This document shows positions 1-64,000 of a stretch of DNA of 64,000 bases, one piece after another. Under the pieces are notes generated by a model. It made no database searches, was not told the DNA's origin, and was given only the letters and a program-made list of their open reading frames with translations. Positions within the stretch are counted from its first letter, which is position 1, and the number at the start of each line of letters is the position of its first letter. The stretch is from the NCBI RefSeq assembly GCF_057098645.1, contig NZ_CM169472.1; one strand, given 5' to 3'. Both the position numbers and the translations under genes were made by a program.

Positions 1-168
1 CTCCAAATCAGCGTGTTAGTCCACTTTGGTGAAAGATGAGATTTATTTGTCGGCTGGCCTTGAGTTTAGCGGGGTATGTCAGTACTATAACGCGTCATTT
101 TTCAGCCGACCTTTAACACGTTCCTTGCCTCCCCGGGATTCGGCTGACCCAGACAGGAGGCTGAATAA

Positions 169-582
<414 letters not shown>

Positions 583-588
583 TTTCTG

Positions 589-1135
<547 letters not shown>

Positions 1136-1164
1136 TCGGTCACGGTCCATTAATACGACTTTGA

Positions 1165-1626
<462 letters not shown>

Positions 1627-1645
1627 TTCGTTATTCAACGAGACG

Positions 1646-1680
1646 TAAAAACGCCGACCACTGGTCGGCGTTTTGCTTTC
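1646..1680. terminator. bidirectional intrinsic terminator between convergent rplI and yjfZ
   Basis: GC stem cgccgacc/gtcggcg with 4-nt loop followed by T-run. Confidence 0.6.
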
Positions 1681-1696
1681 TATTTTTCGTCAGGTA

Positions 1697-2491
1697 TTAG
1701 TTTCGCAAGTAGATCCATTCACCATTCTCTTGTGTCCATAAGTCAGGATGGTTTGCTGGCGTTAGATACATACGAGCGCAACTGATGTCTCGCTCCTGCG
1801 GCACTCGCTCGAAACCCAAACCCGAGTAGATTGCGGCTGAACTTGATAAGGAACGCAGACCAATTTTCAAATCATGGGGTAAATCAGAATACGCGTTTAG
1901 CAATGCAGCAATGATGAATCCGAGGGCATTAGAAACGCCTGTAACAGTGCGAAGTTGGTCGATATAAAGATCGATTGTTGGTAGTTCAGATGACCAGCAA
2001 TTAGGCATTTGGGCAGGAAGGGTTACAACGTATCCTATCGTTTGGCCGGTATAGTCTGGAGTACCATAACCAGGTCCCAAAACCACTTCGTGTATTGTGT
2101 ATTTACTGTTGGGTTCGAAGGATTCGACATCTTGCAATAAATATTTCAGTTCTGCGGTTAACCTCGCACCCGCGTAAGCTTTATTGTATTTCTGGGCGTG
2201 AATATTATCTAATGTAGCTTCATGGTTCCATCCAAAAGAATTATCACCATTCATTGTTACTCCATCGTAAGCATTACACTTCTTTGCTAACTTATTGAAT
2301 GCTTGCCAGTCTGAGAGATCTAGTTTGTGGATCTCAACAGTACGTCTGCCATCGCAATTATGATCTCTTCCACGATTTGACAGTAATGTAGCGCGTGCGT
2401 ATTGATGAAATTTTAGTTTTGCTGGTTTGTCGGTGGACGAAAAACGAGGTAAATATGCGGGGAATGAATAAATAGTTGTTGGTAATGTCAT
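1697..2491 (-). CDS. yjfZ: uncharacterized protein YjfZ (DUF2686)
   Basis: 264-aa ORF, AT-rich, matches remembered YjfZ length and position after rplI. Confidence 0.82.
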   Translation of the reverse strand: MTLPTTIYSFPAYLPRFSSTDKPAKLKFHQYARATLLSNRGRDHNCDGRRTVEIHKLDLSDWQAFNKLAKKCNAYDGVTMNGDNSFGWNHEATLDNIHAQKYNKAYAGARLTAELKYLLQDVESFEPNSKYTIHEVVLGPGYGTPDYTGQTIGYVVTLPAQMPNCWSSELPTIDLYIDQLRTVTGVSNALGFIIAALLNAYSDLPHDLKIGLRSLSSSAAIYSGLGFERVPQERDISCARMYLTPANHPDLWTQENGEWIYLRN

Positions 2492-2838
2492 TTTATTGTT
2501 GCCTGTTTAATATTTTTACAAATATCGCAGTTGAATGTTCAAAGAAAAAGAATTGATATTAATAAAAATAAGTTTGTTTTCTGAAGTAGTGAAAATAGCG
2601 GATGGTGAAAGATATTAATATCAAAAATCGCTCATTGTGGATATAACGATGCAGCAGGGGAGAAAATGACTTCCACGCCTTACACCGTACATTCTTGTTG
2701 TGCGGTATGTAATTATTCTACGCTGTCGGTATTGGTGTATTCGTTAATCAGCAGGTTAACCAGCCACAAAAAGCCATTGAGAAAATTATTGATTTTACAT
2801 GGAATTATTATATTGCCAATCCTTGTTTTTTAAAAATT

Positions 2839-3057
2839 GTGCATAGTGAAAATCAAAGTAAAGGTGTGCATTATGCAAAATCACAGCGTCTCTTAGAAAT
2901 TACCCATGCGCACTTGCAGTTAATGGAATCCTTATTGGATGAAGGGAAGAAACACAATATTTTTAAGCCAGATATCGACCCATTTCAGGTGAATATTAAT
3001 ATTGCTGCGCTTGGGGGATATTATTTGATCAACCAGCATACGCTTGGCCTGGTTTAT
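2839..3057 (+). pseudogene. ytfA: ytfA 5' segment (TetR-like C-terminal-domain fragment) interrupted by IS200/IS605 element
   Basis: ORF starts with GTG at 2839; reading frame runs into IS left end; joining 2839..3057 to 4802..4909 restores an uninterrupted 108-codon ORF. Confidence 0.6.
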
Positions 3058-3114
3058 CCGGTGCGCCGTAAAACCCCGTCCTTCAGGGCGGGGATATACG
3101 GCGCGGTTTTCCAC

Positions 3115-3527
3115 CTAACCAGGTGTTTGCTGTTGTTCAATGTATTGACGGATGGCGGATATTGGCGCACCTCCGCAGCTACTGGCAAAATAGCCAGGAC
3201 TCCACAAAACGCCTTTGTAGTAATACCTGACTGCAATATCTGGTCGATCTCGTCGCAGTAACCTACCCGATACGCCTTTGAGGCTGTTTACCAGACTGGA
3301 TATCGCCAGTTTGGGAGGATAGTTAATTAACAAACGTGATCTGGTTCGCCATCCATTTCAACCAGTTCAGCTTCAAAATCAGCACATACCTTTGAAAAGT
3401 AAGTGCGTAGTTTTTCTGTCGCGTCATGGTCAAAAATCTGGCGTCGGTATCTGGTGACAAAGACCAGGTGAACATGCATCAGGAAAACACAATGCCTTCC
3501 ACGCCGGATATCGGTTTCTTTTTTCAC
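3115..3527 (-). pseudogene. tnpA: IS200/IS605 Y1 (HuH) transposase TnpA, frameshifted
   Basis: N-terminal frame (3327..3527) has HVHLVFVTRYRR and ends at EPDHV-stop; C-terminal frame (3115..3333) continues LINYPPKLAISS...LWSPGYF...IRQYIEQQ; frames offset by one nucleotide inside the HuH motif. Confidence 0.75.
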
Positions 3528-3549
3528 AGACCAAAATATAATTTGACCC

Positions 3550-4758
3550 GTGAAACGACTACAGGCATTTAAATTCCAGTTAAGACCCGGTGGTCAACAG
3601 GAGCGTGAAATGAGGCGCTTCGCAGGCGCATGTCGTTTCGTTTTCAATCGTGCTCTGGCGCTTCAGAATGAGAATCATGAGGCCGGTAATAAATACATCC
3701 CTTACGGGAAAATGGCTTCCTGGCTGGTTGAGTGGAAAAATGCCACTGAAACGCAATGGCTTAAAGATGCCCCGTCACAGCCATTGCAACAGTCACTGAA
3801 AGACCTTGAGCGGGCTTACAAAAACTTCTTCCGGAAGCGGGCTGCTTTTCCCCGATTCAAAAAGCGGGGACAGAATGATGCATTCCGCTACCCGCAGGGC
3901 GTTAAGCTCGATCAGGAAAACAGCCGTATTTTTCTGCCGAAACTTGGCTGGATGCGCTACCGGAATAGCCGTCAGGTCACGGGTGTTGTGAAAAATGTCA
4001 CTGTCAGCCAGTCCTGCGGTAAGTGGTACATCAGTATTCAGACTGAAAATGAAGTATCAACTCCGGTTCACCCTTCAGCATTAATGGTCGGACTGGATGC
4101 TGGCGTGGCTAAACTCGCCACGCTGTCAGATGGCACAGTCTTTGGGCCTGTAAACAGTTTTCAGAAAAACCAGAAGACGCTGGCGAGACTTCAGCGACAG
4201 TTAAGCCGCAAGGTCAAATTCAGCAACAACTGGCAGAAGCAGAAACGCAAAATACAGCGACTGCATTCCCGTATCGCAAATATCCGCAGGGACTACCTTC
4301 ATAAAGTCACAACGACCGTCAGCAAAAACCACGCAATGATAGTCATTGAGGATTTGAAGGTCAGCAACATGTCAAAGTCAGCAGCGGGTACGGTCAGCCA
4401 GCCGGGGCGCAATGTCCGGGCAAAATCAGGTTTAAACCGTTCGATACTGGATCAGGGCTGGTATGAAATGCGCCGCCAGCTTGAGTACAAGCAGCTCTGG
4501 CGTGGCGGTCAGGTGCTTGCTGTTCCGCCAGCGTACACAAGCCAGCGTTGCGCGTGCTGTGGTCATACAGCGAAAGAAAATCGCCTGTCACAAAGTAAAT
4601 TCAGATGCCAGGCATGTGGATATACAGCGAACGCTGATGTAAATGGCGCTCGTAACATTTTAGCGGCGGGGCACGCCGTTCTTGCCTGTGGAGAGATGGT
4701 GCAGTCAGGCCGCCCGTTGAAGCAGGAACCCACCGAAATGATTCAGGCGACAGCCTGA
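3550..4758 (+). CDS. tnpB: IS200/IS605 accessory protein TnpB (RuvC-like RNA-guided endonuclease)
   Basis: 402-aa ORF (GTG start); RuvC-I GLDAG (D183), RuvC-II IVIEDL (E267), zinc finger CACCGH...CQACG, Ruv[13 protein letters not shown] (D363) all present. Confidence 0.9.
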
Positions 4759-4817
4759 ACGTAGCAGGGATCCACGTCCTTCAGGGCGTGGAGGATGTCA
4801 ACACATCAGTATGGTTT
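4650..4817 (+). ncRNA. predicted TnpB omega-RNA (right-end element RNA): scaffold overlapping tnpB 3' end and RE hairpin, plus about 16-nt guide from the right flank
   Basis: Inference from family architecture: intact tnpB, RE hairpin 4772..4791, IS end at about 4801; guide would be 4802..4817 (cacatcagtatggttt). 5' boundary is a guess. Confidence 0.35.
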
Positions 4818-4909
4818 CACCCCAGGCACTGGAAGCCAGACGTAAGGTCATCAAAGAGACAATCCTTAGCTGGCTTTTGGTTGACCCGTCATCTACCGCG
4901 CACGAATAA
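4802..4909 (+). pseudogene. ytfA: ytfA 3' segment displaced by the IS insertion
   Basis: 35 codons then TAA at 4907..4909, in frame with 2839..3057 once the IS is removed. Confidence 0.45.
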
Positions 4910-5531
4910 AACTGCCATCCGGCTGGCGGGTGAACAGGACCTGTTGATTATTCCCCGTATCAATGGTTAAGCCCGTCACCACGCCGCTGGCGTTCTGGCG
5001 GATTTTCACCATCTGCCCGTTTTGCAAATTACTCAGCGGCTTACCCGCGCCTTCTACCTGCGCCATTGCATAGACATCGGTAGCGGGCAGTCCGTGGTCG
5101 CGGAACAGCTGCGCCATCGTTTTACCGGGTTCGACACGGTAAGAGCGCCATTGATTATCAATTCCGCTATCTGGCTGGAATGGTTGTGTTTGGGTAGTTT
5201 GCGGCTGCTCTTCTGGCTGGCCTTCCTGTATAGGTTCTGGAGCGACCGGAGCCACCTGATCAGGATCATTTTGTGGTGTGACTAATTGCGCCCGCAGCTG
5301 TTCTTCTGTCGGCGGTTGTGATTGTGACTGAATATCTAACTGCGCTTCACGCGTCACCACCGGCGCGTTGGGCGTATCATCAGATGGAAGCAGAAATCCG
5401 ACCACCAATACAATGGCGGCAATAATGATCCCCCGACGATGCATCGGCGGCAGCGGGTCCATGAAGCGAAAATTGTCCGGCGCGTGCCAGACTTTCTCCA
5501 GGGTTGGTTTTAGTTCAAAGCGCCCGGGCAT
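4893..5531 (-). CDS. ytfB: cell-division-associated OapA-domain protein YtfB
   Basis: ORF 4893..5567; start placed at the internal Met giving 212 aa; Pro/Gln-rich linker and C-terminal OapA/LysM-like region. Confidence 0.82.
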
Positions 5532-5749
5532 GGTTTCCTCCTGCTCCGCGTCTTGTTCCTCAATCATAGCCTATGAATAAGCTAACGCTATGATGTCCGT
5601 GGTAAACCCGCCTTTATTATATTCATACGGGATATTGCTATTGTTTCTTTTTCCCCGGGATTTGTCATCATTCCTGCGACAAAGTTTTACCCAAAGAAGT
5701 GTGGCTGATATGCTGCCCGCTACTTTTATACCCTAAGAAAGGAAATACG

Positions 5750-6370
5750 ATGACCACCCCAACTTTTGACACCATCGAAGCGCAAGCAAGCTACGGCATT
5801 GGTTTGCAGGTAGGGCAACAACTGAGTGAATCTGGCCTGGAAGGGCTGCTGCCAGAAGCACTGGTTGCAGGTATTGCCGATGCGCTGGAAGGCAAACATC
5901 CGGCTGTTCCGGTTGATGTGGTGCATCGCGCGCTGCGTGAAATCCACGAACGCGCCGATGCCGTTCGTCGTCAGCGTTTCCAGGCGATGGCTGCTGAAGG
6001 TGTGAAATACCTGGAAGAAAACGCCAAAAAAGAAGGTGTGAATAGCACCGAATCTGGCCTGCAATTCCGCGTGATCAACCAGGGTGAAGGCGCAATTCCG
6101 GCACGTACCGACCGCGTTCGTGTTCATTACACCGGTAAACTGATCGACGGCACCGTGTTTGACAGCTCCGTTGCTCGTGGTGAACCCGCTGAATTCCCGG
6201 TTAATGGCGTGATCCCTGGCTGGATTGAAGCACTGACTCTGATGCCGGTAGGTTCTAAATGGGAACTGACTATCCCGCAGGAACTGGCATATGGCGAGCG
6301 CGGCGCAGGCGCGTCCATCCCTCCGTTCAGCACCCTGGTGTTTGAAGTCGAACTGCTGGAAATCCTCTAA
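5750..6370 (+). CDS. fklB: FKBP-type peptidyl-prolyl cis-trans isomerase FklB
   Basis: 206 aa from [12 protein letters not shown]; FKBP domain motifs in C-terminal half. Confidence 0.93.
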
Positions 6371-6642
6371 GCAGCGCATTCTGTTCCCCTCGAACCAGAG
6401 GGGAGCAGGCATTCAGCAATAAACCCTTCAGTTTGCCAAACGGCGCTATTTTGTGTTGCAAAGACCCCGTAAGCGTGTATTTTTGTGAGCTGTTTCGCGT
6501 TATCACCGTGATATGACACTCACTTTAAACATAAAATTAACATTAGATCTAAATCTTAGTATTCATCCCGCGTATTGTTACCTAATATCGATGAGTCCCG
6601 ATACAGATTCGTCGTATCATAGACTGACTAAAGGCCGTAGAG

Positions 6643-6667
6643 CCTGAACAACACAGACAGGTACAGG
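6643..6667 (+). promoter_or_regulatory. CA-rich element in cycA 5' UTR (candidate GcvB sRNA pairing site)
   Basis: cctgaacaacacagacaggtacagg just upstream of the cycA RBS; cycA is a known GcvB target. Confidence 0.4.
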
Positions 6668-6678
6668 AAGAAAAAAAC

Positions 6679-8091
6679 ATGGTAGATCAGGTAAAAGTCG
6701 TTGCCGATGATCAGGCTCCGGCTGAACAGTCGCTACGGCGCAATCTCACAAACCGACATATTCAGCTTATTGCCATTGGCGGTGCCATTGGTACGGGGTT
6801 GTTTATGGGGTCCGGCAAAACGATTAGCCTTGCCGGGCCGTCGATCATTTTCGTTTATATGATCATTGGTTTTATGCTCTTTTTCGTGATGCGGGCAATG
6901 GGGGAATTGCTGCTTTCGAATCTGGAATACAAATCTTTTAGTGACTTCGCTTCCGATTTACTCGGGCCGTGGGCAGGATATTTCACCGGCTGGACTTACT
7001 GGTTCTGCTGGGTTGTAACCGGTATGGCAGACGTGGTGGCGATCACGGCTTATGCTCAGTTCTGGTTCCCCGATCTCTCCGACTGGGTCGCCTCGCTGGC
7101 GGTGATAGTGCTGCTGCTGACGCTTAACCTCGCCACCGTGAAAATGTTCGGTGAGATGGAGTTCTGGTTTGCGATGATCAAAATCGTCGCCATTGTGTCG
7201 CTGATTGTCGTCGGCCTGGTCATGGTGGCGATGCACTTTCAGTCACCGACTGGTGTGGAAGCGTCATTCGCGCATTTGTGGAACGATGGCGGATGGTTCC
7301 CGAAAGGTTTAAGTGGCTTCTTTGCCGGATTCCAGATAGCGGTTTTCGCTTTCGTGGGGATTGAGCTGGTAGGTACAACAGCTGCGGAAACCAAAGATCC
7401 AGAGAAATCACTGCCACGCGCGATTAACTCCATTCCGATCCGTATCATTATGTTCTACGTCTTCGCGCTGATTGTGATTATGTCCGTGACGCCGTGGAGT
7501 TCGGTAGTCCCGGAGAAAAGCCCGTTTGTTGAACTGTTCGTGTTGGTAGGGCTGCCTGCTGCCGCAAGCGTGATCAACTTTGTGGTGCTGACCTCTGCGG
7601 CGTCTTCCGCTAACAGCGGCGTCTTCTCTACCAGCCGTATGCTGTTTGGTCTGGCGCAGGAAGGTGTTGCGCCGAAAGCGTTCGCTAAACTTTCTAAGCG
7701 CGCAGTACCCGCGAAAGGATTGACCTTCTCGTGTATCTGTCTGCTCGGCGGCGTGGTGATGTTGTATGTGAATCCTAGCGTGATTGGCGCGTTCACGATG
7801 ATTACAACCGTTTCCGCGATTCTGTTTATGTTCGTCTGGACGATTATCCTTTGCTCGTACCTGGTGTATCGCAAACAGCGACCTCATCTGCATGAGAAGT
7901 CGATCTACAAGATGCCGCTCGGCAAGCTGATGTGCTGGGTATGTATGGCGTTCTTTGTGTTCGTGGTCGTGTTGCTGACACTGGAAGATGACACTCGCCA
8001 GGCGCTGTTGGTCACCCCGCTGTGGTTTATCGCACTGGGGCTGGGCTGGTTGTTTATTGGTAAGAAGCGGGCTGCTGAACTGCGGAAATAA
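6679..8091 (+). CDS. cycA: D-serine/D-alanine/glycine:H+ symporter CycA
   Basis: 470-aa polytopic APC-family permease. Confidence 0.95.
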   Translation: MVDQVKVVADDQAPAEQSLRRNLTNRHIQLIAIGGAIGTGLFMGSGKTISLAGPSIIFVYMIIGFMLFFVMRAMGELLLSNLEYKSFSDFASDLLGPWAGYFTGWTYWFCWVVTGMADVVAITAYAQFWFPDLSDWVASLAVIVLLLTLNLATVKMFGEMEFWFAMIKIVAIVSLIVVGLVMVAMHFQSPTGVEASFAHLWNDGGWFPKGLSGFFAGFQIAVFAFVGIELVGTTAAETKDPEKSLPRAINSIPIRIIMFYVFALIVIMSVTPWSSVVPEKSPFVELFVLVGLPAAASVINFVVLTSAASSANSGVFSTSRMLFGLAQEGVAPKAFAKLSKRAVPAKGLTFSCICLLGGVVMLYVNPSVIGAFTMITTVSAILFMFVWTIILCSYLVYRKQRPHLHEKSIYKMPLGKLMCWVCMAFFVFVVVLLTLEDDTRQALLVTPLWFIALGLGWLFIGKKRAAELRK

Positions 8092-8135
8092 CCGCATTAT
8101 CATGCTGGATGGCGCAATGCCATCCAGCTTTTAGA

Positions 8136-8798
8136 TCACTCACCCGCCAGCGCGCGTGGGAACAGTACATTGTTTTCCAGGCTGATGTGATCCATCAGGT
8201 CATCAATCAGTTCATTAATGCCGTTATACATCGCTTTCCAGGTGGTGCAGGCTTCCGGCGGCGGTGTGACGTTATTGGTAGTGTGTTTGATCACTTCCAG
8301 CAGTTCACCCGCTTCATCGTGCTCGCTTTCCATTACGCTGATTGGCCCCATTGCCTGGCTGCCCATGCCTTGTTTGATCATCGGGAAGAGGATCTGCTCT
8401 TCTTTCATCATGTGGCTGGAAAGCTCTTCATGCAGCATAGTCAGGTATTTTGTCAGCCCCTTTGGTACGCTCGGTTTGTCGGCGTGAACGCGCTCGACTT
8501 TAGTCGCTTGCAGGATCAGCTCCGGCAGTTGCTCGCGGTGACGATCGTGGTAGCGCACGATGATATGGTCAATGATTTCTGCCAGCGGGGCGCTACGCCA
8601 GTCTTTCTCAATCGGTTGTTCAGCAAGCTTTGCCAGTTCAGCTTCAATGACCTCAACATCCAGTTCTTTACGTGCCGCCGCACGCGCCAGCGTTTGCTTA
8701 CCGCCGCAGCAGTAATCCATATCATATTTACGAAACAGAGCCGAAGCGCGAGGGATAGAGAGCGCCAGTTCACCTAAAGGTTGGTCGCGATAAGCCAT
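8136..8798 (-). CDS. ytfE: iron-sulfur cluster repair di-iron protein YtfE (RIC)
   Basis: 220-aa [36 protein letters not shown]. Confidence 0.95.
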
Positions 8799-8824
8799 AG
8801 CTGATACCTCATTTTTAATAAGAT

Positions 8825-8847
8825 AAGATGTATTTTAAATGCATCTT
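8825..8847. promoter_or_regulatory. NsrR operator in ytfE promoter
   Basis: Palindrome aagatgtattttaaatgcatctt 27 bp upstream of the ytfE start codon, matching the known NsrR consensus. Confidence 0.65.
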
Positions 8848-8905
8848 TAAGGCAAAAGCTATAACCCTTACGTAGCAGAGGCTTATTTAACTCACTGCCA
8901 GCGTG

Positions 8906-9880
8906 TCAACTTTCTGAGACAGATTCAGTTAAAGGTTTTTCTGGTTTTGCTCTGACCGCGATGACCACGCCAATCACTAACAGCGCGATACCGCTCAGCG
9001 TCATTAGCGGCGGCATTTGCTGGCGGAGTAAAAAGGTGTACAGCAAACCTGCCAGCGTTTCGAAAACAATCAGCGGCCCGAGAATCACTGTCGGTAATCG
9101 CTGGCTGGCGACGTTCCAGCAGAGTGCGCCAACCCATGAGCAAAGCACGGCTATCGCAATCATCAGACTAATAAACACCAGCGGACGGGGGCCAAAGGGT
9201 AGGGAGAAGTCCGGCGTTTGCGTATTCAGCCAGTAACAAGCGACGAGATAGCCGATAAGTGAAACCGGCAGTGTGACCAGCGCCTGCGCTGTTGCCCACA
9301 TCATCGGATGTTTGTCGGGATTTTCCCGCAACCAGCGGGCGTTGCGCAGGGCATACCACGCCCAGCAGACCACGGAAACTAACGCCAGCACGATGCCAGA
9401 GGTATAACGTGCCCAGTCAAAATCGGGGAGTCCGTGGTTTAACTCAGCAATATTCACACACGCCAGGCCGATGCCAATACAAATCAGTGCCGGGGCGAGT
9501 TTTCCCCACGCGAGTTTGCCGTCGCGCTGGCTATAAAGCAGATTGGCAAAGACAGGAATCACCACCGGCAGGGTGCCGATAATCATCGTGGAAACAGGCG
9601 CGCCAGTACGTTGAATGGCACTGGCAAGGCAGAAGTAATAAATGAGGTTGCCCATCATAGTGAGCATCAAGGCGGTAAGCCAGTCCCGACGCGCCAACTG
9701 ACGCAGACGCACGCGTCCCAGCCAGGCAATGGGCAGCGCAATTAACCCTAACGCCAGATAACGCCCCATCGACTGCAACATCGCCGGGTATTCCGGTACG
9801 ATCAACGGCCCGACAAAAATAAGCCCCCACATCAACCCTGCTAACAGGGCGTACAGCACGCCGCTAATCATTACTGGCAT
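8906..9880 (-). CDS. ytfF: EamA/DMT-family inner membrane transporter YtfF
   Basis: Hydrophobic 10-TM-like ORF; true start may be the Met at 9871. Confidence 0.85.
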   Translation of the reverse strand: MPVMISGVLYALLAGLMWGLIFVGPLIVPEYPAMLQSMGRYLALGLIALPIAWLGRVRLRQLARRDWLTALMLTMMGNLIYYFCLASAIQRTGAPVSTMIIGTLPVVIPVFANLLYSQRDGKLAWGKLAPALICIGIGLACVNIAELNHGLPDFDWARYTSGIVLALVSVVCWAWYALRNARWLRENPDKHPMMWATAQALVTLPVSLIGYLVACYWLNTQTPDFSLPFGPRPLVFISLMIAIAVLCSWVGALCWNVASQRLPTVILGPLIVFETLAGLLYTFLLRQQMPPLMTLSGIALLVIGVVIAVRAKPEKPLTESVSES

Positions 9881-9979
9881 CCATTGGTCTGTCAGAAGAA
9901 ACGTTCAGGAAGCAGACATGATTGCTCCCGGCATCCCGTCATTATCAGAGAGGATGCGGGAGGATGCCACTTTAATTAA

Positions 9980-10840
9980 CTAGTTATTAACATTAAAAAG
10001 ATGGCTTACGCTTTCGGCTAACGTTGTCGTTGGGTGGCCAATCAGTTTGCTAAGCGTTTTGCTGTCATCAAACAGACCGCCTTTCGATGCGCCAACGTCA
10101 GAATCCGCCAGCATATCCGCCAGTCCGTCGGGCAGTCCGACGCTTTTCAGTGCCGCGGCGAAATCGGCTTCGCTCAGATTTTGATAGGTAACCTGTTTGC
10201 CGCTCTGTTTGGTCAGCTCTGCCGCTAACAGTGTCAACGTCCAGGCACTATCGCCCGCCAGTTCGTAAACCTTGCCTTCGTGACCGGCTTCGCTAATCAC
10301 GCGTGCCGCAGCTGCCGCATAATCTGCCCGCGTTGCTGAGGCGATTTTGCCATCGCCCGCCGCACCGATAAATACGCCGTGTTCCAGTGCTGCCGGGGCG
10401 CTGGCGAGGTAGTTTTCGCTGTACCAGCCGTTGCGCAGCAGGGTGTAAACGATGCCAGAATCAGCCAGCATTTTCTCCGTCTCGATGTGCTCATCGGCGA
10501 GGCCGAGCGGGGAGGTATCTGCATGTAGCAGGCTGGTATAAGCGATAAATTTCACGCCAGCCGCCTTTGCGGCATTAATAACATTACGATGCTGCGGGGC
10601 ACGTTGACCCACTTCGCTGGAAGAGATCAGCAGTAATTTTTCCACTCCCTGAAGTGCAGATGTCAGTGCGGCTTCATCGCCGTAGTCAGCCTGACGCACG
10701 GTAATGCCTTGTGCTGCCAGGGCCAGGGCTTTTGCCGGATTACGAACGATAGCCACTATTTGGCTGGCAGGAACCGTTTCCATCAAGGATTCAATAACAT
10801 AGTGACCAAGTTGGCCAGTGGCACCAGTAATAGCGATCAT
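9980..10840 (-). CDS. qorB: NAD(P)H:quinone oxidoreductase QorB (YtfG)
   Basis: 286-aa ORF with N-terminal MIAITGATGQLG Rossmann motif. Confidence 0.9.
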   Translation of the reverse strand: MIAITGATGQLGHYVIESLMETVPASQIVAIVRNPAKALALAAQGITVRQADYGDEAALTSALQGVEKLLLISSSEVGQRAPQHRNVINAAKAAGVKFIAYTSLLHADTSPLGLADEHIETEKMLADSGIVYTLLRNGWYSENYLASAPAALEHGVFIGAAGDGKIASATRADYAAAAARVISEAGHEGKVYELAGDSAWTLTLLAAELTKQSGKQVTYQNLSEADFAAALKSVGLPDGLADMLADSDVGASKGGLFDDSKTLSKLIGHPTTTLAESVSHLFNVNN

Positions 10841-10928
10841 GGGAAGTCTCCATCGTTTTGTCTTGTGTTTAAATACGCTAACACCTAAACTTACTTTTAG
10901 TAAGTACGTACAAAAAGGTAAGTATGAA

Positions 10929-11309
10929 ATGAGTCAGGTTAGCCTGTCGCAACAACTGAAAGAGGGTAATCTCTTTGCGGAACAGTGCCCGTCGCGCGAG
11001 GTGTTGAAACACGTCACCAGCCGTTGGGGGGTGTTGATTCTGGTGGCGCTACGCGAAGGTACTCATCGCTTTAGCGACCTGCGGCGCAAAATGGGCGGGG
11101 TGAGCGAAAAGATGCTTGCGCAGTCGTTACAGGCGTTAGAACAGGATGGTTTTCTTAACCGTATCGCGTATCCGGTGGTGCCACCGCATGTTGAATACAG
11201 CCTCACGCCGCTGGGCGAGCAGGTGAGCGAAAAGGTTGCTGCACTGGCGGACTGGATTGAGTTGAATTTGCCCGAGGTGTTAGCGGTGCGGGATGAACGT
11301 GCGGCATAA
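10929..11309 (+). CDS. ytfH: HxlR-family transcriptional regulator YtfH
   Basis: 126 aa from MSQVSLSQQ (ATG at 10929), winged-helix HxlR-like; divergent from qorB. Confidence 0.85.
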   Translation: MSQVSLSQQLKEGNLFAEQCPSREVLKHVTSRWGVLILVALREGTHRFSDLRRKMGGVSEKMLAQSLQALEQDGFLNRIAYPVVPPHVEYSLTPLGEQVSEKVAALADWIELNLPEVLAVRDERAA

Positions 11310-11311
11310 CT

Positions 11312-11395
11312 GCCGGATACGCGGCCTACGGTGTATGACTTGTCGGGCGGATAAGATGCGCCAGCATCGCATCCGCCAATAAATGCCGGATGCGG
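11312..11395. repeat. REP (repetitive extragenic palindromic) elements
   Basis: gccggatgcgg / cggataag / gcatccgcc motifs between convergent ytfH and cpdB. Confidence 0.5.
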
Positions 11396-11426
11396 TTGAT
11401 GATTTATAGGCCGAAAAAGAAGTGTT

Positions 11427-13370
11427 TTACTTACTCAAATCCACCTGATAAATCGCAAACCCGATATCATCGGTCGCGACTTTATTCATCGGATATTGCC
11501 CTTTCTCTTTAATAAACGCTGCGGCTTTATCTGACGGGGAAGTTTCGAAACGGATATCCAGTTTCTTATCGGCAGCTATCGGTGCTACACGCCAGTTGTT
11601 ATCTGCCGCCGGGTGAATTTCCCCCGCACGTTTCGACTCATCAGCAATCCACGCTGCCAGCACCGAGCGGTTCTCATCCGGTGAAGCAAAAGCGATATGG
11701 CTGTCGCCCGTACCGGCAAATTTGCCGCCGTAAGCGCGATAGTTATTGGTGGCAACGAGGAACATAGCGTTCGGATCAATCGGCTTGCCATTAAAGGTCA
11801 GGTTCTTAATCCTTTCCGCATTGGCATTAATCATCTGGCACTCGCCGTCATAACGGGCGGGCTGGGTAACATCAATCTGATAATTCACACCATCAATAAC
11901 ATCAAAGTTATAGGTGCGGAAACCGTCCCAGTTGATGAGTGACTGTGGTTTCGTGCTGTTGGGATCAATCTGGTTAAACTGTCCGGCGGAGCACTCCAGC
12001 CACTCTTTCACCTCTTTACCGCTGGCTTTCACCACAATCAGCGTATTGGGATAGAGATAAAGATCGGCGGCATTACGGAAAGTCAGCTGACCTTTTTCCA
12101 CCTCTACATAGCTTGCCGGGTCATTTTTGCGACCACCAACTTTAAACGGTGCGGCAGCTGAAAGCACCGGCAGTTTTGCCAGATCCGGATCGCCCTGAAT
12201 GTAATGCTCGACATACGCTTTTTGCGCGTTGTTCACCACCTGCACGGTCGGATCGTCCTGCACCAGCGCCAGATAGCTATACATATTGTCGGCAGATTTA
12301 CCGATTGGCTTGCTGACGAACTGGCGTGTGGCATCGTGATCGGCTTTGAGTGTTTCTACCAGCTTGCTGTCTTCCGCCGCGAGGGATTTTTTATTAGCGA
12401 TGTCGTAAATCGGTCGTGCTTCCGCTTTCGCTTGCGTCACCTGCCATTTACCGCTGTCATTACTGAGTTGTAAGTCGACCACACCAAGATGATCGCCCCA
12501 CATGCCTGGCATTACCGCCGGAACACCATTCAGCGTGCCTTTGGCGATATCAGCCCCTTCGATATCAGCAAAATCTTTACCTGGGAAAACGGCGTGAGCA
12601 TGGCCAAACATAATGGCGTTAACGCCCGGAATTTCACTGAGGTAATAAACTGAGTTTTCCGCCATCACTTTATACGGATCGGCAGACAGCCCGGAATGTG
12701 CCAGAACGACAACAACATCGGCACCTTTCTCGCGCATTTCAGGCACGTATTTGCGCACGGTTTCGGTAATATCATTCACCGTCACTTTTCCGGATAAATT
12801 AGCTTTATCCCAGCCCATGATTTGTGGTGGCACGACGCCAATATAGCCAATCTTCAGCGTCTGTTTTTTTCCGTCTTTATCGACCACTTCGGTGTCTTTA
12901 ATTAAATACGGTGTAAACATTGGCTGTTTGGTTCTGGCGTCAATGACGTTGGCATTTACATAAGGGAATTTCGCTCCTGCCAGCGCATTTTTCAGGTAAT
13001 CCAGACCGTAGTTAAACTCGTGGTTGCCAAGCGTTCCGACGGTATAGTCCAGCGTATTTAATGCCTTATAGACCGGGTGAATATCGCCTGCTTTTAATCC
13101 TTTCGCCGACATGTAATCTGCCAGCGGACTCCCCTGAATCAAGTCGCCGTTATCAACCAGTACGCTGTTTTTCACTTCATTGCGGGCATCGTTAATCAGG
13201 CTTGCCGTACGTACCAGTCCGAATTTTTCCGTGGCGGTGTCTTTGTAATAATCGAAATCCATCATGTTGCTATGCAGATCAGTGGTTTCCATGATACGCA
13301 GATCGACCGTCGCTGCATTCACACTGGCGGCAATCAGCGTGGCCAGGAGCGTTGCGCTAAACTTAATCAT
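11427..13370 (-). CDS. cpdB: 2',3'-cyclic-nucleotide 2'-phosphodiesterase/3'-nucleotidase CpdB
   Basis: 647 aa from [10 protein letters not shown] with signal peptide; metallophosphatase motifs (GNHEF). Confidence 0.95.
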
Positions 13371-13559
13371 CAGGGACATCCTTTTATCATCGGGAATACG
13401 AAAGAAAAGGGAGAATAAACGTCTTACTTATAGAACAGTGAAGAATGCCACAATTTTACGCTTTGAAAATGATGACACTATCACAGTTGGCGCATTCATT
13501 AACGATAGGGTATAAGTAAAACAATAAGTTAACACCGCTCACAGAGACGAGGTGGAGAA

Positions 13560-14300
13560 ATGTTAGATCAAGTATGCCAGCTTGCACGGAATGCAGGCGA
13601 TGCCATTATGCAGGTCTACGACGGGGCGAAACCGATGGACGTCGTCAGCAAAGCGGACAATTCTCCGGTAACGGCAGCGGATATTGCCGCACACACCGTT
13701 ATCATGGACGGTTTACGTACGCTGACACCGGATATTCCGGTCCTTTCTGAAGAAGATCCTCCCGGTTGGGAAGTCCGTCAGCACTGGCAGCGTTACTGGC
13801 TGGTAGACCCACTGGATGGTACGAAAGAGTTTATTAAACGTAATGGCGAATTCACCGTTAACATTGCGCTCATTGACCATGGCAAACCGATTTTAGGCGT
13901 GGTGTATGCGCCAGTAATGAACGTAATGTACAGCGCGGCAGAAGGCAAAGCGTGGAAAGAAGAGTGCGGTGTGCGCAAGCAGATTCAGGTCCGCGATGCG
14001 CGCCCGCCGCTGGTGGTTATCAGCCGTTCCCATGCAGATGCGGAGCTGAAAGAGTATCTGCAACAGCTTGGCGAACATCAGACCACGTCCATCGGCTCTT
14101 CGCTGAAATTCTGCCTGGTGGCGGAAGGACAGGCGCAGCTGTACCCGCGCTTCGGACCAACGAATATTTGGGACACCGCCGCTGGACATGCTGTGGCTGC
14201 AGCTGCCGGAGCGCATGTTCACGACTGGCAGGGTAAACCGCTGGATTACACTCCGCGCGAGTCGTTCCTGAATCCGGGGTTCAGAGTGTCTATTTACTAA
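13560..14300 (+). CDS. cysQ: 3'(2'),5'-bisphosphate nucleotidase CysQ
   Basis: 246-aa inositol-monophosphatase-family ORF (WLVDPLDGT motif). Confidence 0.95.
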
Positions 14301-14511
14301 ATTCAGATGGCAGAAACAGTGTATTTCCTGATTCTGCCATCCTGATTTCTCCCAACCTAAAAAGTTATAAATAAAAAGAGATTGTATTTAAAGTGCAAAA
14401 ATTCAATTGCTAATAAGTTACATTTTAATAATGAGCGTTTTTTGATAGTTTACTTTTATAATGAGATATTTAATGGCGACATAAAGTAACCAAATAAAAT
14501 AAGGTTGTCAT

Positions 14512-15450
14512 ATGTTACCCAAGATCAGACACAATAATTTTATTGGTGCGGTGGAGTTATTTGTAAAGTCTTCGTATACAAAAACACATTCAAACAATTT
14601 TTTTAACAATATCCAGCATGCATTTAATAAAAAAGATTGGATTTCGAATTATGATAGCCTGTTAACTTTGCGGGAGTTCTTTCGTTGCGCAACTCAGATT
14701 GATAAAGATAGTTATCAAGTGCTTTCATCAAAAAATGAAACTGTTAAAGCCATGGATAAGTTTCTTATCAGTTTCAGCCTTAAAGATAACGGTGCCGAAT
14801 ATACAATGACATTGCGAGGTAGTGGATTTGAATACGAAGAAATACCCATAACAATAAATGAATATAACTCATTCATGGATTTCAAAAACCGCGAGTTTCC
14901 GTTAGAACAAAACAGAAGATTGTATGCCTGGGATATTTTGCAGAAAAAACAGTCTGACATACCGAAAAGGATTAAAGGTTATATTCACCAGGCGATTGGT
15001 GACGTGTCTTTAGGTTATGCCTTATTGGAGGATATAGTAAGCAAATTAAAACGGGGTAAATTTGAACTCCAAATACCAGGAGGTGGAATTAAAGAATGCG
15101 ATGGATGGTATATTTACGAAAAAATAATTGATGATAATTTTGCCATAGTCATAGAATCTTTGGGCTTTGCGCTTAAAATCTATGGAGGGGATGAACGTTT
15201 TCGTAATGGTTCCTCTGTTGTTTTGGAGGATGAAGATTACTCTCTTATTTATAATTTTCTGGTTAATGCAGGTTGCCAACAAGTCGAATTAGCCGAACAA
15301 GTGGATGCGATAGTAAGTGCGAATCTGGCCGCAGATAGTGATATTACCAAAGAAAAGATTTGCGAGAAATATAAATCGACCATTGAGGCGTTTAAAAAAG
15401 AGCAACTAGCGTTACCAGTATTAGTTCGGCGTAAGAACTCAGAGACTTAA
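14512..15450 (+). CDS. ytfI: uncharacterized protein YtfI
   Basis: 312-aa ORF in a visibly AT-rich segment; no recognisable domain. Confidence 0.78.
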   Translation: MLPKIRHNNFIGAVELFVKSSYTKTHSNNFFNNIQHAFNKKDWISNYDSLLTLREFFRCATQIDKDSYQVLSSKNETVKAMDKFLISFSLKDNGAEYTMTLRGSGFEYEEIPITINEYNSFMDFKNREFPLEQNRRLYAWDILQKKQSDIPKRIKGYIHQAIGDVSLGYALLEDIVSKLKRGKFELQIPGGGIKECDGWYIYEKIIDDNFAIVIESLGFALKIYGGDERFRNGSSVVLEDEDYSLIYNFLVNAGCQQVELAEQVDAIVSANLAADSDITKEKICEKYKSTIEAFKKEQLALPVLVRRKNSET

Positions 15451-15512
15451 TTCCCCTATCCCATAGATAACGATAGGGGAAAATTATTTTTGCAGAATTT
15501 ATGTTATTGCCA

Positions 15513-16067
15513 TTATTTGAGCAACTTTTGCAGCAGGTCCATCACTTGCTGCACCTCTTCCTGAGTGAGCGCCCCGTCTTTGGCCCATTGCACGCGACCA
15601 TCCTTATCCAGCACCACTACAGCGGAACTCTCTTCATCCAGCTGCCAGGCACCGCGCGCGACGCCATTGCTATCGACAATAAACTGCGACCAGGGATAAA
15701 GCTTTTTATTACTCTCCAGACTGCTGCGCACAAACATGCCGGAACCCGGAATCGCGTCGTCGGTGTTAACAATGGTGGTGGTCTGGTAACGATCGTGCGG
15801 TAACTTCGCTGATTTAATCGCTTCAATCAGCGTCGCGTTTTTCTCTTTTGCAGAGGTGCGACCAGCAATATGTTGCAGTACTCGCACTTTTCCCACTAAC
15901 TGTGCGCTGTTCCAGGTTTTGTAGCTAAACTGATCTTTATCAAGCACCAACTCGCCCCGATCGGTAATGCCAATCGGCGGCACTCGCTGACCGGTTTCGA
16001 ACTGATGTGCGGAAGCCATCATCGGCAACAGCAGGCAGGTGAGTGCCAGAATCTTGCGTAGGGTCAT
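15513..16067 (-). CDS. ytfJ: periplasmic protein YtfJ
   Basis: 184-aa ORF with signal peptide MTLRKILALTCLLLPMMASA. Confidence 0.88.
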   Translation of the reverse strand: MTLRKILALTCLLLPMMASAHQFETGQRVPPIGITDRGELVLDKDQFSYKTWNSAQLVGKVRVLQHIAGRTSAKEKNATLIEAIKSAKLPHDRYQTTTIVNTDDAIPGSGMFVRSSLESNKKLYPWSQFIVDSNGVARGAWQLDEESSAVVVLDKDGRVQWAKDGALTQEEVQQVMDLLQKLLK

Positions 16068-16391
16068 GGTGTTTCCTTCTTATGATATGCAGGTGATCCG
16101 ACCACTTGGGTCTGAGTTTTAATCATATGTGCTATTTATCGAATTTCCCGCAAGTGTGATGCCAGTTTGCGGTCAAGCGCACAAATCATATGAAAAATGA
16201 ATGCTTATACTGAAGACCGCGCTTCGGTAAAAAGATAATTCTGAATAATTGTAACCTTTAGGTAAAAAAAGTTATACGCGGTGGAAACATTGCCCGGATA
16301 GTCTATAGTCACTAAGCATTAAAATTTGCGCCTCATAATAGTTGGGCCGATTGTGGCACCGCACAGGCGTAATACTCAGCAGGAGATAACA

Positions 16392-16598
16392 ATGAAAATT
16401 TTCCAACGGTACAACCCACTTCAGGTGGCGAAGTACGTAAAGATCCTGTTCCGTGGACGGTTATACATCAAGGACGTTGGCGCTTTTGAATTTGATAAGG
16501 GTAAGATTCTTATCCCAAAAGTGAAGGATAAGCTGCATTTGTCAGTGATGTCCGAAGTTAACCGTCAGGTTATGCGTCTGCAAACAGAGATGGCTTAA
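16392..16598 (+). CDS. ytfK: small protein YtfK (DUF1107)
   Basis: 68 aa from [11 protein letters not shown]; ATG at 16392 preceded by aggag RBS. Confidence 0.8.
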
Positions 16599-16621
16599 CC
16601 AAAGTGCTATGCAGTAATAAG

Positions 16622-16656
16622 ACGGCTCCTGATTCAGGAGCCGTTGATGTTTCTGG
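16622..16656. terminator. bidirectional terminator between convergent ytfK and ytfL
   Basis: Hairpin cggctcc-tgattc-aggagccg followed by T-rich tract. Confidence 0.5.
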
Positions 16657-16659
16657 GGG

Positions 16660-18003
16660 TTACGCGACGCTTTCTTCTTTATCTTTAGAGTCAGGCAGTT
16701 TTGGCGAAAGGGCTGTGGCCTTGCTGTCGATCCGGGTCACCAGCAGCTGGTCGATGCGGTAGTTATCGATATCCACCACTTCAAATTTGTAGCCGGCGAA
16801 TTTCACCGAATCGGTGCGTTTCGGGATCTTACGCAGCATAAACATCATAAAGCCGCCGATGGTTTCGTAGTTGCCCGACTGCGGGAACTCGTCAATATCC
16901 AGCACGCGCATGACGTCGTCAATCGGGGTACCGCCGTCAATCAGCCATGAGTTCTCATCACGGGCGACAATCTGCTCTTCCAGCCCCTGACCGACCAGAT
17001 CGCCCATCAGCGTGGTCATCACGTCGTTGAGGGTGATGATCCCCACCACCAGCGCGTACTCGTTCATGATCACCGCGAAGTCTTCACCTGCGGTTTTAAA
17101 ACTTTCCAACGCCTCTGAAAGGGTTAACGTATCCGGCACAATCAGCGTGTTGCGAATTTGTACGCCGCTGTTCAGTGCCAGGCTTTGGTTAGCCAGCACG
17201 CGGTTCAGCAGGTCTTTAGAATCGACATAGCCGATGATGTGGTCAATATCTTCATTACAGACGAGGAACTTAGAGTGCGGATGTTCCGCCACCTTATTCT
17301 TCAGACTTTGCTCATCTTCGTGGAGATCAAACCAAATCACGTTTTCACGCGGTGTCATTGACGACGGAACGGTACGGGATTCCAGCTCAAAGACGTTTTC
17401 AATCAGCTCGTGTTCCTGTTTACGTAACACGCCCGCCAGCGCACCGGCTTCCACTACCGCGTAGATGTCATCAGAAGTGATGTCATCTTTACGTACCATT
17501 GGCAGTTTGAAAATACGGAAGATTATGTTCGCCAGGCCGTTGAAGAACCACACCAGCGGGGTGCAAACGTACAGGCAGAAGCGCATCGGGTTGATGATAC
17601 GCAAAGCCACAGCTTCTGGCGCAATCATACCGATGCGTTTCGGGGTTAAATCCGCAAACAGGATAAACATGCCAGTCACTAACGAGAAAGAGAGAATAAA
17701 GCTCAGTTGCTCAGAGAGCTCTGCCGACATATAGCGGGAGAACAGGCTGTGAAAAGCTGGAGAAAATGCCGCATCACCGACGATACCGCCGAGAATCGCC
17801 ACTGCGTTCAGACCGATTTGGACCACGGTAAAGAACATGCCGGGATTTTCCTGCATATTCAGAACGCGTTGGGCATTTATATTGCCTTCATCAGCCAGCA
17901 GTTTAAGTTTGATTTTGCGTGAGGCGGCAAGCGAGATCTCGGACATCGAGAAGAACGCACTTACAGCGATCAAGCAGAGTATGACTAAAATACTGTTTAA
18001 CAT
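16660..18003 (-). CDS. ytfL: UPF0053 inner membrane protein YtfL (CNNM/CBS-pair/CorC-HlyC family)
   Basis: 447-aa ORF: N-terminal TM domain, CBS pair, C-terminal CorC-HlyC. Confidence 0.92.
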   Translation of the reverse strand: MLNSILVILCLIAVSAFFSMSEISLAASRKIKLKLLADEGNINAQRVLNMQENPGMFFTVVQIGLNAVAILGGIVGDAAFSPAFHSLFSRYMSAELSEQLSFILSFSLVTGMFILFADLTPKRIGMIAPEAVALRIINPMRFCLYVCTPLVWFFNGLANIIFRIFKLPMVRKDDITSDDIYAVVEAGALAGVLRKQEHELIENVFELESRTVPSSMTPRENVIWFDLHEDEQSLKNKVAEHPHSKFLVCNEDIDHIIGYVDSKDLLNRVLANQSLALNSGVQIRNTLIVPDTLTLSEALESFKTAGEDFAVIMNEYALVVGIITLNDVMTTLMGDLVGQGLEEQIVARDENSWLIDGGTPIDDVMRVLDIDEFPQSGNYETIGGFMMFMLRKIPKRTDSVKFAGYKFEVVDIDNYRIDQLLVTRIDSKATALSPKLPDSKDKEESVA

Positions 18004-18180
18004 ATCTTATCCGACCTTTCAGGCCAGATCCTCGGAAGGGGAAGTTGATTAATTTGTGTGAAATACACATTGAAAGCCGATTCGAAGAAAGTGAACCGGC
18101 ATTTTCAGTGGCTAGTATAGCGTAAGGTACTGTAAAGCCGCCAGAGGGTTAAAATTCAGGCTGCTGATAAATGCAAAACT

Positions 18181-18285
18181 GCCCGATGCGCTATGCCGAT
18201 CAGGCCTACGCAGTCCTTGCAATATATTGAATTTGGAAGATTTTGTAGGCCTGGCAAGGCGTTTACGCCGCATCCGGCATAAACA
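18181..18285. repeat. REP/BIME elements
   Basis: gcctgatgcgacgc-like and gccgcatccggca motifs between ytfL and msrA. Confidence 0.55.
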
Positions 18286-18325
18286 AAACGCACTTTATCA
18301 ACAATCTACATTTGTACCCGTAACG

Positions 18326-18964
18326 CTATGCTTCCGGCGGCAGACAGACGCCAATTCCGCCAATTCCACAGTAACCATACGGGTTTTTATGCAGATATTG
18401 CTGGTGGTCATCTTCGGCATAATAAAACGGTGTGGCGTTAGCGATTTCCGTGGTGATGCGACGATCGTCATCGGCGGCAAGCATCGCCGCCTGAAAACGT
18501 TCCAGACTGGCGCGAGCTGCGGCATCCTGTTCTGGGGTCAGCGGATAAATCGCTGAACGATACTGCGTGCCGTGGTCATTGCCCTGACGCATTCCCTGGG
18601 CGGGATCGTGATTCTCCCAAAATACCTGTAGCAACTGCTCATAGCTGATGACGGAAGGATCGTAAACAATGCGTACCGCTTCGGCATGACCCGTATCACC
18701 GGAGCACACTTCCCGATAAGTCGGATTTGGCGTATAGCCGCCGGTATAGCCTGCGGCGGTGCTGTAAACGCCGGGTAACTGCCAGAACAGACGCTCCACA
18801 CCCCAGAAACAACCCATCGCAAAAATGGCAATCTCCATTCCGTCAGGTACATTGGTCATTGAGTGACCGTTAACCGCATGCAGCGTGGCAACGGGCATCG
18901 GGGTGTTACGTCCAGGCAGGGCATCGGCGGGGGAAACCAGATGCTTTTTATCAAATAAACTCAT
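18326..18964 (-). CDS. msrA: peptide methionine sulfoxide reductase MsrA
   Basis: 212 aa from [10 protein letters not shown]; GCFWG active-site motif. Confidence 0.95.
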
Positions 18965-19127
18965 GGTGTCGCTCTCCCGAAAATCGGTCATTGGGGTTAA
19001 GGTTGTAACAAGAGGCGTATTTGCACACAATAACCACCGTGAATAGGTCTAAAGTAAAACATAAGAAATATTTGGGGTTTAGTCTGCTTTTTAATCCATA
19101 TTACTGGATTTTTGTTAAGCCGTTTAA

Positions 19128-24679
<5,552 letters not shown>

Positions 24680-24681
24680 CA

Positions 24682-25023
24682 ATGCGAATATTTGTCTACG
24701 GCAGTTTACGCCACAAACAAGGCAACAGTCACTGGATGACCAATGCCCAGTTACTGGGCGATTTCAGTATCGATAACTACCAGTTGTATAGCCTGGGCCA
24801 CTATCCAGGCGCAGTTCCGGGGAACGGAACAGTACACGGTGAAGTTTATCGTATTGACAACGCCACGCTGGCCGAACTTGATGCCTTGCGCACCAGGGGC
24901 GGTGAATACGCGCGCCAGTTGATTCAGACGCCGTACGGGAGTGCATGGATGTACGTTTATCAACGACCCGTCGATGGATTAAAGCTAATTGAAAGCGGCG
25001 ACTGGTTAGACAGGGATAAGTAA
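24682..25023 (+). CDS. ytfP: gamma-glutamylcyclotransferase-family protein YtfP
   Basis: 113-aa ORF MRIFVYGSLR (AIG2-like fold motif). Confidence 0.88.
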   Translation: MRIFVYGSLRHKQGNSHWMTNAQLLGDFSIDNYQLYSLGHYPGAVPGNGTVHGEVYRIDNATLAELDALRTRGGEYARQLIQTPYGSAWMYVYQRPVDGLKLIESGDWLDRDK

Positions 25024-25033
25024 TAATAAAAGC

Positions 25034-25062
25034 ACGCCACCTTCGGGTGGCGTTGTTTTTTG
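25034..25062 (+). terminator. intrinsic terminator after ytfP (end of tamAB-ytfP operon)
   Basis: cgccacc-ttcg-ggtggcg hairpin followed by ttgtttttt. Confidence 0.7.
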
Positions 25063-25203
25063 CGAGACGACTCGCATTCTGTTTTGTAATTCCCTCACCT
25101 TTTGCTTTTCTCTCCGAGCCGCTTTCCATATCTATTAACGCATAAAAAACTCTGCTGGCATTCACAAATGCGCAGGGGTAAAACGTTTCCTGTAGCACCG
25201 TGA

Positions 25204-25220
25204 GTTATACTTTGTATAAC
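25204..25220. promoter_or_regulatory. inverted repeat operator in chpS promoter
   Basis: gttatac-ttt-gtataac palindrome just upstream of the chpS RBS (ggagg). Confidence 0.4.
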
Positions 25221-25234
25221 TTAAGGAGGTGCAG

Positions 25235-25486
25235 ATGCGTATTACCATAAAAAGATGGGGGAACAGTGCAGGTATGGTCATTCCCAATATCGTAATGAAA
25301 GAACTTAACTTACAGCCGGGGCAGAGCGTGGAAGCGCAGGTGAGCAACAACCAACTGATTCTGACACCCATCTCCAGGCGCTACTCGCTTGATGAACTGC
25401 TGGCACAGTGTGACATGAACGCCGCGGAACTTAGCGAGCAGGATGTCTGGGGTAAATCCACCCCTGCGGGTGACGAAATATGGTAA
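25235..25486 (+). CDS. chpS: antitoxin ChpS (MazE-like, AbrB/SpoVT fold)
   Basis: 83 aa from MRITIKRWGNSAGMVIP; stop overlaps chpB start. Confidence 0.9.
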   Translation: MRITIKRWGNSAGMVIPNIVMKELNLQPGQSVEAQVSNNQLILTPISRRYSLDELLAQCDMNAAELSEQDVWGKSTPAGDEIW

Positions 25487-25830
25487 AGAAAAGTGAATTT
25501 GAACGGGGAGACATTGTGCTGGTTGGCTTTGATCCAGCAAGCGGCCATGAACAGCAAGGTGCTGGTCGACCTGCGCTTGTGCTCTCCGTTCAAGCCTTTA
25601 ATCAACTGGGAATGACGCTGGTGGCCCCCATTACGCAGGGCGGAAATTTTGCCCGTTATGCCGGATTTAGCGTTCCTTTACATTGCGAAGAAGGCGATGT
25701 GCACGGCGTGGTGCTGGTTAATCAGGTGCGGATGATGGATCTACGCGCCCGGCTGGCAAAGCGTATTGGTCTGGCTGCGGATGAGGTGGTGGAAGAGGCG
25801 TTATTACGCTTGCAGGCGGTGGTGGAATAA
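25480..25830 (+). CDS. chpB: toxin ChpB (MazF-family mRNA interferase)
   Basis: 116-aa PemK/MazF-like ORF MVKKSEFERGDIVLVGFDP. Confidence 0.92.
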   Translation: MVKKSEFERGDIVLVGFDPASGHEQQGAGRPALVLSVQAFNQLGMTLVAPITQGGNFARYAGFSVPLHCEEGDVHGVVLVNQVRMMDLRARLAKRIGLAADEVVEEALLRLQAVVE

Positions 25831-25909
25831 GGTGTGTTTATTTATCGCGGGCATAAAAAAACCCTTACTAACCGAAGCCCGGCGTTCAGGGTTATTGCGC
25901 TATAAGAAC

Positions 25910-26440
25910 TTATTTATTCTTGGCGCGCTCGAAGGAGGCAACGATTTCAGCTTTAGCGGCTTCTGCGTTTTCCCAACCTTCAACTTTCACCCACTTGCCT
26001 TTTTCGAGGTCTTTGTAGTGCTCGAAGAAGTGAGCGATCTGCGCTTTCAGCAGCTCTGGTAGATCGTTAACGTCTTTAATGTGATCGTATTCTTTGCTCA
26101 GCTTGCTGTGCGGAACCGCAACCAGTTTCGCATCTTCACCGGCTTCGTCGGTCATTTTCAGAACGCCAACCGGACGGCAACGGATCACAGAACCCGGCTG
26201 CAGCGGGTACGGAGTCGGGACCAGTACGTCAACTGGGTCACCGTCCAGAGACAGGGTGTGGTTGATGTAACCGTAGTTGCACGGATAGAACATCGCGGTG
26301 GACATGAAGCGGTCAACGAACAGTGCGCCGCTCTCTTTGTCGATTTCGTATTTGATCGGATCTGCGTTAGCCGGGATCTCAATAACAACGTAGATGTCTT
26401 CCGGCAGATCTTTACCCGCAGGGACGTTGAGTAAGCTCAT
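25910..26440 (-). CDS. ppa: inorganic pyrophosphatase
   Basis: 176-aa [26 protein letters not shown]. Confidence 0.96.
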
Positions 26441-26749
26441 GTCTGTTTCCTTTAAAAATATGTGGCAAACAAGTGCCGAGTATTATAGCCAACTCGCGCC
26501 GAATGTCTTCGCTTGTTTTCGTCTTCATTTTCCTTTTTCACCAGTTTTAAGACGGTATACAGAGCAGGAAAATCCATAACTGTAGCCGCATTTTTCATAG
26601 TGAGATGAAAGCGATTACAAACTTGTGATTAACGTTTTATTTACTTTTTTGAAGTGTGATGTAACGCAATCCGTTACATAACGAATTGTCTATAGTTTTT
26701 TCGCGAACATCTTTTCACCAATAATAATTACCCCGACGAGGACAACCCT

Positions 26750-27706
26750 ATGTGGAAACGCTTACTTGTAGTCTCTGCAGTCTCGGCAGCCATGTCGTCT
26801 ATGGCGTTGGCCGCTCCATTAACCGTAGGATTTTCGCAGGTCGGATCGGAATCCGGCTGGCGCGCCGCAGAAACCAATGTGGCGAAAAGTGAGGCCGAAA
26901 AACGCGGAATTACGCTGAAAATTGCCGATGGTCAGCAAAAGCAGGAAAACCAGATTAAAGCGGTACGTTCCTTCGTTGCACAAGGGGTGGATGCGATCTT
27001 TATCGCTCCGGTGGTCGCGACAGGTTGGGAACCGGTATTAAAAGAGGCGAAAGATGCTGAAATCCCGGTCTTTTTGCTCGACCGTTCCATCGATGTGAAA
27101 GACAAATCTCTCTATATGACCACCGTTACTGCCGACAACATCCTCGAAGGCAAGTTGATTGGTGACTGGCTGGTAAAAGAAGTGAATGGCAAACCATGCA
27201 ACGTGGTGGAGCTGCAGGGCACCGTTGGGGCCAGCGTCGCCATTGACCGTAAGAAAGGCTTTGCCGAAGCCATTAAGAATGCGCCAAATATCAAAATCAT
27301 CCGCTCGCAGTCAGGTGACTTCACCCGCAGTAAAGGCAAAGAAGTCATGGAGAGCTTTATCAAAGCGGAAAACAACGGCAAAAACATCTGCATGGTTTAC
27401 GCCCATAACGACGACATGGTGATTGGTGCAATTCAGGCAATTAAAGAAGCGGGCCTGAAACCGGGCAAAGATATCCTCACGGGTTCCATTGACGGTGTAC
27501 CGGACATCTACAAAGCGATGATGGATGGCGAAGCGAACGCCAGTGTTGAACTGACGCCGAACATGGCGGGACCCGCTTTTGACGCGCTGGAGAAATACAA
27601 AAAAGACGGCACCATGCCTGAAAAGCTGATGTTAACCAAATCCACCCTTTACCTGCCTGATACCGCAAAAGAAGAGTTAGAGAAGAAGAAAAATATGGGG
27701 TATTGA
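26750..27706 (+). CDS. ytfQ: galactofuranose ABC transporter periplasmic binding protein YtfQ
   Basis: 318-aa ORF with signal peptide; sugar-binding-protein fold. Confidence 0.92.
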   Translation: MWKRLLVVSAVSAAMSSMALAAPLTVGFSQVGSESGWRAAETNVAKSEAEKRGITLKIADGQQKQENQIKAVRSFVAQGVDAIFIAPVVATGWEPVLKEAKDAEIPVFLLDRSIDVKDKSLYMTTVTADNILEGKLIGDWLVKEVNGKPCNVVELQGTVGASVAIDRKKGFAEAIKNAPNIKIIRSQSGDFTRSKGKEVMESFIKAENNGKNICMVYAHNDDMVIGAIQAIKEAGLKPGKDILTGSIDGVPDIYKAMMDGEANASVELTPNMAGPAFDALEKYKKDGTMPEKLMLTKSTLYLPDTAKEELEKKKNMGY

Positions 27707-27713
27707 GGGTTGC

Positions 27714-27815
27714 TATGCCTGATGCCGATTCGTAGGCCGGATAAGGCGCTCGCGCCGCATCCGGCGATGGTGCACTGAAGCCTGATGCGACGCTTACCGC
27801 GTCTTATCATGCCTA
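27714..27815. repeat. REP/BIME elements
   Basis: gcctgatgc...taggccggataaggcg...gccgcatccggc motifs between ytfQ and ytfR. Confidence 0.55.
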
Positions 27816-27845
27816 CTGGGAGCACGCTTTACACCGGGGGAAACC

Positions 27846-29348
27846 ATGACGACCGACCAACACCAGGAAATCCTCCGCACCGAAGGATTAAGTAAATTTT
27901 TCCCCGGCGTCAAAGCGTTAGACAACGTTGATTTCAGCCTGCGCCGTGGCGAAATCATGGCGCTGCTCGGTGAAAACGGGGCGGGAAAATCGACGCTAAT
28001 CAAAGCATTAACCGGTGTTTACCACGCCGATCGCGGCACCATCTGGCTGGAAGGCCAGGCTATCTCACCGAAAAATACCGCCCATGCACAACAACTCGGC
28101 ATCGGAACCGTTTATCAGGAAGTCAACCTGCTACCCAATATGTCGGTCGCTGATAATCTATTCATAGGTCGCGAACCCAAACGTTTCGGGCTTCTACGCC
28201 GTAAAGAGATGGAAAAGCGCGCCACCGAACTGATGGCATCTTACGGTTTCTCCCTCGACGTGCGTGAACCGCTTAACCGCTTTTCAGTCGCGATGCAGCA
28301 AATCGTCGCCATTTGCCGGGCTATCGATCTCTCTGCCAAAGTGCTGATCCTCGATGAACCCACCGCCAGTCTCGACACCCAGGAAGTGGAGTTACTGTTT
28401 GGCCTGATGCGTCAGTTGCGCGATCGCGGCGTCAGCCTGATCTTTGTCACTCACTTTCTCGATCAGGTCTATCAGGTCAGCGATCGGATCACCGTCTTAC
28501 GCAACGGCAGTTTCGTAGGCTGTCGGGAAACGCGCGAGCTACCGCAGATCGAACTGGTAAAAATGATGCTGGGGCGCGAGTTGGATACCCACGCGCTACA
28601 GCGTGCCGGGCGAACATTGTTGAGCGACAAACCCGTTGCAGCGTTCAAAAATTACGGCAAAAAAGGAACGATCGCACCGTTTGATCTCGAAGTACGCCCC
28701 GGCGAGATCGTCGGTCTGGCTGGCTTGCTGGGATCAGGACGTACCGAAACCGCCGAAGTGATCTTCGGTATCAAACCTGCTGACAGCGGCACTGCGTTGA
28801 TCAAAGGCAAACAGCAAACCCTGCGATCGCCACATCAGGCTTCGGTACTGGGCATCGGCTTCTGCCCGGAAGACAGGAAAACCGATGGCATCATCGCCGC
28901 CGCCTCGGTGCGGGAAAATATCATCCTCGCTCTCCAGGCCCAGCGCGGCTGGCTACGACCCATTTCCCGCAAAGAGCAGCAAGAGATTGCCGAACGCTTT
29001 ATCCGCCAGCTTGGCATTCGCACTCCTTCAACTGAACAACCGATTGAATTTCTCTCCGGCGGCAATCAGCAAAAAGTGTTGCTTTCACGTTGGCTACTGA
29101 CCCGACCGCAATTTCTGATCCTTGATGAGCCAACCCGCGGCATTGATGTTGGTGCCCACGCCGAGATCATCCGCCTGATTGAAACGCTATGCGCCGATGG
29201 TCTGGCGCTGCTGGTGATCTCCTCCGAACTGGAAGAGCTGGTGGGCTATGCCGATCGGGTGATCATCATGCGCGATCGCAAACAGGTGGCGGAGATCCCG
29301 CTGGCAGAGCTTTCCGTTCCGGCGATCATGAACGCCATTGCGGCGTAA
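27846..29348 (+). CDS. ytfR: galactofuranose ABC transporter ATP-binding protein YtfR (duplicated ABC domains)
   Basis: 500-aa ORF with two Walker A motifs (GENGAGKST, GLLGSGRTE). Confidence 0.92.
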   Translation: MTTDQHQEILRTEGLSKFFPGVKALDNVDFSLRRGEIMALLGENGAGKSTLIKALTGVYHADRGTIWLEGQAISPKNTAHAQQLGIGTVYQEVNLLPNMSVADNLFIGREPKRFGLLRRKEMEKRATELMASYGFSLDVREPLNRFSVAMQQIVAICRAIDLSAKVLILDEPTASLDTQEVELLFGLMRQLRDRGVSLIFVTHFLDQVYQVSDRITVLRNGSFVGCRETRELPQIELVKMMLGRELDTHALQRAGRTLLSDKPVAAFKNYGKKGTIAPFDLEVRPGEIVGLAGLLGSGRTETAEVIFGIKPADSGTALIKGKQQTLRSPHQASVLGIGFCPEDRKTDGIIAAASVRENIILALQAQRGWLRPISRKEQQEIAERFIRQLGIRTPSTEQPIEFLSGGNQQKVLLSRWLLTRPQFLILDEPTRGIDVGAHAEIIRLIETLCADGLALLVISSELEELVGYADRVIIMRDRKQVAEIPLAELSVPAIMNAIAA

Positions 29349-29358
29349 GGAGAACAGT

Positions 29359-30384
29359 GTGATGCCTCAATCTCTCCCGGACACTACGCCGCCGAAAAGG
29401 CGCTTTCGCTGGCCAACGGGAATGCCGCAGCTGGCGGCACTGTTGCTGGTGCTGCTGGTCGATAGCCTGGTGGCCCCGCATTTCTGGCAGGTGGTGCTTC
29501 AGGATGGGCGTTTGTTCGGTAGCCCTATCGACATTCTTAACCGTGCGGCCCCCGTTGCGCTGTTGGCGATTGGCATGACGCTGGTGATCGCAACAGGTGG
29601 GATTGATCTCTCTGTGGGGGCGGTGATGGCTATCGCCGGAGCCACAACGGCTGCGATGACGGTCGCGGGATTCAGCCTGCCGATTGTTTTGTTAAGCGCC
29701 CTGGGCACTGGCATCCTGGCGGGATTGTGGAACGGCATACTGGTAGCGATCCTCAAAATTCAGCCGTTTGTCGCCACTCTGATCCTGATGGTCGCCGGGC
29801 GCGGCGTGGCGCAACTGATCACCTCCGGGCAGATCGTCACGTTTAACTCGCCGCATCTCTCATGGTTTGGCAGTGGATCGCTATTGTTCCTGCCAACACC
29901 GGTCATTATCGCGGTGCTGACGCTTCTCCTGTTCTGGCTGTTGACCCGCAAAACGGCGCTGGGGATGTTTATCGAAGCCGTTGGTATCAACATTCGGGCG
30001 GCAAAAAATGCCGGGGTAAACACGCGAATCATCGTCATGCTCACCTACGTGTTGAGCGGGCTATGTGCGGCGATTGCGGGCATTATCGTGGCGGCGGATA
30101 TTCGCGGTGCCGATGCCAACAACGCCGGATTATGGCTGGAGCTGGACGCCATTCTCGCGGTGGTGATTGGCGGCGGATCGCTGATGGGCGGGCGTTTTAA
30201 CCTGCTGCTCTCAGTGGTAGGGGCGCTGATTATTCAGGGAATGAACACCGGAATTTTGCTTTCGGGCTTTCCGCCAGAGATGAACCAGGTGGTGAAAGCG
30301 GTAGTGGTGCTTTGCGTGCTGATTGTTCAGTCGCAACGCTTTATCAGTCTGATTAAAGGAGTGCGTAGCCGTGATAAAACGTAA
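29359..30384 (+). CDS. ytfT: galactofuranose ABC transporter permease YtfT
   Basis: ORF 29338..30384; start placed at MPQSLPD (341 aa); overlaps ytfR end. Confidence 0.86.
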   Translation: MMPQSLPDTTPPKRRFRWPTGMPQLAALLLVLLVDSLVAPHFWQVVLQDGRLFGSPIDILNRAAPVALLAIGMTLVIATGGIDLSVGAVMAIAGATTAAMTVAGFSLPIVLLSALGTGILAGLWNGILVAILKIQPFVATLILMVAGRGVAQLITSGQIVTFNSPHLSWFGSGSLLFLPTPVIIAVLTLLLFWLLTRKTALGMFIEAVGINIRAAKNAGVNTRIIVMLTYVLSGLCAAIAGIIVAADIRGADANNAGLWLELDAILAVVIGGGSLMGGRFNLLLSVVGALIIQGMNTGILLSGFPPEMNQVVKAVVVLCVLIVQSQRFISLIKGVRSRDKT

Positions 30385-31366
30385 CCTACCGCTTATGATC
30401 ACCATCGGCGTCTTTGTGCTGGGTTATCTCTACTGTCTGACGCAGTTTCCCGGTTTTGCTTCCACAAGAGTGATCTGCAATATCCTGACCGATAACGCCT
30501 TTCTTGGGATCATTGCCGTTGGCATGACCTTTGTGATCCTCTCCGGTGGGATCGATCTCTCCGTCGGTTCGGTGATCGCCTTTACTGGCGTGTTTCTGGC
30601 AAAAGTGATTGGCGATTTCGGCCTCTCGCCGCTGCTGGCGTTTCCGCTAGTGCTGGGGATGGGCTGTGCCTTCGGCGCATTTATGGGGCTTCTGATCGAT
30701 GCCCTGAAGATCCCGGCATTTATCATTACGCTTGCGGGGATGTTCTTTTTGCGCGGCGTCAGCTATCTCGTTTCGGAAGAGTCGATTCCGATAAACCATC
30801 CCATTTATGACACGCTCTCAAGCCTTGCGTGGAAAATCCCTGGCGGCGGTCGCTTAAGTGCGATGGGACTGCTGATGCTGGCGGTGGTGGTTATCGGCAT
30901 ATTCCTCGCGCATCGTACCCGTTTTGGTAATCAGGTGTACGCCATTGGGGGCAATGCGACGTCGGCAAACCTGATGGGGATTTCCACTCGCAGCACCACT
31001 ATTCGCATTTATATGCTCTCCACCGGACTGGCAACGCTGGCGGGGATTGTCTTCTCGATTTATACCCAGGCCGGATATGCGCTGGCGGGCGTAGGTGTGG
31101 AACTGGATGCTATCGCCTCAGTGGTGATTGGCGGTACGCTTTTGAGCGGTGGCGTTGGAACGGTATTAGGGACGCTTTTTGGCGTGGCGATTCAGGGACT
31201 GATTCAGACTTACATAAACTTTGATGGCACGCTGAGCTCATGGTGGACGAAAATCGCCATCGGTATTTTGTTGTTTATTTTTATAGCATTACAGCGTGGA
31301 TTAACGGTACTGTGGGAGAATCGTCAGAGTTCGCCTGTGACAAGAGTCAACATTGCGCAGCAATAA
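30371..31366 (+). CDS. yjfF: galactofuranose ABC transporter permease YjfF
   Basis: 331-aa polytopic ORF overlapping ytfT end. Confidence 0.9.
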   Translation: MIKRNLPLMITIGVFVLGYLYCLTQFPGFASTRVICNILTDNAFLGIIAVGMTFVILSGGIDLSVGSVIAFTGVFLAKVIGDFGLSPLLAFPLVLGMGCAFGAFMGLLIDALKIPAFIITLAGMFFLRGVSYLVSEESIPINHPIYDTLSSLAWKIPGGGRLSAMGLLMLAVVVIGIFLAHRTRFGNQVYAIGGNATSANLMGISTRSTTIRIYMLSTGLATLAGIVFSIYTQAGYALAGVGVELDAIASVVIGGTLLSGGVGTVLGTLFGVAIQGLIQTYINFDGTLSSWWTKIAIGILLFIFIALQRGLTVLWENRQSSPVTRVNIAQQ

Positions 31367-31398
31367 AAACGCCTCTCCGTGTGGAGAGGCGCAGGAGA

Positions 31399-32397
31399 TT
31401 ACGCGTCCGGGAACTCACGGATAAAGCGTTCGACATCTTCAACCATATGGTCGTTGCCGACAAAGAACGAACGGCGCTGGTGCAGAGTTTCCGGGATGAT
31501 ATCCAGAATACGCTCTTTGCCATCGCTCGCTTTACCGCCCGCTTGTTCCGCCAGGAATGCCATCGGGTTGCACTCATACAGTAAACGCAGTTTACCGTCC
31601 GGGTGGCTGGCGGTGCTTGGGTAGAGATAAATACCGCCTTTCAGCAGGTTACGGTGGAAATCCGCGACCAGTGAACCGATATAACGTGAGGTATAAGGGC
31701 GGTTGGTGGACTTATCTTCTTCCTGGCAGAATTTAATGTACTTCTTCACCCCGTTCGGAAACTTAATGTAGTTTCCTTCGTTGATGGAGTAGGTTTTGCC
31801 TTTCTCCGGGAAGCGCATCCGTTCCTGGCACAGGCAGAAAACGCCGAGCGAAGGATCGTAAGTAAAGGCGTGAACACCGCATCCGGTGGTGTAAACCAGC
31901 ATGGTAGAGGAGCCGTATACCACGTAACCTGCCGCAACCTGTTTGTTACCAGGCTGGAGGAAATCTTCTTCCGTTACCGGCGTGCCAACAGGCGTAACGC
32001 GGCGGTAGATGGAGAAAATGGTACCGACAGAGACGTTAACATCGATGTTGGACGAGCCATCCAGTGGGTCCATCAGCACCACGTATTTTGCATGTTCACA
32101 GCCTTCAAAGACAACAATCTCATCTTCTTCTTCAGAGGCAATGCCCGCAACGATATCGCGTGCTTTCAGTGCGGCTTTCAGTTTTTCATTAGCGAACAAG
32201 TCGAGTTTCTGCTGAACCTCGCCCTGCACGTTCTCAGCACCGCTGGCACCCAGGATATCAACCAGTCCTGCTTTGTTGATATCGCGATGGATAATCTTGG
32301 CGCCCAGTTTTATTGCCGACAGCAAAGCAGTGAGCTCACCGGTAGCATGAGAAAACTCGTGCTGCTTTTCGACAATAAATTCACCTAACGTTTTCAT
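31399..32397 (-). CDS. fbp: fructose-1,6-bisphosphatase class 1
   Basis: 332 aa from [15 protein letters not shown]. Confidence 0.96.
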
Positions 32398-32572
32398 AAA
32401 ACTTTCCCTGCAATGTTTATGGAGTAAAGCGACCGCAACAATCTTAACAAATAATCTCAATGTTGCGCTCAGGTGAATCGCGCCAGCAAATTACGGATTA
32501 TCCTGAAATGCGTTTCTCACTTGCCCGACATATGCGTAAAATGAGCGGCAGATTAAAAAAGGATAGTGACGT

Positions 32573-33946
32573 ATGCGCATTCATATTTTAGGAATTTGTG
32601 GCACGTTTATGGGCGGTCTGGCGATGCTGGCGCGCCAGTTAGGCCATGAAGTAACGGGTTCGGACGCCAATGTGTATCCGCCGATGAGCACCTTACTTGA
32701 GAAGCAAGGCATTGAACTGATTCAGGGTTACGATGCCAGCCAGCTCGATCCGCAGCCGGATCTGGTGATTATTGGCAACGCCATGACCCGTGGAAATCCG
32801 TGTGTGGAAGCGGTACTGGAAAAAAACATCCCTTATATGTCAGGTCCACAGTGGCTGCACGATTTTGTGCTGCGTGACCGCTGGGTGCTGGCCGTTGCCG
32901 GTACACACGGCAAAACTACCACCGCGGGAATGGCGACCTGGATTCTGGAACAGTGCGGTTACAAACCGGGATTTGTGATCGGCGGTGTGCCGGGGAATTT
33001 TGAGGTTTCGGCGCGTCTGGGCGAAAGCGACTTCTTTGTTATCGAAGCGGATGAGTATGACTGCGCCTTCTTCGACAAACGTTCTAAATTTGTTCATTAC
33101 TGCCCGCGTACGCTGATCCTCAACAACCTTGAGTTCGATCACGCCGATATCTTTGACGACCTGAAAGCGATCCAGAAACAGTTCCACCATCTGGTGCGTA
33201 TCGTTCCGGGGCAGGGCCGTATTATCTGGCCGGAAAACGACATCAACCTGAAACAGACCATGGCGATGGGCTGCTGGAGCGAGCAGGAGCTGGTGGGCGA
33301 GCAGGGTCACTGGCAGGCGAAAAAGCTAACCACTGACGCTTCTGAATGGGAAGTCTTGTTGGATGGCGAAAAAGTGGGCGAAGTGAAATGGTCGCTGGTA
33401 GGCGAACATAATATGCACAATGGCCTGATGGCGATTGCAGCGGCTCGCCATGTTGGTGTAGCGCCGGCAGATGCCGCTAATGCGCTGGGTTCGTTTATTA
33501 ATGCTCGTCGCCGTCTGGAGTTGCGTGGTGAAGCGAATGGCGTCACGGTATATGACGATTTTGCCCATCACCCGACGGCGATTCTGGCAACGCTGGCGGC
33601 GCTGCGTGGCAAAGTTGGTGGTACGGCGCGCATTATTGCTGTGCTGGAACCGCGCTCGAATACCATGAAAATGGGGATCTGCAAAGACGATTTGGCACCT
33701 TCATTAGGTCGTGCCGATGAAGTCTTCCTGCTGCAATCGGCGCATATTCCGTGGCAGGTGGCAGAAGTGGCAGAAGCCTGCGTTCAGCCTGCACACTGGA
33801 GTGGCGATGTGGATACGCTGGCAGATATGGTGGTGAAAACCGCTCAGCCTGGCGACCATATTCTGGTGATGAGCAACGGCGGTTTTGGTGGGATCCATCA
33901 GAAACTGCTGGATGGGCTGGCGAAGAAGGCGGAAGCCGCGCAGTAA
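32573..33946 (+). CDS. mpl: UDP-N-acetylmuramate:L-alanyl-gamma-D-glutamyl-meso-diaminopimelate ligase
   Basis: 457-aa Mur-ligase-family ORF MRIHILGICGTFMGG. Confidence 0.95.
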   Translation: MRIHILGICGTFMGGLAMLARQLGHEVTGSDANVYPPMSTLLEKQGIELIQGYDASQLDPQPDLVIIGNAMTRGNPCVEAVLEKNIPYMSGPQWLHDFVLRDRWVLAVAGTHGKTTTAGMATWILEQCGYKPGFVIGGVPGNFEVSARLGESDFFVIEADEYDCAFFDKRSKFVHYCPRTLILNNLEFDHADIFDDLKAIQKQFHHLVRIVPGQGRIIWPENDINLKQTMAMGCWSEQELVGEQGHWQAKKLTTDASEWEVLLDGEKVGEVKWSLVGEHNMHNGLMAIAAARHVGVAPADAANALGSFINARRRLELRGEANGVTVYDDFAHHPTAILATLAALRGKVGGTARIIAVLEPRSNTMKMGICKDDLAPSLGRADEVFLLQSAHIPWQVAEVAEACVQPAHWSGDVDTLADMVVKTAQPGDHILVMSNGGFGGIHQKLLDGLAKKAEAAQ

Positions 33947-33974
33947 TTCGGCCTTAGCCAGATATAGTGTGCGT

Positions 33975-34078
33975 AGGCCGGATAAGGCGTTCACGCCGCA
34001 TCCGGCATTTGAGCATAGTGCCTGATGCGACGCTTGATGCGTCTTATCAGGCCTACAGGTGCACCGTATCCGGCAAAC
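33975..34078. repeat. REP/BIME elements
   Basis: taggccggataaggcg / gccgcatccggca / gcctgatgcgacgc motifs between convergent mpl and yjgA. Confidence 0.55.
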
Positions 34079-34101
34079 CATACTCACATCAACAACGAAA
34101 A

Positions 34102-34653
34102 TTACCCTTCGTTCTCCGCTAACTCGCGCAGATACTGGAAAATCTGGCGTGCGGATTTCGGCGGCTTATTCCCTTCTTTCTCTTTCTTCGCGTTGCGGAT
34201 CAGAGTACGCAGTTGCTGACGATCGGCATCGGGCCACAGATTTAATACCTCAGCGATGGCGTCATCACCTTGATCGATCAGACGATCGCGCAGGTTTTCC
34301 AGTTTATGGAACAGCACCACCTGCTGGTTGTGACGGTTTTTCAGCTTATCCAGCGCCTGACGAATAGGCTCTACGTCGCGCTGGCGCAGCATCTTACCAA
34401 TGAGCTGCAACTGGCGGCGGCGACCTTCCATCTTAATACGCTGGGCGAGCTCAATAGCCGCGCGCAGATCCGCATCTAACGGGATCTTATCCAGCGCGTT
34501 TTTCCCCAGATCAACAATTTCCGCGCCAAGGCGTTTTAGCTCCTCGGCATCACGTTTAATTTCACTTTTACTGACCCAGATAATTTCATCGTCTTCGTCT
34601 TCGATGTCATCACCGGGAACGTCGTCGAGCCAGTCTTCGGGCTGCTTAGTCAT
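34102..34653 (-). CDS. yjgA: ribosome-associated protein YjgA (DarP, DUF615)
   Basis: 183-aa ORF with acidic N-terminus. Confidence 0.9.
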
Positions 34654-34758
34654 CTCAGGCTCCTTAAAAAAAGAGGCTAATGTTACCAGTTAAGATGCGC
34701 ACTGAAAAACGGTTCTCTGTTAGACTTCAGAGAAACTCTCTACATTATGGCACTTGCA

Positions 34759-36099
34759 ATGAAAGTAATCTCTCAAGTTGAAGCGCAGCGCAAGATTCTG
34801 GAAGAAGCAGTTTCCACTGCGCTGGAGTTGGCCTCAGGCAAATCGGACGGTGCGGAAGTTGCCGTCAGCAAGACCACCGGCATTAGCGTAAGCACGCGTT
34901 ATGGTGAAGTGGAGAATGTTGAATTCAATAGCGATGGCGCGCTGGGGATCACTGTTTATCACCAGAACCGCAAAGGTAGCGCATCATCCACCGATTTAAG
35001 CCCGCAGGCCATTGCCCGTACTGTACAGGCGGCGCTGGATATTGCCCGTTATACCTCGCCAGATCCCTGTGCCGGCGTGGCAGACAAAGAGCTGCTGGCC
35101 TTTGACGCACCAGATCTCGACTTGTTCCACCCTGCGGAAGTTTCCCCGGATGAAGCCATTGAACTGGCGGCCCGCGCAGAACAGGCGGCATTGCAGGCGG
35201 ACAAACGCATCACCAATACCGAAGGTGGCAGCTTTAACAGCCACTACGGTGTCAAAGTTTTTGGCAACAGCCACGGCATGTTGCAGGGTTACTGCTCAAC
35301 GCGTCATTCGCTCTCCAGCTGTGTAATTGCCGAAGAAAATGGCGATATGGAGCGTGATTACGCCTACACCATTGGGCGGGCGATGAGCGATCTGCAAACG
35401 CCAGAGTGGGTCGGGGCCGACTGTGCTCGCCGCACTTTATCGCGCCTGTCACCGCGAAAACTCTCCACCATGAAAGCGCCAGTGATTTTTGCTAATGAAG
35501 TGGCAACCGGGCTGTTCGGTCATCTGGTTGGCGCAATTGCAGGCGGTTCGGTTTACCGTAAATCTACCTTCCTGCTGGATTCGCTGGGTAAACAAATTCT
35601 GCCGGACTGGCTGACCATTGAAGAGCATCCGCATCTGCTGAAAGGGCTGGCGTCGACGCCATTCGACAGCGAAGGTGTGCGCACCGAGCGTCGCGATATT
35701 ATTAAAGATGGCATCCTGACTCAGTGGCTGCTGACCAGCTATTCGGCGCGAAAACTGGGGCTGAAAAGCACCGGACATGCGGGCGGTATTCACAACTGGC
35801 GGATTGCCGGACAAGGTCTAAGCTTCGAGCAGATGCTCAAAGAGATGGGCACCGGGCTGGTGGTGACGGAATTGATGGGCCAGGGCGTGAGTGCAATTAC
35901 CGGTGATTATTCCCGTGGTGCGGCGGGCTTCTGGGTAGAAAACGGCGAAATTCAGTATCCGGTTAGCGAAATCACCATCGCAGGTAATTTAAAAGATATG
36001 TGGCGCAATATTGTCACCGTCGGTAACGATATTGAAACACGCAGTAATATACAGTGTGGTTCTGTGCTGTTGCCGGAGATGAAAATCGCCGGACAGTAA
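34759..36099 (+). CDS. pmbA: metalloprotease PmbA (TldE)
   Basis: ORF 34747..36099; likely start [10 protein letters not shown] giving 446 aa. Confidence 0.92.
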
Positions 36100-36279
36100 A
36101 AAAACTGGCGCGACCTGCCGCGCTATAAACTAAAAAATTACACAAAATCATTCGCACTGCATCGAGACGGAAAGTGAATGAGGGCCGGGGAGCGTACTCG
36201 CAGTACGTGACCCGGTCGAATGAGCGTAGTCGTCGATGAGGCAGTGTGAAGGATGAAGTGTAAATAAAAAAGGAAGTGA

Positions 36280-36669
<390 letters not shown>

Positions 36670-36801
36670 TTCCTTATTGGGCGGTGAAACGTTACCGCCC
36701 AACGCTTTCTTACCCCTCGTAAAATCACCGCCAAATCTCTCTTCACTACGGCATATTTCTGCGTGTCGACGCCATTTTTGCGAGGCGTTTTCCAGAAATG
36801 A

Positions 36802-36835
36802 ATGTAATGCATATGTAATGCTATAATACATTACA
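36802..36835. promoter_or_regulatory. promoter/operator of the DinJ-like ORF: direct repeat atgtaatgc x2 and inverted repeat tgtaatg/cattaca flanking a TATAAT
   Basis: Seen directly in sequence 36802..36835; RBS ggagg at 36851. Confidence 0.4.
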
Positions 36836-36859
36836 CTTTTCATAATTACCGGAGGCATA

Positions 36860-37099
36860 ATGGCCACACTTAACGTCCGCCTGGATGACAAACTGAAAAA
36901 TGAGGCTTATGCGGTGCTGGAAAAATTAAATATCACGCCTACTGAAGCAGTGCGGCTGCTGTTTCAGTACGTTGCGGAAAATGGACGAATGCCGGTAAAA
37001 ACGCTCACTGTCAGTGATAGTGAAGAAGCCTTGTTACGCACTGTCAGGGAACGACTGGCCAACCCACAAGAGACCATTAAGGTCCGGCTGGATGAGTGA
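36860..37099 (+). CDS. RelB/DinJ-family (ribbon-helix-helix) antitoxin-like protein, orphan
   Basis: 79-aa ORF MATLNVRLDDKLKNEAYAVLEKLNITPTEAVRLL resembling DinJ N-terminus; no toxin ORF follows (nrdG stop abuts at 37100). Confidence 0.6.
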   Translation: MATLNVRLDDKLKNEAYAVLEKLNITPTEAVRLLFQYVAENGRMPVKTLTVSDSEEALLRTVRERLANPQETIKVRLDE

Positions 37100-37564
37100 T
37101 TAACGCAAATGATGCACCACCTGATTGCTGCTGCCGCGCCAGATCAGGGAAGGGTCTTTTAAATCCTGCACAAATTTGCCGTCGACCAGCACGTTAATCA
37201 AATCAACAACCTGCATTTGCGCAGCGTTGAGTTCGTCGAGTTTATAGCCTGTCCACACCCAGATGTCTTTACCCGGACACTCGGCGCGGATGCGTTGTAC
37301 CAGTTTCAGAATATCCGGCACGTTTTGCGGATGCAGCGGGTCGCCGCCGGAGAGGGAAATACCCTGGCGTTTGATACGAGTGTCATTCAGATCGTTAATG
37401 ATCTGGTCTTCCATTGCTTTGGTAAATGGCTGACCGGAATTTACCCGCCAGGTGCTTTTGTTATAGCAACCGGGGCATTCATGAACACACCCGGAGACAA
37501 ACAGGGTGCAGCGAGTGCCGGGGCCGTTGACGATGTCGACAGGATAGTACTGATGATAATTCAT
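37100..37564 (-). CDS. nrdG: anaerobic ribonucleotide reductase activating protein (radical SAM)
   Basis: 154-aa ORF with CxxxCxxC (GCVHECPGC) radical-SAM motif. Confidence 0.95.
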   Translation of the reverse strand: MNYHQYYPVDIVNGPGTRCTLFVSGCVHECPGCYNKSTWRVNSGQPFTKAMEDQIINDLNDTRIKRQGISLSGGDPLHPQNVPDILKLVQRIRAECPGKDIWVWTGYKLDELNAAQMQVVDLINVLVDGKFVQDLKDPSLIWRGSSNQVVHHLR

Positions 37565-37569
37565 TGTTT

Positions 37570-37745
<176 letters not shown>

Positions 37746-37753
37746 AGTGCAGA

Positions 37754-39892
37754 TCAACCTATCTGCCCATTTCCCAAATGTTTAACGCGGCGCTTAACTT
37801 CTTCCTGCTTACCGGCGTTAAACGGACGTGCATCCGGGCTACCTAAATATCCGCACACGCGGCGAGTTACCGACACACGGGAGGCGTCATGGTTACCACA
37901 TTTCGGGCAAGTGAAGCCTTTGCTGGTGCACTCGAACTCACCGGTAAAGCCACACTCGTAGCACTCATCAATCGGTGTATTGGTGCCGTAATACGGTACA
38001 TGCTGATAGCTGTAATCCCAGACATCTTCCAGCGCCTTCAGGTTGTGCTGAATGTTTGGATACTCGCCGTAGCAAATGAAACCACCGTTCGCCAGCGGCG
38101 GGTAAGGCGCTTCAAAGTCGATCTTGTCGTACGGGTTCACCTTCTTCTCCACATCGAGGTGGAAACTGTTGGTGTAGTAACCTTTATCGGTCACGCCCGG
38201 CACCACGCCAAACTCAGCAGTATCGAGACGGCAGAAGCGATCGCACAGGTTTTCACTCGGCGTGCTGTAGAGACTGAAACCATAACCCGTTTCTTCTTTC
38301 CACTGATCCACTGCCTGACGCAGACGTTCAACAATGGCGATACCTTTCGCGCGAAGCTGCTCGTTGTCGTAAACATGCTCGCCGCCGAACAGCGCGTTAA
38401 TGGTTTCGTGGATGCCGATGTAACCCAGCGAAATAGACGCACGACCGTTTTTGAAGATTTCAGAAACATCATCGTCAGCATTCAGACGCACGCCACAAGC
38501 ACCTTCCATATAGAGGATCGGGGCCACGCGCGCTTTCACGCCTTCGAGACGAGCGATACGGGTCATCAGCGCCTTACGTGCCAGCACCAGACGTTCATCC
38601 AGCAGCTTCCAGAAGGTGGCTTCATCGCCTTTTGCTTCCAGAGCAATACGCGGCAGGTTCAGGCTGATCACGCCGAGGTTGTTACGACCATCGTGGATCT
38701 GCTCGCCGTTTTCATTTTCCCACACGCCGAGGAAGCTGCGGCAGCCCATCGGAGTTTTAAACGAACCGGTGACTTTCACTACCTGATCGTAGTTCAGGAT
38801 ATCCGGATACATGCGCTTGCTTGCGCACTCCAGCGCCAGCTGTTTGATGTCGTAGTTCGGATCGCCTTTTTTATGGTTCAGGCCATCGCGAATCGCAAAC
38901 ACCAGTTTCGGGAACACCGCAGTTTTACGGTTTTTACCGAGGCCTGCGATACGGTTACGCAGGATAGATTCCTGAATCAGGCGCGACTCCCAGCTGGTGC
39001 CCAGACCAAAACCAAAGGTTACAAACGGCGTCTGACCGTTGGCGGTGTGCAGGGTGTTTACTTCGTACTCCAGCGACTGGAAGGCATCGTAGCACTCTTT
39101 AATGGTACGAGAGTTAGCGTAGCCTTCGGCGTCCGGGATGTTCCACTCTTCTGCGGTCTTGCGATGTTTGTTGTAGCTGGCGGTGACAAACGGTGCCAGC
39201 ACTTCATCGATACGGTTAATGGTGGTGCCGCCATAAATATGGCTGGCGACCTGAGCAATAATCTGCGCAGTTACCGCGGTTGCCGTAGAGATCGACTTCG
39301 GCGGTTCAATCTCGGCGTTCCCCATCTTAAAGCCCTGGGTCAGCATGCCTTTCAGGTCGATCAACATGCAGTTGAACATCGGGAAGAACGGCGAGTAATC
39401 GAGATCGTGATAGTGAATATCGCCACGCTCATGTGCCTGCACCACGTCACGCGGCAGCAGGTGCTGACGTGCATAGTGTTTAGCCACGATCCCGGCCAGC
39501 AGGTCGCGCTGGGTTGGAATCACCTTGCTGTCTTTGTTGGCGTTTTCGTTGAGTAACGAGGCGTTGGTCTGCTCGACCAGACCACGGATCTCCTGGTTCA
39601 GGCGACCGCGTTTTTCACGTTCAATGTCGCGATCGTGACGGTACTCGATGTAAGCACGAGCCAGTTGTTTGTATGGACCTGACATCAGCTGGTTTTCAAC
39701 AGCGGTCTGGATCTCATTGATATCCACCTGGTTGCGGCCCTGCATCTGCTCGCTGACAACCGCAGCAACAGTGGCGCAATAATCTGCATCATCGACTTCC
39801 GCTGCTTTAGCTGCACGCAGAATCGCTTCTTTGATGCGCTCTGATTTAAACGGCACTTTGCAGCCGTCTCGTTTCATCACATGCGGTGTCAT
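37754..39892 (-). CDS. nrdD: anaerobic ribonucleoside-triphosphate reductase (glycyl radical enzyme)
   Basis: 712-aa ORF; C-terminal zinc ribbon and glycyl-radical motif RVCGYLG. Confidence 0.97.
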   Translation of the reverse strand: MTPHVMKRDGCKVPFKSERIKEAILRAAKAAEVDDADYCATVAAVVSEQMQGRNQVDINEIQTAVENQLMSGPYKQLARAYIEYRHDRDIEREKRGRLNQEIRGLVEQTNASLLNENANKDSKVIPTQRDLLAGIVAKHYARQHLLPRDVVQAHERGDIHYHDLDYSPFFPMFNCMLIDLKGMLTQGFKMGNAEIEPPKSISTATAVTAQIIAQVASHIYGGTTINRIDEVLAPFVTASYNKHRKTAEEWNIPDAEGYANSRTIKECYDAFQSLEYEVNTLHTANGQTPFVTFGFGLGTSWESRLIQESILRNRIAGLGKNRKTAVFPKLVFAIRDGLNHKKGDPNYDIKQLALECASKRMYPDILNYDQVVKVTGSFKTPMGCRSFLGVWENENGEQIHDGRNNLGVISLNLPRIALEAKGDEATFWKLLDERLVLARKALMTRIARLEGVKARVAPILYMEGACGVRLNADDDVSEIFKNGRASISLGYIGIHETINALFGGEHVYDNEQLRAKGIAIVERLRQAVDQWKEETGYGFSLYSTPSENLCDRFCRLDTAEFGVVPGVTDKGYYTNSFHLDVEKKVNPYDKIDFEAPYPPLANGGFICYGEYPNIQHNLKALEDVWDYSYQHVPYYGTNTPIDECYECGFTGEFECTSKGFTCPKCGNHDASRVSVTRRVCGYLGSPDARPFNAGKQEEVKRRVKHLGNGQIG

Positions 39893-40096
39893 GATCGCTC
39901 CATATTTTTAAGAACAGGTTATCCACAGAAATTGGGAAAGGCGTTTTCCGGTTTTTTCGTTTCGTTTTCCGGTGCTTTCCGCAATCGCCATCCGCTTATC
40001 CACAACGCCGCACCTTTTTCGTGGGGAGCTGTAGTAGCAATTATAGTCGATTAATACAACATATTGGGTTGGGATGCATTTTAAAGTCTATATATA

Positions 40097-40141
40097 GTGC
40101 TTTGCATCAAGGATGTTTGAACTTTTTTTGATGTAGCTCAA
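40097..40141 (-). promoter_or_regulatory. tandem FNR-binding sites of the nrdDG promoter
   Basis: On the nrdD strand: TTGAGctacATCAA (40128..40141) and TTGATgcaaAGCAC (40097..40110), 31 bp apart, followed by tatata -10-like; nrdDG is FNR-activated. Confidence 0.5.
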
Positions 40142-40285
40142 AGTAAAAAGCAGAGCGTACGGATGACGGGCGCTACAGCGTTATGTAAATTTTTTAATGA
40201 ATTTGCTGGTTGAAAAATCAACAAAAACAACATGCTGACAGACAAAACCCCGGAATGACAGGCATTACCGGGGCTTAGCGAAGAT

Positions 40286-41941
40286 TTACTTCTGTAACCA
40301 CCAGACAGCCTCAAAAGGCCGTAGAGTCATGGCACAGGGTTGTGGTGAGGCTTCTTCGTAGTTATGCATCACAAGCTGCCAGTTGCCGCGCATTTGCCCT
40401 GGCTGCCAGGGTTGGATCTCACGGCTAAGGTTGGCAATGACCAGCAAGGTTTGCCCCTTCCATTCACGGCGATAGCACCACAATACAGGGCTGTTTGGCA
40501 GCAGATCCTGGTAATTGCCCCATGTCAGGATGGCTTCCTGCTTACGCAGTGCGATTAACTTTTGGTAGGTGTAAAACACCGAGGAATCATCGGCCAACGC
40601 GGCTTCTACGTTGATTTGTTGATAGTTATCGCCCAGGCCAATCCACGGTTCGCCAGCCGTAAACCCGGCATTATCGCCGTTGCTCCATTGCATGGGCGTG
40701 CGGCTGTTGTCACGGGATTTACTGGCGAGGATTGCCAATAACTCGTCGGCATCACGCCCATCGTTGCGCAGCTCGGCAAACATATTGAGGCTCTCTACGT
40801 CGCGATAGTCAGTAATGCGCGTGAAATGCGGGTTAGTCATGCCAATCTCTTCGCCCTGGTAGATATACGGCGTTCCCTGCATGCCATGCAGCACCATCGC
40901 CAGCATTTTTGCCGCAGGCACGCGGTATTCACCTTCATCACCAAAGCGAGAAACAATGCGCGGCTGATCGTGGTTACACCAGAACAAGGCATTCCATGCC
41001 ACGTTGTGCATTCCTTGTTGCCAGTGGCGGAACAATGTTTTCAACGCCACAAAGTCAGGTTTAGCCAGCGTCCATTTTTCACCACCGGGATAATCGACCT
41101 TCAGGTGATGAAAATTAAATGTCATCGATAATTCACTGCCTGTCAGTGCCGCGTATCGCTGGCAATGCTCAAGGCTGGTGGAGGACATTTCACCTACGGT
41201 CATTAACCCGCGTGGCGTAAACACATCGCGGTTCATCTCGTGCAAAAACTCGTGTGCTCGTGGCCCGTCGGTGTAGAAGCGACGCCCGTCGCCGTCCAGG
41301 TCTTCAGGGAAACGCGGGTCTTTGGAGATCAGATTCACCACATCCAGGCGCAACCCGTCGACCCCACGATCGGCCCAGAACTCACAGACTTTTTTCAGCT
41401 CTGCGCGTACCGCTGGATTCTCCCAGTTGAGATCCGCCTGTTCTGGTGCAAAGAGATGCAAATAGTACTGTTCGCTTTCCGCATGCCAGCGCCACGCACT
41501 ACCGCCAAATTTTGAACGCCAGTTGTTCGGTGGCGTTTCTGGTTCGCCATCGCGCCAGATATAAAACTGGCGGTAAGGGCTTTCTTTGTTCAGCGCCTCG
41601 CGAAACCAGGCATGTTGGGTAGAGGTATGGTTAAACACCATATCGAGAATGATACGAATCCCGCGCGATTTTGCCTGCGTCACCAGTTCGTCAAAATCGT
41701 CCAGCGTGCCGTAGGTGGGATCAATCGCCGTATAGTTCGCTACGTCGTAACCGTTATCGACCTGGGGAGAGACATAAAAGGGGGTTAGCCAGATGGCATC
41801 AACGCCCAGTTTATGCAGATAGTCCAGGCGTTGGATAACGCCACGTAAATCGCCGGTGCCGCTACCCGTGGTGTCCTGAAAACTCTTTGGATAAATCTGG
41901 TAGATAACGCCGTTTTGCCACCAGTGGGGAAGATTAGTCAT
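40286..41941 (-). CDS. treC: trehalose-6-phosphate hydrolase
   Basis: 551 aa from MTNLPHWWQNGVIYQIYPKSF (GH13 family). Confidence 0.95.
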   Translation of the reverse strand: MTNLPHWWQNGVIYQIYPKSFQDTTGSGTGDLRGVIQRLDYLHKLGVDAIWLTPFYVSPQVDNGYDVANYTAIDPTYGTLDDFDELVTQAKSRGIRIILDMVFNHTSTQHAWFREALNKESPYRQFYIWRDGEPETPPNNWRSKFGGSAWRWHAESEQYYLHLFAPEQADLNWENPAVRAELKKVCEFWADRGVDGLRLDVVNLISKDPRFPEDLDGDGRRFYTDGPRAHEFLHEMNRDVFTPRGLMTVGEMSSTSLEHCQRYAALTGSELSMTFNFHHLKVDYPGGEKWTLAKPDFVALKTLFRHWQQGMHNVAWNALFWCNHDQPRIVSRFGDEGEYRVPAAKMLAMVLHGMQGTPYIYQGEEIGMTNPHFTRITDYRDVESLNMFAELRNDGRDADELLAILASKSRDNSRTPMQWSNGDNAGFTAGEPWIGLGDNYQQINVEAALADDSSVFYTYQKLIALRKQEAILTWGNYQDLLPNSPVLWCYRREWKGQTLLVIANLSREIQPWQPGQMRGNWQLVMHNYEEASPQPCAMTLRPFEAVWWLQK

Positions 41942-41990
41942 TACGTTATTCCTGCAAATGCGAGGGGGCGCAATTGCGCCCCGAAGAAAA

Positions 41991-43412
41991 TTAAACAATG
42001 TCCAGCGTGCCCAGGCGGTATTTCCGCTGATAGATAAACGAGGTGAGTACAATCGGGATGATGATGGCGATAGCCATTGCCAGCGCAAACACCTGCCAGT
42101 AGCTCGGTTGAATCGAGAGAATTCCCGGCAGGCCGCCTACGCCGATGCCATTCGCCATAACGCCGTTCAGGCCGCATAGCAATCCTGCCAGACCAGAACC
42201 AATCATCGCGCACAGCATCGGGAAGCGATATTTCAGGTTGATGCCGTACATTGCAGGCTCAGTGACCCCAAGCCAGGCGGAGATCGCCGCAGGCACGGAG
42301 ATCTCGCGTTCATTGTGTTTGCGGCTGGAAATGATAATGCCTATCACGGCGGAGCCCTGAGCGATATTCGACAGCGCAATCAGCGGCCACACTGGCGTAC
42401 CACCCATGCTTTGAATCATCTGCAAATCAATAGCAAGCGTGGTCTGGTGTACCCCGGTGATCACCAGCGGGGCGTACAGGAAGCCAAACAATGCCGCGCC
42501 AATCGGAGCAAAGCTGCCGGTCATCAGGTGACGTACCGCAAAGGCAACGCCATCGCCAATCATGCGACCAAACGGACCAATCAGCGCATGGGCGAGGAAC
42601 ACCGCGAGGATCAGCGAACAGACGGGCACCACCACCAGATAGAGGTAATCTGGCACGATGCGTTTAAGGCGAGTTTCAATAACGCCCAGCGCCAGCCCGG
42701 CTAACAGTGCCGGGATCACCTGCGCCTGATAGCCCACTTTGGCGATGCTGAACATGCCAAAGTCCCACACTTCCGGCAGCTGCTGCCCGAGCAGATAAGC
42801 GTTCATCAGCTGGGGGGAAACCAGTGTCACGCCAAGCACGATACCAAGGATCGGCGTGCCGCCCATTTTTTTCACCGCTGACCAGCAAATCCCGACCGGC
42901 AGGTAGAAGAAGATCGCTTCACCGATCAACCACAGAAAATCGTAGATCGTTTGCAGGGAAGGGTACATTTGCGCCAGCGTTTGACCGTTGCTCATGGGCA
43001 AATCGCCGATCACATTGCGAAAACCGAGGATCAAACCGCCGCTGATCAACGCGGGCAGCAACGGGAAGAAGATCTCCGCGAAATGAGAGATCAACTGCTC
43101 ATGCCATTTCATATTCTGCCGGGCGGCTTTTTTTACCTGCTCTTTATCAACCTGCGCCTGTCCGGTTGACGCTATCAGTGCTTGATAGTAATCACCCACG
43201 TTGGTGCCAATCACCACCTGAAATTGCCCGGCATTGGTGAAACAGCCTTTCACCATGGGGAGTTGCTCAATTTCTTTCGGTCTGGCATTGGCCGGTTGGT
43301 TGAGGACAAAGCGCAGGCGAGTAATACAGTGGCTCACCGTCGCAATATTGCCGCGCCCGCCGACCAGTTCAATCAACCGATCGATATCCGTTTGGTTTAT
43401 TTTGCTCATCAT
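41991..43412 (-). CDS. treB: PTS trehalose-specific EIIBC component
   Basis: 473-aa ORF, EIIB cysteine motif near N-terminus, polytopic EIIC. Confidence 0.95.
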   Translation of the reverse strand: MMSKINQTDIDRLIELVGGRGNIATVSHCITRLRFVLNQPANARPKEIEQLPMVKGCFTNAGQFQVVIGTNVGDYYQALIASTGQAQVDKEQVKKAARQNMKWHEQLISHFAEIFFPLLPALISGGLILGFRNVIGDLPMSNGQTLAQMYPSLQTIYDFLWLIGEAIFFYLPVGICWSAVKKMGGTPILGIVLGVTLVSPQLMNAYLLGQQLPEVWDFGMFSIAKVGYQAQVIPALLAGLALGVIETRLKRIVPDYLYLVVVPVCSLILAVFLAHALIGPFGRMIGDGVAFAVRHLMTGSFAPIGAALFGFLYAPLVITGVHQTTLAIDLQMIQSMGGTPVWPLIALSNIAQGSAVIGIIISSRKHNEREISVPAAISAWLGVTEPAMYGINLKYRFPMLCAMIGSGLAGLLCGLNGVMANGIGVGGLPGILSIQPSYWQVFALAMAIAIIIPIVLTSFIYQRKYRLGTLDIV

Positions 43413-43477
43413 AAAGCCCCATGGCAGATGACATTTTTGGTTGGCTGCAGAATATATTGCGCGGAAAAATTTAAAAA

Positions 43478-43491
43478 CGGGAACGTTCCCG
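43478..43491. promoter_or_regulatory. candidate TreR operator (perfect palindrome) in treB promoter
   Basis: cgggaacgttcccg, 14-bp perfect palindrome with central CG, 66 bp upstream of treB start. Confidence 0.45.
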
Positions 43492-43530
43492 AAACGCAGC
43501 GAAGATCACAATTTATCGTTCAGGAAACGA

Positions 43531-44478
43531 TCAGGACAGGGTGGCGGGGATGATGATTTGTTGCGGTTCGCTGCGCCCGGTTACCTGCGCGATCAACTGG
43601 CAGGCCGCCTGGCGTCCAGCTTCGGCGTAACCAGGATCTACGGTGACGATCTCCGGATGAAGGAATTTCATTAATGGCGTATTACCGACGCTCGCCAGTT
43701 GCAAGGTGTCGATGCGTTGTTCTTGCAGGTATTTACTTGCGCCAAGTGCCAGCGTGTCGGTTGCGCACAGTAAGGCAGTAGTTTCAGGCGTAATCACTTT
43801 TGCTACGTTCTCATAGCCTTGCTTCATAGCAAGGCCTGGCAGGGCGGCAACGGGATGCAGTTTATGCGCTTTGCAGAACGCCAGGTAGGCTTCGTGACGT
43901 CGCTTCCCGGTCGTCACGTCACTATGCGGCACGCCGAGATAACTGATATTGCGATGCCCCTGGTCATACAGCCGTTGCATCAGGATCTTGATTGCCCCTT
44001 CGTCGTCATAACAGACCGAAGCAAAGCCTTTTGCGTCACGCGCCAACAGAACCAGCGATGACTGCCAGTGGGCTAACATTTCTTCTGTTATGCCGGTAAA
44101 ACCGAACAGCACTACGCCGTCGATATTACGCCGTTTCAGCACCCCCAAATGTTCGGCAACTAATTGCGGGGAAAACTGACTTTCCATCATGATTGGATCG
44201 TAACCTTGTTCATAGAACGCTGGCAGCATGGTTTGAACGGCGAGATTTTCTGACAACGAATCCAGACGGGTGACAATGATGGCGACCACTTTATCGCTTT
44301 GCCCACGCATAGCGCGCGCAGAGCGGGAAGGGGAAAATCCATGCTGATTCATCACTGCTTCAACACGCTCGCGGGTGCGCTGGCTCACGCCGCTTTCGTT
44401 ATTCAGCACCCGGGAAACTGTAGATTTCCCCACGCCGCTTAAGCGCGCGATGTCTTTGATGGTCAGCCGATTTTGCAT
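43531..44478 (-). CDS. treR: trehalose operon repressor (LacI family)
   Basis: 315-aa ORF with N-terminal HTH LTIKDIARLSGVGKSTVSRVLN. Confidence 0.95.
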   Translation of the reverse strand: MQNRLTIKDIARLSGVGKSTVSRVLNNESGVSQRTRERVEAVMNQHGFSPSRSARAMRGQSDKVVAIIVTRLDSLSENLAVQTMLPAFYEQGYDPIMMESQFSPQLVAEHLGVLKRRNIDGVVLFGFTGITEEMLAHWQSSLVLLARDAKGFASVCYDDEGAIKILMQRLYDQGHRNISYLGVPHSDVTTGKRRHEAYLAFCKAHKLHPVAALPGLAMKQGYENVAKVITPETTALLCATDTLALGASKYLQEQRIDTLQLASVGNTPLMKFLHPEIVTVDPGYAEAGRQAACQLIAQVTGRSEPQQIIIPATLS

Positions 44479-44551
44479 CCTGTTGTCCTGTAACGTGTTG
44501 TTTAATTATTTGAGCCTAACTTTACCCGTGCATTCAGCAATGGGTAAAGTC

Positions 44552-44569
44552 TGGTTTATCGTTGGTTTA
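44552..44569 (+). promoter_or_regulatory. PhoP box of the mgtA promoter
   Basis: Direct repeat tGGTTTAtcgttGGTTTAg. Confidence 0.65.
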
Positions 44570-44662
44570 GTTGCCAGCAGGTATTATATCGCCATAGATG
44601 CTACGAATATTATTGGATTCTCCTTATTATTTGCGGCGCTTTTTTCACTTACCGGAGGTTAT

Positions 44663-44716
44663 ATGGAACCTGATCCCACGCCTCTCCCTCGACGGAGATT
44701 AAAACTTTTCCGGTAA
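44663..44716 (+). CDS. mgtL: mgtA leader peptide MgtL (proline-rich, 17 aa)
   Basis: [20 protein letters not shown] at 44663, within the mgtA 5' leader. Confidence 0.8.
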
Positions 44717-44856
44717 GCCCGTCTTTTCACGGCGTTACCGGATGCGTAAGGCCGTGACGTTTTAACGTCCCTGCTCAGCTTTATTACCTTCAGGTAAGGC
44801 TTCGCCACGCCTGAAGACATTTCTGTACTGTTTCAGACAGTGCGGAGGGACTCCTT

Positions 44857-47553
44857 ATGTTTAAAGAAATTTTTACCCGGCTCATTCGCCATTTACCTTC
44901 CCGTCTGGTTCATCGTGATCCATTGCCTGGCGCGCAGCAGACAGTGAATACGGTGGTCCCGCCGTCCTTAAGTGCGCATTGCCTGAAAATGGCGGTGACG
45001 CCCGAAGAAGAATTGTGGAAAACGTTCGACACTCATCCGGAAGGGTTAAATCAGGCGGAAGTGGAATCTGCCCGCGAACAACATGGTGAAAATAAATTAC
45101 CCGCACAACAACCGTCGCCGTGGTGGGTACATTTATGGGTCTGCTATCGCAACCCCTTTAATATTTTACTCACCATTCTCGGCGCTATTTCTTACGCCAC
45201 GGAAGATTTATTTGCCGCGGGCGTTATCGCGCTAATGGTCGCTATTTCAACGTTGCTGAACTTTATTCAGGAAGCACGTTCCACTAAAGCGGCAGATGCC
45301 CTGAAAGCGATGGTCAGCAATACCGCGACGGTGCTGCGCGTAATTAACGACAAAGGAGAAAATGGCTGGCTGGAGATCCCGATCGACCAGCTGGTGCCCG
45401 GCGATATTATAAAACTGGCGGCGGGAGATATGATCCCGGCAGATTTACGTATCTTGCAGGCGCGGGATCTGTTCGTCGCTCAGGCGTCGTTAACCGGTGA
45501 GTCTCTGCCCGTGGAAAAAGCCGCTACCACTCGCCAGCCGGAGCACAGCAATCCGCTGGAGTGCGACACGCTGTGTTTTATGGGCACCACCGTGGTGAGC
45601 GGCACGGCACAAGCAATGGTGATTGCTACAGGTGCCAATACCTGGTTTGGTCAACTGGCGGGGCGTGTTAGTGAGCAGGAAAGCGAGCCGAATGCCTTTC
45701 AGCAAGGGATCAGCCGCGTCAGTATGCTGCTGATTCGCTTTATGCTGGTGATGGCACCGGTGGTGCTGTTAATCAATGGTTACACCAAAGGCGACTGGTG
45801 GGAAGCGGCGCTGTTTGCGCTTTCGGTCGCGGTAGGCCTAACGCCGGAAATGTTGCCGATGATTGTTACCTCGACGCTGGCGCGCGGCGCAGTAAAGCTG
45901 TCGAAACAGAAAGTGATCGTCAAACATCTGGATGCTATTCAGAACTTTGGCGCAATGGATATTCTGTGCACTGATAAAACCGGCACCCTGACGCAGGATA
46001 AAATTGTGCTGGAGAATCATACCGATATCTCCGGTAAAACCAGCGAACGCGTGCTGCATAGCGCGTGGTTGAACAGTCATTATCAGACCGGACTTAAAAA
46101 CCTGCTCGATACAGCGGTGCTCGAAGGTACGGATGAAGAGTCAGCGCGCTCGCTGGCCAGTCGTTGGCAAAAAATCGATGAGATTCCGTTTGATTTCGAG
46201 CGTCGCCGGATGTCGGTGGTAGTGGCAGAAAATACCGAGCACCATCAGCTGGTTTGCAAAGGTGCATTGCAGGAAATCCTCAATGTGTGTTCGCAGGTGC
46301 GTCACAATGGCGAGATTGTGCCGCTCGATGACATCATGCTGCGTAAGATTAAGCGGGTTACTGATACGCTGAATCGTCAGGGGCTGCGCGTGGTTGCGGT
46401 GGCGACGAAATACCTGCCAGCGCGTGAAGGAGATTACCAGCGGGCGGATGAATCCGACCTGATCCTCGAAGGATATATTGCTTTTCTTGATCCGCCAAAA
46501 GAGACAACCGCTCCGGCACTGAAGGCATTAAAAGCGAGTGGAATTACCGTAAAAATCCTTACTGGCGACAGTGAGTTAGTTGCAGCGAAAGTGTGCCATG
46601 AAGTGGGGCTGGACGCGGGAGAGGTGGTCATTGGTAGTGATATTGAAACGCTATCTGACGACGAACTGGCAAATCTTGCACAGCGCACCACGCTGTTTGC
46701 CCGCCTGACGCCGATGCATAAAGAACGCATTGTGACCTTACTGAAGCGCGAAGGGCATGTGGTTGGCTTTATGGGCGATGGTATTAATGATGCGCCCGCC
46801 TTACGCGCTGCGGATATCGGCATTTCTGTGGACGGCGCGGTAGATATTGCCCGTGAAGCGGCTGATATCATCCTGCTGGAAAAAAGCCTGATGGTGCTGG
46901 AAGAGGGGGTTATTGAGGGACGTCGCACTTTCGCCAACATGCTGAAATACATCAAAATGACGGCGAGCTCTAACTTCGGTAATGTGTTCAGCGTGCTGGT
47001 GGCGAGTGCTTTCTTGCCCTTCCTGCCGATGTTGCCGTTACACTTGCTTATTCAGAACTTGCTGTACGATGTGTCACAGGTGGCGATCCCGTTTGATAAC
47101 GTCGACGACGAGCAAATTCAAAAGCCGCAGCGTTGGAATCCGGCGGATCTGGGGCGCTTTATGATCTTCTTCGGACCGATCAGCTCGATCTTCGATATTC
47201 TGACGTTTTGCCTGATGTGGTGGGTATTCCATGCCAACACGCCGGAAACACAAACGCTGTTCCAGTCGGGATGGTTTGTGGTGGGCTTACTGTCGCAAAC
47301 GCTGATTGTGCATATGATCCGCACCCGCCGTGTGCCGTTTATTCAGAGCTGTGCATCGTGGCCGTTAATGATCATGACCGTGATCGTGATGATTGTCGGG
47401 ATCGCATTGCCGTTTTCACCGCTGGCCAGTTATCTGCAATTACAGGCGCTGCCGTTAAGCTATTTCCCGTGGCTGGTTGCGATTCTGGCAGGGTATATGA
47501 CATTAACCCAGTTGGTGAAAGGGTTCTATAGCCGTCGTTACGGCTGGCAATAA
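44857..47553 (+). CDS. mgtA: Mg2+-importing P-type ATPase MgtA
   Basis: 898-aa ORF with DKTGTLT phosphorylation motif and GDGINDAPAL. Confidence 0.96.
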   Translation: MFKEIFTRLIRHLPSRLVHRDPLPGAQQTVNTVVPPSLSAHCLKMAVTPEEELWKTFDTHPEGLNQAEVESAREQHGENKLPAQQPSPWWVHLWVCYRNPFNILLTILGAISYATEDLFAAGVIALMVAISTLLNFIQEARSTKAADALKAMVSNTATVLRVINDKGENGWLEIPIDQLVPGDIIKLAAGDMIPADLRILQARDLFVAQASLTGESLPVEKAATTRQPEHSNPLECDTLCFMGTTVVSGTAQAMVIATGANTWFGQLAGRVSEQESEPNAFQQGISRVSMLLIRFMLVMAPVVLLINGYTKGDWWEAALFALSVAVGLTPEMLPMIVTSTLARGAVKLSKQKVIVKHLDAIQNFGAMDILCTDKTGTLTQDKIVLENHTDISGKTSERVLHSAWLNSHYQTGLKNLLDTAVLEGTDEESARSLASRWQKIDEIPFDFERRRMSVVVAENTEHHQLVCKGALQEILNVCSQVRHNGEIVPLDDIMLRKIKRVTDTLNRQGLRVVAVATKYLPAREGDYQRADESDLILEGYIAFLDPPKETTAPALKALKASGITVKILTGDSELVAAKVCHEVGLDAGEVVIGSDIETLSDDELANLAQRTTLFARLTPMHKERIVTLLKREGHVVGFMGDGINDAPALRAADIGISVDGAVDIAREAADIILLEKSLMVLEEGVIEGRRTFANMLKYIKMTASSNFGNVFSVLVASAFLPFLPMLPLHLLIQNLLYDVSQVAIPFDNVDDEQIQKPQRWNPADLGRFMIFFGPISSIFDILTFCLMWWVFHANTPETQTLFQSGWFVVGLLSQTLIVHMIRTRRVPFIQSCASWPLMIMTVIVMIVGIALPFSPLASYLQLQALPLSYFPWLVAILAGYMTLTQLVKGFYSRRYGWQ

Positions 47554-47599
47554 AGAATAAACTGGGCACGATAGCCCCGATTCAGATTGCAGACAAAGT

Positions 47600-47710
47600 A
47601 AGCTTTGTTCATGCCGGATGCGGCGTAAATGCCTTATCCGGCCAACAAATTCAATAAATTGCAGGAATCACGTAGGCCTGATAAGCGTAGCGCATCAGGC
47701 GATTTTGCGT
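47600..47710. repeat. REP/BIME elements
   Basis: gccggatgcggcgtaaatgccttatccggcc and taggcctgataagcg...gcatcaggc motifs between mgtA and ridA. Confidence 0.5.
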
Positions 47711-47758
47711 TTGTCATCAGACTTAATCCGGGCATGATAGCCCGGATTTCCATCAAGA

Positions 47759-48145
47759 TTAGCGACGAACAGCGATCGCTTCGATCTCAATCTTCACGTC
47801 TTTCGGCAGACGGGCAACTTCAACGCAAGAACGTGCCGGGAAGGTGGCGTTGTGTTCGGTGAAGAAGGCTTCGTAAGTGGCGTTTACGGTTGCGAAGTCG
47901 TTCAGATCTTTCACAAACACGGTGGTTTTAACGATGTCGCCCACTTTCAGGCCAGCGGCTTCGACGATCGCTTTTACGTTATCCAGCGACTGACGTGCCT
48001 GTGCAGCGACGTCTGCCGGTACTTCGCCCGTTTTCGGATTTACCGGGATCTGACCGGAGGTGATGATCATATTGCCCAGATCAACGCCCTGTACGTAAGG
48101 ACCGATAGCTGCCGGTGCATTTTCCGTCGCGATAGTTTTGCTCAT
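47759..48145 (-). CDS. ridA: 2-iminobutanoate/2-iminopropanoate deaminase RidA (YjgF)
   Basis: 128 aa from MSKTIATENAPAAIGPYVQG. Confidence 0.93.
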   Translation of the reverse strand: MSKTIATENAPAAIGPYVQGVDLGNMIITSGQIPVNPKTGEVPADVAAQARQSLDNVKAIVEAAGLKVGDIVKTTVFVKDLNDFATVNATYEAFFTEHNATFPARSCVEVARLPKDVKIEIEAIAVRR

Positions 48146-48217
48146 GATTTCTCCTTTATTACAGCGGTAAAAAGTCTGGCTCATTATAGGGAGCCAGACT
48201 TTTATTACCAACCGCAA

Positions 48218-64000: not shown

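Follow-up and report, generated by a model that had tools for sequence, protein, structure and literature searches.

Wedged between cybC and the convergently transcribed nrdG in the window (the whole 64,000-nucleotide stretch of Escherichia coli DNA analyzed here) is a 79-codon gene that is very probably the antitoxin gene of an old relBE operon on the chromosome, arranged tail to tail with nrdG, from which the toxin gene has been deleted. What is left would be a vestigial, self-regulated gene, vestigial because the cognate toxin that it would neutralize is gone. The open reading frame is a genuine RelB-family antitoxin gene that is already annotated as such in RefSeq, and the locus is a former pair with no functional toxin-antitoxin system, since the window is without relE but 391 other genomes have a 96-aa relE at this site.

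The gene, relB, spans positions 36860 to 37099 on the plus strand (ATG at 36860 and TGA at 37097 to 37099) and is preceded by a Shine-Dalgarno sequence, GGAGG (36851 to 36855, plus strand), located 4 nt 5' of the start codon and conserved in an alignment of 28 loci. The RefSeq entry for relB in an identical O145 genome, WP_000212717.1, reads "type II toxin-antitoxin system RelB/DinJ family antitoxin" and carries no trivial name. An earlier note on this DNA had assigned the protein to the RelB/DinJ-family ribbon-helix-helix antitoxins and proposed a profile search as a check, and such a search supports the assignment with RelB family scores above the curated cut-offs. The protein matches Pfam RelB (PF04221; E value of 1.9e-15, 57 bits against a cut-off of 22.4), and the best model is the NCBIfam RelB equivalog NF008412 (128.2 bits against a cut-off of 96, with residues 1 to 79 on the 80-position model); the broad superfamily model TIGR02384 (RelB_DinJ) gives 73.7 bits. 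There is also a full-length match to K-12 RelB in the RelBE complex structure 4FXE (E value of 3.9e-20, residues 1 to 79 to residues 1 to 78), residues 1 to 48 align with the RelB N-terminal domain structure 2K29 (E value of 3.2e-13, a sequence match to the ribbon-helix-helix domain), and the C-terminal toxin-binding segment is kept and can be aligned by sequence to residues 49 to 78 of the 4FXE RelB. Of the double label DinJ/RelB, it is the RelB part that stands: in a search of solved structures with the 79-aa protein, RelB structures alone were matched and no DinJ structure was found at an E value of ≤0.01. DinJ (of dinJ-yafQ) belongs to the same broad antitoxin superfamily (TIGR02384) but differs in that the window protein best fits the RelB equivalog, and the partner in the full alleles (WP_001105433.1) is RelE-like, with 65% protein identity to K-12 RelE, and not YafQ. 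That the open reading frame is a chance or misannotated one has small size in its favor and nothing else; this reading has practically no probability left and is refuted by curated-model scores far over the cut-offs, the Shine-Dalgarno sequence, a protein identity of 78 to 91% across enterobacterial genera, and a low dN.

The K-12 RelB protein (relBE of the Qin prophage; structures 4FXE and 2K29) is likewise 79 aa long and can be aligned end to end with the window protein at 47% identity, with the difference greatest in the C-terminal half. Both have a ribbon-helix-helix N terminus that includes R7 and K13, residues that in K-12 are both needed for relO binding and at which alanine derepresses relBE 83- to >100-fold; relative to K-12 RelB, the window protein has the changes S3T, I8L, and S28T at or near DNA-contacting positions. 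The K-12 relBE layout is that of the full nrdG-linked allele, in which relE overlaps the end of relB. Unlike K-12 relBE, the window locus is without relE, and its relB is at a core-chromosome site beside nrdG that is conserved across genera, whereas the K-12 operon is in a prophage. On plasmid pUSDA5905_2 (positions 1223 to 1758 of the extract) and on the M18 chromosome, a Phd/YefM-type antitoxin is the partner of a RelE-family toxin whose gene is about 71% identical to the nrdG-linked relE at the nucleotide level; this Phd/YefM-paired RelE (plasmid RelE WP_001270421.1) is present at 416 E. coli plasmid places and is an example of partner swapping.

At its 3' end, relB directly abuts nrdG (37100 to 37564, minus strand), whose stop codon, TTA on the plus strand (37100 to 37102), touches that of relB with 0 nt between them, as the earlier note had stated. 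It had also reported that no toxin gene follows, and indeed there is no relE-like open reading frame after relB, the cognate toxin gene being absent from the position immediately downstream. Searching the 64-kb window by tblastn with two RelE proteins gave nothing credible as relE; a 28-aa match (E value of 0.044) within an ornithine carbamoyltransferase-like open reading frame is taken as chance. The left edge of the sequence specific to the relB(E) alleles is a terminator-like hairpin of cybC with an 11-bp stem (36677 to 36702, plus strand). The cybC gene itself (cytochrome b562; 36283 to 36669) is an intact 128-aa open reading frame with a signal-peptide-like N terminus; the K-12 cybC is annotated as a pseudogene. 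An Rfam scan of positions 36100 to 37560 found no RNA family. On the far side of nrdG, the nrdG-nrdD spacer (37565 to 37753) contains REP-type palindromic elements and an Rfam naRNA4 match (37668 to 37738; 60.3 bits, barely over the cut-off), and it is 189 bp long in the window versus 157 bp in IAI1.

Searching the locus against 5,426 complete E. coli genomes reveals alleles with both genes, with one, and with neither. A full pair, defined by at least 80% coverage of the full locus and consisting of an 80-aa relB and an overlapping 96-aa relE between cybC and nrdG, is present in 391 genomes (for example, DA33137); about 59 genomes (450 or 451 with relB, minus the 391) have relB only, as the window does; and the remaining genomes, including IAI1 and O157:H7, have neither gene and carry a 44-bp intergenic hairpin instead, with relB absent from about 92% of E. 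coli genomes. The empty-site sequence of IAI1 departs from the window directly after TAATTCCT.ATT and has another hairpin, of 36 bp, in place. The window allele is shared at 100% identity by 24 complete genomes, for which all serotype labels given are O145 (O145:H28 or O145:NM). A synteny comparison, suggested in the earlier note with a YafQ- or RelE-like downstream toxin in mind, therefore finds a toxin at exactly this site in E. coli (391 genomes) as well as in other genera, and its type is RelE, not YafQ; of the options listed there, the toxin-less remnant is the one that the locus comparison bears out directly, through the alleles that retain relE and through the deletion described below.

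In three-way and eight-way alignments, a single, precise 284-bp gap bounded by a short direct repeat sets the window apart from the full pair. One copy of the repeat, CG-A-CTGGATGA, is at the relB 3' end and includes the relE start codon, and the other, CG-G/A-CTGGATGA, is at the relE 3' end; full alleles have 284 bp of relE between the copies, and in the window a single remaining CG(A/G)CTGGATGA copy forms the deletion junction (37085 to 37095, plus strand). Both copies encode R-L-D-E, and relB is therefore still in frame after the deletion, ending in ...VRLDE versus ...VRLDEL in the 80-aa form, with the terminal Leu alone lost and the new stop codon brought up against nrdG. In the window lineage, relE would have been removed via recombination or slippage between the CG(A/G)CTGGATGA copies. 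A72T (37073), a change in the toxin-binding tail, is seen in the window/O145 allele only, among the alleles compared.

Loss of the toxin is recurrent, and Escherichia alone shows at least three routes to its inactivation: the 284-bp deletion, a stop codon at K27 of relE together with a further 1-bp loss (UPEC132 and E. whittamii), and the loss of 2 bp from an (AG)n run of relE (E69). In every orphan allele seen, relB is intact. The UPEC132 and E. whittamii loci (positions 1983 to 2272 and 2733 to 3019 of the respective extracts) have the same AAA-to-TAA change at relE codon 27, within an A-rich run, as well as common variants at the nrdG end, and the UPEC132 locus looks like an E. whittamii-type allele within an E. 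coli genome. The deletion allele is present on at least three or four flanking haplotypes, represented by the window; by IAI39, MB53, and AF3; by SCPM-O-B-8794; and by Escherichia sp. E1V33. At the junction base (37087), the window has G and every other deletion allele has A; the relE-side repeat is polymorphic at this base, being A in GF4-3 but G in DA33137, E69, and UPEC132. At least two independent deletions fit these patterns best, and a single deletion followed by point mutation and recombination is the less likely course. The second CTGGATGA copy is found in Escherichia and in one Trabulsiella genome only, and other genera lose the toxin by point mutation because they do not have this copy.

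The relationship between relBE and nrdG extends well beyond Escherichia. Scanning species-representative genomes with RelB as the query yielded 35 loci, of which 31 have relB, alone or together with relE, directly beside the convergent nrdG. These nrdG-linked loci are in Citrobacter, Salmonella arizonae/diarizonae, Trabulsiella, Enterobacter, Kluyvera, Kosakonia, Klebsiella pneumoniae, Pluralibacter, and others, and the upstream neighbor is variable, being cybC in Escherichia and a PRD-type regulator-like open reading frame in Klebsiella. Because relE adjoins nrdG in many other genera, the relBE pair is read as the ancestral state, and the relB-only and empty states as derived. An intact relB open reading frame of 79 to 80 codons is present at all 35 loci, and relE is intact at 26, truncated or frameshifted at 7, and deleted at 2. 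For 24 intact pairs (relB at 2501 to 2740 and relE at 2733 to 3017 in the locus extracts), dN is 0.089 for the whole of relB, 0.191 for relE, and 0.058 for nrdG. The antitoxin is thus more conserved than the toxin, and its N-terminal, DNA-binding half (dN of 0.055) is about as conserved as nrdG, with the C-terminal half (0.144) evolving faster. In the 31 species representatives, the stop codons of relBE or relB and of nrdG (around 2500 to 3490 in the locus extracts) are a few nucleotides apart at most, and no terminator-like hairpin was found between them or within relB on the nrdG strand; the transcripts of nrdDG and relB(E) are therefore predicted to overlap, necessarily, as antisense.

The region upstream of relB is organized around a set of short repeats. 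Two direct copies of ATGTAATGC are located at 36802 to 36810 and 36813 to 36821 (plus strand) with a start-to-start spacing of 11; the TGTAAT core of the first is invariant across genera, and the second, also with invariant columns, forms the left arm of a palindrome and contributes the TG (36819 to 36820) that leads into an extended −10. The −10 hexamer TATAAT (36822 to 36827, plus strand) is at the palindrome center and has the cross-genus pattern TA.A.T, with T1, A2, and T6 invariant, and the right arm (36828 to 36835, plus strand) is ACATTACA in the window and GCATTACA in all other loci compared. There are thus two direct copies of TGTAATGC and an inverted copy (with a 7-bp arm in the window) across TATAAT. 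In the window the inverted repeat consists of TGTAATG (36814 to 36820) and CATTACA (36829 to 36835), separated by 8 nt with TATAAT inside, whereas all other loci have 8-bp arms, TGTAATGC-N6-GCATTACA, centered on the −10; a longer imperfect inverted pair links 36803 to 36812 with 36826 to 36835. These are the direct and inverted repeats straddling TATAAT to which the earlier note had pointed, and their positions agree with it. In the alignment of 28 loci from many enterobacterial genera, all three operator copies are invariant and their flanks variable: the columns TGTAAT..(N2)..TGTAATGCTA.A.TGCATTAC change little or not at all, and the ribosome-binding-site spacer and the far upstream sequence vary. 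Counting both strands, the 64-kb window contains 16 copies of TGTAATG (the shuffle mean is 7.9), and 3 of the 16 are inside 33 bp at the relB promoter, the copies elsewhere being scattered and single.

The promoter itself would be of the extended −10 type, TGnTATAAT, as TGC precedes the −10. A strict sigma-70 scan of 36600 to 37200 returned no promoter site because the −35 is poor. Upstream of the operator, in the −35/UP region, is a block, TTTTTGCGAGGCGTTTTCCAGAA (36775 to 36797, plus strand), mostly ≥90% conserved in the 28 loci, and it is kept across genera though without a recognizable −35. Several alleles vary in the operator. Among the alleles compared, a G-to-A change at 36828, adjacent to the −10, is confined to the window/O145 lineage and shortens the right arm from 8 to 7 bp. 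The AF3 orphan allele (positions 1501 to 2030 of the locus extract) is missing one 11-bp operator unit, equivalent to window positions 36802 to 36812, and MSB1_4I, judged by length, is probably missing such a unit too, amounting to natural variation in operator copy number.

By sequence, the three conserved TGTAATGC copies that bracket the −10 constitute a candidate autoregulatory operator overlapping the promoter, and the autoregulation-like layout proposed in the earlier note holds up in that this repeat set has a TGTAA core, as does the mapped K-12 relO. The footprinted relO has four contiguous hexads with the core [A/T]TGT[A/C]A, overlapping the −10; RelB dimers bind it on their own, binding becomes tighter when RelE acts as corepressor, and insertions between half-sites abolish repression. 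Both operators overlap the −10 and have TGTAA-core repeats, but in the window the direct copies are 11 bp apart with an inverted copy 8 bp further, in place of the four contiguous hexads of relO. The recognition elements are likely homologous, with the core in common and a different geometry.

Identity, deletion, synteny, and operator conservation are read from the sequence, and from K-12 RelB we infer DNA binding, repression, and protein instability. RelB would bind as a ribbon-helix-helix dimer to the three TGTAATGC copies around the −10, and bound RelB would occlude the −10 and so repress its own promoter. With the RelE corepressor gone, repression is expected to be weaker and conditional cooperativity to be lost. 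K-12 RelB is a Lon-unstable antitoxin, and the 79-aa protein is probably Lon labile as well. Against this account of a self-regulated remnant, relB has stayed intact in all of the orphan alleles seen; the operator geometry is unlike that of K-12 relO, such that the binding mode is not simply transferable; the strict promoter scan is without a sigma-70 site; and both the G-to-A change at 36828 and A72T are unique to the window allele. These two changes could reflect relaxed constraint after loss of the toxin or, equally, altered regulation.

A different reason for the persistence of relB would be that the orphan acts in trans as an anti-addiction antitoxin, kept to neutralize RelE toxins of prophages or plasmids and thereby to block postsegregational killing. 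Reviews name this role as possible for orphan antitoxins, and the window protein keeps the entire C-terminal toxin-binding part, minus the last Leu. Related RelE toxins are mobile, as K-12-type relBE is present in 1,247 of the 5,426 E. coli genomes, including 90 plasmid places, and a relE with about 71% nucleotide identity is on many plasmids. However, these plasmid RelE paralogues are partnered by Phd/YefM-type antitoxins and not by RelB, and they argue weakly at best for protection by an orphan RelB. The K-12 RelB, 47% identical overall, is most divergent in the C-terminal half, the 64-kb window has no relE-like gene, and crosstalk between noncognate toxin-antitoxin pairs is reported to be rare (PMC12301738). 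A role in anti-addiction is accordingly very unlikely.

The conservation of the locus raises another alternative, in which RelB is a toxin-independent regulator, and RelB and its operator are kept for the control of other promoters or of the nrdDG 3' end via convergent transcription, with the toxin dispensable. The contrast between relB and relE (dN of 0.089 versus 0.191, with the DNA-binding half at 0.055 close to the 0.058 of nrdG) speaks for this, as do an intact relB at 35 of 35 related loci where relE is broken at 7 and deleted at 2, toxin loss by at least three different routes within Escherichia, and the stop-to-stop arrangement with nrdG in 31 species representatives, which leaves no room for a terminator. 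Yet the decay of a toxin-antitoxin pair has only one viable order, in which the toxin must go first, and an orphan antitoxin is therefore the expected intermediate on the way to an empty site, even without selection. Moreover, the loci were ascertained through a RelB search, which favors intact relB; all of the broken relE genes are still recognizable, such that the losses look recent, and an old relB-only locus was seen in no genus; relB, too, is gone from about 92% of E. coli genomes; and TGTAATG occurs elsewhere in the window only as scattered single copies. We regard a regulator of this kind as very improbable. In a related formulation, which we consider quite improbable, RelB and its promoter would have a toxin-independent role, such as setting how much antisense transcription enters the anaerobic ribonucleotide reductase operon, nrdDG, from its 3' end. 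What suggests this is that the DNA-binding half and operator are conserved to a degree like that of nrdG, that the toxin, evolving at about double the rate, has been lost time and again, and that the locus always faces nrdDG stop to stop with no intervening terminator. If this were true, the O145 "orphan" would itself be the part of the locus that matters functionally. The reading that we prefer remains that of an antitoxin left behind by deletion of its toxin.

As such, the gene is an uncharacterized example of a well-known kind, the orphan antitoxin, and is already annotated; a search of the available literature for the relBE-nrdG locus and its protein accessions found no relevant paper. Orphan antitoxins are abundant in all E. 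coli sequence types in a survey of 950 genomes, which ascribes some of them to gene loss (PMC10790755), and with orphans this common in E. coli, the importance of the window gene alone is limited. Like the orphans of that survey, it is an antitoxin without an adjacent toxin, but unlike them in general, the loss event is visible here at base resolution and the intact pair survives elsewhere at the same site. One locus in one species thus displays all stages of decay, from the intact pair through nonsense and frameshifted toxins and repeat-mediated toxin deletion to the empty site; its synteny can be traced across the family, and its operator sequence is strongly conserved. What remains curious is that the linkage to nrdG is family-wide and that the antitoxin is so unusually conserved, and the locus offers a potential natural experiment on a RelB repressor without its corepressor and on the protection that an orphan antitoxin may give against incoming relBE elements.

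Follow-up and report, generated by a model that had tools for sequence, protein, structure and literature searches.

The tandem FNR sites of the Escherichia coli nrdDG regulatory region and their conservation in the Enterobacteriaceae

We analysed a 64,000-nucleotide stretch of DNA from contig NZ_CM169472.1 (hereafter the window) and found that the DNA between treC and nrdD is almost certainly the regulatory region of E. coli nrdDG, in which transcription is activated by FNR via the two sites FNR-2 and FNR-1, repressed by NrdR and subject to an input from DnaA. The two FNR-type 14-mers that had been predicted at 40097-40141 are both present at exactly these coordinates, and they correspond to FNR-2 and FNR-1 as published for the nrdDG promoter of E. 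coli, i.e. they are already known. Experiments in the literature demonstrate the binding of FNR in vivo and in vitro, the hierarchy of its two sites, and the binding of NrdR and DnaA; the sequences analysed here establish the quality of the FNR sites, their exact spacing, and their conservation within E. coli and across the Enterobacteriaceae.

The window is E. coli DNA. A segment of 481 bp (39850-40330) has the same sequence in E. coli O145 str. RM9872 (100% identity), the treC-nrdD intergenic DNA was found in 5,425 of the 5,426 complete E. coli genomes, and over the 481-bp region as a whole most E. coli genomes are 95-99% identical to the window. The genes treB (41991-43412), treC (40286 to about 41941), nrdD (37754-39892), and nrdG (37100-37564) follow one another in this order on the minus strand, and all four have decisive NCBIfam matches. 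nrdD encodes the anaerobic (class III) ribonucleoside-triphosphate reductase with 712 aa (NF006732, E=0; RefSeq E. coli annotation) and nrdG the activating radical-SAM enzyme with 154 aa (NF008335, 2e-94). Downstream of the treC stop codon the minus strand can form a G+C-rich hairpin (40242-40279) with a folding energy of -18.5 kcal/mol (z -3.1), which was equalled by none of 200 shuffles. This hairpin is probably the treBC terminator, insulating nrdDG from upstream transcription, and nrdDG would therefore need a promoter of its own. A consensus terminator scan made no call at the hairpin because of its long loop, and an Rfam scan of the nrdD leader and the intergenic region gave no match above threshold.

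Both FNR sites are read on the minus strand. The distal site, FNR-2 (TTGAGCTACATCAA, 40141-40128), agrees with the consensus at 9 of 10 positions and is centred at -64.5 from the published start, the proximal site, FNR-1 (TTGATGCAAAGCAC, 40110-40097), agrees at 8 of 10 positions and is centred at -33.5. They are separated by a 17-nt spacer, corresponding to 31 bp from centre to centre, which is the spacing originally predicted, and the second site had rightly been described as having one good half-site, as the left half of FNR-1 is perfect and its right half has 3 of 5 consensus matches. Counting TTGAT-N4-ATCAA with at most one mismatch yielded 5 occurrences in the window vs 2.7 expected, a difference that is not significant and uninformative alone. 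We then scored the window with the kind of position weight matrix (PWM) that had been suggested as a check, using a symmetrised FNR matrix made from the 62 ChIP-seq-supported sites of Myers et al. 2013 with nrdD left out. With a score of 17.8 FNR-2 ranks first among the 63,987 positions of the window, the runner-up having a score of 13.0, and FNR-1 ranks eighth with a score of 10.7. Rank 5 (PWM 12.05) is held by TTGATAGTAATCAC, located within treB close to the 5' end of this gene (43182-43195). In dinucleotide-preserving shuffles a score of 17.8 was reached anywhere in 13 of 200 cases, and a site scoring at least 15 with a partner scoring at least 10.7 at a distance of 15-60 bp occurred in 1 of 200, the chance of finding such a partner near a given site being about 0.007. 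Conservation, described below, is stronger evidence for the FNR pair than these shuffle statistics, and once it is counted the pair is real and far beyond chance.

Published evidence for the FNR sites of nrdDG comes from mutagenesis, gel shifts, ChIP-seq, and SAXS. In the summary of Roca et al. 2008 and Boston & Atlung 2003 that is given in PMC10425943, site 2 (-64.5) is described as necessary and sufficient for activation, and site 1 (-33.5) as raising nrdDG expression only if site 2 is occupied. Gel shifts with the FNR variant D154A showed that site 2 is bound better than site 1, and anoxic SEC-SAXS experiments with a 54-bp oligonucleotide located dimers of wild-type [4Fe-4S] FNR at both sites, on the same face of the DNA (PMC10425943). 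The sole difference between this oligonucleotide and the window is at spacer base 40121. The mechanism by which nrdDG is activated is called 'a remaining mystery' in the same paper.

FNR ChIP-seq yielded a peak at nrdD over TTGATGTAGCTCAA, which is the distal 14-mer (PatSer 15.68, ln p -14.45; PMC3688515), and according to Table S12 of this study nrdD and nrdG are 2.8- to 3.7-fold higher under anaerobic conditions (Myers et al. 2013, PMC3688515), the direction of the ratio having been deduced from the marker genes cyo, sdh, hya, and nar. In glucose minimal medium no fnr-dependent change of nrdD was detected, and nrdD was grouped with operons that require other conditions or co-regulators, NrdR being mentioned (Myers et al. 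2013, PMC3688515); the FNR dependence of nrdDG would thus be conditional, or masked by NrdR. The original prediction of anaerobic FNR activation of the class III ribonucleotide reductase therefore matches the literature, both in the published positions of the sites and in the ChIP-seq peak. A second FNR ChIP-seq peak with a weak motif (ln p -7.47; Myers et al. 2013) was reported at treR/mgtA, which in the window corresponds to about 44479-44856; our PWM scan of the treR-mgtA gap gave no strong match.

CRP and FNR recognise related inverted repeats, and the complementary strand of most genera has a CRP-like GTGAT at the right half of the proximal site, raising the possibility that CRP or another protein of the CRP family, not FNR, binds both sites. 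However, FNR and CRP sites are distinguished by an established T/G difference, and in E. coli the core is of the FNR type, TTGA instead of GTGA, in three of the four half-sites. Moreover, ChIP-seq, gel shift, and SAXS experiments demonstrate that FNR binds directly at nrdDG. On the basis of the half-site cores and the direct binding data CRP was rejected as the binding protein, the probability of such an exchange being close to nil, and we assign both sites to FNR.

We infer the exact position of the transcription start by arithmetic from the published -33.5 and -64.5 positions, i.e. from a secondary citation with comparative support, which puts +1 (an A, minus strand) at about 40070, corresponding to about 4,462,840 in NC_000913.3, and results in an nrdD leader of 178 nt. 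The -10 hexamer is TAAAAT (40083-40078, minus strand), spanning -13 to -8 within the 15 nt that separate the two NrdR boxes. It has the TAnnnT form expected of a -10 element 6-8 nt upstream of the start, with A2 and T6 in place, and TTA(A/G)AATGC is present at a fixed distance from FNR-1 in 83 of 87 unique Enterobacteriaceae sequences; an A/T-rich, -10-like hexamer between the NrdR boxes is also found in distant Enterobacterales. The hexamer 17 bp upstream of the -10 is TGCAAA, which lies inside FNR-1, and there is no recognisable -35. A simple sigma-70 consensus scan returned no promoter on the nrdD strand, as expected for an activator-dependent promoter, and the call it made on the plus strand was discarded as an artefact inside the palindromic NrdR box.

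The original prediction had instead regarded TATATA (40096-40091), which directly adjoins FNR-1 on the nrdD strand, as the -10-like element. TATATA is A/T-rich and similar to TATAAT, and if it were the -10, transcription would start near 40084, which would place FNR-1 at about -20 and FNR-2 at about -50. With its centre so close to the start, near -20, a regulator normally occludes the polymerase rather than activating it, as is known from the CRP/FNR promoter classes. Neither TATATA nor TATAGA provides T6 and no frame has the A2/T6 signature; the position reads TACATA in many genera and never offers T6 among the 87 Enterobacteriaceae sequences. The published site positions, on the other hand, lead to a +1 that is 21 nt downstream of TATATA, and the conserved TA(A/G)AAT follows at a fixed distance, 8 nt farther downstream than TATATA. 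Finally, TATATA is the palindromic core of NrdR box 1, which has been shown experimentally to be bound. Hence, this part of the prediction has to be corrected, a -10 at TATATA being very improbable, and we retain TAAAAT at 40083-40078 as the -10, with the published start downstream of both FNR sites, just where an FNR-activated transcript had been expected to begin.

The segment from 40100 to 40054 has the architecture of an NrdR operator, namely two 16-bp palindromes with a CTATATATAG-like core that are separated by a 15-bp linker and lie over the core promoter. Box 1 (GCACTATATATAGACT, 40100-40085, minus strand) holds TATATA and shares the last 4 nt of FNR-1, and box 2 (ACCCAATATGTTGTAT, 40069-40054, minus strand) extends from +2 to +17. 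Both boxes are kept across genera, box 1 being conserved as CACTAYATATAG. E. coli NrdR-ATP/dATP binds to a 57-bp nrdDG oligonucleotide containing the two boxes with a KD of about 150-160 nM (PMC12176259), and 56 of the 57 bp of this oligonucleotide are identical in the window.

The nrdD leader contains two DnaA elements, both on the plus strand: a perfect DnaA box (TTATCCACA, 39996-40004; +67 to +75) and, just upstream of the Shine-Dalgarno sequence of nrdD, a double box (TTAAGAACA-gg-TTATCCACA, 39908-39927). The window has 2 perfect DnaA boxes, with 0.29 expected. Both leader elements are invariant across 21 genera, with unconserved leader sequence flanking them, and a DnaA ChIP-seq peak was reported at nrdD over an identical double box (PMC11317965). 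The leader also harbours CACCGGAAAACGAAACGAAAAAACCGGAAAACGCC (39940-39975, minus strand), a direct repeat of CCGGAAAACG present in E. coli and E. albertii; this repeat is not conserved in other genera.

For a comparison across species we retrieved 108 nrdD loci from GTDB species genomes by means of a degenerate nucleotide pattern for the N-terminus of NrdD, and scanned the 330 bp upstream of nrdD with the FNR PWM in the 100 loci that have at least 300 bp of upstream sequence. The two best matches are exactly 31 bp apart in 86 of these 100 loci, which are phylogenetically related and do not represent 86 independent events, as compared to 13 of 2,000 shuffled controls, and the pair is located at about -242 and -211 from the ATG. 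Footprinting with 21 genera revealed islands of identity at both FNR sites, the two NrdR boxes, TA(A/G)AAT, and the two DnaA boxes, the remaining nrdD leader showing no conservation. In the alignment of the 87 unique Enterobacteriaceae sequences part of the proximal-site conservation is forced by the anchoring pattern, and the independent PWM scan of the species loci agrees with this alignment on the conservation of the proximal site. Within E. coli, a stretch of 42 bp including FNR-2 is 100% identical in 5,397 of 5,425 genomes, as determined in short-word search mode. Each of the two FNR sites is thereby invariant in over 99% of the E. coli genomes, although the 481-bp region around them is 95-99% identical in most.

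The distal site is the more widely distributed of the two. Its TTG..CT...TCAA pattern is invariant across genera, and its score is highest in Escherichia (TTGAG, 17.8-18.3), most genera having TTGTT, TTGCG, or TTGTC (9-16). Tatumella, Pantoea, Ewingella, Rouxiella, Pragia, Limnobaculum, Leminorella, and Affinibrenneria carry one FNR site only, which is of the distal type, and a distal-type site is also present in representatives of the Erwiniaceae, Yersiniaceae, and Budviciaceae. In these distant Enterobacterales the single site is located 27-29 nt upstream of NrdR box 1, the distance being 28 nt in E. coli, and in Tatumella it is about 2 bp closer to the -10. As the distant Enterobacterales keep only the distal site, we conclude that this site is ancestral, which fits its necessary-and-sufficient role in activation. 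The proximal site is confined to the Enterobacteriaceae.

In 69 of the 87 unique Enterobacteriaceae sequences the proximal site is the stronger TTGATGCAAATCAC (PWM 15.4) with the right half ATCAC. Judged from this distribution, the AGCAC half in E. coli is a derived T-to-G change from ATCAC, which also occurs in the Klebsiella oxytoca group and a small number of others. Among the lineages with the G variant the site has decayed further, to TTAATGCAAAGCAC (TTAATG..) in E. whittamii and cryptic Escherichia clades, to TTGGTG.. in another lineage, and to TTAGTGAAAAGCAC (TTAGTG..) in Siccibacter turicensis. Distal and proximal PWM scores are anticorrelated (r = -0.44, without phylogenetic correction). 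In the loci L012, L080, L093, L096, and L109 (E. whittamii, and genomes that bear the label E. coli or Escherichia sp., with about 83% identity) the proximal TTAATGCAAAGCAC has a PWM score of 6.3 and the distal TTGAGCTAAATCAA a score of 18.3, and in effect these genomes seem to have lost the proximal FNR site.

The derived base in E. coli and the progressive decay in other G-variant lineages could mean that of the two sites E. coli has kept the distal one alone in function and that the proximal TTGATGCAAAGCAC is a decaying relic with little or no contribution in vivo. Such a reading would also accommodate the sufficiency of site 2 alone, as reported in the summary in PMC10425943, and the single high-scoring site at nrdD in Myers et al. 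(PMC3688515). SAXS, however, detects wild-type FNR on both sites (PMC10425943), and 5,419 of the 5,426 E. coli genomes share the 30 bp around FNR-1 without a single difference, even though NrdR box 1, which lies within these 30 bp, could explain this constraint alone. We therefore consider a mere relic unlikely and treat FNR-1 as a weaker but contributing FNR site.

Conservation does not end at the published start but extends past it and collapses right after CTAnnaT, the second part of a conserved TCGnCTAnnaT element (40040-40050, minus strand; +21 to +31 of the published start). In E. coli CTAnnaT corresponds to TATAAT (40045-40040; +26 to +31), and the conserved positions are T1, A2, and T6, the same as in a -10 hexamer. 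From this pattern one may construct a second, downstream nrdDG promoter, relative to which FNR-1 would be centred at about -71.5, a canonical class I position. If this promoter existed, NrdR box 2 would cover its -35 region, and both the stimulation from the '-33.5' site and the genus-to-genus shift of strength between the FNR sites, seen as the anticorrelation of their scores, would be explained. An 87-nt 'nrdDG promoter' fragment (40151-40065), which lacks the TATAAT element, gave weak expression and was judged too weak in a reporter study; a second promoter would fit this result but is not demonstrated by it, and we hold its existence to be decidedly unlikely. A third NrdR box at the TATAAT element was rejected, as it would be about 18 bp from box 2 instead of 31 and has 7 of 12 core matches. 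Two further elements are conserved on the minus strand, CAAACAT (40113-40119; -49 to -43) in the 17-nt spacer between the FNR sites and TTTTAC (40142-40147) immediately upstream of FNR-2; we found no factor assigned to either.

The closest known system is the E. coli K-12 nrdDp itself, which is the same locus, with FNR-1 at -33.5 and FNR-2 at -64.5 (Boston & Atlung 2003 and Roca et al. 2008, as summarised in PMC10425943). The FNR 14-mers, the NrdR boxes, the -10, and the DnaA boxes in the printed K-12 sequences (PMC10425943, PMC12176259, PMC10208419, PMC11317965) are identical to those of the window. Two positions differ, both outside the motifs, as the window has T instead of C at 40121, in the inter-site spacer, and A instead of G at 40075, between the -10 and +1. 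Promoters of the yfiD-type tandem, class II (-41.5), and class I (-61.5) kinds resemble nrdDG in having TTGAT-N4-ATCAA repeats, in depending on the activator, and in their weak -35, and the tandem-site FNR promoters also share with it the location of two dimers on one face of the helix. In nrdDG, in contrast, the essential site is the distal one, near a class I position, and the proximal site at -33.5 is about 8 bp closer to the start than in class II promoters. At yfiD, with its tandem FNR sites at -40.5 and -93.5, it is the proximal site that activates, and the distal one down-regulates. Canonical FNR positions are -41.5 (+/- 4) for class II and -61.5 or -71.5 for class I, and with the published start FNR-2 is 3 bp off class I and FNR-1 8 bp off class II, so that neither would be canonical. 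The promoters of nrdAB and nrdHIEF, like that of nrdDG, have two 16-bp NrdR palindromes that are 15 bp apart and straddle the -10 and the start. Among these NrdR-repressed promoters nrdDG alone combines the NrdR boxes with FNR sites, 4 bp of box 1 being shared with FNR-1.

Combining the published binding data with the layout of the sites we propose the following mechanism. In anoxia dimeric [4Fe-4S] FNR occupies the high-affinity FNR-2 site at about -64.5 and, from this roughly class I position, probably recruits RNA polymerase to the promoter, whose -10 is good but which has essentially no -35. A second FNR dimer binds to the weaker FNR-1 site at -33.5, three helical turns (31 bp) away and on the same face, and boosts the output only as long as FNR-2 is occupied. 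NrdR, bracketing the -10 and the start, would repress transcription, and given the 4-bp overlap of NrdR box 1 and FNR-1 it probably also competes with the proximal FNR dimer, as was proposed earlier for Salmonella (PMC2892513). The DnaA boxes in the 178-nt leader serve as an additional input.

To synthesise DNA in the absence of oxygen, cells have to change from the aerobic (class Ia/Ib) to the anaerobic (class III) ribonucleotide reductase. Signals for oxygen, via FNR, for the dNTP/ATP status, via NrdR, and for the status of replication, via DnaA, converge on the nrdDG promoter, and all of this has been published before. To this our comparative results make a modest addition, namely an ancestral distal FNR site, an Enterobacteriaceae-specific proximal site that is weakened in Escherichia, and a fixed 31-bp spacing between the two.

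Follow-up and report, generated by a model that had tools for sequence, protein, structure and literature searches.

The treR-treB junction

The window analysed here, a stretch of E. coli DNA of 64,000 nucleotides, carries the trehalose genes treC, treB and treR on the minus strand, with mgtA on the plus strand beyond treR (Table 1). The three trehalose genes agree with NCBIfam equivalogs and with their annotation in MG1655. In terms of Pfam domains, TreR consists of an HTH domain (PF00356) and periplasmic-binding-protein-like domains (PF13377/PF00532). TreR is represented in PDB by its effector domain only (4xxh, residues 61-315), with no DNA complex. The mgtA leader, which is divergent from treR, contains a known element, the Magnesium riboswitch of Rfam.

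Between treR and treB, the window reads cgggaacgttcccg at 43478-43491, which is the perfect 14-bp palindrome CGGGAACGTTCCCG (CGGGAAC/GTTCCCG, with CG at its centre). A sequence-only reading of this DNA had placed such a palindrome in the treB promoter, 66 bp from treB and 40 bp from treR. Its sequence and coordinates are confirmed, as are both distances (43478 to the treB ATG at 43412 is 66, and the treR stop at 43531 to 43491 is 40), and the palindrome abuts a conserved -35 box. The 14-mer has a single exact copy in the window, where its next-best matches carry three mismatches. Its counterpart in MG1655 is found at NC_000913.3 4466246-4466259, between b4240 and b4241, and the 181-bp treR-treB junction is present in 5,417 of 5,426 complete E. 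coli genomes, with at least 99% identity in 5,132 of them. The palindromy of the 14-mer is not significant by itself (five perfect 14-bp palindromes observed in the window, versus 4.84 +/- 2.1 in dinucleotide shuffles). It is location and conservation, not palindromy, that raise this palindrome above chance.

Table 1. Genes and regulatory features of the tre region, in window coordinates.
Feature	Coordinates	Strand	Description
treC	40286..41941	-	Trehalose-6-phosphate hydrolase, second operon gene; TIGR02403 equivalog; MG1655 b4239
Palindrome GGCGCAATTGCGCC	41967..41980		treB-treC spacer
treB	41991..43412	-	PTS trehalose EIIBC, first gene of the regulated operon; NF008236 equivalog; MG1655 b4240
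Putative -10 hexamer TATTCT	43449..43454	-	Assigned from conservation; 17-nt spacer from -35
Putative treB -35 hexamer TTTTTA	43472..43477	-	Directly downstream of the predicted operator
Predicted TreR operator CGGGAACGTTCCCG	43478..43491	.	About -49 to -36 of the treB promoter; sequence, conservation, co-occurrence with TreR homologues
Invariant 12-bp core GGGAACGTTCCC	43479..43490	.	100% identity in 75 distinct sequences; central ACGT never varies
Putative CRP site, 22-mer AATTGTGATCTTCGCTGCGTTT	43492..43513	-	TGTGA at 43510-43506; centre about -61; directly abuts the predicted operator
treR	43531..44478	-	LacI-family trehalose operon repressor, 315 aa; TIGR02405 equivalog, E 6.6e-178
Magnesium riboswitch RF01056	44648..44763	+	mgtA leader; Rfam, 125.8 bits
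mgtA	44857..47553	+	

Conservation in Enterobacteriaceae

The comparative set comprised 80 Enterobacteriaceae treR loci from one genome per species, with TreR 83-99% identical. Conservation is expressed as the fraction of sequences that match the E. coli base in an alignment of 75 distinct intergenic sequences. The core GGGAACGTTCCC is present in 74 of the 74 loci where treB adjoins treR, and conservation is 1.00 at each position of this 12-bp core in the alignment. The C at 43491 is also conserved (0.99). However, conservation of the outer G at 43478 is 0.11, and A is found in its place in 65 of the 74 loci. As the outer G is present in just 11% of the sequences, the conserved element is C-GGGAACGTTCCC, of 12-13 bp, and not the full 14-mer. 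The complete 14-bp palindrome is characteristic of E. coli and a small number of other lineages, its outer G being lineage-specific. In the same 75 sequences, mean identity to E. coli is 0.45 for the stretch from the treR stop to the CRP site, 0.32 for the -35/-10 spacer and 0.48 for the 5'UTR.

In four loci treR has no downstream treB, and the palindrome is also absent in all four: Escherichia sp. E1V33, E. whittamii, one Enterobacter asburiae strain and a Pluralibacter MAG (orphan treR loci L003, L004, L029 and L033). In Escherichia sp. E1V33 and E. whittamii, treR is intact, unrelated sequence follows its stop codon, and treBC is gone together with the promoter and its operator.

In two further Enterobacter loci (L035 and L045), treR and treB are parted by an insert of about 1.8 kb. 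Here the palindrome and the CRP-like site stay about 87 nt upstream of treB, and are not found after the treR stop. The inserts (1614-3290 in L035 and 3449-5200 in L045; Enterobacter chuandaensis and E. quasihormaechei) carry an Hcp-like (type VI secretion) ORF on the opposite strand. In L035, the last 26 nt or so of treR are duplicated, and the copy immediately precedes the CRP and TreR sites.

Arrangement of the treB promoter

On the minus strand, the conserved blocks of the intergenic region follow one another in the order TGTGATC (43510-43504), TTT (43494-43492), the palindrome, TTTT (43477-43474) and T-A-n-n-C-T (43454-43449). Both TGTGATC and TTT are 99-100% conserved. The TTTT block is 92-100% conserved and has a fixed 17-nt spacing to TAnnnT, in which the T, the A and the last T are 96-100% conserved. 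The spacing of the promoter elements is fixed in 74 loci, and the TAnnnT hexamer always begins 23 nt after the 14-mer. By contrast, the treB ATG of these loci lies anywhere between 54 and 196 nt from the palindrome. Thus, the palindrome is locked to the promoter core and not to the coding sequence.

The TGTGA motif can be assigned, on the basis of its consensus and of established knowledge, to a putative CRP site whose left half is perfect and whose right half is weak. In the distant loci described below, TGTGA-N6-TCTCA or TCAAA occupies the position of the CRP site. Transcription of treB probably starts at about 43441-43442, and the centres of the CRP site and of the operator would then lie at about -61, a class I position, and about -43, respectively. 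No sigma-70 promoter was called at treB in a simple consensus scan, and the -35, the -10 and the start are placed from conservation only; such a miss is as expected for a weak, activator-dependent promoter. Across Enterobacteriaceae, the putative CRP site, the predicted operator and the -35 box follow directly on one another, with no gap between them.

RegulonDB is stated to have two TreR sites for treBC (PMC3505978). Within three mismatches of the 12-mer, no second TreR site was found in the treR-treB and treR-mgtA intergenic regions. The sole candidate for a second site is the repeat CGTTTCCTGAACG (43529-43517, minus strand), which matches the left half of the operator and its flank at 11 of 13 positions. 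Read as a direct repeat, the two copies (CGTTCAGGAAACG at 43517-43529 and CGTTCCCGAAACG at 43484-43496, 11/13) flank the CRP-like site. The upstream copy, which overlaps the treR stop region, lacks conservation even among Escherichia. This copy may represent the second TreR site of the databases, or it may have arisen by chance.

Distant TreR homologues

Among the best 120 matches of the TreR homologue search only close relatives were found, and the distant homologues come from a search of 50%-identity representatives. Their tre loci lie in AT-rich genomes and have the gene order treR-treB-treC, as in E. coli; one locus (L089) is on a short contig and gives no neighbour information. Homologues with 49%, 47%, 45%, 41% and 38% identity to TreR carry the helix VGKSTVSRV or VSKSTVSRV, and have (T/C)GGGAACGTTCCCA or near-copies of it beside the tre genes. 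At 49% identity (L083), TGGGAACGTTCCCA abuts TTTACT-N16-TATAAT, and the same TGGGAACGTTCCCA is found at 41% (L088). At 47% (L084 and L085), the order of elements is TGTGA-N6-TCTCA, CGGGAACGTTCCCA, TTTTTA and, after 17 nt, TATGCT. At 45% (L086 and L087), the two sites TGGGAACGATTCCA and TGGGAACGTTACCA are both imperfect and are separated by 46 bp, and at 38% (L090) two TGGGAACGTTACCA sites lie 58 bp apart and upstream of the regulator gene. The 43% homologue (L091) has the helix VSTATVSRAIN, and a different palindrome, TGTAAACGTTTACA, is found instead ahead of the next gene. The motif switches with the recognition helix, and thus it tracks the DNA-binding domain, as expected of the recognition sequence of a repressor.

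The paired imperfect operators of L086 (2805-2865) and L090 (618-690), 46 or 58 bp apart, take the place of one perfect site. This suggests a dual-operator or looping architecture in some distant lineages.

An apparent homologue with 52% identity (protein P0126 of L082, Logan SRR18107613) was rejected as an artefact, being an assembly of bisulfite-converted (C-to-T) reads. The locus is Klebsiella/Raoultella-like, its operator reads TGGGAATGTTTTTA, and translation of the gene does not give the TreR query.

Hairpins at the palindrome and in the treB-treC spacer

As the palindrome lies 40 nt past the treR stop codon, it could act mainly or additionally as an intrinsic terminator of treR, stopping read-through into treBC. 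In the literature, treR is upstream of treB yet outside the treBC operon, so some terminator must exist. The minus-strand transcript can form the hairpin CGGGA-ACGU-UCCCG followed by UUUUUAAAUUUUU, with the fifth base pair supplied by the E. coli-specific outer G, and the consensus scan is positive here (a terminator-like 5-bp stem with four GC pairs, then TTTTTAAATT). However, a hairpin with a stem of just 5 bp has little stability (-6.3 to -7 kcal/mol; for -6.3 kcal/mol, z is -0.8 in context). Most genera have C..A as the outer pair, so that the stem shortens to 4 bp; AUUUUC or AUUUCC comes after it, with T at just 3-5 of the following 8 nt. For a Kluyvera sequence, the minimum-energy fold lacks the hairpin. 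Structure is not conserved over sequence, nor is the element kept at the 3' end of a gene: the ACGT loop is 100% invariant and the stem is without compensatory change, the element accompanies treB and not the treR 3' end in L035 and L045, and in L090 the motif precedes the operon, at a place where no gene ends. A terminator as the main or additional function of the palindrome is thus unlikely. To the same extent, it is doubtful that in the E. coli lineage the operator doubles as a weak treR terminator, with the outer G giving a 5-bp stem before the U5 run. If it did, a single 14-bp element would have two roles, shielding treBC from treR read-through and binding the repressor.

The treB-treC spacer of the same minus-strand operon provides an internal control. 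Here the second perfect 14-bp palindrome, GGCGCAATTGCGCC, belongs to the hairpin GGGGCGC-N4-GCGCCCC, of which the 7-bp GC stem is kept across Enterobacteriaceae; no T-run follows. The central four nucleotides vary freely (AATT, AGTT, ACTT, CGTT, GATG and others). A stem that is kept around a free loop is the signature of an RNA hairpin, in contrast to the treB palindrome with its invariant ACGT. GGCGCAATTGCGCC has the look of an RNA hairpin that is conserved between the two cistrons, where it might stabilise the mRNA, act as a processing barrier or be a partial attenuator.

It is scarcely conceivable that the treB palindrome is a chance occurrence without specific function, or that the conserved block is wholly a CRP site and -35 element, for although perfect 14-bp palindromes occur in the window at the chance rate and the block directly abuts the conserved CRP and -35 elements, 12 consecutive positions are 100% invariant across genera, GGGAACGTTCCC fits neither the CRP nor the -35 consensus, TreR homologues at 38-49% identity in AT-rich genomes carry a matching motif alongside, and the motif changes where the recognition helix differs.

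TreR as the predicted repressor

As a norm, LacI-family operators are even palindromes with a central CG, and most of them precede the start codon by 30-140 nt (PMC4052901). The treB palindrome had been called a LacI-family-style operator on account of its central CG, and this description stands. It is an inverted repeat of even length, in the 14-22 bp range of LacI/GalR operators, with CG at the centre; its distance to the start codon, 66 nt, falls within the family range; and the adjacent treR, a TreR equivalog, is a cognate LacI-family regulator with a LacI-type N-terminal HTH (PF00356). In addition, its phylogenetic footprint tracks the regulator (74/74 loci, and homologues at 38-49% identity). 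The sequence-only reading had further proposed the palindrome as the likely TreR site controlling treBC. This part is strengthened by the invariant core and by the co-occurrence with treB and with TreR homologues, but the extent of the site has to be narrowed, as only the 12-13-bp core is conserved. Taken from sequence comparison, the palindrome is very probably the TreR operator of the treBC promoter.

A TreR dimer would bind the two GGGAAC half-sites, and by analogy with other members of the family the TreR hinge region should touch the central CG step. With the predicted operator fitted between the CRP site and the -35 box, and therefore centred at about -43, bound TreR should block both polymerase recruitment and CRP-dependent activation, presumably by a steric mechanism, since at a class I CRP promoter this position would have to accommodate sigma region 4 and the C-terminal domain of the RNA polymerase alpha subunit. 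Binding of trehalose-6-phosphate would lower the affinity of TreR for the operator, so that treBC would be induced, and free trehalose would act as an anti-inducer. According to the literature, TreR represses treBC, trehalose-6-phosphate induces it and releases TreR, and trehalose, an anti-inducer, stabilises operator binding.

A TreR operator at the treB promoter is already described and is ordinary sugar-operon regulation, and the main value of the present analysis is to confirm the annotation, with little beyond that. There are three refinements: the conserved recognition core is 12-13 bp, (C/T)GGGAACGTTCCC(A/G); the gap-free tiling of CRP site, operator and -35 box appears to be kept across Enterobacteriaceae; and the motif follows the VGKSTVSRV recognition helix out to distant homologues. 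These could help in the engineering of LacI/GalR chimeras or of trehalose-responsive promoters.

Comparison with known systems

Horlacher and Boos are said to have footprinted TreR, in 1997, on a palindrome that immediately precedes the treB -35 sequence. We take this published operator to be the palindrome at 43478-43491, because the position reported for it, next to the treB -35 box on its upstream side, is the position of the palindrome in the window. The two share the organism, the intergenic region and the repressor, and nothing substantive is different, except that RegulonDB reportedly has two sites (PMC3505978) and one was identified in the window. The RegPrecise regulon TreR(1) of Enterobacteriales has trehalose-6-phosphate as effector and covers 12 genomes, with 8 regulons and 8 sites, which is one site per regulon. 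A full-text literature search for GGGAACGTTCCC gave a match only in unrelated Streptomyces work.

The treB site resembles other LacI/GalR operators, such as lacO-sym, the purF operator of PurR and the cre of CcpA, in being an even inverted repeat centred on CG and placed 30-140 nt ahead of the start codon, and the regulators are alike in being dimers with an N-terminal HTH and a hinge. However, its half-site is GGGAAC, as against the common GTAAAC or TGAAAC type, and its conserved palindromic part is short (12-14 bp) compared with generic LacI/GalR operators. It also lies just upstream of the -35, beside the CRP site, whereas lacO1 overlaps +1. The treB element resembles Rho-independent terminators in that a GC-rich hairpin followed by a T-run can form on the treR transcript. 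It differs from them in that its stem is weak (4-5 bp), its loop is invariant, its T-run is not conserved, and it segregates with treB.

Follow-up and report, generated by a model that had tools for sequence, protein, structure and literature searches.

Background

The closest described counterpart of the region studied here is the control region of mgtA in Salmonella enterica. [quoted passage not shown] In Shigella flexneri, PhoP-P shifts a fragment carrying the mgtA promoter (EMSA) and protects the mgtA region in DNase I footprints (PMC5775216). Five further sources (PMC11552253, PMC12360218, PMC6460261, PMC11282234 and bioRxiv 10.1101/2021.02.02.429294) are cited below.

These sources describe a second level of control, located in the leader. 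At high Mg2+ the short open reading frame mgtL is translated efficiently, stems A and B form in the RNA, and mgtA stays repressed. When Mg2+ is low, when proline or Pro-tRNA is short, or when EF-P is lost, the translation of mgtL slows down, which leads to stem C and to read-through (PMC11552253; PMC6460261). In Salmonella the termination is carried out by Rho, whereas in E. coli, according to the same literature, Rho termination at mgtA was not detected and "may not be conserved" (PMC11552253; PMC12360218). The final step of attenuation in E. coli may therefore differ from that of Salmonella. In E. coli, the EPDP motif of the peptide destabilises the 70S ribosome ("intrinsic ribosome destabilisation") and translation is aborted within the first six residues (bioRxiv 10.1101/2021.02.02.429294, citing Chadani 2017), an effect which is worsened by low Mg2+ or by the absence of bL31 (bioRxiv 10.1101/2021.02.02.429294) and which is countered by the ABC-F protein EttA, which thereby represses mgtA (PMC11282234). 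Current opinion places the Mg2+-sensitive step of E. coli in this acidic/proline motif and the destabilisation of the ribosome. PMC11552253 treats it as not yet settled whether the RNA itself responds to Mg2+ or whether the response passes through the translation of mgtL.

Several other leaders are comparable. In the corA leader of E. coli and Salmonella, with its upstream open reading frame (uORF) corL, stem A forms a three-way junction around the uORF, as in mgtA, and in the OFF state stem B has a pyrimidine-rich rut tract on either side. The differences are that corA has no PhoP box, that corL starts with UUG and has one conserved proline, that the leader belongs to another Rfam family, and that its regulatory range is much smaller. 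The translation of the uORF is inversely related to downstream expression in corA as it is in mgtA (PMC11552253). The mgtCBR operon of Salmonella, with the uORFs mgtP and mgtM, shares with mgtA the activation by PhoP, a long leader, a proline-rich uORF which sets the stem-loops and the read-through, and the sensitivity to EF-P (PMC6460261). It departs from mgtA in having two uORFs, in sensing ATP as well, and in its sequence and structure. To our knowledge, this operon is absent from genomes of the E. coli K-12 type.

The M-box, or ykoK leader (Rfam RF00380, Magnesium-I), is likewise a cis-acting RNA upstream of genes for Mg2+ transporters and lowers expression at high Mg2+. Its fold is unrelated; several Mg2+ ions bind to it directly, it lacks a leader peptide, and it uses an intrinsic terminator and is found mainly in Firmicutes. 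No match to RF00380 was found at our leader in the Rfam scan. Finally, trpL/hisL and tnaC resemble mgtL in that a short open reading frame rich in the sensed residue couples the progress of the ribosome to alternative RNA folds and to premature termination. In the trp and his attenuators termination is intrinsic, whereas the mgtA leader showed no intrinsic terminator; moreover mgtL reports the Mg2+-dependent stability of the ribosome besides the supply of Pro-tRNA. Like the Salmonella leader, tnaC acts through Rho (PMC12360218).

Identity and genomic context of the region

The window (the whole stretch of DNA that was analysed, 64 kb) is a segment of the E. coli chromosome (GCF_057098645.1, NZ_CM169472.1). 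We read the region upstream of mgtA in it as the known E. coli mgtA regulatory region, in which a PhoP-activated promoter and a long leader encoding mgtL provide two layers of control in series, and we put the probability of this reading at about 95%. The feature is an ordinary one and already known, being curated in Rfam, in the NCBI annotation and in the literature, and there is no argument against the identity of the region. The coordinates of its elements are collected in Table 1.

When positions 44480-44900 were compared by megablast with all complete E. coli genomes (n = 5426), the region was matched in 5425 of them, over at least 80% of the query in 5423; in 5114 the identity is 99% or more. 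Two features are annotated beneath the match, "mgtL: mgtA regulatory leader peptide MgtL" and "mgtA: magnesium-translocating P-type ATPase". In a record of 100% identity, the RefSeq genes map to 44663-44716 for mgtL and to 44857 onward for mgtA, in the gene order treC-treB-treR / mgtL-mgtA / ridA-pyrI. The same query gave three matches on records labelled as plasmids, one genome out of the 5426 gave no match, and five genomes matched at 80-95% identity. The product of the downstream open reading frame scores 1605 bits against the MgtA equivalog TIGR01524, whose cut-off is 611, and the earlier note had ended the leader at 44856, a position which does immediately precede the ATG of mgtA (44857). 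Upstream, 184 bp of intergenic DNA, which hold the PhoP box, separate mgtL from treR, and treR is the divergent neighbour in all of the 102 related loci with sufficient upstream DNA.

The Rfam scan of the window also returned matches outside this region. The RpsF leader (RF02893, 110 bits) at 105-189 on the plus strand indicates that the left edge of the window holds the start of the rpsF operon. The family naRNA4/CssrE (RF02564), which in E. coli corresponds to REP/BIME repeat elements, was matched five times on the plus strand, at 27735-27813, 33976-34053, 37668-37738, 62710-62785 and 62806-62881. ES239 was matched at 13371-13493 (plus strand, 157 bits), STnc450 at 18065-18122 (minus strand, 77 bits), ES036 at 18202-18243 (minus strand, 41 bits) and Ysr276, which is typed as antisense, at 63715-63909 (plus strand, 180 bits).

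Table 1. Elements of the mgtA regulatory region and its neighbours, in window coordinates
Feature	Position	Strand	Basis
treR, divergent from mgtL-mgtA	43531..44478	-	TIGR02405, 591 bits
Spurious GTG open reading frame, 113 aa, whose last 17 residues are MgtL in frame	44375..44716	+	Mechanical ORF list
PhoP box, direct repeat GGTTTA-TCGTT-GGTTTA (GGTTTATCGTTGGTTTA) standing in for a -35 element	44553..44569	+	Sole match in the window; identical to Salmonella and Shigella boxes
-10 hexamer TATTAT, 12 nt 3' of the PhoP box	44582..44587	+	Sequence reading; TATNAT at equal distance in most relatives
Putative transcription start, leader of about 264 nt	44593..44594	+	Placed by the geometry of Salmonella
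AU-rich 5'-proximal hairpin (44596-44640), then U6 tract (44640-44645)	44596..44645	+	MFE fold
Rfam RF01056 Magnesium-II core: three-way junction stem A and stem-loop B	44648..44763	+	125.8 bits
Stem A	44648-44658 paired with 44707-44717	+	Rfam structure, ViennaRNA; 98% of cells paired, 52 relatives
mgtL, 17-codon leader ORF, Pro at codons 3, 5, 7 and 9	44663..44716 including stop	+	Translation; RefSeq WP_001387276.1
Stem C, alternative of the ON state, exclusive with A and B	44710-44717 paired with 44734-44741	+	Fold of the nascent segment
Stem-loop B, "attenuator" or OFF hairpin	44729-44738 paired with 44746-44755	+	Rfam; 4 of 10 pairs with two-sided compensation; 97% paired
D', extension of hairpin D	44751, 44752, 44754 paired with 44774, 44773, 44771	+	RNAalifold; reuses the 3' arm of stem B
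Hairpin D	44756-60 paired with 44765-69	+	RNAalifold consensus
Hairpin E (CCUUCAGG...CCUGAAGA)	44788..44816	+	MFE and RNAalifold; conserved, changes mostly one-sided
Hairpin F, 3' base over the first two G of the mgtA Shine-Dalgarno	44823..44845	+	RNAalifold: six compensatory pairs, 36 relatives
mgtA Shine-Dalgarno GGAGG	44844..44848	+	Sequence
mgtA, Mg2+-importing P-type ATPase, 898 aa	44857..47553	+	ORF list, TIGR01524, RefSeq

The PhoP box and the promoter

The earlier note had recognised a GGTTTA-n5-GGTTTA PhoP box upstream of the leader, and this repeat is indeed present, although the start given for it, 44552, is one base early. It occurs once in the 64 kb of the window, where dinucleotide-preserving shuffles led us to expect 0.02 occurrences, and its core is identical to that of the Salmonella mgtA PhoP box and of the mgtA box of Shigella flexneri (tGGTTTAtcgttGGTTTAg). 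Architecture I of PhoP-regulated promoters is defined by a direct repeat (T/G)GTTTA-N5-(T/G)GTTTA which lies 12 nt upstream of the -10 element and replaces the -35 element (PMC3335776). As read from its sequence, the present promoter fits this architecture (class II), with its repeat in direct orientation, 12 nt to the -10 hexamer and no -35 element. A scan of 44400-44950 for the sigma-70 consensus found no -35/-10 pair; this is what is expected of an activator-dependent promoter in which the PhoP box replaces the -35 element, and it is no evidence against the promoter. The box core and the 12-nt spacing are the same as in Salmonella. A transcription start at 44593 would put mgtL at nucleotides 71-124 of a 264-nt leader and mgtA at +265, which would reproduce the published Salmonella geometry as well (PMC6460261; PMC3335776).

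Most of the relatives examined carry (G/T)GT(T/A)TA-N5-(G/T)GTTTA about 99-106 nt upstream of stem A, followed 12 nt on by TATNAT; two related loci have no recognisable PhoP half-site and a few have only one.

The block which adjoins the box on its upstream side (44537-44552, GCAATGGGTAAAGTCT) is about as conserved as the box itself across most genera, and the GGGTAAA that it contains stands 11 bp, one helical turn, ahead of the first PhoP half-site. It could be part of the divergent treR promoter, a third and degenerate PhoP half-site, or the site of another factor. As treR is divergently adjacent in all 102 loci, synteny cannot separate the treR promoter from the mgtA promoter. A mar/sox/rob box was considered for this block and gave no convincing fit by eye.

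The leader peptide and the open reading frame that hides it

Translation of the window from the ATG at 44663 gives 18 codons including the stop, a UAA at 44714-44716, and RefSeq places mgtL at the equivalent position, so that the 17-residue MgtL announced by the earlier note is found where it was said to be. A Shine-Dalgarno sequence GGAGG (44654-44658) lies 4 nt upstream of the ATG, and the N-terminus of the peptide carries the acidic/proline motif EPDP. With its own Shine-Dalgarno sequence inside stem A, its prolines and its EPDP motif, the peptide has all the features by which MgtL is recognised; at less than 20 residues, it is too short for the NCBIfam family scan. The mgtA leader of Salmonella enterica has the same number of codons with prolines at the same four positions, the same opposition of the A/B pairing to the C pairing and a P-type ATPase downstream; the MgtL peptide itself differs between the two species, and reads MDPEPTPLPRWRIFLFR at a locus which we presume to be of the Salmonella type.

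The same note had pointed out that the six-frame track buries mgtL in a spurious open reading frame of 113 residues, and we agree with this description. That frame starts within treR, on the opposite strand, runs antisense to it and crosses both the PhoP box and the -10 hexamer, its first 73 codons or so lying upstream of the putative transcription start; it has no NCBIfam family match and is absent from the RefSeq annotation. Its antisense course over treR and the promoter and the lack of a family match and of an annotation lead us to consider it spurious. It provides an example of how a mechanical six-frame list hides a functional regulatory open reading frame of 17 codons in a longer meaningless one.

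Short open reading frames are common, and the mechanical list has dozens of them in this region, so that one may ask whether mgtL could be an untranslated frame that occurs by chance in a structured RNA, the PhoP-box-like repeat being fortuitous too. This is extremely improbable. The frame has a strong Shine-Dalgarno sequence at an ideal spacing, its length of 16-17 codons and the position of its stop are kept in about 40 sequence variants from metagenomic relatives, and it is curated at NCBI; the idea is already refuted by published fusions of mgtL to reporters and by toeprints, which show the frame to be translated (bioRxiv 10.1101/2021.02.02.429294; PMC11282234). The repeat, for its part, is unique in the window against the small number expected and is conserved across genera. 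We thus retain mgtL as a translated leader peptide downstream of a PhoP box.

Structure of the leader

As a check, the earlier note had proposed an Rfam scan for the mgtA leader. The scan returned RF01056 (Magnesium-II, "Magnesium responsive RNA element") over its entire length (model positions 1-115 of 115), with 125.8 bits for a gathering score of 40 and with E = 5.5e-25; the match ends 94 nt upstream of the mgtA open reading frame recognised by TIGR01524. Folding of the whole leader with ViennaRNA gives a minimum free energy (MFE) of -87.6 kcal/mol, for which z = -4.2 against shuffled sequences, and the MFE fold is the one with stems A and B, that is, the OFF state. Stem A encloses the Shine-Dalgarno sequence of mgtL, two inner hairpins (44664-66/44676-78 and 44683-87/44694-98) and nearly all of mgtL. 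Near the 5' end of the leader, the hairpin at 44596-44645 with its UUUUUU has the look of a weak terminator; it recurs in other genera and is partly deleted in E. whittamii.

The segment CCGGUAAG (44710-17) serves stem A as its 3' arm and stem C as its 5' arm, and it contains the UAA of mgtL. Taken alone, the nascent segment 44700-44745 folds best into stem C (-18.6 kcal/mol). When the 5' arm of stem A is blocked, thermodynamic folding still prefers stem B over stem C. As stem B wins thermodynamically and stem C appears only in the nascent fold, the folding model implies that the switch would have to be kinetic, that is, co-transcriptional.

RF01056 is filed in Rfam as a riboswitch ("Magnesium riboswitch aptamer"), and the three-way junction of stem A is very strongly conserved. 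Both facts would suit a leader that is mainly a direct Mg2+-binding riboswitch, in which Mg2+ stabilises the A/B fold and mgtL adds a separate input from proline. We regard this as unlikely, because newer genetics and biochemistry place the sensing of Mg2+ in the translation of mgtL, through the proline codons, EPDP, bL31 and EttA (PMC11552253; PMC11282234; bioRxiv 10.1101/2021.02.02.429294), and because the constraints of coding and of the Shine-Dalgarno sequence also explain much of the conservation of stem A.

No intrinsic terminator was found in the leader by a consensus scan of 44400-44950, which fits a factor-dependent attenuation. Tracts rich in C and poor in G extend over 44664-44693, 44704-44733 and 44764-44793, and thus fall inside mgtL and to either side of stem B. 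Since no sign of Rho termination at the mgtA of E. coli is reported in the literature (PMC11552253; PMC12360218), the E. coli leader might instead act without Rho, the refolding controlled by mgtL altering the stability of the mRNA or the translation of mgtA, for instance via hairpin F, which has strong covariation support and takes in the first two G of the mgtA Shine-Dalgarno sequence. This seems quite improbable to us. None of the elements of the Salmonella attenuator is missing from the E. coli leader, and the pyrimidine-rich tracts beside stem B are there too; in Northern blots of E. coli the levels of the mgtA transcript track the translation of mgtL, which the authors read as control of termination (PMC11282234); and hairpin F is present in both of the proposed states, so that it offers no obvious switch. 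As a separate observation, hairpin F (in the area of 44823-44848) resembles the "stem E" of corA, which keeps Rho from terminating transcription ahead of the coding region.

Comparison with related leaders

Related loci were collected in two ways. A strict pattern (ATGGARCCNGAYCCNACNCCNYTNCC, in which Glu2 is required) applied to genome contigs gave seven loci, one of which is a chance match in Sphingomonas; in six of the seven, RF01056 was matched at 119-127 bits. Metagenome contigs, scanned with a looser pattern that fixed the Shine-Dalgarno sequence and mgtL codons 1-7, gave 120 loci with about 40 variants of MgtL, nearly all of 16-17 codons, and with 57 distinct core sequences; in this collection the conservation of the Shine-Dalgarno sequence and of codons 1-7 is not independent evidence, as it is fixed by the retrieval pattern. 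Two alignments were made, one of 52 distinct cores and one of 36 distinct 3' halves. One locus (L038) was dropped from them because the pattern had hit a GC-rich ABC-transporter gene by chance, and four others (L042, L036, L045 and L067) because of indels typical of low-coverage assemblies. All the relatives are close, TreR being 78-100% identical where the comparison is complete. In a few metagenome copies (L045, L036, L042 and others), single-base indels in the T-run before CCGGUAA lengthen mgtL to 26-33 codons; these are probably assembly errors, on contigs with a coverage of about 1x.

Most loci keep the PhoP box, and the spacing to the -10 element, the length of the uORF and the distance to mgtA are kept as well. 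The OFF structure (stem A, the inner hairpins, stem B and hairpin D) has 97.4% of its cells paired among the 52 relatives, against 39-48% for controls in which the structure was slid along the alignment, and seven of its pairs show compensatory changes, mostly in stem B and hairpin D. Stem C is paired in 93.8% of the cells, against 16-53% for the slid controls; among the same 52 relatives it shows no compensatory change, its 5' arm being invariant, and 13 of the 52 have an A-C mismatch in it.

In the alignment of the 3' halves, RNAalifold extended hairpin D to a helix 44751-59/44766-74, which we call D' and which uses the 3' arm of stem B. D and D' together are paired in 97.8% of the cells and include three covarying pairs. 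Position 44751 covaries both with 44733, its partner in stem B, and with 44774, its partner in D': when it is G, it is mostly found with C or U at 44733 and with C at 44774, and when it is A, both partners are U in 13 sequences out of 13, which may form a single clade and so reflect shared ancestry. Stems C and D' are jointly paired in 95.6% of the cells, against 26-48% for the slid controls. As far as sequence comparison goes, the alignment thus supports two alternative predicted folds: either A with B, or C with the extended downstream helix.

In the ON state of corA, stems C and D hide the rut tracts, and the combination of C and D' found here for mgtA mirrors that arrangement. A pair of stems C and D has been described for corA, whereas the ON state of mgtA is described only as "stem-loop C" in the papers cited here. 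We nevertheless consider it doubtful, and indeed rather improbable, that D' is an undescribed part of the mgtA switch, which would sequester the conserved CGUCCCUGC by reusing the 3' arm of stem B and would be the element that hides the entry site of the terminator. The comparative support for helix D' is the only mildly new item of this work, and it may be implicit in published models of the structure.

Proposed mechanism

The sequence and the comparative data suggest a scheme which fits the model of the literature, with stem C and D' as its putative ON state. In the first layer, low periplasmic Mg2+ would act through PhoQ to give PhoP-P, which would bind the repeat; as a class II activator, PhoP would then recruit RNA polymerase, and transcription would begin near 44593. 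In the second layer, elongation through the leader of about 264 nt would be governed by the way in which the RNA folds while mgtL is being translated.

With enough cytoplasmic Mg2+ and Pro-tRNA, the ribosome would pass the difficult stretch M-E-P-D-P-T-P-L-P and reach the UAA in CCGGUAAG. A ribosome standing over CCGGUAAG would bar stem C, so that stem-loop B (44729-44755) would form; the flanking pyrimidine-rich tracts would be left single-stranded and transcription would halt before mgtA. At low Mg2+, or with too little proline, EF-P or EttA, the ribosome would stall or drop off at the EPDP and proline codons. The freed CCGGUAAG would then pair in stem C, stem B would be absent, and its released 3' arm would pair with CGUCCCUGC to make helix D' (44751-44774), in which the C-rich tract would be hidden, so that the polymerase would enter mgtA.

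The present analysis shows the sequence elements of this scheme, their agreement with the curated models and the comparative support for the alternative helices. The putative transcription start and the putative role of D' are our own deductions, while the binding of PhoP, the response to Mg2+ and proline, the destabilisation of the ribosome and the part of Rho are taken from the literature. The description of the leader as a Mg2+- and proline-sensing attenuation module, which had been offered from the sequence, agrees with that literature (PMC6460261; PMC11552253), with the refinement that in E. coli the EPDP step is put forward and Rho is questioned.

If D' were a real part of the switch, differences in this helix might explain why a dependence on Rho has been observed in Salmonella but not in E. 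coli. As for the region as a whole, it is a textbook case of Mg2+ homeostasis at two levels, where PhoQ/PhoP senses Mg2+ outside the cytoplasm and the leader senses it inside.
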